Assembly: GCA_910586625.1 (NCBI GenBank)
Contig: CAJUIZ010000004.1
Coordinates: 43,529 to 107,528, forward strand
From: an uncultured Christensenellaceae bacterium
GTDB taxonomy: Bacteria; Bacillota; Clostridia; Christensenellales; CAG-314
Direction of reading: 5' to 3'
Length of the DNA: 64,000 bases
Shown one piece after another: positions 1-64,000 of the stretch. Every line of letters begins with the position of its first letter. Within the stretch, counting starts at the first letter, position 1. Made by a program: the position numbers and the translations under genes. Under the pieces are notes generated by a model, which had not been told where the DNA came from, made no database searches, and saw nothing but the letters and a program-made list of their open reading frames with translations.

Positions 1-400
1 CGTCCAAAAAGGGTGCCATTTTGATTATAGTATCGAAATCGATTTGTTCTCCGTCCTTATCCGCCTGCTTGTAGGATTGCTTGAACTGCTCGTCCTTCAT
101 TATCGGAGCAAGGTCGGCTAAATCTCGAAGCTTGATATTTTCCGCCGCGGACTCATCGCCGTTGGCTATATCTTCGACGATTTTCCCCTTGCGTTCGTCG
201 CACAGTATTTCTTCTATCGTGATACCGAATATTTCCGCAAGACAAGGCAGCTTGGATATATCCGGCATCGTAGCTCCGCGCTCCCAATTGCTTACCGCCT
301 GATAGGATATGCCGAGCTTATCGGCAAGCCCCATTTGCGTAAGTCCGTTTTGCTTGCGCAGCTGAGATATCTTCTTTCCTATTTTCGTCATATCAAACAT
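1..400 (-). CDS. XRE-family helix-turn-helix transcriptional regulator (3' end runs off the left edge of the window)
   Basis: Manual reverse translation from ATG at 400-398 gives MFDMTKIGKKISQLRKQNGLTQMGLADKLGISYQAVSNWERGATMPDISKL..., a classic HTH_3/XRE signature. SD GGGAGA lies upstream. The frame stays open to position 1, so it is absent from the ORF track. Confidence 0.75.
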   Translation of the reverse strand, partial: MFDMTKIGKKISQLRKQNGLTQMGLADKLGISYQAVSNWERGATMPDISKLPCLAEIFGITIEEILCDERKGKIVEDIANGDESAAENIKLRDLADLAPIMKDEQFKQSYKQADKDGEQIDFDTIIKMAPFLD

Positions 401-520
401 AATATTATTCTCCCGTTTAGTTTTCGTCCGTTGCAACTAACCGCAGTTTAACACCGTTTTACGCAAAAAGCAATCAACTTGTAATTGAAATCACGCTGCT
501 CGCGAACTCAATGTCTGCTT

Positions 521-552
521 GAAAACAAAAAATCCCCTGTAAAAGGGATTTT
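521..552 (-). terminator. Rho-independent terminator downstream of the DUF1624-like gene
   Basis: Hairpin AAATCCC/GGGATTT (530-536 / 545-551) followed on the minus strand by a T-run (A-run 523-530 on plus). Confidence 0.55.
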
Positions 553-588
553 GCGTCATATAAAATGCGGAAAGCGCGAACGCCGTTA

Positions 589-1548
589 TTACAATAAATG
601 CAGTACTTCGGAAAAGAGATAAATGACCCCGAACATAAATATCTGACTGCCGAAATACACCCAAATAGAATGTCTTCCGCAAAAAGTCACCGGACTTACG
701 TACTTTGGATTGACGGTTGGGAATACGCTCTTGCGCTCCTTATAGATAATTCTGCCCAAGAAAGCACCTATCAAAAACCAACCGAAATCGGGCAAGAAGG
801 GCAGGTAGTCTCCGCCGCAGAACTTTGCGTAATCCGCGCCCTTGTGCTCCGCCAAGAAAAACCACATAGGATTGGTATTCGTCCACGGACTGTGCTTGGC
901 GCAAGCACCTACGACAAGCGCGGTTAACGTAACGGCGAGCATTACGCTACCGAAGATATTCTTTTGCCAATTTTGCTTGCACTTACCCCAACACCATTCT
1001 ATAACCGCCCACAACAGCACGGATAAAGCGATTACGTGTATTACGTTGAAATTGATTGTTAAATTTATACCGATAATCGCGGATATTGCCGCTGTCACCG
1101 CCGTAAACAGACAAGCAAACGCAATCATCTTGATTGCTCTACGCCCGTTACTTCGGGAAAAACTGCACGACATTCCCGAAGTAAATACGAACAACGTTAC
1201 GAACACGTCGTGAGTAACGTTGCGCAAAACTCCGCCGTAGTAGTTTTCGGACAACCCATACAGCCATTGGAACAGGGATGTTTTGTAATCGCCGATTCCA
1301 ATCGAGTTGACGTCCCACATAAAGTGATCCCACACGACAAACAGAATCATCAGTCCGCGCACAAAGTCCACTTCCCAAACGCGCTGTTTTTTTACAGGCG
1401 GAAGTTTAGCGAATTCATCCAATTGAACGGAGACTTCGTCCGATTCGTTTTCCGGCGTTAACGACTCTGCGACGGATGAAACGGATTCCGTTTTTTCAAC
1501 GGTAGAATCCGACTTATTATTACGTTTTGAAGCAAATTTTCCTTTCAT
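589..1548 (-). CDS. Multi-pass membrane acyltransferase-like protein (DUF1624 / heparan-alpha-glucosaminide N-acetyltransferase-like)
   Basis: ORF 589-1584. The motif [20 protein letters not shown] and many hydrophobic helices support the call. Preferred start is MKGKF at 1548, which forms an ATGA overlap with the mnmA stop (1545-1547). Confidence 0.6.
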
Positions 1549-2615
1549 TTGTACACTTCGTCTATTACTCCGCCGCCCAAACACCTGTCGCCGTCGTAAA
1601 ACACGACGAACTGCCCCGGAGTTACGGCGCGCTGCTTTTCGCGGAACGTCACTTCTACCCGTGCGTCGCTTAAAACGTTTACGGACACGTCCTGCTCGTT
1701 CTGACGATAACGGAATTTAGCCTTGCAGTCGAATCGGCGCGCGGGGCAAGACGGTATCCAGTTGATTCCGCTTGCGACAAGCGAACGAGATAGCAAAACG
1801 CTTTCGTCGCCGTGAGACACTATTAAACGGTTATTTGCCAAATCCTTGTCCACGACAAACCATCTGCCTTGACTCTCCGTCGTGCCGCCCAGTCCAAGCC
1901 CCCTGCGCTGTCCCAGCGTGTAGTACATAAGACCGATGTGTTCGCCGACTTCGTTACCGTGAACGTCCACAATTTGTCCGCATTGATTCGGTAAATAATT
2001 TTGCAAAAATTTACGAAAATTGCGTTCGCCTATAAAACAAATACCTGTGCTGTCCTTCTTCTTGGCGTTGACAAGCCCCAGTTCGTCCGCAATACGCCTT
2101 ACTTCCGACTTTTCTACGTCGGCAAGCGGAAAAAGCACGTCGGACAGCTGCGCCTGCGACAACTGATTCAAAAAATATGTCTGGTCCTTGTCGGAGTCCT
2201 TGGCTTTAAGTAAATAATGCGTTTCGTTGTCGTGTAAAATTCCGCAATAATGTCCCGTAGCTATATAGTCCGCGCCCAAAGCCTTGGCATACTGCAAAAA
2301 CGGTCCGAACTTGATTTCGCGGTTGCACAGAACGTCGGGATTAGGAGTACGTCCGCGTTTGTACTCGTCCAAAAAATACGAAAAGACGCGCTCGCGGTAT
2401 TCCTTGGCAAAATTAACCGAATAATACGGAATAGACAGCTTGTCGGACACACGCTTGACGTCTTCGTAATCCTGCGCCGCGGTACAGCAACCGTCGTCCG
2501 TTTCTTCCCAATTGTGCATAAACAACGCCACTACGTTGTATCCTTGTTTTTTGAGTAACCAAGCGGACACTGCGCTGTCAACGCCGCCGCTCATACCCAA
2601 TACTACCGTTTTCAT
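1545..2615 (-). CDS. mnmA: tRNA 2-thiouridine(34) synthase MnmA
   Basis: 356 aa. N-terminal PP-loop [26 protein letters not shown] and full-length family-typical sequence. Confidence 0.95.
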
Positions 2616-2621
2616 TGCGTA

Positions 2622-4043
2622 TTAAAGCTTTTTCATCGCCCTGCGCGCTTCCGCCGAACGGACAAGGCGTTTGAGCGTATCGATGGTTTCGTCGTTGTTG
2701 TCGGTAGTCATAACCACTTCCAACAGCTCTTCCGTAGCTTGAACAGCGTCTTCGCGGGACAGAATGCGCCGAACAAGGTACATTCCTTCCATTTGACTTT
2801 GGTTAAGCAACAGGTCTTCCCTGCGCGTTCCGCTGCGATTAAGATCGACGGCAGGGAAAATACGCTTTTCGCTCATACGGCGATCCAACTGAATTTCCAT
2901 ATTGCCGGTACCTTTGAATTCTTCGTAGATAATATCGTCCATCTTGCTGCCAGTGTCGATTAGAGCCGTCGCAAGAATCGTAAGACTTCCGCCGCCCCTT
3001 ACGTTGCGTCCGCTGCCGAACATTTTCTTGGGTTCCTGCAAAGCGGAAATATCCAAGCCGCCCGTAAGCGTTCTGCCCGTCTGCTCCGCCGTTTGGTTGT
3101 ACGCTCGCCCAAGGCGCGTTATGCTGTCCATAAGTATCATTACGTCCTGTCCCTGTTCTACGCGGCGGCGGGCGTTGGCAAATACCAATTCCGCAATGCG
3201 GCAGTGATTGTAGGGCTGTTGGTCGAAGGTAGAATAAACCACTTCGCAATCGACGCTTTCCTTGAAATCCGTAACTTCTTCGGGACGTTCGTCTATAAGC
3301 AGAACAGTCAAGTGGATTTCCGGATGATTCTTCTTGACAGCCATGGCAATCTTTTTGAGAAGTATGGTTTTTCCGGTCTTGGGGGGCGCGACTATAAGAC
3401 CGCGCTGTCCCTTGCCTATCGGAGCAACCAAGTCCAAAACGCGCAGCGAGTAGTCCGTTCTGTCCGTCTGCATATTTATCCGCTCGTTAGGAAAACAGGC
3501 TTCGAGACTGTCGAAAGGAGTACGGCGTATGGTATTGCAGACTTGATCGTTTATTTCCTTTACGTATATCGCCGTGGGCGCTTGACCTTCGGAATACTGA
3601 CGAAGCACCACTTTGAGCTTATCGCCCGATTTAAGCCCCATACGCATTATCATATTTGCCGACACGTGATAGTCGCGCATGGGCGTGTTGGAATAGTTAT
3701 GCGTACGCACAAAGCCGTAGCCGTCCTTGACGATTTCCAAAATGCCTTCGCGCGGCAAAGACGGATCGACGTTATCTTCTATTGCTTCGCAATTCAAGTC
3801 GTAAACTACCTTGGGTGCTTCCTGCTCCAAACGAACGCTTACCTTGGGGGGACGACCCGACTTCTTGGGAACTTCCGGTTCGGCATCGCCGTTGTACATA
3901 GCCAATATGGCGTCGATTAAATCGCCGCGTTTGCGATTACGCGGCACTACGCCGAAATCGCGCGCTATCGCACGAATATCGGCGATATTCATATTGTTTA
4001 GAGCAAAATTAAGTTCGTCTACCGTTTTGTACTTGGTTGGCAT
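2622..4043 (-). CDS. rho: Transcription termination factor Rho
   Basis: 473 aa. Rho N-terminal domain, RNA-binding OB region, Walker A APPKTGKT and a C-terminal RecA-like ATPase sequence. Confidence 0.95.
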   Translation of the reverse strand: MPTKYKTVDELNFALNNMNIADIRAIARDFGVVPRNRKRGDLIDAILAMYNGDAEPEVPKKSGRPPKVSVRLEQEAPKVVYDLNCEAIEDNVDPSLPREGILEIVKDGYGFVRTHNYSNTPMRDYHVSANMIMRMGLKSGDKLKVVLRQYSEGQAPTAIYVKEINDQVCNTIRRTPFDSLEACFPNERINMQTDRTDYSLRVLDLVAPIGKGQRGLIVAPPKTGKTILLKKIAMAVKKNHPEIHLTVLLIDERPEEVTDFKESVDCEVVYSTFDQQPYNHCRIAELVFANARRRVEQGQDVMILMDSITRLGRAYNQTAEQTGRTLTGGLDISALQEPKKMFGSGRNVRGGGSLTILATALIDTGSKMDDIIYEEFKGTGNMEIQLDRRMSEKRIFPAVDLNRSGTRREDLLLNQSQMEGMYLVRRILSREDAVQATEELLEVVMTTDNNDETIDTLKRLVRSAEARRAMKKL

Positions 4044-4420
4044 AAATCCTCCTAAAATTATGGACAGATTGGATTACAAAATTGAAATGTGAAATGTCGA
4101 TATTGAAATACTAATCCGACGGCGCATAAAATCAAGTTCCGCCTACGGCGGCGCTGTTATTCCGTGTAAAAACTACGCAAAAAATAAAAGTCACCTTTAC
4201 TATGCCGACTGCTCGGACATTTAAGGACGACAACAAAAATCGCGCCAAATAATCTTGTAAACAGTTTATTATATTTTATCGCGTTTGTCAACAAATAAGT
4301 CGAGCTATCGCGTGCAAAAATGGATATAATAAGACGATATTTGTCGTATACTGCTGCTACGACGAATAAAACGTAAAAATAAGTCAGCCGTACAACACGC
4401 AGGCATACAGTGTGGAAGCC

Positions 4421-4460
4421 CTGATATAATTAACCGACGCGGAGTACACCGCGTCGGTTA
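4421..4460 (-). terminator. Terminator hairpin downstream of glpK
   Basis: Perfect 12-bp stem TAACCGACGCGG/CCGCGTCGGTTA (4431-4442 / 4449-4460), immediately 3' of the glpK stop on the minus strand, followed by an A/T-rich tract. Confidence 0.5.
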
Positions 4461-4479
4461 ACCGTAATTGCATATATAC

Positions 4480-5964
4480 CTATCTGGCACGCGTTTGACG
4501 AACGGCTTTCGCCCAGCCTTCCAACAATTCTTGACGATGGACATCGTCCATATTCGGCTTAAATTCGCGCTCGGTCTTGATATTTGCGCGAATATCGTCT
4601 ATGTCTTTCCAGTAACCTGCTTCCAAGCCAGCAAGATAACACGCTCCGAGAGCCGTCGTTTCCGTCACCTTGGGACGAATTACCGTAGCGTTAAGAATAT
4701 CGGCTTGGAACTGCATAAGGAAATTATTCATACTCGCTCCGCCGTCTACGTTAAGACTCCTAATCTTGACGTTGGCGTCGCGCTGCATACTCGATACAAG
4801 GTCGTACACTTGATAATCGATTGCTTCGAGAGCCGCGCGTATAAAGTGTTCCTTCTTGGTGCCGCGGGTAATTCCCGTAATCGTTCCGCGAACTTCCGCG
4901 TCCCAATAGGGCGCACCCAAACCCGTAAAGGAAGGTACTATGTACACTCCGTTGGTATCGGAAACCTTTACGGCGTAATTTTCCGTTTCCGCGGCGGATT
5001 TTATCATACGCATCTCGTCGCGCAGCCATTGATTGATTGCTCCGCCGATAAACACGCTGCCTTCCAATACGTAGGGCGGTTTAACGTTGTTTCCGCATGC
5101 TCCGAGAGTAGTTACAAGGCCGTTTGTAGACTTAACCGCCTTGTTTCCTGTGTTCATAAGCAGGAAACAGCCCGTGCCGTAGGTGTTCTTTACGTCCCCT
5201 TCGTTTACGCACAAATGTCCGAACAAAGCCGCTTGCTGGTCTCCCACCACGCTGCAAATCGGTATCTCGCGTCCAATAAAGGTTTCGTCCGTAATGCCGT
5301 AATTGTAACCGGACGCGTGAACTTCGGGCAGCATACATTCGGGAATACCGAACAGCTCGAGCAAATCCCCGTCCCATTCGAGAGTATGAATGTTAAACAG
5401 CATAGTACGGCTGGCGTTAGTGTAGTCTGTTGCAAATATTTTGCCGCGGGACAGCTGCCACATAAGATATGTATCCACCGTGCCGAACAGCAATTCGCCC
5501 TTTTCGGCGCGTTCGCGCGCGCCGTCGACGTTATCCAATATCCATTTGATTTTTGTTGCGGAAAAATACGCGTCGAGCACCAAGCCCGTCTTGTCGTAAA
5601 TCTTTTCGGACAAGCCCTGCGCCTTTAACTGTTCGCAGTATTCCGCCGTTCTGCGACATTGCCAAACTATTGCATTATACACGGGCTTACCGGTATTCTT
5701 ATCCCATACGAAGGTCGTTTCGCGCTGATTGGTTATGCCGATAGCGGCAATATCCGCCGCGGAAACGTTGGCTCTTATCAACGCTTCCACTATTACGCCC
5801 ACTTGACTGCCGTAAATATCGTGGGGGTCGTGCTCCACCCAACCGGGATGCGGATAAATCTGCGGAAATTCCTGCTGAGCTTTGCCGAGAATTTTTCCCT
5901 GTTTGTCGAATACTATCGCGCGGGACGAAGTTGTGCCTTGATCCAACGACAAAATGTATTTCAT
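4480..5964 (-). CDS. glpK: Glycerol kinase
   Basis: 494 aa. [20 protein letters not shown]... and full FGGY-family glycerol kinase sequence. Confidence 0.95.
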
Positions 5965-6013
5965 ATTTACTCTCCTGTTTTTATTGAGATTTTATGAAGG
6001 CGCAATAATAGAC

Positions 6014-6376
6014 TTATACGCGAGAGACATTCTTGGTTACGATAAAATCCACTCCGCAGCCGCATATGTCCGCCGCTGCCACGTCGCCAATATGCACGGG
6101 AGCGGTAAGCGTTACGTTCTTCAACAGTTCCAAGCTCTTAAAAATCAATTCCTTGGGGATAGCTTCGCGCGTTTTGACTGATACCATAGGTATATTTCCG
6201 CCCTGCACCTTAACCGAACCTGTTACCATACGTTTGGGAGCGGTAACTTCGTTTACCGCGTAGGTTACTCCGCGCGGACATGTGTTGCCCGTAACGGTAA
6301 TATTTGCCTTGTCTGCGTCGTCCACCGTAAGCCTGCAACCCATAGGACAATTGATACAAATCATTTCTCTGCTCAT
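6014..6376 (-). CDS. DUF1667 domain protein (third component of the clostridial glycerol-3-phosphate oxidoreductase cluster)
   Basis: 120 aa. Cys motif CINCPMGC...C, immediately downstream of two FAD oxidoreductase genes and upstream of glpK. Confidence 0.75.
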   Translation of the reverse strand: MSREMICINCPMGCRLTVDDADKANITVTGNTCPRGVTYAVNEVTAPKRMVTGSVKVQGGNIPMVSVKTREAIPKELIFKSLELLKNVTLTAPVHIGDVAAADICGCGVDFIVTKNVSRV

Positions 6377-6378
6377 AG

Positions 6379-7641
6379 CTATTCTCCTTTGATAAGGGTA
6401 ATTTCTACCGATTTGGCTTGCTTTAACGTTTTCATTTGCTCTGCCGTCAAGTTTATATTTTCCATTTCGCCGGGGGCAACTACGGGACGTTTACGTCCGT
6501 ACACCTTTACTCCGTCGGCAAACACGGCAAGCTCGACCTTCTTGAAAACGTTGGCCACGCGCATCTTGAAGGACTGCGGCGCGTATACTTCGTCGCGGTT
6601 TAACACGGTGGGTACGCAGTAGCGCACGCCGTTGGTGCATGAAATTACCGTCTTGTCACGGCAGGGCGTTGCTCCGTTTATGTAGTCCGCCGCGCGTACG
6701 CCTGCGTTTTCGCTTTCCGCCGAAACAAAGTCCACAAGGTCGTGAACGTGCAGAACGTTTCCGCACTCGAATACGCCTTCGACGTTGGTCATAAGATTCT
6801 CGTCTACAACCGCGCCGCCCGTTGTGGGGGACAACTGAACTTCGGCGTTCTTGGCAAGCTCGTTTTCGGGGAGTAAACCTACGGACAGAAGCAACGTGTC
6901 GCAGGGGATAAACCGCTCCGTTTCCTTAATCGGCTGCAATTTGTCGTCTACCTGAGCGATTACCACGCCTTCGACGCGTTCCTTACCCTTGATATTGACG
7001 ACGGTATGCGAAAAGTACAGCGGAATATCGAAGTCGTTGAGACACTGCACTATGTTTCTGTTCAGTCCCGACGAAAAGGGCATAAGCTCCACTACCGCCT
7101 GAACGTGAGCGCCTTCGAATGTCATACGGCGCGCCATAATAAGTCCTATGTCGCCGCTTCCGAGTATTACGACTTCCTTACCCGGCAAATAACCGTCGAT
7201 ATTGACGAGCTTCTGCGCCGTGCCTGCGGAAAAAACTCCCGCGCCGCGCATACCCGCTATGTTTATTGCTCCGCGCGGACGCTCGCGGCAGCCGCAGGCG
7301 AGTATTACAGCCTTGGCTTGCACCTGTACGAGACCGTCTTGAGCGGAAACGTAAGTAACCGTCTTGTCGTTGGAAACGTCAATTACGGTAGCATTGAGTT
7401 TATAGGTTATGCCGCGCTTTATAACTTCGTCTATATAGCGCGACGCGTATTCCGGACCGGTCAGCTCTTCCTTAAAGGTGTGCAGACCGAATCCGTTGTG
7501 AATGCATTGGTTAAGTATGCCGCCCAGCTCTGCTTCGCGTTCCAGTATCAATATATCGCGTTCGCCCGCGTCGTACGCGGACTTGGCTGCGGCAAGTCCC
7601 GCGGGACCGCCGCCGACAATAACAAGATTTACTTTTATCAT
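6379..7641 (-). CDS. NAD(P)/FAD-dependent pyridine nucleotide-disulfide oxidoreductase
   Basis: 420 aa. N-terminal VIVGGGPAGLAAA dinucleotide fold and a second GSGDIG Rossmann motif. The start at 7641 abuts the upstream gene. Confidence 0.8.
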   Translation of the reverse strand: MIKVNLVIVGGGPAGLAAAKSAYDAGERDILILEREAELGGILNQCIHNGFGLHTFKEELTGPEYASRYIDEVIKRGITYKLNATVIDVSNDKTVTYVSAQDGLVQVQAKAVILACGCRERPRGAINIAGMRGAGVFSAGTAQKLVNIDGYLPGKEVVILGSGDIGLIMARRMTFEGAHVQAVVELMPFSSGLNRNIVQCLNDFDIPLYFSHTVVNIKGKERVEGVVIAQVDDKLQPIKETERFIPCDTLLLSVGLLPENELAKNAEVQLSPTTGGAVVDENLMTNVEGVFECGNVLHVHDLVDFVSAESENAGVRAADYINGATPCRDKTVISCTNGVRYCVPTVLNRDEVYAPQSFKMRVANVFKKVELAVFADGVKVYGRKRPVVAPGEMENINLTAEQMKTLKQAKSVEITLIKGE

Positions 7642-9071
7642 TATTTCGTTCTCCCTATTACTACGTTGCTCTTACCGCCGAGCTTGGTTACGTCCTGCAT
7701 ATCGCAACCCAGCTCGCGCGCGATTATTTCCATAATACGCGGAGTGCAGAAGCCTGCTTGGCAGCGTCCCATACCTGCGCGGGTGCGGCGTTTTACGCCG
7801 TCGAGATCCTTAGCTCCCACCGGACGGCGGATACTGTCCACTATTTCGCCTTCCGTAACCACTTCGCAGCGGCAAGCTATTTTGCCGTATAAGGGGTTTT
7901 GGTCAATAAGCTTTTCGCGCTCGGTGTTAGACAGCTTGGAGAACTGCGGTATTCCCTTGCGCTTGGCTTGGAAATGAAGTTTTTCTTTTAGCTGTAATTT
8001 ACGAGACACCCGAGCCGCTATATCGCAGGCGATGGCCGGCGCGCAGGAAAGTCCGGGACTTTCGATTCCTGCCACGTTGTAAAAGCCTTCGACGGAGCTT
8101 TCGCCTATTACGAAGTCGTCCGAGTCGAGATGCGCCCGAAGCCCCGAAAACTGCGTTATTATATTACGGCGGGCAAGAGACGGAACGGTAATACTCGCCT
8201 TGGTAAAGGCTTCGTTCAATTCTTCGGCGGTGGTATTTACGTCCGACTTGTCGTCAACGTCCGTAGCCGTCGGTCCTACCAAAATATTTCCGTGAGTAGT
8301 AGGCGTAACCAAAACGCCCTTACCCATTTTGGAAGGAAGTTGGAACAGAGTGTGATCGGCAAGATACCCGCAGGTTTTGTCCATAAGCACGTAGTCGCCC
8401 TTACGTGCGGTTATATGCAGCTTGTCTTTGCAAACCATATTGTTGATAACGTCGGCGTATACGCCCGCAGCGTTTACGACTACGCGAGCCTGTTCGGAAT
8501 ATCCGTCGGCGCAGACAACCGTAAATACGCCGTCCGTTTTGCTTACGGACGTTACTTCCGACAGGAATCGGAATTCCACGCCGTTGACAGCCGCGTTTTC
8601 GGCATAGGCTACCGTCATTTCGTAGGGAGAAACTATTCCGCCGTTAGGCACTACCAACGCCGCAACCGCTTTGTCTGAAACGTACGGTTCCAGCTTCTTC
8701 AATTCGGCGTTACCCCGTAATATGTACATATCTCTTACGCCGTTGGCTATTCCGCGGTCGTACAGCTCCTGCAAGCCGTCGATTTGTGCTTCGTCGAAGC
8801 ACAAAACCATCGAGCCGTTGCGGCGGAACGGGAAATCCAATTCCTGCGACAGTTCGTCGAACATCGCGTTGCCCGATACGTTGTATTTGGCTTTGAGAGT
8901 ATTGGGTTTGGCGTCGAAGCCGCCGTGTACTATACCGCTGTTGGCTTTGCTTGTACCTACGGAAACGTCGTTGCCTTTTTCCAACACCGCAACGTCCGCC
9001 TGATACCGTGCAAGCTCTCGCGCTATACCGCAACCGATAACCCCGCCGCCGATAATAATTACGTCTTTCAT
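7641..9071 (-). CDS. FAD-dependent glycerol-3-phosphate dehydrogenase/oxidase-like protein with a BFD-like [2Fe-2S] domain
   Basis: 476 aa. MKDVIIIGGGVIGCGIAREL (DAO family) and C-terminal CRCE...C..GFC Cys motifs. It heads the cluster ending with glpK. Confidence 0.8.
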   Translation of the reverse strand: MKDVIIIGGGVIGCGIARELARYQADVAVLEKGNDVSVGTSKANSGIVHGGFDAKPNTLKAKYNVSGNAMFDELSQELDFPFRRNGSMVLCFDEAQIDGLQELYDRGIANGVRDMYILRGNAELKKLEPYVSDKAVAALVVPNGGIVSPYEMTVAYAENAAVNGVEFRFLSEVTSVSKTDGVFTVVCADGYSEQARVVVNAAGVYADVINNMVCKDKLHITARKGDYVLMDKTCGYLADHTLFQLPSKMGKGVLVTPTTHGNILVGPTATDVDDKSDVNTTAEELNEAFTKASITVPSLARRNIITQFSGLRAHLDSDDFVIGESSVEGFYNVAGIESPGLSCAPAIACDIAARVSRKLQLKEKLHFQAKRKGIPQFSKLSNTEREKLIDQNPLYGKIACRCEVVTEGEIVDSIRRPVGAKDLDGVKRRTRAGMGRCQAGFCTPRIMEIIARELGCDMQDVTKLGGKSNVVIGRTK

Positions 9072-9320
9072 AAGCAGTTACAAACCTCCGATAACGTTTT
9101 TACTAATATTTACGTCCGTTTGCGTTTTCCGACAAAATGCAAAAAAATACGCTTTTTCGACGCGGCATAACTCCGCCGTCCGCAAACAAATCGCAAAATC
9201 AGTCATTTTACCATACAATTATAATCTATTTACAATGCAATTTCAAGACGTAAAAGGAAAATATTAACGAACCCGCAAACAAATATTTTCGCGTTAAACG
9301 TCAAAGCGTTTATTAGAGCC

Positions 9321-9353
9321 GACGGCAGTAACCGATTAACGATTACTGCCGTC
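9321..9353 (-). terminator. Hairpin downstream of the 835-aa hydrolase gene (possible terminator)
   Basis: Perfect 11-bp inverted repeat GACGGCAGTAA/TTACTGCCGTC. There is no strong T-run, hence low confidence. Confidence 0.35.
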
Positions 9354-9427
9354 TTAAAAGTCTAAATTCAGTTATGACAACAATCGTTGTTTACGATAAT
9401 ACGGTAACGCTTTACCGTTATGTTGTA

Positions 9428-11935
9428 TTACGCGCCTAAAAACCAACCCACTTGCGCGCCGACAGCCAAAGACGTATTGGCGCAGGCAATGAAGGTCATA
9501 ATAACCGCGTTGATAATACCGGCAAGCCAAGCGTTGCCCGTACGAACATACGTTCTGCGCGCTATAACCGTAGCGATACCTACGCAAGGAATAATGGGTA
9601 TAGCCGCGATATAGAACAGACTTGACGTTGCGATTTGCGTACCCGTACGGATAAAGTAATCGTTGGAAGCCCACAGCAGTATCACTACGCCTATAACGTT
9701 AAATACCACGTTGATTGCTATCGTAGCCCATTCGGGAAGATCTTTTACTCTGTAATTCTGACTGAACGCCGACGTTACCATGTAGAAGATAAAGAAGAAC
9801 GGGACGTATTGCAGCATTGCGGGAACGCGTACAAGGTCGAATACTCTGAGATCGAACGTCCAGAAGCGGAAGTCAACGTTGGACATTCCCCAAACGCCGA
9901 ACATAACGCCGTAGAATACCGCAAGAACGATAGCCGCGAGCAGCGGGGTTTTGAGTACGTTTTGCCAGCTGCGAATCTTGAAGCCGTCGAACGGGCGCTC
10001 GTTGTGAAGATGTGCGTCTTCGCCGTAGACAAACGTATTGATGCAGTAGTTGATAAACCAAATAACCACCGATACGATTATTGCGAATGCTGCGCACAAA
10101 ATTCCCCAAGCGGCGAATCTGGCGACTGTGTCGTTGTAAATAAACTTTTCGTTATCGAACATTTTCAGTAACGAATTGTAAATATGCCATTTGTCGTTGC
10201 CGTACATATTTCTCAAACTGTACGCGCCGAATATTGCGGTTAATATTCCCGAAAGCCAATATGTGACGTGCTTGCGCGGGCGGGTGAGAAGAACGGGACC
10301 TTCGGCAATTTCGCCTTCGGCAGCCTTCAAGGAAGCGAACAGCTTGGTGCCGAGAAGCATATCGAGTACGGGGAAGATAAGTCCGAACAAGCCAAGGAAA
10401 CCGAGCATAGAGAAGGCTTCTTTAAGCCACCAGGTTTGATTAGTCGGTGCAATATATCTGCCTACGGGAGATACGCCGAACGCATTGTAGAAGAAATCGA
10501 CTACGTGCGCTGCGGATTGAATCGAGAAGTGATTCATCGGGTGTGTTTCGCGCGCTTCGTATATTACGCGGATAGTATTTTCCGCAGAAGCTATCGCTTC
10601 GCCCTTTCTTTGAATGGATACGAGATTGCCGCGTTTGGGAACGGTGCGCTCGATTTTGCCGCCGCTTTCGGTGTCAAGAGTGTCGTATACCTTTACTTCG
10701 GGCTGATACTGCAGCTCGCCGTTGACGTAAATGCCGCCGTTTGCAACTTTGTATGCGTCAAGCGCCGCTACTTCCGTCTTGGATTTGCCCGTGACAAACG
10801 CCATTGCATTGACCGTATTCAAATACACGTACGCGCTGCCGCTATCGGTAAGAGTGTAGTATTGCTTGGACGGACGGAACTTCTGACCTTGGTCCTGCTT
10901 GACGTAGCCGTCCTTTTCTTTTAGATAATAGCCTGTGTAATTGTCTTCGTTGACGGATGCTTTGGAAACTCTTAAATACGCTTTTTCTTTAAGCGTGCTG
11001 TTAAAGAAAAATTCGTCTGCGGAAGCCTTCAATACGCCAGCCGCAAGTACGTTGCTGCCGATAGACGCGGGAGCGCCGTAACCGAACATATTGGTGACGT
11101 CGTTGGCTTGCGTAAGACCCGCGGAAATAATACCGAGATGGTAACCCGCCTTACGCCTGTCGTTGTTAGCCGTTGCCAACGTCTTTTGAGAATCTCCGGG
11201 TTTCAAGTCCTTATTAAGTTCAGCTGTTTCCTGTTGGATTATCTGGTCGGAATAAGTCGAATCTATACCGTCCAATTGCAAAGTGTTAATTGTTGCTCCG
11301 CCGCCCATCGAGTGACCGGATACGCCGATTTTACTTTGATCCACTATCGGCAAATTGTACAAATACTTTGCCGCTTGCAAGAAAATATACGGAGTGTAGC
11401 CGTAGTTTGCCTGCATACCGCCGGCGTCTATTTGATCCTGCGAAGCGTTGTGTCCGTGTCCGCCGTAGTCGATAGCCAAAACAACGTAGCCGCGGCGCAC
11501 CATTTCTATTACGTTTTGCAGCTGCATTTCGCGGTTATTATACAAGCCGTGCGTAAATACGATTGCGGGAACCTTATTTTCCGCGCTTGCTTTCTTGGGA
11601 ATGTAAAGCAAACCTGACGAAACGTAGCCTTTTACGTCGTAAGACGTATCGACCCCCGCGTCGTTAGGACGCGTGATTTTGCCGGAGTTGCTTACGTCAC
11701 GCAGGTCTTCCACCGTTGCCGACCAACCTGCCGTTTGGACAAGCGAGCCCACAAATGTTGCAAGCAGAATCAGCACAAGGCATACAGCCAGCATAAAAAT
11801 ACTGCGCTTGTTTCTATTGCGCCAAATCTTCAAAAACCAGTTATCCTTCTTCTCCTGCGCGGGAGCAGCGGAAGGCGTAACCGTTTCATGAACTTCGGGC
11901 TGTTGAGTTTCTTGAATTTGATCGCTCATATTCAT
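9428..11935 (-). CDS. Alpha/beta-hydrolase domain fused to a large polytopic membrane domain
   Basis: 835 aa. N-terminal TM helix, then a predicted exported hydrolase domain with nucleophile elbow GVSGHSMGGG, then about 9-10 hydrophobic helices in the C-terminal about 330 aa. The second ATG at 11929 has better spacing to SD AAGGAG. Confidence 0.7.
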   Translation of the reverse strand: MNMSDQIQETQQPEVHETVTPSAAPAQEKKDNWFLKIWRNRNKRSIFMLAVCLVLILLATFVGSLVQTAGWSATVEDLRDVSNSGKITRPNDAGVDTSYDVKGYVSSGLLYIPKKASAENKVPAIVFTHGLYNNREMQLQNVIEMVRRGYVVLAIDYGGHGHNASQDQIDAGGMQANYGYTPYIFLQAAKYLYNLPIVDQSKIGVSGHSMGGGATINTLQLDGIDSTYSDQIIQQETAELNKDLKPGDSQKTLATANNDRRKAGYHLGIISAGLTQANDVTNMFGYGAPASIGSNVLAAGVLKASADEFFFNSTLKEKAYLRVSKASVNEDNYTGYYLKEKDGYVKQDQGQKFRPSKQYYTLTDSGSAYVYLNTVNAMAFVTGKSKTEVAALDAYKVANGGIYVNGELQYQPEVKVYDTLDTESGGKIERTVPKRGNLVSIQRKGEAIASAENTIRVIYEARETHPMNHFSIQSAAHVVDFFYNAFGVSPVGRYIAPTNQTWWLKEAFSMLGFLGLFGLIFPVLDMLLGTKLFASLKAAEGEIAEGPVLLTRPRKHVTYWLSGILTAIFGAYSLRNMYGNDKWHIYNSLLKMFDNEKFIYNDTVARFAAWGILCAAFAIIVSVVIWFINYCINTFVYGEDAHLHNERPFDGFKIRSWQNVLKTPLLAAIVLAVFYGVMFGVWGMSNVDFRFWTFDLRVFDLVRVPAMLQYVPFFFIFYMVTSAFSQNYRVKDLPEWATIAINVVFNVIGVVILLWASNDYFIRTGTQIATSSLFYIAAIPIIPCVGIATVIARRTYVRTGNAWLAGIINAVIMTFIACANTSLAVGAQVGWFLGA

Positions 11936-12108
11936 TTTCTCCTTAATATTTTTATATCCTATTCCTTAACTGCAAGGAACAAATACCGAAAGAAAATATG
12001 TTATTACACCGTATGCCGATTTATTGCGATTTATCGTCGAAAAATCAAAATATACTTCGCATACGAAATAATTTACCTGTATACTGCCATTTATATAGCA
12101 AAAATATA

Positions 12109-12118
12109 CCCCCCCCCC
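12109..12118. repeat. C10 homopolymer tract in a divergent intergenic region
   Basis: Ten consecutive C residues counted directly, flanked by ATATAC ... GTATAC within an otherwise very AT-rich spacer. Confidence 0.9.
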
Positions 12119-12235
12119 GTATACTAATGTCAATACCAAAATGCAATAAAAAAATTTTTATTATTATTTTCATTATACAAATGTTAACACTACCGCATTT
12201 ACGCTTGCGTGCGTACTGTTATTTTGCAAGTAAAA

Positions 12236-12264
12236 TTGACAACGCTTTTATACGATGGTATAAT
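12236..12264 (+). promoter_or_regulatory. Sigma-A type promoter with extended -10 for the 12326-17605 operon
   Basis: TTGACA (12236-12241), 17-nt spacer ending in TGG, TATAAT (12259-12264). Located about 60 nt upstream of the first ATG. Confidence 0.6.
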
Positions 12265-12325
12265 AATATTATGTCGTACGGACGGCAAAGCCGTATTAAC
12301 AAGAAAACGTAAAAGGAAGAATTAA

Positions 12326-12817
12326 ATGAAACGGATTACTTCGGAAGAAATGCGCTACAAGGTGCCGAAAGTAAAAAACCGATTTATAGCCGCGCACGCA
12401 AAATTTATTATCGCATGCGCGCTATTTGCGGTTATATCTATTATTCTGTTCGCCAGCTTTGCGTATATTGCCGAAAGCAGAAAGTTAGAGCCCAAACGCG
12501 CGTTTGTTTTTACATGCGACGTACAAGACATAGATGCCTGCAACAAAGTAGCCGATAAGTTTACGCAGACGGCAGAAATATACTTTGCAAAATACGACGA
12601 GCAATTCGCTTACAACAACGAAAAATACTCGTTCGATTTTTCCTGCGTGTGTAATACGGAATTCAAAATCGAAATCGACGAAAACACCGCGCTTGTATTA
12701 TTCAAAAACAACCGCAGTTCGTATTACGACTATACCTTCGAAAAACTGGAATTATCAAACGGCGCGCTTAGCGCCGAGCAAGTGGAACAAATAGTAAGGG
12801 AGATACTGACAAAATGA
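12326..12817 (+). CDS. Small single-pass membrane protein with a Cys-containing extracytoplasmic domain (hypothetical)
   Basis: 163 aa. SD AAGGAAG 7 nt upstream, basic N-tail, one TM helix (FIIACALFAVISIILFASFAYI) and an about 110-aa C-terminal domain. Its stop overlaps the next start (ATGA at 12814-12817). Confidence 0.7.
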   Translation: MKRITSEEMRYKVPKVKNRFIAAHAKFIIACALFAVISIILFASFAYIAESRKLEPKRAFVFTCDVQDIDACNKVADKFTQTAEIYFAKYDEQFAYNNEKYSFDFSCVCNTEFKIEIDENTALVLFKNNRSSYYDYTFEKLELSNGALSAEQVEQIVREILTK

Positions 12818-15800
12818 GTAATATATCTTTTTTTGTATCCAGCACCTTCAACGATATGCAAAGCGAACGCGATATCATACGCGACAGAATAGCTCCCGAA
12901 ATAGACGAACGTATCAAACGTTACGGACAGAACTTGGAATTTATAGATTTGCGTTGGGGAATAGACACCAAAGGAGAAAACGAGAACGACGCCAACGCAA
13001 AAATTTTACGTACCTGCTTTGACGAAATTCAAAAGACAAAGCCCTACTTCGTAGCCCTTATAGGCGAACGGTACGGTTGGATACCCGACGCCGACGACGT
13101 AACGGCGGCGTTATTAGACAACGGCGTGGAAGTTACGGACGAACTGCTGAACAAGAGCATTACCGAATTGGAAATAGAATGCGCCTTACGCAGCTATCCA
13201 TTTATGGACAGATGCGTATTCTACTTCCGCGACGAAATAGATTACGGCAGCGACGAACAGGCCAAAAAGAATTTCGTATCGCACGGAAAAGACAAAGAAA
13301 AAGTAGCTCTGCTCAAAAAGAAGCTGACGGAATTGTATCCGAAACAAATTCGTACTTATTCGGCGAAATGGAACAAAGAGCTTCAAAGAATCGAAGGATT
13401 GGAAGAATTCGGCAAATCGCTGTTCAACGATGTAATTACTACGCTCGAAACTGACCTTGAAAAAACAGCGGCGCCGCAGAATCCTATAGAAGAAAGCCTG
13501 AACGTACAAAAAGGACTTATAGACAGGTTGTCGGCAACGTTTTCCGGAAGAAGCCCCGAGCTTCGACTTATAGACGAATTTTCACGCTCGGACAAATGCG
13601 TAATGCTGCTTACGGGGCAATCGGGCAGCGGAAAAAGCTCGCTGCTGGCAAAAGCCGTAACCCTGTTAAGCGATAACGCCTGCGTATTGCCTTTCTTCGT
13701 TGGCGCAGACGAAAATGCGTGTTCGGTAGAAAATATGCTAAAATCAATCGTATTCGTACTGTCTGAAAAGCTGAACGCGCCGCTATGCTTTCAGCCGAAC
13801 GAACGCGAATGCGACTACGGCGCGATATTAAAACAATTTTACTCTCTTATAAATACGGCGGCGTTGGATCGCGACGTTTATTTGGTTATAGACGCGATAA
13901 ACCAATTTGCGCGCACGCCCTACGAAGCGGATATGAAGTGGCTTAATCTGCATTCGTTAAACCCCAATGTCAAGCTGATTATTTCGTCTACACCCGATTA
14001 CTACCAACTTAGATTTATCGAAGCGTTGCGCCCAATGTCGGTTAATCTGGATTATTTTACGTTAGACGACGTAGAGTCCGTTGCGCGGAGATACTTCAAA
14101 ATAAACCACAAAGAGATAAACGATGCCGTATTGAAAGAGATAACGCTTAAAGGCGGCGATAAATACAATCCCTGCAGAGAGCCTATATATCTGCTGTCCC
14201 TGTTGCAGGAGCTGACCAATATCGGCAAGGAAGACTTCCGAGAAATAAAACGGCGCGAAGCCGCGCTGGGCGAAAACGCCGGAGACGCAATAATAAACTA
14301 CTTGGCGGATATCGCGCGAAACGCTCCGAACAAGCTGAATTTGCAATTGGAAACGCTATACGGCAAGATATGCTCGCTAATCGGCGAACGCGAAACGGCG
14401 TTATACGTTTGCTCTATTGCCGTAAGCCGTCAAGGAATGGATGAAAAATTTATAGAAAAAATTTCCGAAAAAATCGGCGTTCCTTTCCACTCCGCTACTT
14501 TTTCCTACTTTCGTAAACTGTTAAAAAACGACTTGTACCAACGGGAAAACGGCAAGTGGGAGTTTTCGCACGCATTGGTCAAAAACTACTACCGTTCGCG
14601 ATTCGACAGGCAATATGTCGACAGCATACTGTCCGCAGTTATAGACCGTCTCGACGAAACAGACGACGACAATTCTTTCAAAAAGACGGAATACGCTTAT
14701 TATCTGACGATGGCGAACAAGCCCGAACTGTTTACCGCGTACTATTGCAGAATGAAAAACGACGACCAAGTACGCAATTCGCTTGTTAACGAATTACAAC
14801 AGTTGGACGCGCGGTCGGACGTGCCGTCAAGACTGCTTGCACCAAACGGAACGCCGTGCAAAGAAATGTGGACGTTCTTCTACGAAACGATAGAAAACGG
14901 TTTGTACGCGCCCCAAAACTCCGAAGCGTACGCTTGCGCCGCACTGAACTCGATATACCTGACGGAATATGCAAACGACGAACAGGCGTTGTACGCGATA
15001 TTCCGCGTCTACTACGCGTTGGGACAAGTGGCAGTTCGCTCGGGATATTACAATGCTGCCAAAGACTATCTTCATATGGCGTTGTCTATCGTTTCACAGC
15101 GTACCGAATCGTACAAAGTAAGACTATACGCTTTACTTGCCGACTGTTACTACAACACGGGCGACAGTCTATCCGAGCGCAAATACGACAACCTGCGCGA
15201 AAAAGAATTGCTTGCAAGCGAACCGAGCGCAAAACAAACGCAAGAGCTATTGCACTACCTGTACGAAGACAGCTTGCAAAAGGTTCAAGGCATATTGCCT
15301 TGGCGCAAAACCGTTACAGCCCACTTGAATAAAATGCAATCGCTGTTACAGCTGAATTTACTTGACGAACAGGAAACCTGCCTGTGGATTGCAAAAATAC
15401 TGCGGATAGTATCTCGGTTTGCAATGCCGAAAGGGCAGTACGACGACGAAACGGCGCGCGCAATAAAATTTGCCGACGAAGCGCCGTCCTTGCTCGGGGC
15501 GGAATGTCTGTACGCCGCGGCGCTGTATACAGCTAATTCGGACACTACCAAGGCATATGAGCTTGCGCAAAAATCTCACGCTAAAATAACGGAAGCGTTA
15601 AAAACGGATAACGGCGCGGAAACGCTCGCACTGTCTAACGAAATACTCAATCTGCTGATATACTTTGCCGATGTTTTCAAAGATAACGACACCGAGTTAA
15701 TTAAACAACGCGCGGAAACGCTTGCGCGGCTAAACCTTTTGGCTCCGACATACGAGACGGTATGCGAAGAAATACGGTTGCTCAAAAAGGAAGATAACGG

Positions 15801-16638
15801 CGAAATCAAAACAAAAAAACTGAAAACAAGTAAAAAATTACGCAGAGAATCATCACGCGAACAGGTTACGGCAGAACAAAAAGCCGTAAACAAAATACTG
15901 CTGCTGATAGTTGCGGGCGTTTTGGCAGTGTTCGCCGTAGGTATGCCGATATTCTTTTCGCTTATGCGTTCATCGATACATACGGTTTTCGGTTACGGCA
16001 GTACGCCCTACTATTTATTTATAAATTTCTTTGTGGAAGCACTATTCGAAACGTTTTTCAATATGTTTTTCTGCTTCGGCGCGTACGGCTTACTGCAAAT
16101 ACTCTACCCCGCTTCCGACTACAAAAAGCGCAAGATATGGATAAAGCGTTCGGCAGTATTTTTTGCGCTGGCGGCGATTGTAACGATTGTATACGCTCTT
16201 GTATGGAATCATAACTACGAAACGAATATTATAACTTCGGGAAATTTCGAAAACTACGAAATATACGTTATGTCGTTACTTGTAACCGAAATGATGCTTG
16301 TAATGATGACGTTAAACGAAGCTATGTCTTTTGCTACGTACGAACGACCGTTGACATCACAAGCGGATAACCGCGAACGGTTTGTAAACAATTTGAGAGC
16401 GAACCTGCTTAACGCGCTTATTAAGCTGCTTATGCTGGGCGTTTGCGTAACGGTATATCGGCTTGCGTACGCCTACCTAAACGCGAATTACACTCAACGA
16501 CTTGCCGATTCGTTACTGATATTTTCCAACGCGCTGTATTACTCCTTTGCGGGAGCGATTGCGTTTGTAATAATAGCAAAAGCCGTATACTTTATATTGG
16601 AATATTCAAGGAGAAAATATGGGAAAGCTCCGCGTTAA
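12814..16638 (+). CDS. DUF4062-like / STAND (NACHT-like) P-loop NTPase / TPR-like repeats / C-terminal about 6-TM domain protein
   Basis: 1274 aa with SD AAGGGAGA upstream. N-terminus FFVSSTFNDMQSERD...FIDLRWGI...SITELEIECAL (DUF4062-type signature as in NWD1/NPHP3-type proteins). Walker A GQSGSGKS (13615-13638). Walker B-like VYLVIDAINQ (Asp at 13891-13893). TPR-like helices (e.g. YYALGQVAVRSGYYNAAKDYLHMAL). K/R-rich linker, then about 6 hydrophobic helices (about 15890-16600). Confidence 0.8.
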   Translation: MSNISFFVSSTFNDMQSERDIIRDRIAPEIDERIKRYGQNLEFIDLRWGIDTKGENENDANAKILRTCFDEIQKTKPYFVALIGERYGWIPDADDVTAALLDNGVEVTDELLNKSITELEIECALRSYPFMDRCVFYFRDEIDYGSDEQAKKNFVSHGKDKEKVALLKKKLTELYPKQIRTYSAKWNKELQRIEGLEEFGKSLFNDVITTLETDLEKTAAPQNPIEESLNVQKGLIDRLSATFSGRSPELRLIDEFSRSDKCVMLLTGQSGSGKSSLLAKAVTLLSDNACVLPFFVGADENACSVENMLKSIVFVLSEKLNAPLCFQPNERECDYGAILKQFYSLINTAALDRDVYLVIDAINQFARTPYEADMKWLNLHSLNPNVKLIISSTPDYYQLRFIEALRPMSVNLDYFTLDDVESVARRYFKINHKEINDAVLKEITLKGGDKYNPCREPIYLLSLLQELTNIGKEDFREIKRREAALGENAGDAIINYLADIARNAPNKLNLQLETLYGKICSLIGERETALYVCSIAVSRQGMDEKFIEKISEKIGVPFHSATFSYFRKLLKNDLYQRENGKWEFSHALVKNYYRSRFDRQYVDSILSAVIDRLDETDDDNSFKKTEYAYYLTMANKPELFTAYYCRMKNDDQVRNSLVNELQQLDARSDVPSRLLAPNGTPCKEMWTFFYETIENGLYAPQNSEAYACAALNSIYLTEYANDEQALYAIFRVYYALGQVAVRSGYYNAAKDYLHMALSIVSQRTESYKVRLYALLADCYYNTGDSLSERKYDNLREKELLASEPSAKQTQELLHYLYEDSLQKVQGILPWRKTVTAHLNKMQSLLQLNLLDEQETCLWIAKILRIVSRFAMPKGQYDDETARAIKFADEAPSLLGAECLYAAALYTANSDTTKAYELAQKSHAKITEALKTDNGAETLALSNEILNLLIYFADVFKDNDTELIKQRAETLARLNLLAPTYETVCEEIRLLKKEDNGEIKTKKLKTSKKLRRESSREQVTAEQKAVNKILLLIVAGVLAVFAVGMPIFFSLMRSSIHTVFGYGSTPYYLFINFFVEALFETFFNMFFCFGAYGLLQILYPASDYKKRKIWIKRSAVFFALAAIVTIVYALVWNHNYETNIITSGNFENYEIYVMSLLVTEMMLVMMTLNEAMSFATYERPLTSQADNRERFVNNLRANLLNALIKLLMLGVCVTVYRLAYAYLNANYTQRLADSLLIFSNALYYSFAGAIAFVIIAKAVYFILEYSRRKYGKAPR

Positions 16639-17605
16639 ATATCTTGTAATAGCGTTAGTATTTGCTCTGCTCGCCGTATTGGGCGGAATAACCGCGTATT
16701 TGAATAAAGACTCCGTTGTGTTCGCCGCCTTTCGGCACGGGGCGGGAACGGAAGAAGATCCCTACCGCATTTACAACGATAATCAACTGTACAACTTACA
16801 GGAAATTTCGTCCAGCTCCGTAGCAAGAGAACGCACAAAAGGCAAGTATTTCAAGCTGATGAATAATCTGAAAGGAACGTACCGTACGCAGCAAAACTCC
16901 TACGGATTTTACGGGGTTTTGGACGGAAACGGATGTACCGTTACGCTTAGTAAATATTCCTTGTTCTACATTTTGAAAGAAGCTTCGACGGTAAAAAATT
17001 TAACCGTCGTAAAGAACGACAATATATATGTCGCAGGAGATGTTTATGCGTTGGCTATGTACATAAACAACGGCGCGACAGTGGACAACTGCACATTCAA
17101 CTGCAACGCCACAATATATATTCCGTCTAAAATGACGCCTGCGCCCATTACGTACACCGCTTGCTGCAAATTTAACAACGGCATTATAAAAAACTGCGAA
17201 TTTAATACCGACATATCTATGCTATACGCAGACGACGAAAATCACGGAAAGTTCGGTTATATTTATATTGCCGCCGTCGCTTACGGCGGAGTGGGCGAAG
17301 GTACAATCGACAACTGCGTAGTAAACGGGAATTTTTCTCTTATTACCGCAGGCATTGCGACTTTTCAGACAGCGGGCATCGCCATTGATAAAAACAACGT
17401 CAGTAACTGCACGTTTAACGGAGATATTAGGGTCAAATACCGTTCCGGCAAAATATATCCGTTCGTTTACGGGCTTACAATAAATAAGGTAACGAACTGC
17501 GTGTTTAACGGCAACGTTTACGCCGATTTTACACCGTACAAATACGGCATAGCAGGGAAAGACAGCACCGTTACTCATAACGGAGAAATAATCATCACGC
17601 CTTAA
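16619..17605 (+). CDS. Signal-anchored parallel beta-helix / GLUG-like repeat surface protein
   Basis: 328 aa. SD AAGGAG 6 nt upstream and a start 20 nt inside the upstream gene. N-terminal hydrophobic anchor YLVIALVFALLAVLGGITAYL. GTEEDPYRIYNDNQLYNL entry motif. Five periodic x-N-C-x-F/V-N rungs (AACTGC at 17087, 17192, 17312, 17405, 17495). Confidence 0.7.
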   Translation: MGKLRVKYLVIALVFALLAVLGGITAYLNKDSVVFAAFRHGAGTEEDPYRIYNDNQLYNLQEISSSSVARERTKGKYFKLMNNLKGTYRTQQNSYGFYGVLDGNGCTVTLSKYSLFYILKEASTVKNLTVVKNDNIYVAGDVYALAMYINNGATVDNCTFNCNATIYIPSKMTPAPITYTACCKFNNGIIKNCEFNTDISMLYADDENHGKFGYIYIAAVAYGGVGEGTIDNCVVNGNFSLITAGIATFQTAGIAIDKNNVSNCTFNGDIRVKYRSGKIYPFVYGLTINKVTNCVFNGNVYADFTPYKYGIAGKDSTVTHNGEIIITP

Positions 17606-17739
17606 TAAAAAATTCGCAAAAAATTTTAAGGAAAATTTTACCGAGAAACGCTGACAAAAACTCAATAAAAGTATTGCGCGCGCTGTGCAATGCAAGTAAA
17701 ACCGATTAAGCTCGGCAAACTCAAATTTATTATTTACTT

Positions 17740-19437
17740 ATGGCATACGACGCTTTGAGCCTGAGCGTACTTGTAAAGGAATTTCAGGATACGCTGACAG
17801 GCGGAAAAATAACCAAAATATACCAACCGGAAAAGGACGAAATAGTTTTGTACGTATTTAATAAGCAAAGCTATAAGTTGCTTATTTCCGCTAACGCGGG
17901 GGTTAACCGTATTCATTTGACTTCCGCCAATTTCGACAACCCTAAAACCGCGCCGTCGTTTTGTATGCTGCTGCGCAAGCATCTTACAGGGGCGGAAATC
18001 GTATCGGTAAGCCAAATGCCATACGAGCGAGTTGCGGAATTTTCGCTTACGGTATCGGACGATTTGGGCTACAAGCGAAATATGAAGCTGATATTCGAGC
18101 TGACGGGCAAAACGTCCAATATTATTCTTACGGACGGCGAATACTGCATTTTGGACAGTATTAAACATCTTCCGCAAGATCTTGACAGCAAACGGATAAT
18201 TATGTCGGGAGTACAATACCGTTTTTTTCTTCCGCAAAATAAAATTTCGCCGTTCGACTACCAACGGATAAACGCATTCCTTGCGGAGACGCGACTGCCG
18301 CTGCGCAAGGCTATGGCCGAAGCGTTGCTCGGAGTATCAACGGCTACCGTAAACGAGCTTCTGTGGGGGATAGACGAAAACGACCATACCGAGACCAATA
18401 ACGCAAGAATATCGGACAGAATAAAAGAGTATCAACGCGGCATAAATAACCCGCGTCCCAACGTTACGCTGAAAGGCGGAGCGCCGACGGACGTATGTCC
18501 ATTCGAATACCGTTCTGTAAAGGGGGATAAAATCTTTTACCCCACTCTCAACCAAGCGCACGACGCTTACTACCTTCTGTTAGACAAATCGCAACGCTTT
18601 ACAAGTAAAGCAAAATCCGTTTCGACGATAGTTAAAAACGCAGTTTCGCGTACGGAAAAAAAGCTCGCCATACAGCGGCAAAGCGTATTGGAAGCGGAAA
18701 ACCGCGAATTATTCAAGCAATACGGCGACCTGATTTTGTCAAACATCTGGCAAATTAAAGCCGACGACGACAAACTGATTTGCTTCGATTATTACACAAA
18801 CGCCGAAACGGAGATTCCGCTGGACAAGACGCTTACGCCGCAGCAAAACGCGCAAGCCTACTACAAAAAATACCGTAAACTGAAGTCGTCCGCAGAACAT
18901 AACGCCAAGCTTGTCGAAGAAAACGAAAAACTGTTAGAGTATCTTGTTACAATTAAAGAAAGCCTTAAATACTGCAACGAAGCTGACGACCTTGCTCAAA
19001 TACGCGAAGAACTGGTAACGCTTGGGCTGATAAAGGAACCGCAAAATAAAAAAAAGTCGGATACGCCGATTAAGCCGCTGCGCTACGAAATAGACGGATA
19101 CACCGTTTACGTAGGCAAAAACAATGCGCAAAATAACTACGTCACGTTTAAGTCGGCAAAACCGTCCGATATATGGCTGCATACGCAGAAAATACACTCG
19201 TCGCACGTAATTATAGTAAACGACAGGCAGGGCGAAGTGCCGCTCGATACAATTGTAAAATGCGCGGAAATATGCGCTTACTATTCGCAGGCGAACGGCG
19301 GAGGCAAAATACCCGTAGACTACACCGCCAAAGCCAACGTAAAAAAGCCGCCCAAGGCACCCCTTGGTTACGTTATTTACAATACCTACCAAACGGTTAT
19401 AGTGGAGCCGAACAGACGGGTAGGCGAGCTGAAATAA
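17740..19437 (+). CDS. rqcH: Ribosome quality control protein RqcH (NFACT family, FbpA-like)
   Basis: 565 aa. NFACT-N sequence closely resembling B. subtilis RqcH/YloA (GGKITKIYQP..., FCMLLRKHL, TSNIILTD) and C-terminal NFACT-R (DIWLHTQKIHSSHVII). Confidence 0.85.
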   Translation: MAYDALSLSVLVKEFQDTLTGGKITKIYQPEKDEIVLYVFNKQSYKLLISANAGVNRIHLTSANFDNPKTAPSFCMLLRKHLTGAEIVSVSQMPYERVAEFSLTVSDDLGYKRNMKLIFELTGKTSNIILTDGEYCILDSIKHLPQDLDSKRIIMSGVQYRFFLPQNKISPFDYQRINAFLAETRLPLRKAMAEALLGVSTATVNELLWGIDENDHTETNNARISDRIKEYQRGINNPRPNVTLKGGAPTDVCPFEYRSVKGDKIFYPTLNQAHDAYYLLLDKSQRFTSKAKSVSTIVKNAVSRTEKKLAIQRQSVLEAENRELFKQYGDLILSNIWQIKADDDKLICFDYYTNAETEIPLDKTLTPQQNAQAYYKKYRKLKSSAEHNAKLVEENEKLLEYLVTIKESLKYCNEADDLAQIREELVTLGLIKEPQNKKKSDTPIKPLRYEIDGYTVYVGKNNAQNNYVTFKSAKPSDIWLHTQKIHSSHVIIVNDRQGEVPLDTIVKCAEICAYYSQANGGGKIPVDYTAKANVKKPPKAPLGYVIYNTYQTVIVEPNRRVGELK

Positions 19438-19472
19438 CGCGCTGAGAGCAAAATATAAATCGCCGTAAGACA

Positions 19473-19512
19473 AAAGCGGCGGCTTGATAATGCAAGCCGC
19501 CGCTTTAATTTA
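19473..19512. terminator. Bidirectional terminator between convergent rqcH and the carbamoyltransferase-like gene
   Basis: 14-bp stem AAAGCGGCGGCTTG/CAAGCCGCCGCTTT (19473-19486 / 19493-19506) with A/T tracts on both sides. Confidence 0.6.
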
Positions 19513-19668
19513 TAATTGTGTTATCCGTTTATTTTGTAATCGGTTAAAACGAATTACATTACAAGCACGATAACCGTTCTTACTACAATTCCTTATGATT
19601 TACTCCGCAAACGAAGCATTTCTCTTCGTAGTCGTCCATTTGATACCCGTAGGTACAGTATTGACAAT

Positions 19669-20505
19669 TTATCCGCGATGAATAAGGTATAATACCGCCA
19701 TTGCTACGGAAACGTAGCTTACGTCCCGCGCGGCGACAGCGTTGTACGGATAATCCTTGACGCCGATACGGTCCACCACGCTGTCCGTACCTAAAAGCGG
19801 ACAGTTGATACGCGCTTTATCCATCAACGCTTCGGATATTCCCCCTGCCGTACCGTAATACTTTGCGGGAGCGGAAAAGGGCGACAAGCCTATGTCGATG
19901 ACCGCGTCGGCTCCGGCAAACGCCGACTCCGCCTTGTCGATTACTATTCCTTTACGCTGCGTTGCAAAATCGTCTGCGGGCAAATACCACAACAGAGTAG
20001 AGCCGTATTGCTGCAGGCAGTAAGCCAACTCGTTTAATTTGTTGGTTTCCTTGTTGCCAACTGCCAAAACAGACAGATTTTGCAAACCGTCCAATTTTCC
20101 GTTTAGCGTCATAAGGTCGGCAAGCGCGCCTATCGGGTCGTACTGACCGGAGCCGCCGTTGATTACGCCGCACTTACTTTTACTTGCGAAAGTTTTGGCA
20201 AGATTGTCGTTTTCGCAGGATATGACAACTACGTTTGCGCCCATATTGTCCAACAGACGGCACTGCTCGTACAAATCTTCCGCGCCGAATACGGGACAAG
20301 CCGTCCCCGACAAGTAGCCTGCGGCAAGCGAAAACGCCGTAGACGAAGCACAGGGCTTATCCCATACTCCCGCAACAGTACTGCCGATAAGCTGCGGTCC
20401 CTTCTTGTAGCTGTTGGTTACAATACGGCGCATCTGTGCGGCGATTTCCAAAATGTTGTTTATTTCGTTTTTGTTTAAGTCCGTTAAAGACAGAAGATGC
20501 TTCAT
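19669..20505 (-). CDS. Aspartate/ornithine carbamoyltransferase-fold protein lacking the canonical catalytic motifs
   Basis: 278 aa. The N-terminus MKHLLSLTDLNKNEINNILEIA resembles PyrB. The STRTR motif is replaced by CASSTAF, HPTQ by YDPIG and HPxP by NCPL. ATGA overlap with the rluD stop. Confidence 0.55.
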   Translation of the reverse strand: MKHLLSLTDLNKNEINNILEIAAQMRRIVTNSYKKGPQLIGSTVAGVWDKPCASSTAFSLAAGYLSGTACPVFGAEDLYEQCRLLDNMGANVVVISCENDNLAKTFASKSKCGVINGGSGQYDPIGALADLMTLNGKLDGLQNLSVLAVGNKETNKLNELAYCLQQYGSTLLWYLPADDFATQRKGIVIDKAESAFAGADAVIDIGLSPFSAPAKYYGTAGGISEALMDKARINCPLLGTDSVVDRIGVKDYPYNAVAARDVSYVSVAMAVLYLIHRG

Positions 20506-21422
20506 AAAGTCTCCTTGGATTTATTTCTAAGCGTTGCTAAAACTTTTTCAAAATAATCGGGCAGCGGCGCGGTAAAGCTCATACGCTCGCCCGAAACGGG
20601 GTGAGTAAATTCCAACCTTTGCGCGTGCAGCAACTGTCCGCTAAGATTAAAACGGCAGTTTTTGAAGCCGTACGTTTTGTCTCCTACAACGGGATGCCCC
20701 AAGTGTTTTGCGTGTACGCGTATCTGATGAGTACGTCCAGTTTTAAGCTCGAAGCGTACGAGAGTGTACGCGCCGTACCGTTCCAACACTTCGTAGTGAG
20801 TTACGGCGTTTCGTCCGTCCGCCACTACGTCCATTTTTTTGCGGTCAATCTTGCTGCGGCCGATGGGCTTATCGATAACGCCGTTATCCGACTTGACGTT
20901 GCCTTCCAAAAGAGCGAGATATATGCGGCGGCAATCTTTACACTGAATCTGCCGCTGCAGCTCAACATGGGCGAAGTCGTTTTTCGCAACGACCAACAAG
21001 CCGCTGGTATCCTTGTCCAGTCGGTGGACTATTCCGGGGCGGAGCACGCCGTTGATACCCGACAAGTCCGTGATATTGTACAACAGCGCGTTGACAAGAG
21101 TGTCGGTATTGACGCCGTTTGCAGGATGAACAGTCAGTCCCTGCTGCTTGTTGATTACCGCAATATCCGCGTCCTGATACACTATGTCGATAGGAATGTC
21201 CTGCGCGGGAACGTCCAGTTCCGTTTCGTCGGGCAAAGTTACGATAATGACCGAATCCTGCGTTACTTCCGCCGAAGGCTTGGTTACGATTTGCCCGTTT
21301 ACGGTTACCGAGCAACCTTCTATCAGCCTTTGCGCGCGGCTGCGCGTTATCCCGCCGTTATCCGAAACGCAAACGTCCAAGCGGCGGTAGTAAGAATCAG
21401 CCGTTAGATTTATCGTTTTCAT
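20502..21422 (-). CDS. rluD: RluA-family 23S rRNA pseudouridine synthase (RluD-like)
   Basis: 306 aa. S4 domain plus catalytic HRLDKDTSGLLVVAK motif. Confidence 0.9.
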   Translation of the reverse strand: MKTINLTADSYYRRLDVCVSDNGGITRSRAQRLIEGCSVTVNGQIVTKPSAEVTQDSVIIVTLPDETELDVPAQDIPIDIVYQDADIAVINKQQGLTVHPANGVNTDTLVNALLYNITDLSGINGVLRPGIVHRLDKDTSGLLVVAKNDFAHVELQRQIQCKDCRRIYLALLEGNVKSDNGVIDKPIGRSKIDRKKMDVVADGRNAVTHYEVLERYGAYTLVRFELKTGRTHQIRVHAKHLGHPVVGDKTYGFKNCRFNLSGQLLHAQRLEFTHPVSGERMSFTAPLPDYFEKVLATLRNKSKETL

Positions 21423-22092
21423 CTTGCTGCTCCGCTTCGTCTTGCGGTTGAATTGAAATAGGCTCGTTCGGCTGTGCGCCGTCGGCGGCGTCTTCGCGAG
21501 TTATTTCATCGGAAGGACTTGTTTGAACGCCGTCCTTCGCCTTTTTGCGTTCGGCAAGTAACATAGCGAGCAAACTGTCGGGATCGAAAAACACTATCGC
21601 CAGCAAGGCTAATATTACGCCCACAACCAAAAAGCTGTCCGCCATATTGAATATGCCGAAGAAATTTTCCACGCGTACAAAGTCGCGCACTGCGCCTGTG
21701 AAAAAGCCATCCTTGGCAAGAAAAAGTCTGTCTATCGCGTTACCCAACGTTCCGCCGATAATAAAGGAGAACGCCACCTGCCCCCATACGCTGCGCGTAC
21801 GGCTGCGGTACAGCATATATCCGAATACGGGCAGTCCCACAACCGTCATTACGAAGAACAAAATATTGCGCCCCTTCATACCGGAAAAAATACCGCCCGT
21901 TGCCCCGTCGTTTGTAGTCCACACAAGCGTGAGCCAATCGCCCAATATGCGTATTCGATGCCCTTCGGCATTGGCTACCGCTATCTCGATAAAATGCTTT
22001 GTCAACTGGTCGATAATTACGCACACGACTATTACGCCGACGTAAATCAGCCAAAATATCCAAGGTCTTAAATTGTTTATCCGTTGTTTCAT
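21397..22092 (-). CDS. lspA: Lipoprotein signal peptidase II with an acidic C-terminal tail
   Basis: 231 aa. TM helices and conserved N..DG.TG / NAIDRL / DF motifs. Confidence 0.85.
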   Translation of the reverse strand: MKQRINNLRPWIFWLIYVGVIVVCVIIDQLTKHFIEIAVANAEGHRIRILGDWLTLVWTTNDGATGGIFSGMKGRNILFFVMTVVGLPVFGYMLYRSRTRSVWGQVAFSFIIGGTLGNAIDRLFLAKDGFFTGAVRDFVRVENFFGIFNMADSFLVVGVILALLAIVFFDPDSLLAMLLAERKKAKDGVQTSPSDEITREDAADGAQPNEPISIQPQDEAEQQDENDKSNG

Positions 22093-22098
22093 AATAAT

Positions 22099-23334
22099 TT
22101 ATTTCTTTTTGTCGTCGAATGTAAAAACATCTTCCGCAGGCGGGTTGCCGCCGTCAGTCTTTTTATCGCCGAAAGCGAAAATATTTTCCGCCTGCGGAGT
22201 GGAAAATACGCTGTTATTCTTGACTTCCGCCGTACCTAAAATAGCGTTCTTTTGCAGCTTGCGATAATACAAAACCGCCAAAACCACCAAAATTGCGAAT
22301 ACTACCGCGCAAACAAGCCGCGCCCACCAAGGCTGATACCATACTTTTAGATTGACTAACTGCGCGCGCTGATTGACAGCTACCGTTACGAATTCGTCGT
22401 CCAATACCGTTTGCTCGACGCTGTTTACTACGGCGTTGATTTTGTCGACAAACTGCGCGCCGTTGTATTTGTCCAAATTGTCAAAAGTGTCCTGCGCGGA
22501 GTTCATAACGTTTTTATTCGGATCTTTGCTTTCGGCGTAATTCCACGGTTTCGCGTCGTACGTACCCGAAAAAAACAATGCTGTGGGAATACCCGCCAAA
22601 CGGAAAGGCGTGTGGTCGGAGTTCTGCGGAATCTCCGTATATCCGTAATAATAATTAGCAAGGTTAAACGTACCCTTGGCGTAAGGTTTTTCTCTTAACA
22701 TATCCGACTTGCTTGTTATAAGCTCGGCAAGGTCGGTACGTTTGTTTTCGCACCACAAATACAGATTGTCGCCGTTGGCTATGCTGTCTAAATTGAACAT
22801 TACGAGCGTGTTGTCGATATCCGTTTGCGTCATAGCGGCAAGAAAACTTTGCGAGCCTACAAACCCCGATTCTTCGGCGTCGAACAGCACAAACCGAACG
22901 TCGATCGGTAGCACGTCGGATTTGTAAAGCCTTTGCATAATCATAAGCGCAGCCGCCACTCCCGCGGCGTTATCGCCCGCGCCCTGACCTTCGGCGTCGT
23001 AATGCGCGCCGATAATAATCTGTTTGCCGCAAGAAACCTTGGCAGGCAGCAAAACCGACACATTGTAGCCGAACGTATCGACCAAAGTAAAACGCTGTAC
23101 TTCGGCAGTAATACCGCCGTCGGTAAGTTCTCCGATTTTGTTTTGAAGCCAGATTGCAGTTTGCTCGTTCTTGCCCGCTTGACGGTCGGGAATTTCGTCG
23201 CATATTTCCTTGACAAGAGTATACGCCTGACTGCTTTTATAATCCGCGGCGGAAGTTTCGGCAAAAGCCGCCGTCGTAATCGAACAGGTTAGGACGATAC
23301 TTATAACGATTGCAAATAAAACCGCCTTCTTCAT
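22099..23334 (-). CDS. M28-family metallopeptidase, exported, with a C-terminal TM anchor
   Basis: 411 aa. Signal peptide, GAHYDAEGQGAGDNAAGVAA and FDAEESGFVGSQ metal-ligand motifs, and a late TM helix. Confidence 0.8.
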   Translation of the reverse strand: MKKAVLFAIVISIVLTCSITTAAFAETSAADYKSSQAYTLVKEICDEIPDRQAGKNEQTAIWLQNKIGELTDGGITAEVQRFTLVDTFGYNVSVLLPAKVSCGKQIIIGAHYDAEGQGAGDNAAGVAAALMIMQRLYKSDVLPIDVRFVLFDAEESGFVGSQSFLAAMTQTDIDNTLVMFNLDSIANGDNLYLWCENKRTDLAELITSKSDMLREKPYAKGTFNLANYYYGYTEIPQNSDHTPFRLAGIPTALFFSGTYDAKPWNYAESKDPNKNVMNSAQDTFDNLDKYNGAQFVDKINAVVNSVEQTVLDDEFVTVAVNQRAQLVNLKVWYQPWWARLVCAVVFAILVVLAVLYYRKLQKNAILGTAEVKNNSVFSTPQAENIFAFGDKKTDGGNPPAEDVFTFDDKKK

Positions 23335-23870
23335 AATATCTCCAAAAAGAATATCAACGCCGCCGAAACAACAACGTAGTATTTGAAATAGTTGACTACG
23401 GTTACGTCGTTAAAGTACAATCTTACCGTAACCCTGTAAAATGCAAAGCAGCAGCACACCGACACGACAAAGGGGAACAGTACGCCGCCCCATACGAGAA
23501 GCAACGGCGTTGCAAGATTTATCAAATTAAGCAACCCGTTAGCGAAAAATCCTATTGTAAAAAACAGCAGCAGCAACAATCTGTACTCGGCGCGCGGCAC
23601 TGAATGAATCTTTGCCAAATTAAGAAACACATCGGACAAAAACGGTATCAATAGCATCAAAACCGCTCCCATAAGCGCAGCCGAAGAAAGAGACAGCAAC
23701 AGCACGCCCACTCCGCTTATATCGAGAGTTCCGCCCGTTATCGACTGAAAACTCATATTGTACGCCACGCCTAAAAAGCGCTGCCAATTGCAAAACACAA
23801 ACGCCAATACGAAAGCTATCCGCACCAGCACGTTTGACAAATTGTAGTTGGCTCGTAATTTGTTAAACAC
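23331..23870 (-). CDS. Hypothetical polytopic membrane protein
   Basis: 179 aa, about 5 hydrophobic helices, ATGA overlap with the downstream M28 gene. Confidence 0.55.
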   Translation of the reverse strand: MFNKLRANYNLSNVLVRIAFVLAFVFCNWQRFLGVAYNMSFQSITGGTLDISGVGVLLLSLSSAALMGAVLMLLIPFLSDVFLNLAKIHSVPRAEYRLLLLLFFTIGFFANGLLNLINLATPLLLVWGGVLFPFVVSVCCCFAFYRVTVRLYFNDVTVVNYFKYYVVVSAALIFFLEIL

Positions 23871-23882
23871 AACAGTTTCTCC

Positions 23883-24836
23883 TTATAAAGACACAAGCTG
23901 CATAATAAGCGCATTCATCACTTCGTTTTCGTCCAAAAACGCTTTGAGCTTCAAGTCGGCTTGTTCGAAATATTTCAGCGCTTTATTCAGTTGCATAGGC
24001 TTGTAGCGTTTTGCGGTATCCTTGGCAAAGCCGACAGCCGCAGACTTGACGTTGAGATAATTCGCCGTTTCTTCGGTAGAAAAATCCGAAGTTTTGACGT
24101 AATAAACGCGGCGGTAAAAATTATACAGCAAAGCGAACAGCGAACGCGCTTCTTCGCCGCGGGTAAGCAATCCGCGGTAAGTTTCCACCGCCTTGCCCGC
24201 GTTTTTGTCGGCTATCAGCTGCGACAAATCGTATACTACGTACTCCGCGTCTTTGTGCACCAGCCGTTCTACCGACTCGTTGGAAAACTCGCCGTAATCG
24301 AGCAGCTTTTGCGTTTCGACGGACACGCGGGACATATCGTTAAGACAATAAACCGCCAACTTCTCGGCGCACAGCTTGTCCACAGACACTTGACTGCGCT
24401 TGCAGAAAGACAAAATCCATTTGGTAACGCTGTCCTTATCCAAGTGATTGCAGTTGACCTTTTCTACGCCTTCGACGTCGAAGCCCTTGTCCGAATCGGT
24501 TACAAAAACAAGACAAAAGTCGCCGTCGTATCGCTTTAACAGCTCGGCGAGCCGCTTCTGTTCTGCCTTGAGCTTTGCGCCTTCGGAAAAAGCGAATCCT
24601 TCGCACACCACAAGCTTTTTATCGGCAAAAAGCCCCCGAGTCATACACGCAATCTCCATTTCAGCAATACTCGGCGATTCCAAGCGATCGACCGAAAAGC
24701 CGTCGTCGACAACGCCCGACGCTTCGCATACGTAGCTGACCGCTCTGCGCTTTACCCAATCGTCGTTACCGTACAGGCACAGACAAGGGTAGTCGTTGTT
24801 TTTGAGTTTTTCTTTGAGTTCGAGAAACCTTATCAC
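23883..24836 (-). CDS. holA: DNA polymerase III delta subunit
   Basis: 317 aa. Typical HolA length and sequence, and a position downstream of comEC as in many Firmicutes. Confidence 0.75.
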   Translation of the reverse strand: MIRFLELKEKLKNNDYPCLCLYGNDDWVKRRAVSYVCEASGVVDDGFSVDRLESPSIAEMEIACMTRGLFADKKLVVCEGFAFSEGAKLKAEQKRLAELLKRYDGDFCLVFVTDSDKGFDVEGVEKVNCNHLDKDSVTKWILSFCKRSQVSVDKLCAEKLAVYCLNDMSRVSVETQKLLDYGEFSNESVERLVHKDAEYVVYDLSQLIADKNAGKAVETYRGLLTRGEEARSLFALLYNFYRRVYYVKTSDFSTEETANYLNVKSAAVGFAKDTAKRYKPMQLNKALKYFEQADLKLKAFLDENEVMNALIMQLVSL

Positions 24837-24846
24837 AATATCCCCC

Positions 24847-26988
24847 CTATCTGAATCTGAGTTTTATTGTACCACCTTTTTGTTCGATTGTAAAGTTCCC
24901 GTACTTATTTGCGCCGTAATTATGGACTCTTGACGTTTGATATCTGCTAAGCGTCGTATGCGCAGCTTCCGATTCGACATAATCCGCGTCGGCGAGAGCG
25001 TAAACGTCCGCATAATCCACCACGCTTACCAAGTCGGCGGCAAAGGCGGAATCGCCGTATATCAAAGCAACGTCCAGTTCGCCGCAAGTTACAGTTACGC
25101 CTGCCAATACGCCGTTATACAGCGAACGCGTCGTAATAACGCCGCCGCTAACCGTATTCTTGGCTTGCCTGACAACGGTAATACCGTTGTCTTTCATAAA
25201 CTCGTCCGCTTGGGCGTTATAGGAAGAATCCAAAACATACGCCTTGTCTATCGGCAAACAATCCAAAAACATCTGCAAATTGCTTAGCTTGCAGGACTTG
25301 TAATCGGTAAAATATAAAACGCAAGATTTTACCTTGTACTTTCTTGCGTAGTCCGACGCTTCTGCCGCGGCGTAAGCGTCGTTAAATTCGCCTACGATTA
25401 CCATATCCCCGTCCGTCGAAGTAACCGTAACTATGCAATCGTCGTAGCCGTAGCAAACGTATGCTTGATTATTCGGCGCGTACTTGACAAACGAAGCGCA
25501 CACGCAAGCCGCCATAGCCGCAAAACACAGCGAATGGGCAATAACTTTGCCTATTTTGCCAAGATTGACGTAGCCGCCTGCGATAAAACACCATATAGTG
25601 GCGACTATTACGCACAAAGCCGTAGCAAACGCCGTAACGGACGAAAACGGCAGCTCTCCCACGGCAACCGACAGCGAATATAAGCCTGTCAAAACCATAT
25701 CCGCCGAATACAAAACGTAATGGAATACCCACGGAAGAAGCCCGACTAAGCCTACGACGAAAGCGAAAGTTACTATTGGAATCGCCACTAAATTTACCAA
25801 TACCCCGAGAGTCGGAATTTTGCCGAAATTGACAGCTACGGTAAAGACTGTTGACAGCGAACAAGACGCGGACAGGGTAAGCGAGTTGACAATATAACGC
25901 GCGAAACTCGGTATTCGTCTGCGACGCAAAAATCTGTCCGCCTGCGAATACAGCGCGGCTATACCGAATACGGACAGTGCGGACAGTTGAAAACCCACGT
26001 CGAACAGACTGAACGGCGATAATACGAGTATAACCGCAACCGCCCAAGACAGAGAAGTCAACAAATCGTATCTGCCGTACGCCGTTCGCGCGCAATAACC
26101 GCAACACACCATTATTACCGCCCGAACTACGGACGGTGTGAAATTACAAACGTAAGCGTAAAAAATCAGCGGAACTGTAACCAACGCCCATTCGACAACG
26201 GGACGCAGACGAAAACGTTTGAAAGCGAAACACAAAAGCGCGACAATAAACCCCACGTGCAATCCGCTTACCGCAAGCAAGTGAATAATACCCGCCTGCG
26301 TAAAGTAGTATTCGACGTTGCTCGGCAGATACGAACGATCGCCCGTAAGCAGCGAATAGCCGATTTCGGAACATATCGGCATATAGTCTTGCACCGTTCG
26401 GCGGATATAGGCGCGAACGCTCTCGCCCACGTTCATCTTGCCCGCGGACACGCTTGTAACCGTCGCTGAAAGCATTTCGTAACGAATTCGGTCGCGAAGA
26501 AGATACGTTTTGTTTTCCGCTTGAATCGGGTAGACGGAATACAACTCTCCCGTGACGCTGACATTGTCGCCAACCGAAATATCTCCGTCGTAGAATACGC
26601 CGATTTTCGTACGCCCCCTATAATTGCGTCCGTCGGCGTCTGTGCAATCTTCCAAATAAAACCTATAAAATCCGTCCGAGCCGTCGCAGTAGTACGCTAC
26701 TCTGCCGCGCAATTCCACGCGTTCGCCAAACGCTTCGTCGGGAGTTAAATTATTGTATGACAGCTGCGCGACGCCGAAGCCCAACAAAAGAAAAACGAGA
26801 ATAACCGCAAAAACGCGATAAGCTTTACTATGTAAAAAAGCGAAAACAGTTCCGCAAGCCAACAGCATAACCGCCGAAACAAGCACGAAATAGAAATCGC
26901 CGAACAACAACTCGTAAAAAGAAAATATGCCCAAAATTATGCCGACGGCTATAAACAGCGAAACGCGGAAGTTGACCGTTTTACGCAT
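24847..26988 (-). CDS. comEC: DNA internalization competence protein ComEC/Rec2
   Basis: 713 aa. Polytopic, with GDRSYLP...AGIIHLLAVSGLHVG competence-domain motif and a C-terminal metallo-beta-lactamase-like region. Confidence 0.85.
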   Translation of the reverse strand: MRKTVNFRVSLFIAVGIILGIFSFYELLFGDFYFVLVSAVMLLACGTVFAFLHSKAYRVFAVILVFLLLGFGVAQLSYNNLTPDEAFGERVELRGRVAYYCDGSDGFYRFYLEDCTDADGRNYRGRTKIGVFYDGDISVGDNVSVTGELYSVYPIQAENKTYLLRDRIRYEMLSATVTSVSAGKMNVGESVRAYIRRTVQDYMPICSEIGYSLLTGDRSYLPSNVEYYFTQAGIIHLLAVSGLHVGFIVALLCFAFKRFRLRPVVEWALVTVPLIFYAYVCNFTPSVVRAVIMVCCGYCARTAYGRYDLLTSLSWAVAVILVLSPFSLFDVGFQLSALSVFGIAALYSQADRFLRRRRIPSFARYIVNSLTLSASCSLSTVFTVAVNFGKIPTLGVLVNLVAIPIVTFAFVVGLVGLLPWVFHYVLYSADMVLTGLYSLSVAVGELPFSSVTAFATALCVIVATIWCFIAGGYVNLGKIGKVIAHSLCFAAMAACVCASFVKYAPNNQAYVCYGYDDCIVTVTSTDGDMVIVGEFNDAYAAAEASDYARKYKVKSCVLYFTDYKSCKLSNLQMFLDCLPIDKAYVLDSSYNAQADEFMKDNGITVVRQAKNTVSGGVITTRSLYNGVLAGVTVTCGELDVALIYGDSAFAADLVSVVDYADVYALADADYVESEAAHTTLSRYQTSRVHNYGANKYGNFTIEQKGGTIKLRFR

Positions 26989-27490
26989 AATCTTGCCTGC
27001 TTATAAAAAATTTGTAGTAATTGTCTTCGTAGTCGTCGCCCAACGCTTGCCGAAGAATATCGCGGTTGGTAATAGTACCGTTGCTTTCCAAAAAGTCGGC
27101 GAGTTTGTTTACGACTCGGTATTCCACGTTCGGTATAGGAATACGCGCGATTATCAACGCTCCGTTTACGTTGACGCTGTTGTAAACCGCGTTGCCTTCC
27201 GTATAATCGACGATTACTTCTAAATTATATGAAGTTATAAAACCCGATAAGTTATCGGGCAAAGCGGATACGCCGTCTATCACCCCCGCGCAATCGTACA
27301 GAGTTGCGTAATCGCTGCCGGCAATAAGAGAAAAACAGCCGTCGTTTTCGACGGCTCCGCTGACATAAATATCGTAATAGGTAGGGGCTTGGGAAATAAC
27401 GTCGCGTTCGACGTAGGTCGCCGAGCAACAGCACAATATAGAACAAGCAACCGTAAGCAAAGCCGTAATCATTGCGACGTTTTTCGTCAT
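26981..27490 (-). CDS. comEA: ComEA-like protein (SLBB domain plus a degenerate helix-hairpin-helix)
   Basis: Preferred start MTKNVAMITALLTVAC at 27490 (SD GGGGTGA). SLBB-like YVSGAVENDGCFSLIAGS. VNVNGA... C-terminal region resembling the ComEA HhH. 8-nt overlap with comEC. Confidence 0.55.
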   Translation of the reverse strand: MTKNVAMITALLTVACSILCCCSATYVERDVISQAPTYYDIYVSGAVENDGCFSLIAGSDYATLYDCAGVIDGVSALPDNLSGFITSYNLEVIVDYTEGNAVYNSVNVNGALIIARIPIPNVEYRVVNKLADFLESNGTITNRDILRQALGDDYEDNYYKFFISRQDYA

Positions 27491-27914
27491 TTGTAAAAAA
27501 TCACCCCGCCATAGCCGTGTTTTACTGTGGTTCAACCTGACAAAAACAGGTGGGTAATCTGCCAAACGTTATCCGTCTTTTACGCGGAGATATCTCGTTG
27601 ACTTTACGCGAAAGCCGTAGTAAACCCGACGTAAACGTTCGGACGCAATCCCCTTTTACGAAACGTAGTTGACGCAAATGTAAAACTTGTCGAGCAAGGC
27701 AGGGTGTGTCGCTTCTTTATTTATTTTTAGTATGGCTTATAAAAATTATTATACTCAACAGCCGAGAGCTCACTTACGTCTATACTAAATCAATTATATG
27801 ATAGTTGCCGGTGCGCAATTTGTCAAGAGATAATAACTATAATATTATTTACTGCATATGTAGGCACTTTGTTAACACTTAAATATAGAATAAAATGCAG
27901 GACGACTTGCTGCC

Positions 27915-27961
27915 GATATAAAACTGTCCAACGAAATTACGATAAACTCCGTCGGACAGTT
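27915..27961 (-). terminator. Terminator hairpin downstream of the aldo/keto reductase gene
   Basis: 12-bp stem AACTGTCCAACG/CGTCGGACAGTT (one mismatch), followed on the minus strand by TTATAT. Confidence 0.45.
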
Positions 27962-28026
27962 CTTAACGTATTATATCAAGCGTTGGTTAAAATACAACAA
28001 AATTTCGGTATGGAAACAGTCTGCCG

Positions 28027-29157
28027 TTACTTCAAACGCTCGGAAAAATCCTTCATCATTTCCGAAATTTTTATCTGCTGCGGACAGACCTTTTCGCAGC
28101 TTTTGCAGCCGATACAAGCGTCGGGCAGCTTGCCTTTGTCGTACGACGACAACGCCATAGGCGCGATAAACCCGCCGCCCGTAAAACGATGTTCGTTGTA
28201 CAGCCTGATAAGGTCTGGAATATCGAGTCCCTTGGGGCAGTGCGCGGTGCAGTAGCGGCACTCTGTGCAGGGCAGCTTGGTTGCGCCCACCATTTCGTCG
28301 GCGATAGCAAGCAACGTAGCGCATTCGTCGTCCGTTAGCGGCTTGTCGTGCCGGTACGTTTCGATATTCGCCTTGACCTGTTCGAGATTGGACATTCCCG
28401 AAAGAGTAACCGTAACTTCGGGGATACTTTGCAAAAACCTGAACGCCCAAGCGGCAATAGGCTCGTCTGGACGGACGGATTTCAGCGTACGCTCGTACCT
28501 TTCGTCCAAGCCTGCCAGCTTTCCGCCGCGCAACGGTTCCATAACCCAAACGGGTATTCCGTATTGTTGCAGCAGTTCCGCCTTGCGCCTTGCGGATTGA
28601 AATTCCCAATCGAGATAGTTGATTTGCAATTGTCCGAATTCCATAGCCGAGCCGTATTTTTGCAAAAACCGCTCTATCACGTTTAATTCGCCGTGCGCGG
28701 AAAATCCGAGATGCTTTATTCTTCCGTTTTGCTTTTGCTTTATCAAGTAATCGAATATGCCGTACTTTTCGTCCAAATACGCGTCTATATTCTTCTCGCA
28801 TACGTTGTGGAAAAGGTAAAAGTCGAAGTATTCCACGCCGCATTTTTGCAGTTGTTTTTCGAATATTTCTTCCACCTTGTCCATATTGGCAAGATCGTAT
28901 CCCGGAAATTTACTCGCAAGATAATATTTGGCGCGCGGATACTTAGACAGCAACTTGCCTGTGACAATTTCGGACTGACCGTCGTGATAACCCCAAGCAG
29001 TATCGAAATAGTTTACTCCGTTTGTTATCGCGTAATCGAACATTTCGGCGGCGGCTTGTTCGTCTATATCGGAATAAACGCCGTTTTTAATAGGCAGTCG
29101 CATCGTTCCGAAGCCCAAAGCGGAAAGCTGTATATCCTGAAATCTCTTGTAAATCAT
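28027..29157 (-). CDS. Aldo/keto reductase with a C-terminal 4Fe-4S ferredoxin-like domain
   Basis: 376 aa. AKR motifs (GFGTMRLP, FDTAWGYHDGQSE) and C-terminal CxxCxxCxxxCP plus CIGCKSCEKVCP. Confidence 0.85.
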   Translation of the reverse strand: MIYKRFQDIQLSALGFGTMRLPIKNGVYSDIDEQAAAEMFDYAITNGVNYFDTAWGYHDGQSEIVTGKLLSKYPRAKYYLASKFPGYDLANMDKVEEIFEKQLQKCGVEYFDFYLFHNVCEKNIDAYLDEKYGIFDYLIKQKQNGRIKHLGFSAHGELNVIERFLQKYGSAMEFGQLQINYLDWEFQSARRKAELLQQYGIPVWVMEPLRGGKLAGLDERYERTLKSVRPDEPIAAWAFRFLQSIPEVTVTLSGMSNLEQVKANIETYRHDKPLTDDECATLLAIADEMVGATKLPCTECRYCTAHCPKGLDIPDLIRLYNEHRFTGGGFIAPMALSSYDKGKLPDACIGCKSCEKVCPQQIKISEMMKDFSERLK

Positions 29158-29183
29158 ATCCGTCTCCTTTAATTTAATATATT

Positions 29184-29996
29184 TTAATTAACCGATTTGA
29201 AAAAGTCGTCGCACATAGCAAGCCACGTATGAACTTTATCCATAAACGGCTGATATTCGTTGGTTTGTTCGTCGGCTGTGGCAAGTCCGTGCCAGCCGCG
29301 CGGATACATATGCAGCTCGCACATAACGCCGCAATTAAGCAGCTCTGTTGCGAACGACAACGCGCCTTGCGGCAAAACCGCGGTATCCTGCGCTGTAGTC
29401 CAAATAAAGCATGGCGGAACGTCGCACGTAACCGCGTTGTCGAGATTGAGCTTGCCGAGCAGTTCATCGCGTTCTTCCGAGCCGTAACCCGACAGCAAAT
29501 TGTCAAACGAGTTACCGGATACGTAACGCGAATTTATTACGGGGTAACACAACGCTACGGCGGCAGGCTTGCAATCGAGCTCGACTCCGAACGATGCATT
29601 TAGCGTGTTATGCTGCGTGGCGAGACTTCCCACAAGATGTCCGCCCGCCGAAAAGCCTACGGTAAAAACCCTGCTTGCGTCTATATGCAGCTGCGCTGCG
29701 TTGCTCTTTACGTAGTCCGTTGCGCACGCCAATTGCAACAGCTGCGTGGGATAGCAATGCGGAGCTACCGAATAGTCCAAAACAAAAGCGTTGTAGCCGT
29801 TGGCAAGAAAGTAGCTTGCAATAGGTTCGCTCTCACGCTTGGATATGAAGGCATACGCTCCGCCCGGAGCTATTATTACCGCCGGCATAACGTAGTCCGC
29901 GGTGTTATCGCGGTAACTGTCGTGAATATAACAGGTTAGCGTCGCAGACCCTTCGAGCTTGTAACGCTCGGAAATATTTACCTTTTCTACAATCAT
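29184..29996 (-). CDS. Alpha/beta hydrolase (esterase/lipase-like)
   Basis: Preferred start MIVEKV at 29996 (ATGA overlap with the upstream stop). GFSAGGHL nucleophile elbow. Confidence 0.75.
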   Translation of the reverse strand: MIVEKVNISERYKLEGSATLTCYIHDSYRDNTADYVMPAVIIAPGGAYAFISKRESEPIASYFLANGYNAFVLDYSVAPHCYPTQLLQLACATDYVKSNAAQLHIDASRVFTVGFSAGGHLVGSLATQHNTLNASFGVELDCKPAAVALCYPVINSRYVSGNSFDNLLSGYGSEERDELLGKLNLDNAVTCDVPPCFIWTTAQDTAVLPQGALSFATELLNCGVMCELHMYPRGWHGLATADEQTNEYQPFMDKVHTWLAMCDDFFKSVN

Positions 29997-30559
29997 ATTT
30001 TCAACTCCTTGACGATAACGTCCGACAAAACCTTGTAGCCTGCGGCGTTGAGATGAACGCCGTCTTCTATAAAGCATTCCCGTTTGCGCCGCAGCTCGGC
30101 TATTCGTGTTCGAACGTCCGGTACCGTTACGTCAATGTCGGACGCATTGGACGCTATAAGGGCGTTAAAACGTTCTTCTTCCGCTTGAAAACCTGCATAA
30201 GACGGAGCGGAAACCACGTTGAGCAGGTATATGCGGCTGTCGCAAAACAAAGCGTGCAGCATTTCGACGACCCGTTTGCAATGAGCGTACGTTTCGTCGG
30301 CGGTACGGCCGCAATGTATATCGTTAAAGCCGAGATTTATTACTATATTGCGCGGCTTGGGCAGAGCGGCAAGCTCGCGCCCGTAAAAAAGCCAATCGTA
30401 AAAGGTAGTTCCGCCCAGCCCCAAATTGAGATTGCTTTGTCCGTCGAAAACACTGTAAAACGCATTGCCGCCCGCTATATCGGAATACTGCCAAAACTCG
30501 ATATATGAGTCGCCCAAAAACAAATTGTATTCGCCCTTGATATTATCCAGATTTTTCAT
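29993..30559 (-). CDS. SGNH/GDSL hydrolase-family protein
   Basis: Blocks GDSYIE, GGTT, NLGFNDI and DGVHLN. Start chosen at MKNLDN (30559). The ORF is open to 30631. Confidence 0.75.
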   Translation of the reverse strand: MKNLDNIKGEYNLFLGDSYIEFWQYSDIAGGNAFYSVFDGQSNLNLGLGGTTFYDWLFYGRELAALPKPRNIVINLGFNDIHCGRTADETYAHCKRVVEMLHALFCDSRIYLLNVVSAPSYAGFQAEEERFNALIASNASDIDVTVPDVRTRIAELRRKRECFIEDGVHLNAAGYKVLSDVIVKELKI

Positions 30560-30706
30560 TTCGCACCCGAACAGTTCGGTCGAATGTAGTATAATTACTT
30601 TTAACGCCGTTGTCAAGTTTAACTTTTGCAAATCAAAAAGCTCGATTACGTAGCAATAAACACAAAAAGCCTTCCGTAAGAAAGGCTTTTCAACAATATT
30701 TAACTT

Positions 30707-32383
30707 TTAATCCAAGCCGTCCAACAGCTTGCGGATTTCTTCCAACAGGTCGTCGGTGTCGCCGTCGCCATTGTTTTTGCGAATTTCTTCTATTTTACGA
30801 ATTAACGTACCGTCGTTTTGCGGAATGTAGTATGCGCGCGGAGAACCGTAAGCGGGCGAATTCTGCTCGGCGTCGTCTATGATGTGCTGAACGGATTCCG
30901 TAGCCGACTTAGCGACTGCGGTTTGTTTAGCCGCATCGTCCGTTTTTTCGCGCGGCGACTGGGCATCGGACACGCCGTACTGCAAAATAACCTGTTCGCG
31001 CGGATCGTCCTTCATTTCCTTGACCAACTTGTTGGTTTCGCTGGTTAAGTGTTTGAGATTTTCTATCTCGCGCATAAGTTCTTCCGCGCCTTCGACGTTC
31101 TTGGCCTGTTCTTCGACTTGACGTTTGGCTTCCAATTCGGCAATCTTGCGGTTGAGTTCTTCTTCGCGGGCTTTGGCTTCTTCGTAAGCCTTTTGACGGG
31201 CTTCCGCTTCCTTGCGGATACGTTCCGCTTCTTCGAGAGCTTGGCGTTTGGCTTCTTCTTCCGCCTTTACCTTGGCTTGCGCTTCCTGTTCCGCCTGTCT
31301 GCGGGCTTCCTGCTCGGCTTTAAGCCTTGCCTGAGTTTCCCTTTCCGCTTCCTTCTTGGCTTCTTCGTAAGCCTTGGCGCGAGCTTCTTCATACGCCTTT
31401 GCCCGAGCCTCTTCGTAAGCTTTTTGACGGGCGTTAGCCAATTCTTCTTCGCGAGCCTTGGCTTCCGCTTCCGCTTTCTTCTTGGCTTCCTGTTCGGCTA
31501 ACGCTTTCTTCTTGTTTTCTTCTTCGGCGCGCAGACGAGCTTCGCTTTCCGCTTTTGCGCGAGCCTTAGCTTCTTCTTCCGCTTTACGCTTTGTTTCCTG
31601 TTCGGCGATTATTTTCGCCTGAGCTTCGGCGTACGCGGACTTGCGGGCTTCTTCTATCGCCTTTTCTCGAGCTTTCATTTCCGCTTCTTCGCGTTCTCTC
31701 GCCTGCGCTTCCGCCTTTCTGCGAGCTTCTTCAATAGCAGCCTTTTGCGCTTCCTTTTCCGCCTGCTGTTCTTCAGTGAGACTTCTTAAACGCTCTATTT
31801 CACGCAAAAGCTCGTCGGTGCCGTCACTTTCTTGAACGGACTTGGCAACGGGTTTTGCAGACTTTTTGGAAGAGTACTGTTTAACCGCAACCGGACGGGA
31901 AACAGCACGCGCGGACGCGCGTTGCTTGGGCGCGGGAGCGGCTGCGAACGGCGGTCTGCCGAGATTGACGATTTCGTCCACCATTTCCGCGCTGGCTTGT
32001 TCGTTTTCTTCCGAGCTGATAATTTTTATGCCCTTACCGTGCAGATAGCTATACAAATATACCAAATCGCACGAAGCGGTTATAATACATACGGCGTCTA
32101 TTGCCGGCGCTTTGCATACCGCGTCCACTACGTCCACGAAAATACGGCTGTCGAAATCCCTGCGTCCGCGGCGTTTGATACGCATAGTACGTTCTACCTT
32201 GTAGCCCCTAACCTGCGCGCTTTCGTAAATACCCTTGTGCTTTCTTTCCTTAGCGCCGTACACTTTACCTGTAAGGATATTTCCCATACCTTCCAACTGC
32301 GCCAAAATTCCGTCGTAATTATCCGTAGTCAAATCTACGTTATCCACGTCTATAAAAAAAGCGATATTTTTGTTACGAAGCAT
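30707..32383 (-). CDS. NYN (LabA-like) domain protein with a very long K/E/A-rich coiled-coil repeat region
   Basis: Start MLRNKNIAFFIDVDNV at 32383 with SD AAGGAG 8 nt upstream. NYN N-terminal about 130 aa. About 250 aa of EEAKRKAEAEAKAR-type repeats. Confidence 0.75.
   Translation of the reverse strand: MLRNKNIAFFIDVDNVDLTTDNYDGILAQLEGMGNILTGKVYGAKERKHKGIYESAQVRGYKVERTMRIKRRGRRDFDSRIFVDVVDAVCKAPAIDAVCIITASCDLVYLYSYLHGKGIKIISSEENEQASAEMVDEIVNLGRPPFAAAPAPKQRASARAVSRPVAVKQYSSKKSAKPVAKSVQESDGTDELLREIERLRSLTEEQQAEKEAQKAAIEEARRKAEAQAREREEAEMKAREKAIEEARKSAYAEAQAKIIAEQETKRKAEEEAKARAKAESEARLRAEEENKKKALAEQEAKKKAEAEAKAREEELANARQKAYEEARAKAYEEARAKAYEEAKKEAERETQARLKAEQEARRQAEQEAQAKVKAEEEAKRQALEEAERIRKEAEARQKAYEEAKAREEELNRKIAELEAKRQVEEQAKNVEGAEELMREIENLKHLTSETNKLVKEMKDDPREQVILQYGVSDAQSPREKTDDAAKQTAVAKSATESVQHIIDDAEQNSPAYGSPRAYYIPQNDGTLIRKIEEIRKNNGDGDTDDLLEEIRKLLDGLD
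31359..31430. repeat. Three imperfect 24-nt tandem copies inside the NYN gene (encode AKAYEEAR units)
   Basis: GCTTCTTCGTAAGCCTTGGCGCGA / GCTTCTTCATACGCCTTTGCCCGA / GCCTCTTCGTAAGCTTTTTGACGG read directly. Embedded in a longer degenerate repeat field (about 31100-31800). Confidence 0.8.
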
Positions 32384-32442
32384 ATTATATCTCCTTTGCA
32401 TCGATTATTAAAACCGACTATACTATATTATTTTACAATATT

Positions 32443-33276
32443 TTACTGCCCTTGTCTATACTTTCGCTGAAAATAAAACAAATATTGTTGGCACAAGCCG
32501 GCGTCTTGACCGAATAAACCGCAGAAAAATTGCGCTATTTCGCTATCCTTATGTCCCTGCTCGAAATGCTCGTGATACACCTTTTTTATCCAAGTATCCA
32601 CGGGGAAAACGTCTCCGCGTTTTAGACCGAAAAGCATAATACAATCCGCAACCTTTGGTCCGACGCCCGTAAACGTCAGAAGCTCGCGTCGCGCGGACGC
32701 GCTGTCGAGAGCGGAAAGAACGGACAAATCGTAGCCGAGCAGCCTATTTGCCGTTTCGGACAAATATCTGTCGCGGTACCCCGCGCCCATCTCCGTAAAT
32801 AACCTTACGGGCGCAGAAGCAAGCGATTGTACGGACGGAAACGCCTTGCCGTACGGCGTGTCCTGCCCCAAAGCCGCGCATATGCGTTCGATAATAAGCT
32901 GTATCCGCTTGATATTGTTATTGGCGGATATAATAAAGCTGAAAATCATCTCGGTAAGGTCCTGATTGAGTATGCGTATACCCTTGCCGAAGGCAACCGC
33001 TTCGCTCATAAGCGGCGACAATGCGGATATGCGGCGCGCCTTGGATTCGTAGTCGGCATCCAAATCGAAAAAGTTCCAAAAGTAGTCTTTATCCTGCGTT
33101 CTTACTTCCACGTCGCAGCCGTTATAGGACAGCTCGGCGTATTTATCCAAAGAATACACCGCATACGCGCCGTTCGGCAAACGCTTGTAGCGGAAAATCT
33201 GTCCGCATTCCAACGTGTCGGTTATATTGAAATATTCCTTGGGGTAAGTAAATGCAATGGGTAGTTTTTCGTTCAT
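32443..33276 (-). CDS. ogg: 8-oxoguanine DNA glycosylase / HhH-GPD family (OGG-like)
   Basis: 277 aa. HhH-GPD motif FTGVGPKVADCIMLFGL...VFPVDTWIKK. Confidence 0.8.
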   Translation of the reverse strand: MNEKLPIAFTYPKEYFNITDTLECGQIFRYKRLPNGAYAVYSLDKYAELSYNGCDVEVRTQDKDYFWNFFDLDADYESKARRISALSPLMSEAVAFGKGIRILNQDLTEMIFSFIISANNNIKRIQLIIERICAALGQDTPYGKAFPSVQSLASAPVRLFTEMGAGYRDRYLSETANRLLGYDLSVLSALDSASARRELLTFTGVGPKVADCIMLFGLKRGDVFPVDTWIKKVYHEHFEQGHKDSEIAQFFCGLFGQDAGLCQQYLFYFQRKYRQGQ

Positions 33277-33391
33277 ATAAATAACCTTATCTTTAGTATT
33301 TTAACGGTTACGACGCGCCGCACTTTGTCCGATTTGCAGGGATAGCCCCTGACCGTGTTTATTCATCGGCAGACGTAACTGATAGACTATT

Positions 33392-33419
33392 AAAAAAGCC
33401 AAGCTTAAACTTGGCTTTT
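33392..33419. terminator. Terminator downstream of rpmA
   Basis: AAAAAAGCCAAG CTTAAA CTTGGCTTTT: perfect stem flanked by A-run and T-run. Confidence 0.7.
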
Positions 33420-33435
33420 GTAAATTGATTGTTTA

Positions 33436-33720
33436 TTATTGCGCTACGGGATAAACGGAAACCTGACGCTTGTTTTTGTCCTTGGCTTCAAACTTAACCA
33501 CGCCGTCTATAAGCGCGAACAAGGTGTCGTCCTTACCGATACCTACGTTGTTGCCGGGGTGGAAGTGCGTTCCGCGTTGACGTACAAGAATGTTGCCCGC
33601 TTTTGCGAATTGACCGTCGGCGCGTTTGGCTCCAAGACGTTTACTTGCGCTGTCGCGGCCGTTCTTGGTGCTGCTGGTTCCCTTTTTGTGCGCGAACAAT
33701 TGCAGTTTGATAAACATCAT
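33436..33720 (-). CDS. rpmA: 50S ribosomal protein L27 (with a cleavable N-terminal extension)
   Basis: 94 aa. [24 protein letters not shown]... The extension before the AHKKG motif is typical of Prp-processed Firmicutes L27. Confidence 0.95.
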
Positions 33721-33721
33721 C

Positions 33722-34051
33722 TTAAATTACCTCCAAATTGATATAGTCGGAATACTCTGTGTAAAAGTCCTTTATTCCGCACAGCATAGTGTTGAGAATA
33801 ACGTCGGCGTCGTGCCGTTCCTGCTCCGTCAAATCCGACGGCAGAGTAAACCTTAGAGAGCCCGTTCCTTCGTCTACGGAGTACTTGACGTTGATTTTGG
33901 CAACGGACAGTAACCCCAACAGCGCAGACTGTATAAGCGTGGATAAACCCGCGCACACAATGTCTTCGCCCGACTCGCCGTAGCCGGTATGCCCCGACGC
34001 AGTCACTTCGACAATGGAATTGTTAATACTTTTTATTGTAATGTCAGTCAT
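33722..34051 (-). CDS. prp: Ribosomal-processing cysteine protease Prp
   Basis: 109 aa. [18 protein letters not shown] motif, located between rplU and rpmA. Confidence 0.9.
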
Positions 34052-34052
34052 T

Positions 34053-34358
34053 TTACAAAGCGATAGATTCGATCTTCAACTTAGTGTAAGGCTGTCTGTG
34101 ACCTTGACGCTTGCGAATGTTCTTTTTGGCTTTGTAAGTGAAGATATTGATCTTCTTGCCCTTGCCGTGTTCTACGACGGTAGCTTTAACCTTAGCTTTT
34201 GCGGCGTCGGTGCCTACAAGCACCTTGTCGCCGTCGGAAGCGAGTACCACTTCCAACTCTACCGTAGAATTGACTTCGGCGCTAAGCAGTTCCGTTTCGA
34301 AAATGAGACCTTCCGTAACCTTGTATTGCTTTCCGCCGGTTTTAACAATTGCGTACAT
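34053..34358 (-). CDS. rplU: 50S ribosomal protein L21
   Basis: 101 aa. [14 protein letters not shown]... Confidence 0.95.
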
Positions 34359-34482
34359 AGTTTTTTACCTCCCGTATCAGAGTCTCGCTAAACAAGGGTG
34401 AACGAAAAGTATCGTCGCTTGACAAAATAACCCTTTTTATGCGGCTACCACATATACTACACTACTTGCAAGCTTTTGTCAA
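34359..34482 (-). promoter_or_regulatory. rplU promoter and about 90-nt structured leader (possible L21 leader)
   Basis: On the minus strand: TTGACA (34477-34482), 17 nt, TAGTAT (34454-34459). The leader contains AAGGGT...ACCCTT pairing followed by GTTT. Family assignment is not verified. Confidence 0.45.
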
Positions 34483-34749
34483 ACGAATAGCGGCAAAAAG
34501 GCAAACAAAACTTGGGAAAAGGCAGCGTGCTGTTTTATTGACGCGGGCGGCAAACGTTCTTATTGGTGTATGCGCCGAACTGCTGTATTCATTTGTGCGG
34601 AGCACGGTTATGTTTCCGCGACGTTACAGACAACAGTGGTAAGTTTGATTTAGTTTGCGCCGAATTGGCGGCAGCACTTTGAAATTGGCACAGGCGCGGC
34701 GGAGAGAATGAAAAATAACAAAAAAATTGAGAAAAAGCTGTAAAAACTA

Positions 34750-34778
34750 TTGCAAAATTTTGAATTTTAGAGTATTGT
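34750..34778 (+). promoter_or_regulatory. Possible promoter for tRNA-Val
   Basis: TTGCAA (34750-34755), 17-nt spacer, TATTGT (34773-34778), about 16 nt before the tRNA 5' end. Confidence 0.35.
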
Positions 34779-34794
34779 ATTAGTACAAAAATAC

Positions 34795-34871
34795 GGAGGC
34801 ATAGCTCAGTCGGTTAGAGCGCTCGCTTCACATGCGAGAGGTCGTAGGTTCGAATCCTACTGTCTCTACCA
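34795..34871 (+). tRNA. tRNA-Val (anticodon CAC), CCA encoded
   Basis: Hand-folded cloverleaf. Acceptor GGAGGCA/TGTCTCT (two G-U pairs). D arm GCTC/GAGC. Anticodon stem CTCGC/GCGAG with loop TTCACAT. T arm GTAGG-TTCGAAT-CCTAC. Discriminator A plus CCA. Confidence 0.9.
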
Positions 34872-34876
34872 ACGGC

Positions 34877-34915
34877 AACCTAAAACGAACCATCGTTTTG
34901 GGTTGTTTTTCTTTT
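34877..34915 (+). terminator. Rho-independent terminator after tRNA-Val
   Basis: Stem AACCTAAAACGA/TCGTTTTGGGTT (one wobble) followed by GTTTTTCTTTT. Confidence 0.7.
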
Positions 34916-35103
34916 GCAAAGGACACTGCGCACGATCCCAATTTTAGCCGTCGGTTGAGATAAACATTTTCGGCTTATAAAAGATAAACGCCTATTTGAA
35001 TTATCATAAAGCGATACTCTACTTTTATAATTTTTTTTCGTGCACTTGAAATGTATAAACTATTGCGATTACTGTCAATATATGATATAATATTTTTACT
35101 TTT

Positions 35104-36573
35104 ATGAAAAAGCAAAATATCGGATTATCAACAGAAAAATCAAATGGGCGCGTTTATACGCCTGAATTTATCGTTGAAAACGTCCTTGATTTAGCAAGTT
35201 ATCACGGACAAACGATATTGAAAAAGCACGTCATTGACAACAGTTGCGGAAATGGCGCTTTTTTGGTTGCTATTGTGCAAAGATATTGCAAAGAATTTTT
35301 AAAATACAGTAACGACATAAATGTATTGAAAAACGAACTTGCAACTTATATACACGGTATCGAGATAGATAAGAAAATAAGGAATGAATGTATTGAAAAT
35401 TTGAATCATACCGTTAAAACATTCGGTTTATGCAATATCGAATGGGACGTTCTATGCGCCGATACTTTAACTGTTGACAAATTTAACGGTAAAATGGACT
35501 TTGTTTTAGGCAATCCGCCGTATATTAGAGTTCATAATTTGGGTGAAGCGTTTGACAATATCAAAAAGTTTTCTTTTGCGCAAAACGGAATGACCGATTT
35601 GTATATCGTGTTTTACGAAATCGGCTTAAAAATGTTAAATAATAATGGCACATTGGGATATATTACGCCAAGTTCTTATTTCAATAGTTTGGCTGGTAAG
35701 CATATGCGTTCATATCTAATAAAGAACAATTTATTAGACCGAATTGTTGATTTGAAACATTTTCAGGCTTTTTCTGCAACTACATATACAACGATAACGA
35801 TTTTGAAAAGCAATCGCAACCAAACCACTACGGACTATTATCAATTTGAAGAAAGAAATAATTTTCCATATTATGTCGATACACTTTCGGCAGAAGATTT
35901 TTATATAAATTTCAATTTCTATTTTGCCGACAAACAAAAATTAGCGGAATTGAAAAATATTCTAATGTTTAAGTCTACAATAGAATACTTTTCGGTCAAA
36001 AACGGATTCGCCACATTAGCAGACGATTTCTTTATCGGCAACTTTAGTTTTGATGAATTTACAATCCCTGTCGTTAAAGCATCAACGGGGAAACAATATA
36101 GGTGTTTTTTTCCGTATATTAACGGAAAACTTGTTGATTACGATACTTTAACGTCAAACAAGGAAATAAAAGATTATTTAGAAATGAATAAAAGTATGTT
36201 GCGTAATCGTAGTTTGGACAATGGCAACGGTTGGTATGGTTTTGGCAGGTCGCAAGGAATAAATGACGTTTATAAATGCAAATATGCCATTAATGCCTTG
36301 CTAAAATATTCCAAAGATTTAAAACTAATGAAGTGCGATAAAGGTGTTGGCGTTTACAGCGGACTTTATATATTGACAGACATTCCCGAATACGAATTAA
36401 ACGAAATGTTGAGTAATGCGGATTTTATTTCATACATAGCGTTATTAGGTAAATATAAGAGCGGCGGATACTACACTTTTTCGTCCAAAGATTTGAAAAA
36501 TTATCTTGAATATAAATACTCACAAAGGAACGGTTTTAAGAATGAACAACGAACAATTTTTAGTTACACTTAA
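35104..36573 (+). CDS. Type II N6-adenine DNA methyltransferase (gamma class, Eco57I/TaqI-like)
   Basis: 489 aa. Motif I VIDNSCGNGAFLV, motif IV LGNPPYIRV (NPPY at 35512-35523), C-terminal target-recognition region. Markedly AT-rich gene. Confidence 0.85.
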   Translation: MKKQNIGLSTEKSNGRVYTPEFIVENVLDLASYHGQTILKKHVIDNSCGNGAFLVAIVQRYCKEFLKYSNDINVLKNELATYIHGIEIDKKIRNECIENLNHTVKTFGLCNIEWDVLCADTLTVDKFNGKMDFVLGNPPYIRVHNLGEAFDNIKKFSFAQNGMTDLYIVFYEIGLKMLNNNGTLGYITPSSYFNSLAGKHMRSYLIKNNLLDRIVDLKHFQAFSATTYTTITILKSNRNQTTTDYYQFEERNNFPYYVDTLSAEDFYINFNFYFADKQKLAELKNILMFKSTIEYFSVKNGFATLADDFFIGNFSFDEFTIPVVKASTGKQYRCFFPYINGKLVDYDTLTSNKEIKDYLEMNKSMLRNRSLDNGNGWYGFGRSQGINDVYKCKYAINALLKYSKDLKLMKCDKGVGVYSGLYILTDIPEYELNEMLSNADFISYIALLGKYKSGGYYTFSSKDLKNYLEYKYSQRNGFKNEQRTIFSYT

Positions 36574-37120
36574 AAAGTCTTTTCTTACATATTTAAAAAC
36601 AGGCGCTCGTAGTAATAAAAAGTTAGAAGTTTTACACGGTGCAATTTCACAAGATTTAAGTGAAAGATTAAATGACACCGACTATTCCGTGTACTCATTA
36701 GGCTACGGAAAAGGCAAAGAACGCAAAATAAACGGTCGCTATATAGATAAAGCGGTTGATATTACAATTGAAGAAAATGGCACGCCTATTGCTGGAATTG
36801 CCGTTAAATATGTGATGAGCAATTATTCTCAAAACTCTAACAATTATTTTGAAAATATGCTCGGTGAAACTGCAAATATACGTTCTGCTCAATTACCATA
36901 TTTCCAAATTTTTGTTATTCCTGACAAAATTCCATATTTTAATAAAGACGGTATTATAACAAAATGGGAACGAATCAATGAGCATAATTTGAAAAAATAT
37001 ATTAAGTTGTCGGAAGATAACATAGATAACTATTTGCATACGCCAAACAAGACGTTAGTTTTTATCGTGCATATTCAAGATAATAATGCCGAAACAAAAA
37101 TAGAGAATAAAACGCAGTAA
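36542..37120 (+). CDS. Putative type II restriction endonuclease partner of the methyltransferase
   Basis: 192 aa from MNNEQF (36542), overlapping the MTase 3' end by 32 nt. Possible PD-(D/E)xK-like segment IDKAVDITIEE...GIAVKYV. Assignment rests mainly on context. Confidence 0.5.
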   Translation: MNNEQFLVTLKKSFLTYLKTGARSNKKLEVLHGAISQDLSERLNDTDYSVYSLGYGKGKERKINGRYIDKAVDITIEENGTPIAGIAVKYVMSNYSQNSNNYFENMLGETANIRSAQLPYFQIFVIPDKIPYFNKDGIITKWERINEHNLKKYIKLSEDNIDNYLHTPNKTLVFIVHIQDNNAETKIENKTQ

Positions 37121-37469
37121 AAAGGAATTTCTCAACGGAAGAAACGTTTATTACGTTTGGGAAAGCGACGGAATATGGGCTAGCGCGTTGCGGCTGTACT
37201 GCATTTCCGACAATTTTTATTATTTAGAAGCATTAGAAACCGCTCCGAATTTTCGCAAACAAGGCTATGCTACGCGGCTTTTGAACGAAGTGATTTCTTT
37301 GCTAAAAAATAACGGACATTTTACAATCTGCGATTGTGTAAGTAAGAAAAATGCGGCTTCACTAAACACGCACACAAAGTGCGGTTTCAAAATTATTGAC
37401 GAGAATGGGTACGACTACCTGCAACAAGAGCGCGACGAACATTGCTACGGCTTGGAATATTCGTTTTAG
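37104..37469 (+). pseudogene. N-terminally truncated GNAT acetyltransferase remnant
   Basis: The frame is open from 37104 (inside the REase 3' end) and encodes ...VYYVWESDGIWASALRLYCISDNFYYLEALETAPNFRKQGYATRLLNEVI... (GNAT motif A R-x-x-G-x-A). No ATG and no N-terminal alpha1-beta1 region. The only candidate start is TTG at 37188. Confidence 0.55.
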
Positions 37470-37494
37470 ATCGCAGTTACTCTACCACTAATAA

Positions 37495-37527
37495 GCTAAA
37501 ACTAACACGTTTTAGCCTTTTTTATTT
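37495..37527. terminator. Bidirectional terminator between the GNAT remnant and the RHH gene
   Basis: Stem GCTAAAAC/GTTTTAGC (37495-37502 / 37509-37516) followed by CTTTTTTATTT. Confidence 0.65.
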
Positions 37528-37532
37528 CGTAA

Positions 37533-37682
37533 CTAATTCTCTTTTATTTCGTTAATGTATTTTCTCAAAATCAAATTGATAAACTGCGACAAGGAACGTT
37601 CGTCTTTGTCTGCTTCTTCTTTTAGGTCTTTTAATAAATCTGCATCTATTGTAATACTGATTTTTTCTTTCAACGGTTTCAT
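37533..37682 (-). CDS. Ribbon-helix-helix (CopG/Arc-like) small DNA-binding protein
   Basis: 49 aa from MKPLKEKISITIDADLLKDLKEEADKDERSLSQFINLILRKY. SD AAGGAG 6 nt upstream of ATG 37682. Confidence 0.65.
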   Translation of the reverse strand: MKPLKEKISITIDADLLKDLKEEADKDERSLSQFINLILRKYINEIKEN

Positions 37683-37726
37683 AAAAAACTCCTTTTTAAC
37701 AATTATACACTTTATCCGATTTTTTC

Positions 37727-37755
37727 TTGACAAATATTATAAAGTAGGATAAAAT
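37727..37755 (+). promoter_or_regulatory. Sigma-A promoter for the Cys-rich small protein gene
   Basis: TTGACA (37727-37732), 17-nt spacer, TAAAAT (37750-37755). It lies in the 99-nt divergent spacer shared with the RHH gene. Confidence 0.55.
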
Positions 37756-37781
37756 ACTACTAAATGGGTGGGAAAAATTCT

Positions 37782-38078
37782 ATGAATGAGATGAAGAAAA
37801 AATGTTGGAGCTGCGGAAAGTTTAGCGCATATTACACAAGGGGCTTTTGTTGTTTGATGAAAGAAGATAACGGTTTTTGCCGCGAGTACAATAAAGTTGT
37901 GAAAAAAACTGACACTTGCGATAAGTGGTACTGCAAGCGAACGTCTAAGGAACGACGTATAAAAATAGTCCTGCGCTCATTGCCTGAAATTTACGACAAG
38001 ATTGCCGCACTGGAACAAATTCTAACGGAAGAAACCGAACTGCAAAATATTAAAAACGAAATAGACGCAATAATTTAG
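37782..38078 (+). CDS. Cys-rich (zinc-ribbon-like) small protein with a C-terminal helical tail, hypothetical
   Basis: 98 aa from MNEMKKKCWSCGKF...CC...C...C..WYC. SD GGTGGG 9 nt upstream. Confidence 0.55.
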   Translation: MNEMKKKCWSCGKFSAYYTRGFCCLMKEDNGFCREYNKVVKKTDTCDKWYCKRTSKERRIKIVLRSLPEIYDKIAALEQILTEETELQNIKNEIDAII

Positions 38079-38260
38079 GTCATAATTACTCTACCGCTTG
38101 CAGCTGCTCGGCGGTTGTAATAAATAATTGAACGCGGGATAGTCGTTCCTTTCTACAGGTCGTATAGTAAGCTCTTTTATTATGCAAAAAGGTCTTGGAT
38201 GGTACGATGTTTTTTTGACGCGCAAGCAAAACGTTTACGGACAAGCCGCTATGTTTAGGG

Positions 38261-38292
38261 CAAAAAAAAGTGCGCCGACGGACTGTCGGCGC
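38261..38292 (-). terminator. Rho-independent terminator of the XRE gene
   Basis: Stem GCGCCGAC/GTCGGCGC (38272-38279 / 38285-38292), followed on the minus strand by T8 (A-run 38262-38269). Confidence 0.7.
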
Positions 38293-38332
38293 GGGTGGGG
38301 TCGCGTTAGTTACGCGCGGTCAAATGCTCGAA

Positions 38333-38557
38333 CTATCTTTCGACGGGCAAATCTTCCAAGGTGTCCACGTCGATATAGTGCGCTTTGCAAAAATTGGCAA
38401 ACGCGCGCTGAGCGTTGTAGTTAGGCTTGCATCTGCCCAATTCCCAACGGTTTACGGTTGCAAACGCCACGCCGAGTTCCTTAGCCATCATTTCTTGGCT
38501 GAGATAAAACTTCTTTCTTACAATCTTGACCTTGTCTTTGAATTCCATAATTGTCAC
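38333..38557 (-). CDS. XRE-family HTH transcriptional regulator
   Basis: 74 aa. LSQEMMAKELGVAFATVNRWELGRCKPN. Confidence 0.8.
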   Translation of the reverse strand: MTIMEFKDKVKIVRKKFYLSQEMMAKELGVAFATVNRWELGRCKPNYNAQRAFANFCKAHYIDVDTLEDLPVER

Positions 38558-39017
38558 TCCTGTAAATTTCTTCGTTAGGCTTGTTTCAATACGTTATAGT
38601 TAGTATGCTACGACTGTAACAAAACTATTCGCCTTGACCGTTACGATTTATCGCCAAAAATTAAGCAACTACTAAAACGTAACATTTGGCAAACGCAGTG
38701 AATCAATTGTGTACGCTTACTACACCGTACTCGTATAAGCATAAAGTTGGTTATTTAATACAAGCTGCGGAGTAATAAAAAGTAACAACGACACTCTGTA
38801 ATAAACGCCGCAATTACTTAACGTACGCATATTATAGCATAACAGTAATGATTTGACAACACATAAAATACATTTTTAGACGATTTCCCACGAATATTTA
38901 TGTAATTGTAATCAGCTTTACATAAAACTCCCTGTTGCTCGTACAAAACTCCGTTTCCCACGTCAAAACACAAAACAGTACTGCAATTGTATGCAGTCGG
39001 CATAAATTGCAGTAAAA

Positions 39018-39641
39018 CTATTGCGTTATTTTAAGCGCGCCGAAAAGTACTATGCCCACCGCCGCGGATAACACTATCAAAATTATGGGATGAATTTTGC
39101 GATTTTTTATTTTTATTTTAGAAAGCGGGAAAAAGACGGCGACAATTATCAGCGATATCCAGTTAAATTGAGCAAAGCCTTCCTTGGTAATCGCCGTAAG
39201 TTTTAATTCCGGCAGAATAACGCTGCACCCCACGGTTATTACCGCTGATAGAATAAGCCCTACCACCACGGGCTTTATGCCGTACAATACGCCTTGAACG
39301 TATTTGTTGGTTTTGAACCTTTCGAACAGCTTGGTTACGACGATGATTATTATCAACGACGGCAGCACCACCGCAAAAGTCGCTGTGAACGCACCGAGAA
39401 TGGAACCGAACACGCCGAGAGAAGTCGTTCCGCCAACCTTGACGCCGATAAAGGTGGCAAGATTGATTGCAAACGGTCCGGGAGTGGATTCGGCCACGCC
39501 GATAAAGTTTATCAGCTCCGCGCTCGTAAGCCAACCGCGGCGTTCCACCACCTGCGTTACAAGCGGAAGCATAGCGTAACCGCCGCCTATCGTAAACAAA
39601 CCAATCTTAAAATATTCCCAAAACAGCAAAAGAAACTCCAT
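39018..39641 (-). CDS. chrA: Chromate transporter family protein (short-chain ChrA, second half)
   Basis: 207 aa. FKIGLFTIGGGYAMLPL and ESTPGPFAIN motifs. Confidence 0.85.
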   Translation of the reverse strand: MEFLLLFWEYFKIGLFTIGGGYAMLPLVTQVVERRGWLTSAELINFIGVAESTPGPFAINLATFIGVKVGGTTSLGVFGSILGAFTATFAVVLPSLIIIIVVTKLFERFKTNKYVQGVLYGIKPVVVGLILSAVITVGCSVILPELKLTAITKEGFAQFNWISLIIVAVFFPLSKIKIKNRKIHPIILIVLSAAVGIVLFGALKITQ

Positions 39642-39644
39642 ACG

Positions 39645-40379
39645 CTATTCTCCCCCGTTTTGTCCGTTTTCCGAAACGGCGTCCGCGTCGTCGGCATCCG
39701 CTGTTTCCATTGGCGAATTATCGCCGCGCGTTTCGTCGGCTCTGCGCGGCGGCGCAACGTTAGCAGTATTGCCGTCCGACGAATCCGCAGTTGAGTTCGT
39801 CTCATCGGATTGAAGTCGGCGCGCTTTTTTGTTAATAACCGCTTGACGTATAAGCATATAGCACACACCCAAAACGCCGCCTATTATTATTAGAAAAATT
39901 ACGTTGAAATCGGTAAAGGTTGCAACGCCGAACGCCGCGATAACCAGTATCGCGTTAAACCAATCGCGTTCAAGCTGCTTAGCCATCTTGGTAAAGGCGT
40001 TGATAATCAGTATTATTACGCACGCCTGAATACCGCTAAAAGCCGCCTTGTACCATACGTTATCGGCAATGGCTTCTATTACGAAAGACAGCCCCGTAAT
40101 TATTACAAACGACGGCAGCACCACGCCGAGAGTGGCAATAACCGCGCCCAAAATGCCGCGCAGACGGAAGCCCACGCTTGTAGCGGTATTAACAGCTATA
40201 ACCCCGGGGGTTGATTCCGCAATGACAAGCATATCCAGCATATCGGCGGACGTTATCCACCGTTTCTTTGAAATAAGCTCTTCTTCCAAAATGGAAATCA
40301 TAGCGTAACCGCCGCCGAAGGTAAACAGCCCCGTCTTAAAAAACGTTATGAAAATTTGCCAAAGACTTACTTTCTTCAT
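39645..40379 (-). CDS. chrA: Chromate transporter family protein (short-chain ChrA, first half) with a disordered acidic tail
   Basis: 244 aa. FKTGLFTFGGGYAMISIL and ESTPGVIAVN motifs. The last about 60 aa are low-complexity D/E/N/S-rich. Confidence 0.85.
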   Translation of the reverse strand: MKKVSLWQIFITFFKTGLFTFGGGYAMISILEEELISKKRWITSADMLDMLVIAESTPGVIAVNTATSVGFRLRGILGAVIATLGVVLPSFVIITGLSFVIEAIADNVWYKAAFSGIQACVIILIINAFTKMAKQLERDWFNAILVIAAFGVATFTDFNVIFLIIIGGVLGVCYMLIRQAVINKKARRLQSDETNSTADSSDGNTANVAPPRRADETRGDNSPMETADADDADAVSENGQNGGE

Positions 40380-40394
40380 CTATACGTCCCGATA

Positions 40395-41306
40395 TTATTT
40401 AGTATATACGCGATTGATAACATTAAGCAATTTTTCCACTGCGTCCACGTCGAAATCGGGCAGATAATCGCGTGTGGCGGAAGAAAACTCCTGTCCGTAA
40501 CCGTTATGCAAGCCCACGTTAAAAAAGTATTCGGTTACCGCTTGGTACTCGCGACGGTACAGTTTACGGTTAAGCTGCGGAAATTCGTCGTCCCGTCTTG
40601 CCGTGAAATATTGGGACATAAGGCTTACGCGAATATCGCTGTCGAACGCGGAAAGCCAGTCCAATACCCGCTTGGAATCTTCGACATAGGACGGCAAAAC
40701 CAAATGGCGCACTATTACTCCGCGCTTGATATATCCGTCGGAATCGAACTCGTCTATCGGCTGTTGACGGCGCATTTCCGCAATTGCGCGCACTGCCACG
40801 TTAAAATAGTCGGTTGCGTTTGCAAGGTCGCCCGACACCTTGGGCGAACAGAACTTCAAGTCGGGCAAATACACGTCTACAAGCCCTTCGAGAAGTTTAA
40901 GCGTTTGCGCCTTTTCGTACGAGCTCGTGTTGTATACGACGGGAATTGTCAAGCGCGGCTTGACTATCGTCAATGCCTGAGCTATTTTATCCGCGAAGTG
41001 CGACGGCGTGACCAAATTGATATTGGCAACATTTAGGCTTTGCAAATACAGCATTATGTCCGCAAGACGTTCGACGGACACTTCCGCTCCGCGCGGAACG
41101 ACGGAAATATCGTAGTTTTGACAAAAACGGCAATGCAGGTTACAGCCTGCGAAAAAAACGGTGCCGCTGCCCTTATCGCCGGATATACACGGCTCTTCCC
41201 ACTCGTGCACTCCGATGCGCGAAACCACGATTCCGTCCGTGTTGCAAAAACCTTTATTACGCTTGCGGTCGACGTTACATTCGCGCGGACACAGAGTACA
41301 TTTCAT
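40395..41306 (-). CDS. Radical SAM protein (PflX/pyruvate formate-lyase activase-related)
   Basis: 303 aa. CPRECNVDR...GFC and FFAGCNLHCRFCQN (CxxxCxxC) motifs. Confidence 0.8.
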   Translation of the reverse strand: MKCTLCPRECNVDRKRNKGFCNTDGIVVSRIGVHEWEEPCISGDKGSGTVFFAGCNLHCRFCQNYDISVVPRGAEVSVERLADIMLYLQSLNVANINLVTPSHFADKIAQALTIVKPRLTIPVVYNTSSYEKAQTLKLLEGLVDVYLPDLKFCSPKVSGDLANATDYFNVAVRAIAEMRRQQPIDEFDSDGYIKRGVIVRHLVLPSYVEDSKRVLDWLSAFDSDIRVSLMSQYFTARRDDEFPQLNRKLYRREYQAVTEYFFNVGLHNGYGQEFSSATRDYLPDFDVDAVEKLLNVINRVYTK

Positions 41307-41433
41307 AGCAGAGATATAATAACCTATTTAATAAATTTTGACAAGTAAACCGCGCAAAATTACACAAGCCCGCACAAATATACGGCTGAGATTGCCCATA
41401 TGGTAGTAGTAATAACTGCAAAGGGGCAAAGCT

Positions 41434-42117
41434 ATGTTTACTACTTTATTGGACTTTATCAGACGAATATTCTTTCTTACGGGATACTTCCAAAACGGAA
41501 GCTATCCGCAGCCGCTTTCCGCCGAAGAAGAACAGGACTGCTTGAAGCGTATGAAAACGGGAGACAAAAAAGCGCGCGACAAGCTTATATGCCACAATAT
41601 GCGGCTTGTGGCGCACGTGGCTAAAAAGTACGGCAAAAACAACGACCTTGACGATATGATTTCCATAGGCTCGATAGGACTGATAAAGGGCGTGGAAAGC
41701 TACTCTACGGAAAAAGGCACTACGCTTGCGACGTACTTGGCAAGGTGCATCGAAAACGAAATACTTATGACGCTGCGCTCGAACAAAAGATATCAAAACA
41801 CGGTATACCTTCAAAACACGTTGGGCGTGGACGGGGACGGCAACGAATACACTCTTATGGATGTGTTGGCGACAAACGAAGACAGCGTGTTCCACCAAGC
41901 GGAGACGTCCATTTTGCGACAGAATTTACTGAAAATCATACGCGAAAGACTGACGGACAGAGAGCAGAAAATTATACTGATGCGTTACGGACTGGAAGAA
42001 GGCTCCGCTCCGCTTACGCAGCTGCAAACGTCTAAAAAGTTGGGAATAAGCCGCAGCTACGTATCGCGTATAGAAACGCACGCTCTATCGAAAATCAAAC
42101 AGTATTTGCAGGACTGA
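41434..42117 (+). CDS. sigK: Sporulation sigma factor SigK (pro-sigma-K), uninterrupted
   Basis: 227 aa. The pro-sequence FFLTGYFQNGSYPQPLSAEEE and the remainder align by eye with B. subtilis SigK (HN.RLVAHV.KKY, ISIGSIGLIKGVESY, ARCIENEILM, GISRSYVSRIE). Confidence 0.9.
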   Translation: MFTTLLDFIRRIFFLTGYFQNGSYPQPLSAEEEQDCLKRMKTGDKKARDKLICHNMRLVAHVAKKYGKNNDLDDMISIGSIGLIKGVESYSTEKGTTLATYLARCIENEILMTLRSNKRYQNTVYLQNTLGVDGDGNEYTLMDVLATNEDSVFHQAETSILRQNLLKIIRERLTDREQKIILMRYGLEEGSAPLTQLQTSKKLGISRSYVSRIETHALSKIKQYLQD

Positions 42118-42240
42118 TTTGCGACAAAGAAAGTTTGCTACGGCACGGACAGGGCAAGCGACTGTAATTTCGCCGTTGACAACGGATAGCTTTTGCGGTA
42201 CAATACTTGCGGAAATATATAGTTACATATGGAGCATTAT

Positions 42241-42489
42241 ATGGATTACACATATGACACGCAATTGCTTATAGAAGGGAAAAAGCTAAGCGACAAAGAA
42301 ATTATAGACTACATTACCGCCAATATAGAAGGCGACTGCTTGTTAGTAGTAGGCGACGACGAGCTGATAAAGCTCCACTTCCACACCGATACGCCCTGGA
42401 AAGTGTTGGAATACTGCGCTTCTCTCGGCGAAGTGTACGACGTAGTGATAGAAAATATGGTCCGTCAAGCGCAGGGATTGCAGGGCTGA
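42241..42489 (+). CDS. Stand-alone small protein resembling the middle domain of FakA/YloV (DAK2-fusion) proteins
   Basis: About 82 aa. YDTQLLIEG...GDCLLVVGDDELIKLHFHTDTPWKVLEYCASLGEVYDVVIENM resembles the YloV segment GDS.VVV.D...KVHVHT..P..VL...G.L...IENM. Start at 42241 has GGAG 6 nt upstream. Confidence 0.5.
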   Translation: MDYTYDTQLLIEGKKLSDKEIIDYITANIEGDCLLVVGDDELIKLHFHTDTPWKVLEYCASLGEVYDVVIENMVRQAQGLQG

Positions 42490-42534
42490 ATTTTTCAAAA
42501 ATACGGATAAACGTAAAACGAAAGGAGAACGCAA

Positions 42535-43098
42535 ATGAAAAAGAAAATTTTTGCAATGCTGTTTGTTTTAGTATTGATAGCAACAAGTATAACCGCGCTT
42601 GCCGCATGCGACAAAACGGGCGGAAGTAAAAATATCGGCGCGCTGCAAATGGAGAAAAAGTATCTTGCCGAAAAAACCGTAAACAGCGGTCTGACGGAAG
42701 AAGATATTCTTGCGCGACCGGAAGAATATTTAACATACCAGTCTTACTTTATATTTCACTCCAACGGAACAGGCGAATACGTTTGTAACAAAGTATCTTA
42801 CGAGCTGGGCGGATACGAAGTAAACGCAAAATATACTATACGCTTTAAGTATGTTTACGCGGACGACGACAAAAGCGCGGTAGCTTGCTTCTACGACGGT
42901 TTGGACAACCGTTCGATCATACTAAGCAATAATAAAAAAGGCGAAACTTACAATTACGATTTTGCAGATTGGAGCAGTTTGATAACCGTATCCAAAAATG
43001 TGTTGTGCGTAACGGGCGCAGGATATTCGTTCTTCATAAACGAAGATTATGTAAAACAAATACCCAACTTTAACAAATCTACGGAAGAATCAAAGTAA
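42535..43098 (+). CDS. Hypothetical lipoprotein
   Basis: 187 aa. SD AAGGAG. Signal peptide with lipobox LAAC. Confidence 0.7.
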   Translation: MKKKIFAMLFVLVLIATSITALAACDKTGGSKNIGALQMEKKYLAEKTVNSGLTEEDILARPEEYLTYQSYFIFHSNGTGEYVCNKVSYELGGYEVNAKYTIRFKYVYADDDKSAVACFYDGLDNRSIILSNNKKGETYNYDFADWSSLITVSKNVLCVTGAGYSFFINEDYVKQIPNFNKSTEESK

Positions 43099-43161
43099 AG
43101 GTATCGAGTATTAAAACGGACGGCAAGTCGCATATAAAAGCCGTCGAAATTCACATAAAAT

Positions 43162-43208
43162 AAAAAAGCTGTTGCTCGGCGGATTGCCGTTGCAGCAGTT
43201 TTTTTTTG
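43162..43208. terminator. Bidirectional terminator between the lipoprotein gene and galK
   Basis: A-run, imperfect GC-containing hairpin (CTGTTGC...GCAGCAG with inner CGGC/GCCG), then T9. Confidence 0.6.
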
Positions 43209-43246
43209 TTATATAGATTTGTAAAAAGACGTTTCCGCTTGCGTTA

Positions 43247-44467
43247 TCAGAGAACCAGCGCGCCCGACGAACGCACGCGCATAGGCAAAACCGCGCCTTG
43301 CCCGTATTTCCCGCAAAGGGCTTGGTATAACGATGGAAAGTCGCTTTCGTCCGCTACGCACAATACCGTCCCCGCAAAGCCGCCGCCGTGGACGCGCGCT
43401 CCCACGCCTGCGCCGCAGCTGCGGGCGTACTCCACCGCGTCGCGTATAGCCGTGTCGTTTTCGTCCGCCGAGCAGTTTTCCAGCAAATGCATGCTGGAAT
43501 CGCCCGATTGATTGACAAGCCGTATAATCTCGCGGGTATTGCCCGACGACAGCGCTGCAACAAGCCTATCTACGCGTTCGTTTTCTTGAAAAAAATGCTT
43601 GGCGCGGTTTACGGGACGGTCGCCGAGCTTTGAGCGCAGATCGGTTTCGCTCGCGAAAAACTCGTCGGCGTCCGCTTCGACAAGTCGGCTTTTGCCTAAG
43701 CATCGAGCTACGGAAAACATTTCCGCGGGAATGCTTGCATACATATGCGACAAGTCGGAATGACTCTTGCCCGTATCCACAAGAGCGAATTTTATTTTTA
43801 AGTTATCCGCGGGAATAACGTCGTAAGCAAAGCCGTCGGCAAAATCGAAAGCGGAAATTCCGCCTGCAAGGGACGAGCCTTGGTCGAGCAATCCGCAGGG
43901 CTTGTTGAGATACTTGTTCTCGGCATACTGCCCCGCCCGAGCCATAACGGACAAAGGTATTTTGCCGCCGTTATATGCGTTGTTGATAATTGTAGCTATA
44001 AGCGTTTCGTACGCCGCGCTTGACGACACCCCCGCGCCTGACGGCAACGCGGAATGCGTATACGCGTCGAAGCCGCCAACGGCGTAGCCCGCTTGCAAAA
44101 GATACTCTACAACCCCCTGCGCAAGCCCCGCTCCGCCCTTGGCATTGCCTAAAGCGGCGACGTTAAAAGCTATTTCCGCATGTTTGTCGCTTCTTATACG
44201 TATAACGCCGTTATCCGTAGGCCGAAACGCCGCGATAATATCTCTGTCGACGGCACAGCCCACTACTCTGCCGCCGTTGTGGTCGGTGTGATTTCCCAAC
44301 AGTTCGACGCGTCCCGAAGCGGAAGCTAAACAACAGCCGCCATAGCCGAATTGACGACGGAATTTACCGACTGCCCGATTATACCTTTCCACTTGCGTAA
44401 AAAGGCTCTTTCCGTACAAATCGTTAAAATATCCGCGCGCGTCCAGTCCGTAACCGAATTTTCTCAT
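43247..44467 (-). CDS. galK: Galactokinase-like GHMP kinase
   Basis: 406 aa. GRVELLGNHTDHNGG and PSGAGVSSSAA motifs. Confidence 0.8.
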   Translation of the reverse strand: MRKFGYGLDARGYFNDLYGKSLFTQVERYNRAVGKFRRQFGYGGCCLASASGRVELLGNHTDHNGGRVVGCAVDRDIIAAFRPTDNGVIRIRSDKHAEIAFNVAALGNAKGGAGLAQGVVEYLLQAGYAVGGFDAYTHSALPSGAGVSSSAAYETLIATIINNAYNGGKIPLSVMARAGQYAENKYLNKPCGLLDQGSSLAGGISAFDFADGFAYDVIPADNLKIKFALVDTGKSHSDLSHMYASIPAEMFSVARCLGKSRLVEADADEFFASETDLRSKLGDRPVNRAKHFFQENERVDRLVAALSSGNTREIIRLVNQSGDSSMHLLENCSADENDTAIRDAVEYARSCGAGVGARVHGGGFAGTVLCVADESDFPSLYQALCGKYGQGAVLPMRVRSSGALVL

Positions 44468-44525
44468 CGTGCAAATTAGTTCCCCGTTATTTGATTAAAT
44501 GATAACATACGAGCAAATAAAATGC

Positions 44526-44566
44526 AAACGAAAAATATCCGACGTTTTTTACTTAACGTCGGATAT
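44526..44566 (-). terminator. Rho-independent terminator of glmS
   Basis: Perfect 12-bp stem ATATCCGACGTT/AACGTCGGATAT followed on the minus strand by TTTTTCGTTT. Confidence 0.7.
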
Positions 44567-44589
44567 CGTTTTAGTTACACGCAAAACCG

Positions 44590-46368
44590 CTATTCTACCG
44601 TTACGGATTTAGCCAAATTGCGCGGTTTGTCTACGTCGCGGTTGAGACGCTTGGCGACGTAGTAGGACAACAGCTGCAAGGGGACTACGGACACAATGCC
44701 GTACAAAAGCCTGTTGACAACGGGAATCTTGATAAGCGTTGCGTTATCGACGGAATAGGGAGTTACGCATATTACGCGCGCTTTGCGCGTAGCCACTTCC
44801 GACACCGAAGACGCAATTTTGTCCAATAAATCGCTGTCGCAAGCAATGGCTATTACCGTTACGCCCTGTTCCATAAGCGCAAGCGTGCCGTGTTTTAGTT
44901 CGCCTGCGGGGTACGCTTCGGAATGAATATAGCTGATTTCCTTGAGCTTTAACGAGCCTTCGCACGCCGTCGGATAATCCGCGCGTTTTCCTATAAAGAA
45001 TACCGCCGAGCTGTCCTTGACTTCTTCGGCAAGGCGTGATATTTCGTAGCTGTCGGATAGGATTTTGTCTATAGCCGAACCGAGTCCGTCCATAGCATCG
45101 AACACTTTGTTGCGAGTTTCTTCACCGATAGTACCCTTCAAATACGCAAGATCCGTCATAAGCAGCGTGAGCGTTACCAACTGGCAGTTGTAAGCCTTGG
45201 TGCTTGCCACGGCGTATTCCGCATCGGCGCGGATGTTTATTACCTTGTCGCACACAAAACTTAACGACGAAGTGACAGTGTTGGTTACGGCGTAGGTAAA
45301 GCCGCCCTGCTGACGTATACGTTCGGCGGCGCGTATAGTATCCGCGGTTTCGCCGCTTTGACTGATTAGAAAAGCCAAGGTATAGCTGTCGACGGGGTAG
45401 CTGTCGTAAATAAATTCGCTGGCGATTACGGGAATTACGTCTATATCCATCATTTGCCGAGAGACCGCAGCTACTTCCAAACCGCTGTTGTAGGCCGTTC
45501 CGCAACCGACAAGATATACGCGCTTTATACGGTGTACGGTTTTAGCCGGCAGATTAAGCCCGCCGCATTCGATATAACCCTTTTTAGCCTGTCTTACCTT
45601 GTCGGGCACTTCCATAATTTCTTTCAGCATAAAATCTCCGTCCACAGACGCTTCTTCTTCCGCCTTGTCTACGGAAAAGAACTTGACGGGGACAGGCTCG
45701 CCGTCGAAGCCGTAGAACTTGACTCCGCTGCGGTTGGCAACGACTATTACGTTGTCCGGAGTTACGGCAACCTTATCCGCCCAACGGGAAATACAACGTA
45801 TATCCGAACATAAATACGCGCCGTTGTCCGTAACGCCGACGACAAGCGGACTTTTGTTCTTGACAGCGTACAAATTGCCGTCGTAGACGCTTTCTATAAC
45901 TATTGCGAAGGAGCCTTGAAGCCTGTTTGCCGTAGACACAACGGCTTGCAGAACGTCACCTTCGTAATACTTGGCGAGCAAGTGCGCTACCGTTTCGCTG
46001 TCCGTTTGCGAAGTAAAATTCACTCCGCTTGCGGTAAGATTATATTTCAGCGACAGATAGTTTTCGATAATTCCGTTATGTACCACCGCGAAATTACGGT
46101 CGTAAGAATAAAAGGGGTGGGCGTTATTGGCGCATACTTCGCCGTGAGTAGCCCAGCGCGTATGTCCTATTGCCGTACAGCCGTACAAATCCGACGGCAG
46201 ATCGGCTTGCAAATTTTCCACGCGTCCCGCAGTCTTGAACAACCGAATATCTTTACCGTTTTTTACCGCTATTCCCGCCGAATCGTAGCCGCGGTATTCC
46301 AAACACTTTAATGCTTTCAAAGTATCGTTTACAGCATTGTCGCTTATCGTTCCAAAAATTCCGCACAT
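44590..46368 (-). CDS. glmS: Glutamine--fructose-6-phosphate aminotransferase
   Basis: 592 aa. MCGIFG N-terminal nucleophile, two SIS domains, C-terminal ...KSVTVE. Confidence 0.95.
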   Translation of the reverse strand: MCGIFGTISDNAVNDTLKALKCLEYRGYDSAGIAVKNGKDIRLFKTAGRVENLQADLPSDLYGCTAIGHTRWATHGEVCANNAHPFYSYDRNFAVVHNGIIENYLSLKYNLTASGVNFTSQTDSETVAHLLAKYYEGDVLQAVVSTANRLQGSFAIVIESVYDGNLYAVKNKSPLVVGVTDNGAYLCSDIRCISRWADKVAVTPDNVIVVANRSGVKFYGFDGEPVPVKFFSVDKAEEEASVDGDFMLKEIMEVPDKVRQAKKGYIECGGLNLPAKTVHRIKRVYLVGCGTAYNSGLEVAAVSRQMMDIDVIPVIASEFIYDSYPVDSYTLAFLISQSGETADTIRAAERIRQQGGFTYAVTNTVTSSLSFVCDKVINIRADAEYAVASTKAYNCQLVTLTLLMTDLAYLKGTIGEETRNKVFDAMDGLGSAIDKILSDSYEISRLAEEVKDSSAVFFIGKRADYPTACEGSLKLKEISYIHSEAYPAGELKHGTLALMEQGVTVIAIACDSDLLDKIASSVSEVATRKARVICVTPYSVDNATLIKIPVVNRLLYGIVSVVPLQLLSYYVAKRLNRDVDKPRNLAKSVTVE

Positions 46369-46611
46369 TAGCCTTTCTCCTTACGTATCCGCGCCGCGCA
46401 TAAAGTGCGCGCGGCGTTTGCAGCCGTTTGTTTTGCTCGGTATGGATACAGAGTAGTATATGAATGCGTACGGTAAAAGGTGTAAAAATAATCACTTTTA
46501 TTTATCATATATTTGACTACCGTTTAGGATAGTTGTATAATTTGTAAGTTATGCACTATTGCACCGACAATTAAATTTGCGGATACGAGCCTGTCAAGGA
46601 GATATGATATA

Positions 46612-48435
46612 ATGCAGAGAACCGACGTAAGAAACATAGCCATAATAGCCCACGTAGACCACGGTAAGACTACGCTTGTAGACCAGCTGTTAAAACAAAA
46701 CGGGGTGTTCCGCGCTAACGAAGTAGTCGCCGAACGCGTAATGGACAATAACGACATAGAGCGCGAACGCGGCATTACCATTCTTGCAAAAAACACCGCG
46801 GTACACTACAAAGGAACTAAAATAAACATCATAGACACCCCGGGGCACGCCGACTTCGGCGGAGAAGTGGAACGTATACTTTCGATGGTAGACGGCGTAT
46901 TGCTGCTTGTAGACGCGATAGAAGGCTGTATGCCGCAAACCAGATATGTGTTGAAAAAAGCGTTGGGACTCGGCAAAAAGGTGCTTGTAGTAGTAAACAA
47001 GGTGGACAAGGGCGAATTTAACGAGCGCGACCTTAAAGAGCAGATTATGGAGCTGTTTATGGAACTTAACGCCAACGACGACCAATTCGACTTTAAGATT
47101 ATTTACGCTTCGGCAAAGCAGGGATGGGCTTCGACAAGTCTCGATACGCAATCAAGCAATATGGCTCCGCTGTTGGACGCGATACTTACGGAAATTCCCG
47201 CGCCGCAGGGCGACGTAGACAACGGCTTGCAGCTGCTGATATGCAACATAGACTACGACGAATACGTGGGTCGCATAGGCATAGGCAAGGTTAACCGCGG
47301 AAAAATCACCAGCGGACAGCAAGTAATGATTTGCCACAAAGACAACGTATTCAACACCGCCAAGGTTACGCGCCTGTACCAATTCGAAGGGTTAAAGCGT
47401 GTGGAATGTCTTGACGGCACTATGGGCGATATAGTTGCGGTAAACGGCATTACCGATATGAACATAGGAGACACCGTATGCTCGGTAGACTGCGTAGAAC
47501 CGCTGCCCTTCGTAAACATAGACGAACCGACGGTTAGTATGCTGTTTATGGTAAACAACAGTCCGTTTGCAGGCAAGGAAGGCAAATACGTAACCAGCCG
47601 ACATATAAGAGCGCGCTTGTTCAAGGAAGTGGAAACAAACGTGTCTATGCGAGTGGAAGAAACGGACTCGGCGGATTGCTTCAAGGTGTACGGCAGAGGC
47701 GAGCTGCACTTGTCTATCCTTATCGAAGAAATGCGCCGCGAAGGCTATGAGTTCCAAGTTTCGCGCCCGAAGGTTATTTTCAAAGAAATAAACGGGGTAA
47801 AATGCGAACCGATAGAATATCTCGTCGTGGAAGTACCCGACAATTACGTAGGCAGCGTTATGAACAAGTTGGGCGCGAGAAAAGCGGAGCTTATAAATAT
47901 GTCACCCGACAGCCAGGGGGGAACGAAGCTGGAATTCAAGATTCCGTCCCGCGCGCTGTTCGGCTATCGCAGCGAGCTGTTGACGGACACAAAGGGATTC
48001 GGCGTGATGAGCAGCGTATTGGACAGCTACGAGCCGTACAAGGGCGAAGTCGCCGAGCGTACGCGCGGAAGCTTGGTGGCGTTCGAAGACGGCGTTACCA
48101 CCGCTTACGGGCTGTTTAACGCGCAGGAAAGATGCCGACTGTTCGTAGGGGTGGGCTTGCCCGTTTATTCCGGAATGGTAGTAGGCGAAAACAGCCGCGA
48201 AGACGACATTACGGTAAACGTATGCAAAACCAAGCACTTAACCAATAACCGCGCAAGCGGAAGCGACGAAGCGTTGAAGCTGACCCCGCCTACCGTGTTG
48301 AGCCTTGAACAATGCTTGGAATTTATTTCCGACGACGAACTTGTGGAAGTTACGCCCGCTTCTATCAGACTGCGCAAAGCGATACTTGACCACTCCGAAC
48401 GTATGCGCATATGGGCAAGAAACAATAAGAAATAA
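46612..48435 (+). CDS. typA: Translational GTPase TypA/BipA
   Basis: 607 aa. [32 protein letters not shown], and full-length BipA-like sequence. Confidence 0.95.
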
Positions 48436-48462
48436 AACGTACACTGACGAAATTATACTCGA

Positions 48463-48492
48463 AACGCAGTTTGAATAAATTCAAACTGCGTT
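48463..48492. terminator. Bidirectional terminator after typA
   Basis: Perfect 13-bp stem AACGCAGTTTGAA/TTCAAACTGCGTT with loop TAAA. Confidence 0.65.
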
Positions 48493-48783
48493 AATATTTA
48501 ACAAACTTATACTATTGTATTTTGACAAAAACTCGATAACCGCATCCAATAATTCCGCAAGACTGCGAGCGTCGCTACGCTTGTCTTCCGACAGCTCGAA
48601 CCGTAATTTTTTGAAATACTTTAAGCCTTTCTTTATTAACTCTGAATTTAATTCGTTTTTTATTATAATACAGCTCCATTTTAACAGCGTAACTTTTCTG
48701 TTATATCTATATGCCATCGATAATTTAAGCATATACTGCGACACAGTTTTACGTTCGTTGGCAGATAAACTTATATTTTGCAT
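48481..48783 (-). CDS. Hypothetical small basic protein (AT-rich)
   Basis: 100-aa ORF, divergent from a small XRE gene. The last 7 codons and the stop lie inside the terminator stem. No recognisable motif. Confidence 0.35.
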   Translation of the reverse strand: MQNISLSANERKTVSQYMLKLSMAYRYNRKVTLLKWSCIIIKNELNSELIKKGLKYFKKLRFELSEDKRSDARSLAELLDAVIEFLSKYNSISLLNINAV

Positions 48784-48873
48784 TTTATCAACCCCTTATT
48801 CTTTTGTTAAAAGAATACAAGAAGTTTTCTTCTTTGTCAAGTTTTGCAAGAAGAAAAATTCTATAATCTGCTT

Positions 48874-49077
48874 ATGATAAATTTGGGAAAACAAATAAAA
48901 GAAATGAGATTGGAAAAAGGCCTGTCGCAAGCGCAATTAGCCAAAGAAATCGGCGTAAGTCAAAAGGCTATCGATTACTGGGAGCGGAACGTCAACGAAC
49001 CGAAAGCAAGTTATATAGTTGCTCTCGTCAAATTATTCGAAATAACGTACGACGAATTTTTTACAGATATACAATAA
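48874..49077 (+). CDS. XRE-family HTH transcriptional regulator
   Basis: 67 aa from MINLGKQIKEMRLEKGLSQAQLAKEIGVSQKAIDYWERNVNEPK. The ORF is open from TTG 48844. Confidence 0.65.
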   Translation: MINLGKQIKEMRLEKGLSQAQLAKEIGVSQKAIDYWERNVNEPKASYIVALVKLFEITYDEFFTDIQ

Positions 49078-49120
49078 CCGAAACGACGGCCGGAAAACAA
49101 GCCGCCGTTTTTTGTATAAA

Positions 49121-49849
49121 TTATGCGATATTTTCCTTTCTCTCGGCATTCTCGCTCTCCTGCGGAGCGTCATTCTGCCTGCGGAGCATACGCGACCAGT
49201 TAACGAAGCCGTAAACGTCCAAAACCAAAAATGCGGCAAAACACACTATCATAGGAAGATAGGATATATCCGAAACCGTTTGCATAATCCACATAACTAT
49301 CAGCACTACGTCGTTTGCGGCGTACCCCACTGCGTAAAAGCGGCTGCGGCGGGCAGTGAGATAGGAAGCGGCAAAGGACGAAAATACCGACACGGTGCTG
49401 ACGATAAGGTTGGCGGTATCGAGCGCACGCAATATGAAGTAAAAGGCAACCGTTACCGCTACGGACAACGCGGAGAACAAGCACCACTCCTTAACGGACA
49501 GCGAGTTGACTTCCACTTCGCTTTTGTCGCCTTTGTAAGGATTGCGCAGCCACGATACGAGCGCGACCACAGCCATAGGGGCAGTCATGGCAAGGTAGGT
49601 TATCATTTCGCCGTAGTACTTGCACGAATAGGATATAACGCTGTAGAACACGCTGAAAACGACCGTCAAAACCTGTCCTGCGGGATTGCCCTTGGAAACG
49701 AATATAAGAGACGTTACGCCGATAAGCGCGCCTATTAAGTAATGGTACTGATTGTTGCGAAATACGAAAAAGCATACTATAATAGCCGCTGCGCTGACGC
49801 TCCATATTGCCCATTCGATAGGTTTGATAGATTTAATAAATTTTTTCAT
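49121..49849 (-). CDS. pnuC: PnuC-family nicotinamide riboside (or related vitamin) transporter
   Basis: 242 aa, about 7-8 TM helices, sequence reminiscent of PnuC (…WLRNPYKG…, …YAVGYAANDVVLIVMW…). Confidence 0.6.
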   Translation of the reverse strand: MKKFIKSIKPIEWAIWSVSAAAIIVCFFVFRNNQYHYLIGALIGVTSLIFVSKGNPAGQVLTVVFSVFYSVISYSCKYYGEMITYLAMTAPMAVVALVSWLRNPYKGDKSEVEVNSLSVKEWCLFSALSVAVTVAFYFILRALDTANLIVSTVSVFSSFAASYLTARRSRFYAVGYAANDVVLIVMWIMQTVSDISYLPMIVCFAAFLVLDVYGFVNWSRMLRRQNDAPQESENAERKENIA

Positions 49850-50060
49850 AGTATTCTCTGCAAATGCCGTTTTTTACATTTTTTCGCGCGGGCAAACGCC
49901 TTGGTCGATACCACAAAAAATAAAAGCATTCTATCCGTATCTTCAAAGACCTAACGATACGAATAAAACGCCTACGCGCTTGCAAACACTCGGCAGCGTT
50001 TGCAATATTTGTTTATTTTTATTTGATATAATTATATAGCTCCGACGTAAGTTTAGTCAA
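49850..50060 (-). promoter_or_regulatory. pnuC promoter plus about 175-nt structured leader with an attenuator-like hairpin
   Basis: Minus strand: TTGACT (50055-50060), 18 nt, TATAAT (50031-50036). Perfect IR TTGCAAAC-N10-GTTTGCAA (49980-50005). 9-bp hairpin (49933-49941 / 49956-49964) followed shortly by a T-rich run (49915-49926). Confidence 0.45.
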
Positions 50061-50065
50061 GCGAT

Positions 50066-50578
50066 TTACCACTGTAATTCGCTTATCGGTTCGCCGTTTA
50101 AGCGTTTGAGAATTATACCGTTGTCGTCCAACGTCAAGTAGCTCGGCTCGCCGTCGCGCGGACGTGATACGGAGCCGACGTTGGCGATATACAAGCCGTT
50201 AAACCTTTGCAGCAGCGCGCAATGGGTATGCCCGTATACCAAAACGTCGTTTTCACGCAAAACGGGCGGTACGCGGTACTTGTTGTACACGTGTCCGTGG
50301 GTGAAAAACAGCGTACGACCAAAGTGATACATTACTGCGCAGTCGTCCATACCGCAGGGAAGCAGCGCGACTTCACAGTCGCGGTCGTTGTTGCCGCGCA
50401 CAATATAGGTTACCGCGTCTATCTGCGAAACGCAATCTGCAATTTTTTGCGCGTCGCGCGGACCGAACAAATCGCCGCAAATTACTACCTTGTTCGGACG
50501 TTCGAGTTCCGTTATTTTTACAACGGCGTTCATTCCGTCGATACTGCCGTGAATATCGGAAAAAACGCAAATTTTCAT
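50066..50578 (-). CDS. YfcE-family metallophosphoesterase
   Basis: 170 aa. MKICVFSDIHGS, GDLFG, GNND and GHTH motifs. Confidence 0.85.
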   Translation of the reverse strand: MKICVFSDIHGSIDGMNAVVKITELERPNKVVICGDLFGPRDAQKIADCVSQIDAVTYIVRGNNDRDCEVALLPCGMDDCAVMYHFGRTLFFTHGHVYNKYRVPPVLRENDVLVYGHTHCALLQRFNGLYIANVGSVSRPRDGEPSYLTLDDNGIILKRLNGEPISELQW

Positions 50579-50599
50579 AGGCTTTCAAACTGCTCGCGC

Positions 50600-52039
50600 T
50601 TAATTGGATTGCGTTAAAGTTTTGTACAGCTCCGCATACTTGACGGCGGATTTCTTCCAGCTGTAATCGCACTTCATAGCCGCCGCCGTTATCGCGTCCC
50701 ACTCGGCGCGACGGTCGTAGTAGACGGACATTGCGCGGCACAGGGTGTACCACAGGTCGTCGGCGTTGCTGTTGGTAAAGGAAAAGCCGTTTCCTTGGCG
50801 CGTTTGGTCGTTGTAGCTGAATACAGTATCTTTAAGCCCGCCCGTTTCGCGCACAAGCGGAAGCGTGCCGTACTTGAGCGCGATTATCTGCGACAAACCG
50901 CACGGTTCGAAGTCGCTGGGCATCAAAAACAGGTCGCACGCAGCGTAAATCTTGTGGGCTAACGCGTTGTTGAAGGTGATATTTGCGCTGACCTTGTTGG
51001 GATTGCGGAACGCATAGTAGCGGAACATATCTTCGTAACGCTTTTCGCCCGTGCCCAACACCACCAGTTGCATTCGCGCACCAGTAAGGCGCGACATTAC
51101 CGCATCGAGCAGATGCAGACCCTTCTGATCCACCAAGCGGGAAATCACGCCTATCATTATCGCGTCCGCATCCTGCGGCAAACCCAACTCCGCCTGTAAG
51201 GCAAGCTTATTAGAACGTTTGCCGTCCTTTACAGTCTTTACCGTATACTTGGTATAAATAAGCTTATCCTTAGCGGGATTATACGAATCGTAATCCACTC
51301 CGTTGAGTATGCCGCGCGTCTTGTACGCATAGCGGTTGATGACGCCGTTTAGTCCTTCGCCGTAGTAGTCGGTTGTAATCTCGCGGGCGTACGTATCGGA
51401 TACGGTCGTTACCGCCTGAGAGAACACTATCGCGCCCTGCATAAGGTTTACGCAGTCGCCCTGCATAAGTCTGTCCTGCGTAAAGTACCATTCGTTAAGC
51501 CCGGTAAGGTCCTGCGCTTCGCCCTTGCCCATACGTCCCTGATAGCGCAAATTGTGTATAGTATAGACAAACTTGGCGTTAGCCATATTAGGCAAACTAC
51601 GATAAAACGCGTCGTAATACACGGGAACGAGCGCGCTTGACCAGTCGTTACAGTGAATTACGTCGAAAGACTCGTTCAAATAGCACACGGTATCCAGTAC
51701 CGCCTTGGAAAAGAACGCAAACCGTTCGTTATCCGCAAAGCAGTACAAATCTCCGCCGAAGTAGTATTCGCTGTCCAAGAAGTAAAAGGTTACGTTATCT
51801 TTTACAAGCTTGAACAGCCCGCAATACTGGTGCCGCCAGTTAAGGTCTACGTAAAAGTAACCCAAATACTGCATTTGACGTTGATATTCCGCGTCGATTA
51901 CGCGAGTATACTTGGGCATTATTACGGAAACTTCCGAGCCCTGCTTGGCTATTGCCTTGGGCAGCGCGCCCAACACGTCGCCCAGTCCGCCGCTTTTTGC
52001 AAAGGGCTCTACTTCCGCGCTTACGTACAATACTTTCAT
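50600..52039 (-). CDS. glgA: Glycogen synthase
   Basis: 479 aa. MKVLYVSAEVEPFAKSGGLGDV. Confidence 0.95.
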   Translation of the reverse strand: MKVLYVSAEVEPFAKSGGLGDVLGALPKAIAKQGSEVSVIMPKYTRVIDAEYQRQMQYLGYFYVDLNWRHQYCGLFKLVKDNVTFYFLDSEYYFGGDLYCFADNERFAFFSKAVLDTVCYLNESFDVIHCNDWSSALVPVYYDAFYRSLPNMANAKFVYTIHNLRYQGRMGKGEAQDLTGLNEWYFTQDRLMQGDCVNLMQGAIVFSQAVTTVSDTYAREITTDYYGEGLNGVINRYAYKTRGILNGVDYDSYNPAKDKLIYTKYTVKTVKDGKRSNKLALQAELGLPQDADAIMIGVISRLVDQKGLHLLDAVMSRLTGARMQLVVLGTGEKRYEDMFRYYAFRNPNKVSANITFNNALAHKIYAACDLFLMPSDFEPCGLSQIIALKYGTLPLVRETGGLKDTVFSYNDQTRQGNGFSFTNSNADDLWYTLCRAMSVYYDRRAEWDAITAAAMKCDYSWKKSAVKYAELYKTLTQSN

Positions 52040-52046
52040 ATTACTC

Positions 52047-53150
52047 CTAAATAGTCCTGTGTTTGCCGACTACAAGCGGGAAATCGGGCTGTCCGATAAG
52101 CGTCTTACCTTCGCGCAGAACACAGTTTTTGTCCAAAATGCAGCAGCCGATAGTAGCGTCCGCGGAAATTATTCCGTCCTGCATAACTATACTGTTTTTA
52201 ACAACAGCGCCCTTATGTACGCGCACTCCGCGGAAAATAATGCTGTTTTCCACAGTGCCGTTTATTACGCAGCCGTCGGCAATAATACTGCTGCGCACTA
52301 CCGCGTCGGACAGATACCTTGTAGGAACCCTGTCCTTGCTCTTGGTGTAAATCTTATCCTGCGGAATAAATATGTCCTTACGCTTGTCGAACTCGAACAA
52401 CTCCATACTTACCGTATAATAGCTGTCGATATCCTTGATTGTTCTCAAAAAACCGTCGAAGCAATAGCCGTAAATATTAAGTTTGCCGACGTTCTTCTCG
52501 ATGATATCCTTGACGAAACGTTTCTTGCCGTGAAGCATACAGTTTTCCAACAGGTTGATAAGCAAGTCCTTGGTAAAAACGTAATAACCGGTTAAACGGT
52601 TAAGACACTTTTTGCGGTCCTTGGCGTATACCACGTCGCGCACCGCGCCCGTTTCGTCCGTTTCTACGTATGTTTCGCCGTCCGTTTTGCTTTTTACCCT
52701 TTGATACACTACCGTAATATCCGCGTTGTTGAATTTGTGCGTTTCGACTATTTTGTCAAAACGGACGTTACACACGTTATTTCCGTCGGCAACCACGACG
52801 TAACGCTCCTTGCTCCGTTCCAAAAAACGCAGCACTCCCGACAGAGCCGCTATACGGCTGTCGCCGTAAAATTCCGCATCGGGCGCGGGCGGCAATACGA
52901 ACAGACCTTCGCGCTTACGAGCCAAATCCCACGGCTTGCCGCTGCCGACGTGATTGAGCAGCGACTGGTATACGGGCCCCGTAGCTATCCCCACGGTATT
53001 CATACCGCTGTTAACCATGCCCGACAGAACGAAGTCGACAAGACGGTATCTGCCTGCGAACGGCAGAGCCGAGACCGCGCGCACGCGGGTGAGCTCGCCC
53101 AAGTCCGCTTCGTTGTTACAAGCCAAAATTACGCCCATTGTATCCAACAT
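52047..53150 (-). CDS. glgD: Glucose-1-phosphate adenylyltransferase subunit GlgD
   Basis: 367 aa. GlgC paralog lacking the N-terminal GGxGxRL motif, with left-handed beta-helix C-terminus, positioned between glgC and glgA. Confidence 0.85.
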   Translation of the reverse strand: MLDTMGVILACNNEADLGELTRVRAVSALPFAGRYRLVDFVLSGMVNSGMNTVGIATGPVYQSLLNHVGSGKPWDLARKREGLFVLPPAPDAEFYGDSRIAALSGVLRFLERSKERYVVVADGNNVCNVRFDKIVETHKFNNADITVVYQRVKSKTDGETYVETDETGAVRDVVYAKDRKKCLNRLTGYYVFTKDLLINLLENCMLHGKKRFVKDIIEKNVGKLNIYGYCFDGFLRTIKDIDSYYTVSMELFEFDKRKDIFIPQDKIYTKSKDRVPTRYLSDAVVRSSIIADGCVINGTVENSIIFRGVRVHKGAVVKNSIVMQDGIISADATIGCCILDKNCVLREGKTLIGQPDFPLVVGKHRTI

Positions 53151-53151
53151 A

Positions 53152-54366
53152 TCACTTGCCCTCCGAAACGTTGTCAGTTACCATATTGTTCTTGCCGATT
53201 ACGGCGCGTTTGCCGATTTTTACTTCCGCTCCGATTAGCGTTACTCCGCCCGAACAGTATTTGGAAAGATATGCGTCGTCGTCCGTCAAACCTATTTGAG
53301 CGCGCTCGCCTATTACGCAATAGGACGCAAGTATTGAATTTTTGATTTTTGCCCCTTTGCCGATTTTTACGCCGCTCATAACGATGGAATTCTCCACTTC
53401 CGCGCCTTCGTCTATTTGCACTCCGTCGAATATAATGCTGTGCGTTACCTTGCCGTCAATATAGCAGCCTTCGGTAATAAAGCTGTTTTTTACTTCGCAA
53501 TGCGCGTCGAGAAAGTGCGGGCTTTCCAAGGGACTTTTGGACAAAATAGGGAAGTCTTCGTCGTACAAGTCCAAGCTGTCGTCGTCCAGCAAATCCATAT
53601 TGGACTGCCACAGACTTTCGACGGTACCTACGTCCTTCCAGTAGCCCTTGAACTTGTAGCCGTACATTTTTGCACCGTCGTTCAACATCTTGGGAATTAT
53701 ATTCTTGCCGAAATCGTTATCCGACGACGGATTGGCTTCGTCGTCGATTAGCTCTTTACGCAGCCTGCTCCAAGTAAACACGTATATACCCATAGAAGCC
53801 GTGTCGCTTTGGGGATGGGCGGGTTTTTCTTCGAAGGTGACGATACGGTTTGTATCGTCCGTTTGCAAAATGCCGAAACGGGACGCTTCTTCGATAGGCA
53901 CGGGAATCATCGCTATCGTGCAATCCGCTTCCGTTTGCTTGTGCTGCTCGATCATATTGCTGTAATTCATCTTGTATATATGATCGCCCGACAGTATCAA
54001 AACGTAGTCGGGATTGAACTTGTCGATGAATTCGATATTTTGATAAATGGCGTTTGCGGTACCCTTGTACCACTCGCCCTGTTTTTCCTTCATATACGGG
54101 GGCAAAAGAAAAACTCCGCCGTTGTTCCTGTCCAAGTCCCACGGCTGACCGCTGCCTATGTAGGTGTTAAGCTCCAACGGCTTGTACTGCGTAAGCACGC
54201 CAACCGTGTCGATACCCGAAAGGGTGCAATTGGTAAGCGGAAAATCGATTATGCGGTATTTGCCGCCGAACTGCACCGCAGGCTTGGCTATGTTACGGGT
54301 TAGAACGCCCAAACGGCTGCCTTGACCGCCTGCCAGTATCATAGCGATACATTCTTTGTTTTTCAT
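53152..54366 (-). CDS. glgC: Glucose-1-phosphate adenylyltransferase
   Basis: 404 aa. [16 protein letters not shown] and [10 protein letters not shown] motifs. Confidence 0.95.
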
Positions 54367-54384
54367 AAAATCCCCCTTATGGCG

Positions 54385-54678
54385 TTAGAATTCGATATGT
54401 TCGATATTTTCCTTATCGCTTCTTTTGTACACCACGAAGCGGTTGCCTACGCATAATACGGGCTCGCAGCCGAGTCTTTCGCATACTTCGCGGCACATAT
54501 CCTTTGCCGAAAGCGTGCAGCTTTGCAAGGACGCGACCTTGACCAACTCGTAATGGTACAGCGCCGTGTCTATTTCCTTCAATACGTTTTCCGTCAGTTC
54601 TTCCTTGCCGACCGTAACGGACGGACGAAGCGCGTTTGCAAGCGCTTTGAGTTTGCTTCTTTGCTTGGTAGTAATCAT
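54385..54678 (-). CDS. yhbY: YhbY/CRM-domain RNA-binding protein
   Basis: Start MITTKQRSKLKALANALRPSVTVGKEELTENV at 54678 with GAAAAAGGAAAAATT upstream. The ORF is open to 54828. Confidence 0.8.
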   Translation of the reverse strand: MITTKQRSKLKALANALRPSVTVGKEELTENVLKEIDTALYHYELVKVASLQSCTLSAKDMCREVCERLGCEPVLCVGNRFVVYKRSDKENIEHIEF

Positions 54679-54829
54679 AATTTTTCCTTTTTCGGCAAAT
54701 GCCGATATTTTGTAAAATGCCGCCGCAATAGAATTTTCCATCAAACGTCTTACAGCGTTGTCGGACGAAACGGCATTGAAATGCGTTTGCTTTGTCACGC
54801 GACGTTTCGAAGAGTACGAGTTCGGCAAA

Positions 54830-56089
54830 CTACAATATAAGCTCGAACTCGATTTCGCCGATAATTACTGTATCGCCGTCCTTGGCTCCCGCTTGCTTTA
54901 ACGCAGTTTCAACGCCGCGAGTCTTGATTACCTTTTGGAAATAGCGGAAACTGTCGTAATCGTCAAGGTCTACCTTGCGGGACAGCTCGTCCACAAGACT
55001 GCCGACAACTTCGTAAACGCTTGCGTCAAGCTTTACCACTTCGAAGCTGCCGTCTTCTTCCTTTTGCAGCCTGTACGGCTCGAATTGCATCGGCTGCGCC
55101 GCGGGAGCGGTTTTAAGCGCGTCCGCAACGGCGGCAATAAACTCGTTAACCCCTTCGTGAATAATAGTCGTCATAGGTATCACGGTATATTTGCCGTATT
55201 CCGCCTTGAAGCGTACAAGATTTTCATCCGCTTGGGGCATATCCATCTTGTTGGCGACTACAATCATAGGCAGGCTGCGCAGAGACGCGTCGTAGCCGAA
55301 TATCTCGCTGTTGATTGCAGCGAAATCCGCAACGGGGTCGCGTCCTTCGCTTCCGGACATATCCAGTACGTGAACGAGCAGCCGAGTACGTTCGATATGC
55401 CGCAAAAAGCTGTGACCGAGACCAAGGCCTTCGCTTGCGCCTTCGATCAATCCCGGAATATCCGCAATAACAAAGGTTTCGTCGCGAAAGCTTACAACGC
55501 CCAAATTGGGCGACAATGTAGTAAAATGATAATTGGCGATTTTCGGTTTTGCGTCGGATACTACGGACAACAACGTACTTTTGCCGACGTTGGGGAAGCC
55601 CACCAGCCCTACGTCGGCGATGGTTTTCAGTTCCAATACCACTTCGTATTCCTGTGTTTTGACTCCCAATTCCGCAAAGGATGGCGATTGACGGCGAGAC
55701 GTTGCAAAGTGATGATTACCGCGTCCGCCCTTGCCGCCGACCAATACGACTTCGCGCTGACCGTCTGCGAACATATCGGCAATCACGTCGCCGTCTACGC
55801 TCTTGATAACCGTACCGACGGGAACCTTTACTTCGATATCGGTACCCTTCTTACCGTAGCAATTCTTTCTGCCGCCGTTTTCGCCGTTACCCGCGCGAAA
55901 ATGCTTTTGGTAATGAAAAGCGTTGAGCGTGTTTTCGGAATGAGTGGCTACGAATATTACGTCTCCGCCCTTGCCGCCGTCTCCGCCGTCCGGTCCGCCG
56001 TTGGGCACGTATTTTTCCGTATGCAGGCTGGCGGAGCCGTCTCCGCCGTTACCCGACTTGATATATATCTTTACTTTGTCGATAAACAT
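54830..56089 (-). CDS. obg: GTPase ObgE/CgtA
   Basis: Start MFIDKVKIYIKSGNGGDG at 56089 (SD AAGGAAGGA). Obg fold, G domain GFPNVGKSTLL, C-terminal OCT/TIGR03595-like domain. Confidence 0.95.
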   Translation of the reverse strand: MFIDKVKIYIKSGNGGDGSASLHTEKYVPNGGPDGGDGGKGGDVIFVATHSENTLNAFHYQKHFRAGNGENGGRKNCYGKKGTDIEVKVPVGTVIKSVDGDVIADMFADGQREVVLVGGKGGRGNHHFATSRRQSPSFAELGVKTQEYEVVLELKTIADVGLVGFPNVGKSTLLSVVSDAKPKIANYHFTTLSPNLGVVSFRDETFVIADIPGLIEGASEGLGLGHSFLRHIERTRLLVHVLDMSGSEGRDPVADFAAINSEIFGYDASLRSLPMIVVANKMDMPQADENLVRFKAEYGKYTVIPMTTIIHEGVNEFIAAVADALKTAPAAQPMQFEPYRLQKEEDGSFEVVKLDASVYEVVGSLVDELSRKVDLDDYDSFRYFQKVIKTRGVETALKQAGAKDGDTVIIGEIEFELIL

Positions 56090-57228
56090 AATCCTTCCTT
56101 TATTTTCCGAACGGCGTTCAGTCCGTCCGCTACGGCATCGGCTACAAGCCTGCCGCCCTTGGCGTCGCCGCCCAAGTATACGTTGCCGTACTGCCAATAA
56201 TCTTCTCTGTTTACTTCACGTCCGCCGATTACCGTTTTGTCGAACGCGCTTCCCGTTGCGGAAACCACGTAATCGGCAACCAATGTAAATTCTCGGTCGG
56301 TAACGGTCAGCTTGCCGCGCCCTTCGGATACCGTCTCGGCAACGGTAAACGCCAAACCGTCGGCAGTTTGCTGCAATTTTATCGGCGCGGCGTTGAACAC
56401 AAACCGCGCGCCTTCGCGTTCGGCGGAGCATACTTCCCTATCGAATGCAGGCATATCGGCGCGCGTTCGGCGGTAGACGACGGTAACGTCGCACCCCTTG
56501 AATAACGCCAATCTCGCGCAGTCCACGGCGGAATTGCCGCCGCCCACGACTATCACTCTTTTTACGCCGAAATCTCCCTGCAAAAAATCCTTGTAATTAC
56601 AGGCAAGCTCTTGCCCAACAACGCCTAATCCGTAGTCGGCAGTAAGACCAGTCGCCACGTACACGGCGTCAAACCGCCCTTGAAGCCGTGCAAGCTCTTG
56701 CGTGCCTATTTGCTTGTTTTCAACCGTAATCTTGCCGTAAACGGCGTTTTTAACCCGTAAAAGCGCCTGCTCGGGCAGTCGGAAAGACGGTATAAGCGAC
56801 AAGGTTGACAGAAGTTCGCCGCGCTCGTAAACGGTGACTTCCGCACCCTGCTCGTACGCCTTGACAGCGCAGGTAACGCCGGAAACTCCGCCGCCGACAA
56901 TTGCCAATCGAAGACCTTGCATTTCGCCGCCCAACCGTTCGACTTCGTACGGATAGCGCGCAAAAACTTCACGTTCGACAAGCCCGACGTCTAAGGCTTG
57001 TCCGCGTTTGTTAAGAATACAATTGCCCGAGCATTGCTTATCGCGCGGGCATACGTAACCGCATATCTCGCCGAAGGGATGACCGACGAGCCTGACCGCT
57101 TGACGGAATCGACCTTCGCGAACAAGCCGAAGAAAGGCGGGGATATCGTTGCCGACGGGACAATACGTCTTACACGACGGCTTGACGCAGTTAAGACAAC
57201 GTTCGCTTTCGGCGGTATAATCAAACAC
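56071..57228 (-). CDS. Glutamate synthase small-subunit-like (GltD/SudA-type) FAD/NAD(P) oxidoreductase
   Basis: CLNCVKPSCKTYCPVGNDIPAFL, VGGGVSGV and VVGGGNSAVD motifs. I prefer GTG at 57228 (SD AAGGAG 7 nt upstream) over ATG 57261, which has no SD. 19-nt overlap with obg. Confidence 0.8.
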   Translation of the reverse strand: MFDYTAESERCLNCVKPSCKTYCPVGNDIPAFLRLVREGRFRQAVRLVGHPFGEICGYVCPRDKQCSGNCILNKRGQALDVGLVEREVFARYPYEVERLGGEMQGLRLAIVGGGVSGVTCAVKAYEQGAEVTVYERGELLSTLSLIPSFRLPEQALLRVKNAVYGKITVENKQIGTQELARLQGRFDAVYVATGLTADYGLGVVGQELACNYKDFLQGDFGVKRVIVVGGGNSAVDCARLALFKGCDVTVVYRRTRADMPAFDREVCSAEREGARFVFNAAPIKLQQTADGLAFTVAETVSEGRGKLTVTDREFTLVADYVVSATGSAFDKTVIGGREVNREDYWQYGNVYLGGDAKGGRLVADAVADGLNAVRKIKEGLCLSTK

Positions 57229-57853
57229 GGTAATGCTCCTTGTAGTATTTGCAGTATTCATTTACGCTACACGCCGCGCAGTTGGGATTTTGCGATTTGC
57301 AAACATACCGCCCGTGCAGCAAAATATAGTGATGAGAATCCGCCCATTTTTCAGACGGGATTGCCCGCATAAGCTGTTTTTCCGTTTCCAAAACGTTGGC
57401 GGCGTTTACTATCCCAAGACGGTTGGACACGCGGAATACGTGAGTATCCACTGCGATAGCTTGTCCGCCGAAAGCGACGGCGTACACTACGTTTGCGGTC
57501 TTGCGCCCCACGCCTTTGAGACTTTGCAAAGATTTTAGGTCGTTTGGAACCTTACCGCCGAACCTGTCCAGCAAATCCTGCGACATTTCTTTCAAATACG
57601 TCGCCTTGCTGTGGTAAAATCCGCAGGAATGTATCAGCTCTTCGATACGTTCGAGCGGAAGCGCGGCCATTTTGTCGGGTGTATCGGCTTGGGCAAATAA
57701 AGCGGGCGTGACGGCGTTTACACGTTTGTCCGTACACTGCGCGGACAGTATTACCGCGACTAAAAGCTGGTAAGGGGAATTGAAAACCAATTCGCTCTTA
57801 GCGTCGGGGAAATCTTGCGATAATCGATAAAGTATCTTGTCCGTAGCCGTCAT
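57221..57853 (-). CDS. nth: Endonuclease III
   Basis: 210 aa. HhH LKGVGRKTANVV, catalytic region, and C-terminal CxxxxxxCxxCxxxxxC cluster. Confidence 0.9.
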   Translation of the reverse strand: MTATDKILYRLSQDFPDAKSELVFNSPYQLLVAVILSAQCTDKRVNAVTPALFAQADTPDKMAALPLERIEELIHSCGFYHSKATYLKEMSQDLLDRFGGKVPNDLKSLQSLKGVGRKTANVVYAVAFGGQAIAVDTHVFRVSNRLGIVNAANVLETEKQLMRAIPSEKWADSHHYILLHGRYVCKSQNPNCAACSVNEYCKYYKEHYRV

Positions 57854-57945
57854 ACAGTCGTCCTTTTCTTTTGTTTTGAATTACAGCATCGTGCAATAAA
57901 GATATTATACACTAATTCTCTGCATATTTCAATACTTTAACGAAA

Positions 57946-58197
57946 CTAAATGCGAGTTAAAGTAGTACCGTTCAAGGTTACGCGCGCCAAATAAAAACCG
58001 ACGAAGGTCTCGCCGAGAGACAGTGTGGCGCGAACGGCGGACAATGCGTCGCGGGAAAACTTGACGGACAGTCCGCACCCCACGTTGGCTGATCTGGGCG
58101 TGGATATCAACGCGCAGTTGACCCCTTTGTTAAGCAGATAATTGTAAGCGCTTATCGTTACGCTTCTCGAACGGTATATTGCAATTACGTATTCCAT
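57946..58197 (-). CDS. DUF3343 domain protein (putative S/Se carrier-like)
   Basis: 83 aa. MEYVIAIYRSRSVTISAYNYLLNKGVNCALISTPRS...GCGLSVKF. Divergent from a cysteine desulfurase gene. Confidence 0.7.
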   Translation of the reverse strand: MEYVIAIYRSRSVTISAYNYLLNKGVNCALISTPRSANVGCGLSVKFSRDALSAVRATLSLGETFVGFYLARVTLNGTTLTRI

Positions 58198-58342
58198 TGC
58201 TATCCTCCTATGTAAAAGTAGGACGTTACGCCCGCTTTACGCCCTTTCCCAAGGTTCGTTGGCATAGTGTTAAAATTTCCCCGTAAAATATATTACTGTA
58301 AAAAACGCAAAATAGTTAAAATTTATGCAATTAGGGGCAAAA

Positions 58343-59479
58343 ATGATTTATTTAGACAATGCTGCAACTACAAATTACAAACCGCAATGCGTAATAGACG
58401 CAGTAACGGAAACGATTACAAGGTATCCGTTTAACCCCAACCGCGGCGGACACAAACAAGCGTTGGAGCTGGAACGGAAGCTGTACCAAACGCGCAAAAA
58501 GCTGTCGCTGCTGTGTCATAACGATTCGGAAAAGCACGTGGCGTTTACAAGCGGCTGCACCGAAGCGTTGAATTTGGGTATTCTCGGCACGGCAAGACGC
58601 GGACACGTGATAGTATCTTGCTACGAACACAATTCCGTATTGCGTCCGCTTATGCAGCTGCATAAGCGCGGCTTTATAACCCTGTCCGTAGCCCAAGCGG
58701 ACGAGAACGGCGACGTGCGCGCGGAAGAAATCGAGCGTTTGTTACAAAAAGATACGTATCTGCTATGCGTTTCGCACGCATCCAACGTAAACGGTAAAAG
58801 TCAAAAACTGTACGCTTTGGGAGAACTCGCGAGACAGAAGAATTTACTTTTTTTAGTGGACTGCGCGCAAAGCGTAGGGTATTTTCCAATAGATATGTCG
58901 AAATGCAACGTAGATATGGTAGCCGTCGCCGGACACAAGGGACTGCACGGCATACAAGGCGCAGGCGCGCTTGTCTTTAACGAGCGGTCTACGCCCCGAC
59001 CTGTAAAATTCGGCGGAACAGGATCGGAAAGTCATCTGTACTACCAACCGAACACTATCCCCGACAGCTTAGAATCGGGCACGTTGCCCTGCCCCGCCAT
59101 AATGGCTATGGACGCAGGAATAGACTACTGGCTGTCCAACTGGCAAACCAACGCCGAACTAATTGCGGAAAACGAAAAGCTGATATGGGACGGGCTGACG
59201 GAAATACCCAACGTAAGGCTGTACTCGCAGCAAAATAAAAGCGGAATAGTAGCCTTCAACGTAGGAAACGCCGACAGCAACGAAATAGCCGACGAGCTGT
59301 CCGAGAGCTACGACATAGCCGTACGCGGCGGACTGCAATGCGCGCCGCTTACGCACAAGCACTTGGGAACGTTCGAGCAGGGCGTAGTGAGAGCTTCGGT
59401 AAGCTGCGTAACTACGAAAGACGAATGCTACCGTTTTCTTAACGCCGTGGATACCATAACCCGCAGACTGACGCGTTGA
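58343..59479 (+). CDS. Class V aminotransferase / cysteine desulfurase-family protein
   Basis: Start MIYLDNAATT at 58343 (SD AGGGG). PLP-lysine context AVAGHKGLHG. Confidence 0.85.
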   Translation: MIYLDNAATTNYKPQCVIDAVTETITRYPFNPNRGGHKQALELERKLYQTRKKLSLLCHNDSEKHVAFTSGCTEALNLGILGTARRGHVIVSCYEHNSVLRPLMQLHKRGFITLSVAQADENGDVRAEEIERLLQKDTYLLCVSHASNVNGKSQKLYALGELARQKNLLFLVDCAQSVGYFPIDMSKCNVDMVAVAGHKGLHGIQGAGALVFNERSTPRPVKFGGTGSESHLYYQPNTIPDSLESGTLPCPAIMAMDAGIDYWLSNWQTNAELIAENEKLIWDGLTEIPNVRLYSQQNKSGIVAFNVGNADSNEIADELSESYDIAVRGGLQCAPLTHKHLGTFEQGVVRASVSCVTTKDECYRFLNAVDTITRRLTR

Positions 59480-59545
59480 CGTCCATTGAGAAATGTAAAC
59501 AAAAACGGCTTAAAACAAAACGTTTTAAGCCGTTTTTGTATGTAA

Positions 59546-59902
59546 TTACAGTTTTAACAGTTCTTCCAACAAGCCGTTCAGACGCGAGCGCTGTTCGGCG
59601 TTCAAAAGCGGCGTTACACGCTTAGCGAAAGCGATAAGCTGCTCGTTGGTTAAGTTGCCGCGAGCTTTTTGCTCGATAACGTTGTTGACTATGTCCTTTA
59701 CAAGCTGTCCTTCCCCTTCGCGCTCGTATTTAGATGCAAGACGTTTCATTTCTTCCACCCTTGTAGCGTAGTCGTCCTTGGGCGTGTTGCTTACGGGCGT
59801 TTCGCGCTGCGGCTGTCGGTCGCGGGGCTGTTCCTGCTTGCCGTCGCTGTAATTAGAGCGTTGATTGACGAAAATGTTGCGCGGATCTTGATTATTTGCC
59901 AT
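59546..59902 (-). CDS. Hypothetical protein (disordered N-terminus, helical C-terminus)
   Basis: 118-aa ORF. SD AAGGAGAG 10 nt upstream. No confident family. Confidence 0.45.
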   Translation of the reverse strand: MANNQDPRNIFVNQRSNYSDGKQEQPRDRQPQRETPVSNTPKDDYATRVEEMKRLASKYEREGEGQLVKDIVNNVIEQKARGNLTNEQLIAFAKRVTPLLNAEQRSRLNGLLEELLKL

Positions 59903-59993
59903 AAAATAAGTACTCTCCTTGAAAACAATGGTTACTATAAATTATATGTCGGCATATAATGTAATGATTACAAAATTTTAGGGGGAACACAGG

Positions 59994-60392
59994 GTGAATT
60001 TGTCTACCGTTGCGTTGATACTGCTTGCTTGGCAGCTGCTGAGCAAAAAAAGCGCGCCGTCCGCTTCTCCCTTAGACAATTTGTCGCAATTTATGTCCGA
60101 CGACACCAAAAGTATTTTGGACTGTGTGGAAAAGCTTTCGAATAAAGACGCTACCAAAGAAGACAAAACGGGCGCAATCTTCCAAATGATGACTAACCCT
60201 GCAGTGATGAGCGTAGCGGAAGGTCTGTTCAAGAAAAAAGACGAACCTGCGCCCGTGGTTAACGACGAAGGCTACAAATTCGAAACTCCGTCCAAAGACA
60301 GTCAAGAATTTTTCCGCCCGATAGACAACATAGCGGACGCGGAAATAAAGCATAAATTGTACTGGTTTTACGATAATTGGTATGTGAAATAG
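59994..60392 (+). CDS. Hypothetical protein with an N-terminal hydrophobic segment
   Basis: 132-aa ORF with GTG start and SD AGGGGGA 7 nt upstream. No confident family. Confidence 0.45.
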   Translation: MNLSTVALILLAWQLLSKKSAPSASPLDNLSQFMSDDTKSILDCVEKLSNKDATKEDKTGAIFQMMTNPAVMSVAEGLFKKKDEPAPVVNDEGYKFETPSKDSQEFFRPIDNIADAEIKHKLYWFYDNWYVK

Positions 60393-60596
60393 CTCGCGCG
60401 CCCATCAAAACGATTTCGCATTACATAAAGAAAAAATATTATATCCGAAATTATTATCCAAACAATCGACGCAGTTCGCTCGCTTTATACCAAGCAAGCT
60501 CGCTCTAAGTAAAAAGCGTTCAATGCGACGTTAAAAAGCGGCAAGAAAAAGCTCCTTGTTTTGCGCTTTGTCGAATTACAAATAATACATACGTAT

Positions 60597-60626
60597 AAAA
60601 AGCCTGTTTCGCAAACGAAACAGGCT
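60597..60626. terminator. Terminator downstream of the S41 peptidase gene
   Basis: AAAA AGCCTGTTTCG CAAA CGAAACAGGCT TT: perfect 11-bp stem with flanking A/T runs. Confidence 0.7.
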
Positions 60627-60639
60627 TTGATTTATTTTA

Positions 60640-62295
60640 TTACGAGGGGATTCCTTCGCCCGAATTGAAATATTCGATTGTGTTTTGCCACAGCTTGTCG
60701 TAGGTATCCAAATTGTTATACGTTTTGGGAGTGTAGCCGTCGCCCTGAATATTGGTGTCGGTAACCGGAGAAAAGTACGATGCAATAGTAAAGTAAATAT
60801 GCCAGTACTCGGTAGCCGTACCGCCGTCGTTGGTCTTGACGGTGCCTGCGTAATCCTTTAACGGCAGTATGACCTGAGCTATCCCCTTACCGTAGGTGCG
60901 CGTGCCCATATGCGTTGCCATTCCGTAATCCAACAACGCGCCCGTGAGAAGCTCGCTTGCGCTTGCCGACCCCGAATCCGTCCATACCACCACGTCCGGC
61001 TTGTCGGCGTTAGGAGCCTGAGTAAAGTACAAGTCGCGCGACAGCTTGACGGTGCGTTCGGAATTGCCCTGCGAACGGGTTTGCAACGTAGTTATCAAAT
61101 ATTCGTTGTTGCGGCGGGCAACCTTTTGGTTTTGCTGCGGGGTTAATAGGTCCGCAGAGATAAGCATACCCGCGATATTGGACACGATTGTTACGTCGCC
61201 GCCGGGGTTGCCCTTGAGATCCAATATCAAACGCTTGAGCCCGCTGTTCTTAAACAGCGTCAGCGCTTGACGGAATTCATCGTCCGCTCTGGTTTGCTCG
61301 GTTAACGATACGTCCATAGCGGAGAACTCCGATATACGGATATAACCGGTATCTTTAAGCTGAGATAAATTGCCGAGCTTACGCTCGTCCTTGGTACAGG
61401 TTACGGCGTCGCCCGTAACCGTGGTCGATACGTTGGTAAGGTTGTCGCCGAAATAAAATTCGACGTATTCGAAGGGGTAAAGGGGGTTGACGTAACCTAT
61501 CTGTCCGCGGGCAATTTCGTAAGGAATAACGCTGCCGTTGCGCAAAACGTGGAAGGTGGCTTTGTCCACAAGCGCGAGCAGACTGCGGATAAGCAGATCG
61601 TCGCCGCCATTCAAAACAATCTGTTCGTACGTTACGGCGTTCGCGCCGCTTCCGTACGTTACGCCCTGTCCGCCGTATATGTCGGTGATATCGGTCATCT
61701 TGACTATAATATCGCCTTCTTGAAGCTTGCCGTAGCTGTTGCTGTTAACTACAACCGACGACACATACAATCCTACGCCGCCGACTACTTGGAAGGTCAT
61801 TCCGAATACATTGCCGTTGCCGCTTACCAGCACGCTTGTGGGATGCTCGAAGTTATAATACGTTTGCGGAGACATAAGACGGCTGAATTGGTCGCCCGCC
61901 GTCTGCAAAAGAGCCGTACCCGCCTGTTCTACCGCTTTCCACAATTCTTCCTGCGACACTTCCTTGTAGTAGTCGCTCTTTAATATACTCATAACGTCGG
62001 CAAGCAGCTGCTCCTGCTTGGAGCGACCGATTCCGCCGAAAACGGCGCACAGCACCCAACCGAGCGCAATGCACAGCACCAACGCCAAACAAATAAGTAC
62101 TATATAAAGCGGCTTTTTGCTTTTCTCCGCCGTAGATTGCGGAGCCTGATAACTCGACCACGAGTCGAAGTCGCCGCTTTTACGGGACGGAGCTCCGTCC
62201 GTACCGCCGCGCCGTTCTTCCACTCTCGAAGTATTGTCGCTTGACGCTTTTTCTATCTTTTCAAATTCTTCGTCAAAAAAATCTCTGTTAGCCAT
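60640..62295 (-). CDS. ctp: S41-family C-terminal processing peptidase, membrane anchored
   Basis: 551 aa. N-terminal disordered region plus TM helix, PDZ-like segment, GNPGGDV, SGSASASELLTGAL and TYGKG motifs. Confidence 0.85.
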   Translation of the reverse strand: MANRDFFDEEFEKIEKASSDNTSRVEERRGGTDGAPSRKSGDFDSWSSYQAPQSTAEKSKKPLYIVLICLALVLCIALGWVLCAVFGGIGRSKQEQLLADVMSILKSDYYKEVSQEELWKAVEQAGTALLQTAGDQFSRLMSPQTYYNFEHPTSVLVSGNGNVFGMTFQVVGGVGLYVSSVVVNSNSYGKLQEGDIIVKMTDITDIYGGQGVTYGSGANAVTYEQIVLNGGDDLLIRSLLALVDKATFHVLRNGSVIPYEIARGQIGYVNPLYPFEYVEFYFGDNLTNVSTTVTGDAVTCTKDERKLGNLSQLKDTGYIRISEFSAMDVSLTEQTRADDEFRQALTLFKNSGLKRLILDLKGNPGGDVTIVSNIAGMLISADLLTPQQNQKVARRNNEYLITTLQTRSQGNSERTVKLSRDLYFTQAPNADKPDVVVWTDSGSASASELLTGALLDYGMATHMGTRTYGKGIAQVILPLKDYAGTVKTNDGGTATEYWHIYFTIASYFSPVTDTNIQGDGYTPKTYNNLDTYDKLWQNTIEYFNSGEGIPS

Positions 62296-62971
62296 TATCT
62301 CTCCTTAAACCGTCGTAAAGCCACACTAAGTCTTCAACCGTCCTTTGCGCGCCTTGCACGTTGCCGCAAAATACGGTATAGCCGCCGTCCATTACCGTTA
62401 CGCTTCCGCGACATAACGACGAGTCGGACGTAAATACCGCCTTGATATCCGCATCGAACAGTTCCAAAGCTTCGTCTATATACTCCGCGCCGTCGAAAAA
62501 GTCGTCAAACAGCACGACCCTGCGGCTTACGGCAAGTCCGCGAGCCAACGCCGCCCTTTTGCGCATTTCTCCGTCCAGCCTTGAAGCCTTGACGTTGACG
62601 TCGGGAATTTGCAGCCGTTCGGCGATTTCGCGAGCTTTTTGCAGCCGTTCGCCCTTTGCAACCTTACGAACGGCAAGCGGGTAAGCTATATTAAACAGAA
62701 CGCTGCGGTTTTCGAAAAATGCGGGTTTATTCGGTAAATAAAGTATGCCCAATCGCTCGTTTGTGATACCGCAAATATCTTCTCCGTCGAGCAGAATTTT
62801 GCCCGACGTTGGCGAAGCTTCCTTGATAAGCAGCTTGCACAGGGACGATTTGCCGCTTTGAACGTCGCACAGCACGGTGTTGACTCCATTGACAAGCGAG
62901 AAAGACGCGTCCTTGATAACGGCGCAGTCGTCGTAAGGATATTTGAGCGAAACCTTGTCGAAAACAATCAT
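62288..62971 (-). CDS. ABC-ATPase-fold protein (FtsE-like) with degenerate catalytic motifs
   Basis: 227 aa. Walker A CDVQSGKSS (both upstream Gly lost). Signature LDGEM instead of LSGGQ. Walker B VVLFDD (no catalytic Glu). H-loop His replaced (TSD). 8-nt overlap with the S41 gene and ATGA overlap with yfbR. Confidence 0.65.
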   Translation of the reverse strand: MIVFDKVSLKYPYDDCAVIKDASFSLVNGVNTVLCDVQSGKSSLCKLLIKEASPTSGKILLDGEDICGITNERLGILYLPNKPAFFENRSVLFNIAYPLAVRKVAKGERLQKAREIAERLQIPDVNVKASRLDGEMRKRAALARGLAVSRRVVLFDDFFDGAEYIDEALELFDADIKAVFTSDSSLCRGSVTVMDGGYTVFCGNVQGAQRTVEDLVWLYDGLRRDNG

Positions 62972-63543
62972 TTTTCCAATTCGTCCAACGTCAGACGGTA
63001 CGCTTGAATAAAGTTATCCATAAAGTAGTCGACTTCGGGGCGCTTGTAACCGCGGATTTCGTCGTATATCGTCTTTTCCGCCTTGTAAAACTCGGAATTA
63101 CTCATCTTCAATTCGTCCAAGCACTTGATATATGCGCATATTTTGTCCGCGTATTTTACGAATTTACGTTCTTCGTCGTCCTTTTCGTTTATTATCTTAG
63201 CGTATTCGGCTGAAAGCTCGCTTGGAAGATGCTCCAAAAGCCGCTCGTTGGAATAACTTTCCAATTTTTTGTACGCGTCGCGTATTTCCGGATTAAAATA
63301 CTTGATGGGTGTAGGCAAATCGCCTGTTAAAACTTCGCTGGTTTCGTGAAAAAGCGCCTTGACTGCTATGCTGTTCGCGTCCAACTGTCCGCCGAAATAG
63401 ACGTTAGACACCGTAGCCAACGCGTGCGCAATGACTGCAACCTGCTGACTGTGCTCCATAATGTTCTCGTTCATTGCCGAATGCATAAGTCCCCAGCGGT
63501 TTATATATTTCATACGGTTAAGATACGCGAAAAACTTGTACAT
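62968..63543 (-). CDS. yfbR: HD-domain 5'-deoxynucleotidase (YfbR-like)
   Basis: 191 aa. RWGLM...ENIMEHSQQVAVIAHAL and HETSEVLTGDLPTPIK motifs. Confidence 0.8.
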   Translation of the reverse strand: MYKFFAYLNRMKYINRWGLMHSAMNENIMEHSQQVAVIAHALATVSNVYFGGQLDANSIAVKALFHETSEVLTGDLPTPIKYFNPEIRDAYKKLESYSNERLLEHLPSELSAEYAKIINEKDDEERKFVKYADKICAYIKCLDELKMSNSEFYKAEKTIYDEIRGYKRPEVDYFMDNFIQAYRLTLDELEK

Positions 63544-63741
63544 AATCTTTTGTTCTCCCTACGGCATTTACATTTTAGTATATTTTAACACATATTATAC
63601 CAAATGCCAACACTAACCGCACAGCTGACTTCGAAAAATTTTTACCGCTGCAAATGCAACGCGCCGAACAAACGCTGCCGACGGGTAAAAAAAGCGAAAG
63701 AAAAGGACTGCAAATATTTTGCAATCCTTTGCCGTAAAATT

Positions 63742-64000
63742 CTATTCTGCTTTCGCTTCCGTTTTATCCGCTTCTACCTTGGTAACGGTTTTACCCGGTT
63801 CGTCGGCGGGATTAACGTACTTGATACAGTTTCTCGGGCAGGCTTCTAAGCACTTGCCGCAGTTTATACACTTACTGTAATCGATAATAGGCACATTGTT
63901 TACAAGGTGAATAGCGCCGTTGGGGCAGGTACGCTCGCACTTGCCGCAGGCGATACAGCCAGCCTTGCACTTGGTCATAACGTCCTTGCCGCGGCACTCG
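63742..64000 (-). CDS. 4Fe-4S dicluster ferredoxin-domain protein, C-terminal part (RnfB-like?), 5' end beyond the window
   Basis: CIACGKCERTCP and CINCGKCLEACP motifs. The frame remains open upstream of the listed Met through 64000 (…ECRGKDVMTKCKAGC…). Confidence 0.6.
   Translation of the reverse strand, partial: ECRGKDVMTKCKAGCIACGKCERTCPNGAIHLVNNVPIIDYSKCINCGKCLEACPRNCIKYVNPADEPGKTVTKVEADKTEAKAE

Follow-up and report, generated by a model that had tools for sequence, protein, structure and literature searches.

A translationally coupled gene trio joins a membrane-embedded, NLR-like NIR-STAND protein to two partners predicted to face outside the cell

Three coupled genes, g1, g2 and g3, lie in a single orientation on the plus strand at positions 12326-17605 of the window, the whole 64,000-nucleotide stretch of Christensenellaceae DNA analysed here, with a minus-strand alpha/beta-hydrolase gene (9428-11935) as one neighbour and the gene for RqcH/NFACT (17740-19437) as the other. 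Their open reading frames encode proteins of 163 aa (g1, 12326-12817), 1274 aa (g2, 12814-16638) and 328 aa (g3, 16619-17605). The g1/g2 junction is an ATGA at 12814-17, and g3 starts 20 nt within g2, with AAGGAG 5 nt upstream of its start. Reading frames, strand, flanking genes and overlapping junctions are all exactly as given in a preliminary description of this DNA. That description had also proposed a near-consensus extended -10 promoter at 12236-12264 on the plus strand, and the match is in fact perfect: a -35 TTGACA (12236-12241), a 17-nt spacer, a TG at 12256-12257 and a -10 TATAAT (12259-12264) give 12/12 consensus positions plus the TG extension, the sole such site in 11900-17800 (5.9 kb). 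The promoter block is kept in the two syntenic relatives (L090/L091, n=2), while the remaining intergenic DNA has diverged. Promoter-like sites as a class show no enrichment, 11 being found where 10.4 are expected; the case for this promoter accordingly rests on its quality and conservation rather than on the count.

The evidence supports an NLR-like architecture for g2, in which an N-terminal DUF4062 effector is followed by a NACHT-type STAND NTPase, a TPR solenoid and six transmembrane (TM) helices. This agrees with the preliminary reading (DUF4062-like, P-loop STAND, TPR, about six TM helices), as DUF4062 and NPHP3_N pass their Pfam thresholds and the solenoid and six helices appear in the structural model. 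The NIR/DUF4062 domain (aa 1-213; 12814-13452, plus strand) is a predicted TIR-like NADase. Pfam DUF4062 (PF13271) matches residues 7-120 at 39.4 bits, against a gathering cut-off of 24.7 (E=7e-10), and the family profile has its best PDB match in the human TEP1 NADase domain (PDB 11gz), with E=4.3e-31 over positions 3-213, aligning the SITELEI of the g2 family to SVTEMEV of TEP1. Within this motif, S115-x-T117-E118-x-E120 (nt 13156-13173) is invariant in 27 family sequences, and E118 or E120 is the candidate counterpart of the published mutated Glu residues (E97, E108 and others). Judged from sequence, the presumed chemistry of the domain is hydrolysis of NAD+ to ADPR and nicotinamide.

The NACHT-type STAND NTPase with its helical domains occupies aa 241-640 (13534-14733, plus strand). 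NPHP3_N is the best Pfam model for it (45 bits vs a cut-off of 24.8, E=1.7e-11); the NACHT model falls slightly short of threshold (25.8 vs 26.7), and AAA_16 and nSTAND1 are likewise weaker than NPHP3_N. Walker A spans G268-S275 (nt 13615-13638) and Walker B is represented by D360; G268, S270, G271, G273, K274 and D360 are invariant in the 27 members, and S275 is nearly so. We considered and rejected assignment of g2 to the KAP/Tmn type: KAP_NTPase reaches only E=0.019, a P-loop match that stays within the first ~70 residues of the NTPase domain (aa 252-322; 11-48 of the 293 profile positions), and the TM helices of g2 lie about 600 residues past the NTPase instead of being inserted within a KAP domain.

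The order of NIR domain, NTPase and TPR solenoid corresponds to the tripartite effector-NTPase-repeat/sensor layout of STAND proteins, to which g2 adds a six-helix bundle. The TPR-like alpha-solenoid (aa 641-1010; 14734-15843, plus strand) is predicted to be cytoplasmic. Pfam TPR matches are weak (730-784), but the AlphaFold2 model (pLDDT 84) shows the solenoid clearly, and Foldseek pairs it with the TPR proteins Ctr9, Ski3, LapB and RapI/RapF. The bundle (aa 1020-1268; 15871-16617, plus strand) is seen as six C-terminal TM helices in the hydropathy of both the protein and the 27-member family alignment, and six long helices are modelled in the same region by AlphaFold. An N-in/C-in topology with short outside loops is predicted, consistent with loop K+R counts of 10/1/6/0/4/2/5, and W1109 is invariant within the bundle. 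Among 1.84 billion representatives, the C-terminal half of g2 is confined to its own family, and no relation of the bundle was detected to any other protein in that set or, by Foldseek, to any solved fold.

The partner proteins each have one N-terminal TM segment, so that the topologies predicted earlier for all three products hold. In g1, a cytoplasmic tail (aa 1-26) that carries the conserved E-x-M-R-Y-x-V-P-x-V-x-N-R-F and eight K+R residues by charge count precedes a single hydrophobic TM helix (aa 27-45) and a predicted outside domain of about 115 aa with invariant C64, F87 and Y90; g1 has no match in Pfam, NCBIfam or PADLOC. In g3, the N-terminal hydrophobic segment (aa 1-36) is a TM anchor or signal, and it is followed by a GSGTEEDPYRI cap and a GLUG-type right-handed beta-helix (aa ~41-328), the ectodomain anticipated in the preliminary description and modelled by AlphaFold2 with a pLDDT of 89.6. 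The best Foldseek match is BACOVA_03286 (3n6z; E=1.4e-4, TM 0.51), and the N-terminal beta-helix of IgA1 proteases (7uvk, 6xja) is matched with TM ~0.5 and probability 1.0; SRRP adhesins and polysaccharide lyases are the other nearest structural relatives. Pfam Glug (PF07581) has no match on g3 itself at E<=1, but is found on three g3 homologs, faintly on the g3 of L007, and at 24.4 bits vs 20.5 on the counterpart in the distant locus L019. The fold (TM-score ~0.5, probability 1.0) and the cap motif link g3 to BACOVA_03286 and to the N-terminal domain that Gram-positive IgA1 metalloproteases carry; g3 differs from these proteins in lacking a protease domain, in its short length (328 aa) and in its predicted membrane anchorage. 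No conserved enzymatic or metal-binding motif is present in g3.

To ask whether the partners co-occur with the large protein, we compared its homologs across genomes. A g1 homolog lies directly upstream, and a g3 homolog downstream, of every full-length g2 homolog, such that both flank 14/14 distinct full-length loci and 0/73 loci with soluble relatives of the N-terminal part only. The 14 loci have unrelated neighbourhoods and g2 identities down to 27%, and each has overlapping junctions; a chance neighbourhood is thus very unlikely, and the preliminary proposal of a conserved, translationally coupled module stands. More distant variants repeat the layout. At L019 (28% identity), a bitopic protein, a NIR-STAND-6TM protein and a GLUG beta-helix lipoprotein are encoded with the same 20-nt overlap. 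In P0038 and L017, the 6TM core continues in one polypeptide through a K/R-rich loop and a seventh TM helix into an acidic BspA-LRR ectodomain of 600-800 aa, and a small bitopic gene again precedes the fused receptor. These fusions indicate that the ectodomain belongs to the receptor and is swappable. Homology to g1 could not be demonstrated for the small proteins encoded upstream in the distant variants, and no swapping of effector or sensor was detected within the g2 family itself.

Composition and distribution point to an accessory element, as the preliminary description had supposed. Its by-eye impression of AT-richness is borne out by computation: GC is 0.417/0.454/0.438 in g1/g2/g3, against 0.50+-0.021 (minimum 0.459) in the other window genes (n=32), and GC3 is 0.50/0.526/0.523 against 0.581+-0.029 (minimum 0.527), placing all three genes below every other gene of the window in both measures. 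Full-length members occur in 7/185,579 species genomes, rare and patchy among Christensenellales-type gut MAGs, and contexts vary. The trio also evolves faster than its flanks, with identities of 60-76% where flanking genes show 80-92%. Mean pairwise identity is 62% for the NIR domain, 42% for the NTPase, 28% for the TPR region, 29% for the TM bundle, 27% for the g1 ectodomain and 25% for the g3 helix body; the effector is therefore the best conserved part and the outward-facing parts are the most variable. By these sequence comparisons the divergence pattern resembles that of immune receptors, although fast change of surface-exposed parts may reflect low constraint and not necessarily an arms race.

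Association with defence genes, for which the preliminary description had suggested a check, is present but modest. Defence-type or toxin neighbours (PDC-S01, TIR_2, HipA, VWA-kinase-TerD, DUF4231+AAA) are found at 4-5/14 loci, PDC-S01 with E=1e-147, and the other loci have housekeeping neighbours; one relative, P0110, is adjoined by TIR_2-TPR and Card1. In the window, the closest defence-type gene is an RM methylase about 17 kb from the trio. No PADLOC model fires on the trio (PADLOC-DB v2.0.0 of 2023). Classification of g2 as a PADLOC Avs was likewise rejected, as no Avs HMM matches and the hits obtained, STAND_TPR (8.5e-6, aa 231-299) and mad3 (1e-4, aa 260-286), are weak, short and limited to the Walker A region or the stretch immediately before it.

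Three 2026 preprints identify DUF4062 ("NIR") as a TIR-like NADase effector in Avs2, Swarozyc, Evangelion, Vulcan and Vesta, with NADase-dependent anti-phage activity published for these five systems, one of them NIR-STAND-TPR; NADase activity of TEP1 is reported in the same preprints. The DUF4062 domain noted in the preliminary description is thus present, but its effector role had already been established, and since DUF4062 is an NADase, the output of the trio system is largely predictable. The closest comparison is PsAvs2, a soluble single-gene system that senses phage terminase (Le Mouellic et al., bioRxiv 10.64898/2026.09.04.749371). PsAvs2 and g2 have in common an N-terminal NIR domain with the catalytic Glu motif, a central STAND and C-terminal TPR-type repeats, and a PsAvs2-like output, NAD+ depletion and abortive infection, is expected for g2. 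In g2, unlike PsAvs2, the repeats lead into a 6-TM bundle, and the gene is obligately accompanied by two genes for exported partners. Swarozyc, Evangelion, Vulcan and Vesta share the effector domain and its presumed chemistry (NAD+ to ADPR and nicotinamide) but, unlike g2, lack a STAND NTPase and a membrane domain; they sense portal, replication proteins, lambdap79 or nuclease products via soluble auxiliary domains (2026 DUF4062 preprints). The animal proteins TEP1, NWD1/2, NPHP3 and TTC41 show the same N-terminal pairing of DUF4062/NIR with a NACHT-type NTPase, but are soluble, end in WD40/TROVE or TPR regions, and have neither TM bundle nor exported partners. A membrane-bound DUF4062 form is not discussed in the three preprints, in all of which the word 'transmembrane' is absent.

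The preliminary description had regarded a polytopic STAND with two outside partners as apparently undescribed. The polytopic STAND does have precedent: bacterial NACHT proteins with 'TM region' sensors have been catalogued (Kibby et al., bioRxiv 10.1101/2022.07.19.500537, Supplementary Discussion; Kaur et al. 2020, PMC7159879), and the available text of these sources describes, as in g2, a NACHT-clade NTPase with a C-terminal sensor of multiple TM segments that is predicted to pick up signals arising within the membrane or in the periplasm. With multiple TM segments C-terminal to its NACHT domain, g2 falls within this category, which is descriptive and not a sequence family. The same available text mentions no mechanism, partner genes, NIR effector, g1/g3 or fused ectodomains for the category, and the trio module itself, g1 with a membrane NIR-STAND g2 and g3, appears undescribed. 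Anti-phage systems with a membrane-seated sensing or acting part also have precedents in Zorya (ZorAB) and Tmn, but neither is related to g2: ZorAB resembles the MotAB motor and works with soluble nucleases, whereas Tmn is a YobI/KAP-type NTPase.

We give roughly even chances to the reading that the trio forms one membrane-embedded, NLR-like immune complex, an abortive-infection receptor that depletes NAD and does its sensing at the envelope. The comparisons show that g2 combines a NIR domain, intact and homologous to proven NADases, with an unbroken NACHT-type P-loop, a TPR solenoid and a bundle of six helices, and that g1 and g3, with their bulk predicted outside the cell, are its obligate genomic partners. 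Because the receptor appears to be built into the membrane and is always paired with two proteins predicted to face outside, the cell surface may be where it detects threats. In such a complex, the TM helices of g1 and g3 would pack against the g2 bundle, and the g3 beta-helix and g1 ectodomain, possibly with the bundle itself, would act as the sensor. They would respond to something happening at the surface or envelope, for which phage adsorption, penetration of the envelope or injection of DNA is the most plausible candidate, and relay it through the membrane; the conserved cytoplasmic tail of g1 may touch the cytoplasmic part of g2. The signal would free the STAND NTPase to oligomerise, bringing NIR domains together. 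Against an immune complex of this kind, most trio neighbours are housekeeping genes, with only the modest defence association described above, and g3 has a generic binding/adhesin scaffold whose closest relatives are host-interaction proteins and not known phage sensors. The roughly 17 kb to the nearest defence-type gene of the window, the swapping looked for and not found within the family, and the undemonstrated g1 homology of the small proteins in the distant variants count on the same side.

It is rather unlikely that the NADase receptor senses in the cytoplasm, its TPR solenoid binding a protein of the phage or a factor of the host at the inner membrane face, for example during DNA entry, and that the TM bundle, g1 and g3 merely localise, stabilise or restrain it as anchor, chaperone or guardee. 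The C-terminal repeats of characterised NIR/STAND proteins bind phage proteins directly, as PsAvs2 binds terminase (bioRxiv 10.64898/2026.09.04.749371), the g2 TPR region is as variable (28%) as the ectodomains, and the outside loops of g2 itself are short. This alternative nevertheless leaves unexplained both the strict conservation of two large outward-facing domains with the receptor and the LRR ectodomain fused elsewhere through an extra TM helix. The same fusions link the bundle to an ectodomain, which tells against the very unlikely proposal that the bundle acts as an additional effector, opening a pore or ion pathway and causing depolarisation or ion loss beside or instead of NAD+ depletion, with g1 and g3 as regulators or immunity factors. 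Membrane-disrupting TM effectors are frequent in defence systems, and Tmn, a transmembrane P-loop NTPase, is reported to defend by Mg2+ export and plasmolysis; yet effectors are usually conserved and the bundle is among the most variable parts (29% vs 62% for NIR), with no detectable kinship to other proteins or solved folds.

The ectodomain could also serve a purpose other than phage detection. We consider it quite unlikely that the trio is a surface-signal module for gut host or community interaction, in which the ectodomain binds a host glycan, immunoglobulin or another cell and the NADase/NTPase alters physiology or triggers kin- or competitor-induced death. The nearest structures to g3, among them the Bacteroides 'putative IgA1 protease' 3n6z, would suit such a role; BspA-type LRRs are usual surface proteins of gut microbes, and every family member comes from animal-gut metagenomes, mostly beside housekeeping genes. 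However, bacterial DUF4062 proteins tested so far all defend against phage by NAD+ depletion, NIR genes are enriched near defence genes, the patchy spread and rapid divergence suit conflict better than physiology, and the missing enzymatic and metal-binding motifs of g3 also tell against it. That three unrelated membrane genes merely share one operon in this lineage is effectively refuted, and to us scarcely credible, given the 14/14 co-occurrence in unrelated neighbourhoods, the overlapping junctions, the L019 layout and the fused versions.

Returning to the envelope-sensing immune complex, the natural BspA-LRR fusions lend independent support to the trans-envelope sensor proposed in the preliminary description, in which outside-in sensing itself is an inference. 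A bolder form, which we hold only tentatively and as possible though doubtful, is a modular outside-in receptor that detects phage at adsorption or penetration through interchangeable extracellular solenoid antennae and relays the signal across the six-helix bundle to the STAND switch and the NADase in the cytoplasm. The antenna would be a fused BspA-LRR in some receptors and, in others, a separately encoded GLUG beta-helix together with a small bitopic co-receptor. If this is true, the trio would be the first bacterial NLR-type receptor to read events outside the cell, and its logic would resemble that of a Toll-like receptor on an NLR chassis: extracellular repeats, a membrane span and a TIR-like output.

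The three plus-strand genes reported in the preliminary description are present as open reading frames, with g1 (12326-12817; 163 aa) encoding the bitopic partner, g2 (12814-16638; 1274 aa) the NIR-STAND-TPR-6TM receptor and g3 (16619-17605; 328 aa) the exported beta-helix partner. They lie between a minus-strand gene for an alpha/beta-hydrolase with a polytopic C-terminus (9428-11935) and rqcH, whose product matches NFACT_N (E=1e-114). The proposed gene overlaps are likewise found, as the g1 stop and g2 start have an ATGA in common and g3 starts 20 nt within g2, behind an AAGGAG. The promoter at 12236-12264 (TTGACA-17-TGnTATAAT), described beforehand as a near-consensus extended -10 element, matches at 12 of 12 positions and carries the TG extension; it is the sole such site in the region and is kept as a block in two syntenic close relatives, L090 and L091, while the remaining intergenic DNA has diverged. 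No convincing intrinsic terminator is found 3' of g3, so transcription may read through from the trio into rqcH, and Rfam identifies no RNA element within or near the operon. AT-richness, earlier judged by eye, is borne out by GC values of 0.417, 0.454 and 0.438 and GC3 values of 0.50, 0.526 and 0.523 for g1, g2 and g3, which fall below those of each of the 32 other window genes (GC 0.50+-0.021; GC3 0.581+-0.029).

The upstream intergenic region (11936-12325 in the window) is longer by ~290 nt in L090 (5579-6257) and L091 (5940-6585), which have several upstream blocks in common that are missing from the window. Their 5' leader measures ~110-130 nt, compared with 62 nt in the window, where the leader matches no Rfam family. 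An imperfect direct repeat (TGCAAGTAAAA...; 22 nt, 77% identity, 11 nt exact) flanks the trio at 12225-12246 and 17691-17712, with one copy overlapping the promoter. This repeat, the only scar-like feature around the trio, may date from an old insertion, but it is compatible with chance.

Homologs that span g2 entirely form ~33 clusters (27-76% identity, 1236-1287 aa), and the remaining search matches cover the N-terminal half alone. Comparison of 14 distinct full-length loci and the two syntenic relatives places a g1 homolog directly upstream and a g3 homolog directly downstream of g2 in every recovered full-length locus, usually with overlapping junctions, whereas neither partner occurs at any of 73 N-terminal-only loci. 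The module is retained in otherwise unrelated contexts, among them rnpA-yidC-jag, oxaloacetate decarboxylase...spoIIAA-AB-sigF, VWA-kinase-TerD and the PDC-S01 ATPase. By genomic co-occurrence, a check proposed in the preliminary description, the exported g1 and g3 proteins are therefore obligate partners of g2. A sporulation or housekeeping role, prompted by the spoIIA/sigF neighbours of loci L003 and L008, was rejected because this context is absent at the other loci. When 1.84 billion representatives were searched exhaustively by phmmer for relatives of g2 aa 640-1274, 13 proteins were recovered; besides two short fragments, these belong to the same family and hold the same position, and the search revealed no alternative effectors on the g2 sensor/TM module.

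The architecture proposed for g2 holds for its DUF4062 (aa 7-120) and STAND (NPHP3_N, aa 258-392) domains, which both pass Pfam thresholds; a NACHT match falls slightly below the cut-off, and the TPR repeats are weak by Pfam and clear in structural modelling. Built from 27 full-length homologs, the family profile aligns with the human TEP1 NADase domain (PDB 11gz) over positions 3-213 (E=4.3e-31), and the family shows no variation in S115-x-T117-E118-x-E120, in Walker A (G268...K274) or in Walker B (D360), so that both the NADase motif and the P-loop are intact as judged from sequence. In the AlphaFold2 model of aa 640-1274 (pLDDT 84), six long helices come after a TPR-like solenoid, and Foldseek matches to this model are mostly TPR proteins (Ctr9, Ski3, LapB, Rap). 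The six helices coincide with family-wide conserved hydropathy peaks, in agreement with the approximately six C-terminal TM helices first proposed, and the alternation of K+R counts in the loops (10/1/6/0/4/2/5) predicts that both termini lie inside (N-in/C-in) and that the loops on the outside are short.

Topology prediction for g1 gives a cytoplasmic tail of 26 residues, which is K/R-rich and bears the conserved motif E-x-M-R-Y-x-V-P-x-V-x-N-R-F, then a single TM helix and an outside domain of ~115 residues, close to the ~110 aa estimated before. The g3 protein combines a hydrophobic N-terminal helix with a right-handed beta-helix (model pLDDT 89.6), as had been suggested for its ectodomain. 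Its closest solved structure is BACOVA_03286 (3n6z; E=1.4e-4, TM 0.51); the N-terminal beta-helix found in IgA1 proteases of Gram-positive bacteria is also near, with SRRP adhesins, polysaccharide lyases and tailspikes at a greater structural distance. Some g3 homologs contain the Pfam Glug motif, and the conserved residues of g3 occupy cap and ladder positions with no apparent catalytic constellation. Searches of g1 and g3 with PADLOC, NCBIfam and Pfam gave no matches, and PADLOC matched g2 at the P-loop level only, so that no PADLOC defence model fires. At L003 (11750-13612) and L008 (8636-10453), g3 is roughly double in length (605-620 aa) with two tandem cap and beta-helix modules, indicating internal duplication of the ectodomain, as both halves align with single-module g3 proteins.

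Multi-TM C-termini also occur in 4 of 87 N-terminal-only relatives and in 2 of 65 complete genes in species genomes. A locus from a Bacilli MAG, L019 (28% identity), repeats the trio layout: a 162-aa bitopic protein overlaps the start of a 1188-aa NIR-STAND-6TM protein, and a third gene, with the same 20-nt overlap, encodes a lipoprotein-type GLUG beta-helix that exceeds the Pfam Glug cut-off and aligns with the g3 family (hhalign E=1.3e-5). The relative P0038 and the protein of locus L017 share the six-helix core, with loop charges alternating as in g2. Beyond this core come a K/R-rich loop, a seventh TM helix and an acidic LRR domain of the BspA type (600-800 residues; LRR_5, E=3e-105 and 1e-93), which this arrangement therefore places outside; a small, coupled bitopic gene lies upstream of both. 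These fusions are equivalent to g2 plus an anchor-plus-ectodomain protein, and this equivalence lends support of the Rosetta-stone type to the proposal that g3 functions jointly with the bundle of g2, the ectodomain being an exchangeable module. Since hhalign of the upstream small proteins of L017, L019 and L172 against g1 is not significant (probability 0.1-7%), we claim for them likeness to g1 in size, position, coupling and topology only. In a further relative, P0110, three TM helices are followed by DUF6273.

Only 7 species genomes out of 185,579 contain a full-length member, and each of these is a gut MAG of an uncultured Christensenella or Clostridia bacterium. Between the window and L090/L091, flanking genes are 80-92% identical, compared with 64% for g1, 73-76% for g2 and 60-62% for g3. 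Across the family, mean pairwise identity falls from 62% in the NIR effector to 49% in the g1 cytoplasmic tail, 42% in the NTPase, 29% in the TM bundle, 28% in the TPR solenoid, 27% in the g1 ectodomain and 25% in the g3 helix body. A variable sensor side with a conserved effector fits the pattern of an immune receptor; low constraint on surface parts may alternatively produce it. The upstream hydrolase gene (9428-11935, minus strand), with its long polytopic C-terminal region, is variable or has been replaced, given that identity to its ortholog is 90% in L091 and just 38% in L090, although neighbours are 80-92% identical in both. An empty-site comparison with rqcH relatives at 64-75% identity shows absence of the trio but no clean insertion site, because surrounding synteny is gone too. 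Phage origin was also rejected, as no phage genome encodes a g2 relative and the viral structural matches of g3 are generic GLUG/beta-helix folds (TM ~0.5).

Defence-type neighbours are present at a minority of loci: PDC-S01 (E=1e-147) at L007, a 442-aa TIR_2 protein two genes downstream of the trio at L013 (6962-8290), a HipA-type toxin kinase at L012, VWA-kinase-TerD at L004 and Fic at L019. At L012 (7533-12483) the kinase lies at most ~2.5 kb downstream of the trio, as does a GLUG-motif protein of 1224 aa. P0110 (NIR-STAND-3TM-DUF6273; L175 1-10529) sits in a defence-island-like cluster with a Card1-type nuclease, an HTH protein and, directly upstream, an 810-aa TIR_2-TPR protein, and has small BspA-LRR (LRR_5) proteins to either side. 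Another relative, P0034 (1321 aa, six TM; L174 1-9966), ends a run of small same-strand genes just before the contig end; a serine recombinase (Resolvase/Recombinase) heads this run, suggesting carriage on an integrative mobile element. Within the window, a tRNA (34795-34868) lies directly 5' of a low-GC islet (~0.32, compared with 0.47 for the window; region 34795-37120) with an Eco57I/N6_Mtase-type methylase (35104-36573) and a 204-aa unannotated ORF (36506-37120), which looks like a tRNA-adjacent integrated restriction-modification/defence islet ~17 kb from the trio. A 564-aa protein encoded at 30707-32401 (minus strand) has an N-terminal NYN (predicted RNase) domain and is otherwise uncharacterised; AT skew in this stretch is strongly negative (-0.526 at 31-32 kb).

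DUF4062, renamed NIR, is a TIR-like NADase that converts NAD+ to ADPR and nicotinamide via a conserved Glu; it acts as effector in PsAvs2 (NIR-STAND-TPR), which responds to terminase, in Swarozyc, which responds to portal, and in Evangelion, Vulcan and Vesta, is active in human TEP1, and its genes are enriched near defence genes (2026 preprints). A membrane-bound form is not discussed in those preprints. Kibby et al. [quoted passage not shown] (PMC7159879) treat membrane-proximal conflict systems in general terms, and TM appears solely as a figure label in a 2026 Nature survey of STAND receptors. Neither the NIR effector nor the broad concept of NACHT proteins that sense through TM regions is new, and the searchable literature yielded no description of the g1-g2-g3 module or its fused-ectodomain variants. 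Among NLR-like receptors with NIR effectors, the system is distinguished by its integration into the membrane and by extracellular solenoid domains that are either obligatory or fused.

Building on the NADase motif and P-loop, the six-TM bundle, the exported partners and the variants with receptor-fused solenoid ectodomains established here, we infer that g1, g2 and g3 assemble into one membrane complex, in which the ectodomains, perhaps with the TM bundle, would detect something happening at the envelope, adsorption or penetration of a phage being the most plausible trigger. This signal would free the STAND switch and cluster the NIR domains, and the resulting NAD+ depletion would arrest the infected cell; the conserved g1 tail is a candidate contact in the cytoplasm. 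The coupled operon first described is thus confirmed, and its reading as a trans-envelope sensor is supported in part.

To our knowledge, nearly all characterised bacterial immune sensors detect phage components intracellularly, after genome entry, and this holds for all NLR/Avs/bNACHT and DUF4062 systems that have been tested. Cytoplasmic sensing through the TPR solenoid, with membrane parts that merely anchor or regulate, is a possible if unlikely explanation, which would not account for the constant presence of exported partners or for the ectodomains fused to receptors. Non-immune surface signalling in the gut, where all full-length family members reside, seems improbable. Also improbable is a TM bundle that serves as a second, pore-like effector; the bundle is among the most variable parts of the system, and Foldseek with the g2 C-terminal model returned no membrane-protein analogue of it.

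If the envelope-sensing mechanism is true, surface recognition would be coupled in bacteria to an intracellular suicide or arrest response through a membrane-wired, NAD-depleting NLR. An NLR that works from the outside in would be a new concept, and the module makes the idea directly testable: it consists of just three genes, its catalytic knock-outs are clear and its ectodomains are swapped in nature, so it offers a tractable system for membrane-to-STAND signalling. Its combination of extracellular repeat domain, membrane span and TIR-like enzyme also invites evolutionary comparison with Toll-like receptors of animals, and likewise with animal NIR-NACHT proteins (TEP1, NWD1/2, NPHP3). Even if the ectodomains merely anchor or regulate, the system would still add an architecturally new branch, confined to poorly studied gut Clostridia, to the NIR effector family that has just been defined.

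Follow-up and report, generated by a model that had tools for sequence, protein, structure and literature searches.

The DUF4062 domain has been shown to be a TIR-like NAD+ hydrolase ("NIR") that serves as the effector in phage defence, also within Avs/NLR-like proteins (three 2026 preprints, one of them bioRxiv 10.64898/2026.09.04.749371). NAD+ depletion and abortive infection by DUF4062 have been demonstrated experimentally for PsAvs2, Vulcan, Vesta, and Swarozyc, the same model is proposed for Evangelion Eva01 in the abstract of its preprint, and all bacterial DUF4062 proteins tested to date act in phage defence. PsAvs2 is a STAND protein with the DUF4062 effector at its N terminus. Like other NIR(DUF4062)-STAND-repeat proteins (Le Mouellic et al., bioRxiv 10.64898/2026.09.04.749371), it shares with the central gene of the locus described here, gene B, an N-terminal NADase domain with a catalytic glutamate, a central STAND module, and C-terminal helical repeats, and the same output, NAD+ depletion and abortive infection, would be expected of both. 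However, PsAvs2 is a single gene with no sign of a membrane part in the available text on it, whereas gene B has a six-helix C-terminal block and is always flanked by two genes for membrane proteins. A membrane-bound DUF4062 form is not discussed in the three preprints, in which "membrane" and "transmembrane" occur only in a generic remark on effector targets. No Avs model matched gene B in PADLOC, which returned no Avs or other system-level match, the sole hit being STAND_TPR at 22 bits.

Swarozyc, Evangelion, Vulcan, and Vesta, which combine DUF4062 with an auxiliary domain or a partner, share with gene B the effector and the principle that a TIR-like NADase is unleashed by a sensor. Unlike gene B, they lack both a STAND NTPase and a membrane part, and their sensors are cytoplasmic and respond to the portal protein, replication proteins, lambdap79, or genome-degradation products. 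The metazoan proteins NWD1, NWD2, NPHP3, and TEP1 share the adjacent DUF4062 and NACHT-type P-loop pair, and NPHP3_N is the best NTPase match of gene B; these proteins are soluble and end in WD40 or TPR repeats with no polytopic membrane domain, whereas the gene B protein ends in the six-helix block. TEP1 alone among the four displayed NADase activity in vitro.

In the window, that is, the whole stretch of 64,000 nucleotides analysed here, genes A, B, and C make up a single operon with overlapping reading frames and Shine-Dalgarno sites:

12236..12264, + strand: promoter-like site, TTGACA-17 nt-TATAAT with an extended TG, ~60 nt upstream of gene A (12/12 consensus matches; candidate)
12326..12817, + strand: gene A, 163-aa bitopic membrane protein (open reading frame, translation)
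12814..16638, + strand: gene B, 1274 aa, NIR(DUF4062), STAND NTPase, alpha-solenoid, and six transmembrane (TM) helices (open reading frame intact)
16619..17605, + strand: gene C, 328 aa, N-terminal membrane anchor (aa ~8-28) and outward-facing GLUG-type right-handed beta-helix (AF2, structure matches)

The stop codon of gene A overlaps the start codon of gene B (ATGA), the end of gene B and the start of gene C overlap by 20 nt, and Shine-Dalgarno sequences precede gene A (GGAAG) and gene C (AAGGAG). The TTGACA/TATAAT site is a candidate only, because sites of this kind are, in total, no more numerous in the region than expected by chance.

The gene B product consists of four parts, as the earlier note had proposed, and each motif quoted there lies in the translation at the position given:

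12820..13452, + strand: NIR/DUF4062 TIR-like NADase domain, aa 3-213 (Pfam PF13271, TEP1 homology)
13171..13173, + strand: codon of E120, predicted catalytic glutamate of the NADase, SITELE120 (TEP1 alignment, invariance)
13534..14103, + strand: STAND (NACHT-like, NPHP3_N-type) NTPase core, aa 241-430 (Pfam, invariant motifs, fold matches)
13615-13638, + strand: Walker A, GQSGSGKS, aa 268-275 (translation)
13876-13893, + strand: Walker B, VYLVID, aa 355-360 (translation)
14104..15813, + strand: winged-helix/helical arm and alpha-solenoid, partly TPR-like, aa 431-1000, cytoplasmic (AF2, profile, Foldseek)
15814..15891, + strand: Lys/Arg-rich juxtamembrane linker, aa 1001-1026 (translation)
15892..16599, + strand: six-helix TM block, aa 1027-1262, N-in/C-in, followed by a basic cytoplasmic tail (hydropathy, positive-inside rule, AF2)

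The PF13271 profile matches aa 7-120 at 39.4 bits (cut-off, 24.7), aa 5-50 contain FFVSSTFNDMQSERD and DLRWGI, and SITELEIECAL occupies aa 115-125 (nt 13156-13188). The solved TIR-like domain of human TEP1 (PDB 11gz_A) is homologous to this region over ~205 residues, with E values of 4.4e-19 for the single sequence and 2.8e-31 for the family profile. With the offset of this alignment, which reproduces the published R908, R954, and R976, the catalytic E1008 of TEP1 falls on E120, which is invariant in 33 gene B family members and in 71 wider relatives; unlike E120, E118 is frequently Ala among the latter. R86, the equivalent of TEP1 R976, is also invariant, and conservation within the family is highest across this domain, with a mean pairwise identity of 0.54. 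The role of DUF4062 had been called undefined, a statement that the three 2026 preprints have made outdated; since DUF4062 has been shown to be a TIR-like NADase and anti-phage effector, the N-terminal module of gene B can be regarded as the effector. Judged by homology, the gene B protein is a predicted NADase, an intact glutamate being no guarantee of activity.

Profile searches returned DUF4062 and NPHP3_N/NACHT rather than a generic or unrelated ATPase family. NPHP3_N, a NACHT-type P-loop profile, matches aa 258-392 at 45 bits (cut-off, 24.8), NACHT itself lies just below threshold (25.8; cut-off, 26.7), and AAA_16 and nSTAND1 are likewise subthreshold. G268, S270, G271, G273, K274, and D360 are invariant in the family, and the nearest solved folds in Foldseek are NLRP3/9/14, EfAvs5, and Avs4. 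Invariant H586, located in a WxFxH motif, appears to resemble the winged-helix histidine of NLRs. The region from aa 431 to 1000 had been described as TPR-like repeats, for which support is mixed: it is modelled as all-alpha, the family profile matches the solved TPR protein FLU (E value, 7e-5), and Foldseek matches the solenoid to the TPR scaffolds TTC7B, Ski3, and Ctr9, whereas Pfam yields a lone subthreshold TPR_8 match near aa 731-753, so that the helical part of the description stands and its TPR character is weakly supported.

The Lys/Arg-rich linker precedes the first hydrophobic helix, and K1023 and K1027 are almost invariant. Hydropathy places the hydrophobic segments at aa ~1027-1050, 1067-1097, 1110-1133, 1149-1170, 1196-1219, and 1238-1262, and they behave as true TM segments rather than as amphipathic soluble helices; the first 1000 residues contain no hydrophobic segment save one marginal window on the P-loop strand. 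At the threshold used, four to six C-terminal segments, mostly six, are found across the 33 family members. The positive-inside rule is obeyed, with mean K+R counts of 3.0, 3.2, 4.9, and 4.5 in the predicted cytoplasmic loops versus 1.4, 1.1, and 1.0 in the outside loops, and AlphaFold2 models the block as six helices of 30-43 residues (mean pLDDT, 85). The outside loops span only 14-17 aa, so little of the gene B protein itself is exposed. Conserved positions include E1079, N1083, C1087, Y1091, and G1092 in TM2, D1102, Y1103, invariant W1109, and R1112 in the cytoplasmic loop that follows, and the acidic E1169 in TM4. A polytopic block placed after the repeats had been called atypical, and indeed, of the 71 next-best relatives, which are of the soluble type, just 3 have such a block. 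The block has no Pfam match; a search of 1.84 billion representatives gave 12 matches and no homologue beyond the gene B family, and the block is found in 7 of 185,579 species genomes, all of them gut Clostridia or Christensenella-like metagenome-assembled genomes.

Gene A encodes a conserved cytoplasmic N-terminal tail (EEMRYKVPxVxNRF), a TM helix (aa ~28-49), and a variable outward-facing domain of ~110 aa, with mean pairwise identities of 0.47 for the tail versus 0.25 for the helix and 0.24 for the outer domain. It has no match in Pfam, NCBIfam, PADLOC, or PHROG, and neither A nor C matched a defence or phage family. The gene C model (AF2 pLDDT, 89.6) finds its best solved match in 3n6z, a putative IgA1 protease from B. 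ovatus (E value, 1.4e-4; TM-score, 0.51), and gene C also matches the beta-helix domains of Gram-positive IgA1 proteases; the Pfam Glug profile is present in the homologues P0125 and P0127 and absent in the window copy. At every family locus examined, a gene A homologue lies directly upstream and a gene C homologue directly downstream of gene B, and this order is kept in 12 distinct loci whose flanking genes all differ. Among 80 NIR-STAND loci compared from species genomes, A and C homologues adjoin 7 of 7 TM-bearing genes and none of the soluble ones. The sole additional C-like match lies beside P0039, a relative with its own TM block, and carries a lipoprotein signal, which indicates that the partner proteins are exported. 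A more distant relative, P0038, shares this layout and extends it by a seventh TM helix and a large LRR domain of the BspA type; its locus keeps the upstream bitopic gene and has no separate gene C. The LRR domain probably faces outward, an orientation that hinges on one marginal TM helix (hand-computed hydropathy, ~1.5). The earlier suggestion that the block anchors the protein next to partner proteins thus fits the two conserved, overlapping genes for membrane proteins with outward-facing domains. What is new here is the rarity of the TM block, the conserved A-B-C operon, the confinement of A and C to TM-bearing relatives, and the LRR-fused relative.

We consider it reasonably plausible, with moderate confidence, that A-B-C is an NLR-like abortive-infection system integrated into the membrane, which depletes NAD+ and is possibly triggered at the envelope; the immune role, the formation of an A-B-C complex, and sensing from outside are all inferred. 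The gene B protein would be anchored by its six C-terminal helices, with the ~1000-residue N-terminal part in the cytoplasm, and A and C would be single-anchor membrane proteins with their variable domains turned outward. At rest, B would be kept off, like other STAND proteins; upon a trigger, the STAND module would bind ATP and oligomerise, and the infected cell would be starved of NAD+, halting replication of the invader. Less certainly, the trigger would be detected at the envelope by the outer domains of A and/or C, candidate events being phage attachment, tail penetration, and wall damage, and the signal might reach B through intramembrane contacts and the conserved cytoplasmic tail of gene A, which may dock on the solenoid. 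It can also be hypothesized that gene B senses the state of the membrane. The two small, surface-exposed membrane proteins whose genes always flank gene B suggest a defence switch that may be wired to the cell surface. The family (n=33; 27-76% identity across the full length) is conserved in effector and switch, while the solenoid (0.26 mean pairwise identity at aa 641-1000), the TM block (0.27), and the outer parts of A and C diverge rapidly, as receptor parts do. Precedent for such logic is provided by Kiwa (KwaA/KwaB) and Zorya, in which parts embedded in the membrane sense the changes that phages cause in the envelope and alert an effector in the cytoplasm (PMC11785009, PMC13434031). Their proteins are unrelated to A-B-C and have no STAND switch, NADase, beta-helix, or LRR ectodomain, and the likeness, in logic only, is conjectural here.

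Sensing could, however, really be the task of the long cytoplasmic solenoid, as it is in Avs proteins, making outside sensing unnecessary. Gene B would then be an ordinary Avs-like protein whose solenoid recognises a phage protein, with the TM helices serving only to keep it membrane bound, for instance close to where DNA is injected, and with A and C as accessories for localisation, stability, or restraint. The length (~570 aa) and rapid divergence of the solenoid, the short outside loops, and the presence of the Avs4-portal structure among the fold matches all agree with this; moreover, the C-terminal repeats of characterised STAND defence proteins bind phage proteins directly, according to the available text of the preprint (bioRxiv 10.64898/2026.09.04.749371), and membrane-located defences at the injection site are known (PMC13190303). 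We nevertheless think it rather unlikely, as it leaves unexplained why two overlapping genes with outward variable domains accompany every TM-bearing member and no soluble one, why an LRR ectodomain is fused straight to the TM block in P0038, and why polar residues are conserved within TM2. Those same residues (E1079 and N1083), together with E1169 in TM4, would suit a membrane-damaging effector, in which STAND oligomerisation assembles the six-helix bundles into a pore or leak that kills alongside NAD+ depletion or in its place. In STAND and other defence proteins, TM modules are already known to serve as effectors (PMC13581612), and effectors targeting the cell membrane are listed in the DUF4062 preprint text. 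Still, this seems improbable: B already has an intact effector at the usual N-terminal place, the TM block sits at the sensor end and is among the least conserved regions, far below the effector, and the link to exported partners and an LRR ectodomain suggests reception over killing.

There is also a slim chance that the operon is not immune at all and senses a host or environmental surface cue, such as a glycan or immunoglobulin to which the GLUG beta-helix binds, to adjust NAD+/ADP-ribose, dormancy, or envelope physiology. Surface proteins that interact with the host, IgA1 proteases among them, contain GLUG beta-helices, the family members all come from gut metagenomes of uncultured gut Clostridia, and some STAND proteins, MalT and AfsR, are regulators rather than immune sensors. 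In the window, the cassette sits among housekeeping genes, with no defence neighbours or defence island around it. Against this, every bacterial DUF4062 protein tested acts in phage defence, and Pfam detects no DNA-binding or other regulatory output domain in B. Furthermore, the patchy distribution of the family, the differing flanks, and the presence, at three further loci, of established or candidate defence genes next to the cassette or an analogue of it (PDC-S01, SoFic, and a mad6/PD-T4-6-like kinase) fit an accessory immune islet, in line with the abortive-infection reading that we prefer.

Two further comparisons concern the membrane topology. Toll-like receptors, with an outer LRR, one TM helix, and a cytoplasmic TIR domain, resemble P0038 in placing an LRR and a TIR-like domain on opposite sides of the membrane. 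In P0038, however, a STAND NTPase and a solenoid intervene between the TIR-like domain and the membrane, which is crossed by seven helices instead of a single one; the domains follow one another along the chain in the opposite order, and the TIR-like domain is enzymatic and not an adaptor scaffold. For the gene B protein, the ectodomains are on separate chains. The KAP family of P-loop NTPases, reportedly described by Aravind et al. in 2004, is STAND related and predicted to be membrane embedded, and some gene B relatives show weak KAP_NTPase matches in Pfam. The P-loop domain of KAP proteins is split by inserted TM helices, whereas in gene B it is uninterrupted and the TM block forms a separate C-terminal domain.

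The protein at the center of the earlier note, here referred to as B, is encoded by an intact open reading frame, and all of the motifs quoted there were found at their places in the translation. B is the middle gene of an operon, with Shine-Dalgarno sites before each of the genes A, B, and C and a promoter-like candidate in the 31%-GC intergenic DNA ahead of A. These features are as follows:

12236-12264 (+), promoter-like candidate with a 12/12 match to the sigma-70 consensus (TTGACA, 17 nt, TATAAT) and an extended TG, 60 nt upstream of A
12326-12817 (+), gene A, 163 aa, with a basic N-terminus, one transmembrane (TM) helix, and, at the C-terminus, a domain of ~110 aa; its stop overlaps the start of B
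12814-16638 (+), gene B, 1274 aa, with an NIR (DUF4062) domain, a STAND NTPase, an alpha-solenoid, and six TM helices
16619-17605 (+), gene C, 328 aa, with an N-terminal anchor followed by a modeled right-handed beta-helix; its first 20 nt are shared with the end of B

Near the N-terminus of B lie SSTFNDMQSERD and DLRWGI, with SITELEIECAL at aa 115-125, and DUF4062 (PF13271) was recognized by Pfam at aa 7-120 with 39.4 bits (gathering cut-off, 24.7). The view that the role of DUF4062 is undefined is outdated, as three 2026 preprints (including Le Mouellic et al., bioRxiv 10.64898/2026.09.04.749371) show that the domain, now named NIR, is a TIR-like NAD+ hydrolase that yields ADP-ribose and nicotinamide. 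NIR is the effector in Swarozyc, Vulcan, Vesta, and an Avs2 STAND protein, and in each of these systems one catalytic Glu is required and NAD+ drops upon infection. This residue is E108 in PsAvs2, E97 in KpSwz, and E1008 in human TEP1, which is an active NADase; full-length NWD1, NWD2, and NPHP3 were inactive in vitro. The case is weaker for Evangelion, for which the abstract of the preprint proposes NAD+ depletion and E87 is a putative catalytic Glu.

The solved TIR-like domain of human TEP1 (PDB 11gz_A) was matched by residues 3-209 of B as a single sequence (E 4.4e-19) and, at an E value of 2.8e-31, by the profile of the B family, which comprises 33 full-length homologues. With a TEP1 numbering offset that was checked to reproduce R908, R954, and R976, the catalytic E1008 aligns to E120 of B, the second of the two Glu residues in SITELE. 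E120 is kept without exception in the 33 family members and in 71 more distant NIR-STAND relatives, unlike the first Glu of SITELE, which is often Ala in the latter; the alignment of these wider relatives was made in two parts and leaves out the proteins P0063 and P0106-P0120. R86, which corresponds to TEP1 R976, does not vary either. Given the invariance of both residues and the homology to TEP1, the NADase domain of B appears intact, and the protein would be expected to hydrolyze NAD+.

The NTPase of B is of the NWD1/NPHP3 STAND type. Among the Pfam profiles, NPHP3_N reached 45 bits (cut-off, 24.8), NACHT fell slightly short (25.8 bits versus 26.7), and nSTAND1 and AAA_16 were sub-threshold. 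Residues G268, S270, G271, G273, and K274 of the Walker A motif (GQSGSGKS, aa 268-275) and D360 of the Walker B motif (VYLVID, aa 355-360) are invariant in the 33 members. A Foldseek search with an AlphaFold2 (AF2) model of aa 240-1274, made with the family alignment, was dominated by the NTPase and returned as closest solved folds NLRP-family proteins, the SIR2-STAND protein EfAvs5 (9jap), and Avs4 (8dgf), all at an E value of ~1e-5, in line with an NTPase, helical, and winged-helix fold; global TM-scores were low, owing to the length and multi-domain make-up of the chains. A generic AAA+ or ABC-type ATPase, the reading that the earlier note had set against its NACHT-like P-loop, was not borne out by these profile and fold matches. 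As for the TPR-like repeats claimed for the following region, the region is indeed all alpha and its fold matches include TPR scaffolds, but no TPR profile passed its cut-off (the best, TPR_8 at aa ~731-753, scored 19.2 bits versus 25.7), and the family profile matched only one solved TPR protein, FLU (E 7e-5). In PADLOC-DB, B matched STAND_TPR (22.3 bits, E 8.5e-6, with no stretch passing alone) and mad3 (20 bits) and no Avs family. We therefore assign B to none of the named Avs families and treat it as Avs-like in its working, which it may well be.

The first hydrophobic helix of B follows a linker rich in Lys and Arg, as had been described, and the six hydrophobic segments (aa ~1027-1262) have the hydropathy, loop charges, and AF2 model of true TM helices. 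Their 19-residue hydropathy peaks are 1.5-2.8, and the 33 homologues (27-76% identical over their full length) have four to six C-terminal segments at threshold, mostly six, with almost no comparable hydrophobic segments in their first 1000 residues. The mean number of K+R is 3.0, 3.2, 4.9, and 4.5 in the inside loops and 1.4, 1.1, and 1.0 in the outside loops, as predicted by the positive-inside rule for a six-helix N-in/C-in topology. In the AF2 model, the block consists of six helices of 30-43 residues with a mean pLDDT of 85.

This membrane block is rare and family specific. An exhaustive phmmer search with aa 1000-1274 against 1.84 billion cluster representatives matched 12 proteins, 10 of them with the same ~1240-1280-aa architecture and 2 short fragments, so this search gave no origin of the block as a separate protein or in another fusion. 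Assignment to a known family was rejected, with Pfam at E 10 giving only noise (DUF6904, EssA, RIFIN, and TMD0_ABC, all <14 bits), and there was no match in NCBIfam, PADLOC, or PHROGs. Full-length relatives of B were present in 7 of 185,579 species genomes, all uncultured Christensenella-like or Clostridia MAGs, several with names that refer to mouse (MGBC) or rabbit (Lapin) samples; the remaining 73 loci of the scan matched the NIR-STAND half only. Across the family, the NADase is the best-kept part, at a mean pairwise identity of 0.54; the NTPase and helical arm follow with 0.42-0.44, and the solenoid and TM block reach no more than 0.26-0.27. The best-conserved residues of the block are the TM2 polar residues E1079, N1083, C1087, Y1091, and G1092 and, in the cytoplasmic loop after TM2, D1102, Y1103, W1109 (invariant), and R1112.

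The block is genetically tied to A and C. The A-B-C order with its overlaps was found in 12 of 12 distinct family loci examined, while the genes flanking the cassette differ at each of them. Furthermore, in the set of 80 species-genome loci, each of the seven TM-bearing genes has homologues of A and C beside it, and none was found beside the soluble NIR-STAND genes; the single extra match, a C-like one, adjoins P0039, a distant relative with its own C-terminal TM block. The C-terminal domain of A is predicted to face outward. The best-kept part of A is its cytoplasmic tail (27 residues, EEMRYKVPxVxNRF), with a mean identity of 0.47, compared with 0.25 for the TM helix and 0.24 for the outer domain, and the beta-helix of C is likewise fast-evolving (0.26).

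The AF2 model of C (pLDDT 89.6) has as its best solved match the GLUG beta-helix of 3n6z and also matches Gram-positive IgA1 protease beta-helix domains, both with a TM-score of ~0.5. In two homologues of C, P0125 and P0127, Pfam recognized Glug (PF07581) with 40 and 37 bits, respectively (cut-off, 20.5); the window copy had no Pfam match even at E 10. Besides Glug in these homologues, searches with A and C of Pfam, NCBIfam, PADLOC, PHROGs, and PDB sequences gave nothing informative, and a word-indexed homologue search turned up only 9 relatives for C and 3 for A. Against viral structures, C matched generic beta-helices only, which gives no sign that it mimics a phage receptor-binding protein. 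At one family locus (L003, 9750-11612), a 620-aa C protein matches the window C twice, at residues roughly 4-280 and 322-554, the result of a tandem duplication of the beta-helix ectodomain.

Polytopic blocks also occur in 3 of the 71 next-best NIR-STAND relatives. The family TM profile gave probabilities of <7% against the blocks of P0034, P0038, and P0039 (hhalign, hmmsearch); with no detectable homology to the window block, none is claimed, and the likeness is one of layout only, that is, of position and topology. In P0038 (2114 aa; L089, 765-7109), the NIR, STAND, and helical parts are followed by seven hydrophobic helices, whose loop charges differ between inside and outside as they do in B, and then by a large LRR domain of the BspA type (Pfam LRR_5, E 2.7e-105). 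Its locus retains an upstream bitopic gene without a separate downstream gene, and P0038 reads as a B-like protein fused with a C-like anchored ectodomain, although an outward position of the LRR domain would depend on one marginal helix. The neighbors of P0039 (L091) are a bitopic gene and the gene of a GLUG-like protein that carries a lipoprotein signal. At this locus (4102-5484 and 6199-7410), the lipoprotein signal (…FVTAC) of the C-like protein replaces the TM anchor, and a Fic protein is encoded two genes beyond the C-like gene; an AAA protein that is weakly DolB-like lies downstream of P0038 in L089.

Taken together, A-B-C is best read as a membrane-integrated, NLR-like abortive-infection system whose three products presumably form a complex. 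A trigger would release the STAND switch of B, B would then oligomerize, and its clustered NIR domains would deplete NAD+. Where the trigger is read is a matter of two views. In the ordinary Avs mode, the cytoplasmic solenoid senses and the membrane block is an anchor only; our data allow this, and the length of the solenoid speaks for it. However, we favor sensing at the envelope, because genes for exported, fast-evolving domains are linked to the TM-bearing genes only and because P0038 has an LRR domain fused to it. Such sensing would start with exported beta-helix or LRR domains that recognize a phage particle or damage to the envelope on the cell surface, and the signal would pass the membrane via the polytopic block and fire the STAND-controlled TIR-like NADase. 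Less likely are a pore formed by the membrane block and a role of the operon in non-immune signaling. Kiwa and Zorya (PMC11785009, PMC13434031) are precedents for membrane sensing, though in logic only.

NIR-STAND-repeat proteins are in themselves an already known kind. Neither the three 2026 DUF4062 preprints nor a 2026 survey of bacterial STAND receptors was found to describe a membrane-bound form or partner genes for outward-facing domains; in the survey, TM segments appear only as an effector type. The NIR/DUF4062 family gains here its first membrane-bound architecture. To our knowledge, the characterized bacterial STAND/NLR-type immune sensors all read proteins inside the cell, and in animals and plants, receptors whose LRRs are on the outside count as a class of their own. 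A membrane-built STAND-NADase tied by gene linkage to exported binding domains would bring these two receptor ideas together and show that bacteria can couple cell-surface events to an NLR-type switch. It is a possible, if rather doubtful, proposition that the family and its LRR-fused relative are the first bacterial NLR-like receptors to read signals from outside the cytoplasm; if so, the logic of cell-surface pattern receptors (TLRs) and that of intracellular NLRs would meet in one system. If the block is an anchor only, the addition is a modest one, an Avs-like NADase placed at the membrane. The system has clearly testable parts (E120, K274, the TM block, the cytoplasmic tail of A, and the beta-helix of C) and offers a concrete way toward an NLR-type sensor tuned to the cell surface.

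In the window, the operon lies amid housekeeping genes (those for glycerol-3-phosphate oxidase, glycerol kinase, Rho, MnmA, RqcH, an RluD-like protein, LspA, holA, and ComEC) and a hydrolase gene, and no known defense genes were found near it. The GC content of the cassette is slightly lower than that of the flanks (0.448 versus 0.47-0.49), and no tRNA or repeat boundary that would suggest recent transfer was found near the cassette. The hydrolase gene (9428-11935, minus strand) is divergent from the operon and encodes 835 aa with an N-terminal alpha/beta-hydrolase (AXE1, PETase, and DLH-type matches) and, C-terminal to it, a long stretch rich in hydrophobic segments. This protein and RqcH were both rejected as parts of the system because neither is conserved beside other cassettes. 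An open reading frame of 104 aa at 11998-12312 (+), in the AT-rich spacer, is of low complexity without a family match and was treated as spurious; it is probably not a gene.

At other loci, adjacent defense candidates in PADLOC were PDC-S01 (E 5e-147), SoFic (E 4.5e-33; the Fic protein of L091), and a mad6/PD-T4-6-like kinase. In L006 (936-4404), a PDC-S01-type ATPase (AAA_14/DUF4143) and a 750-aa RyR-domain protein are encoded directly upstream of the cassette, and in L005 (509-4256), the upstream genes encode the mad6/PD-T4-6-like Ser/Thr kinase, a Flg_new-type protein, and a TerD-domain protein. In L001, from a Christensenella-like MAG, the region just upstream of A (3677-5085) encodes a DUF2726 protein (191 aa) and, in an overlapping gene, a 278-aa protein without a family match, and neither has a PADLOC match. 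The species-genome scan gave no locus with >43% identity. Hundreds of metagenome contigs carry exact or near-exact copies of the proteins A and B (P0001 cluster), with a maximum of 279 for a single A variant; the host is therefore common in the sampled communities.
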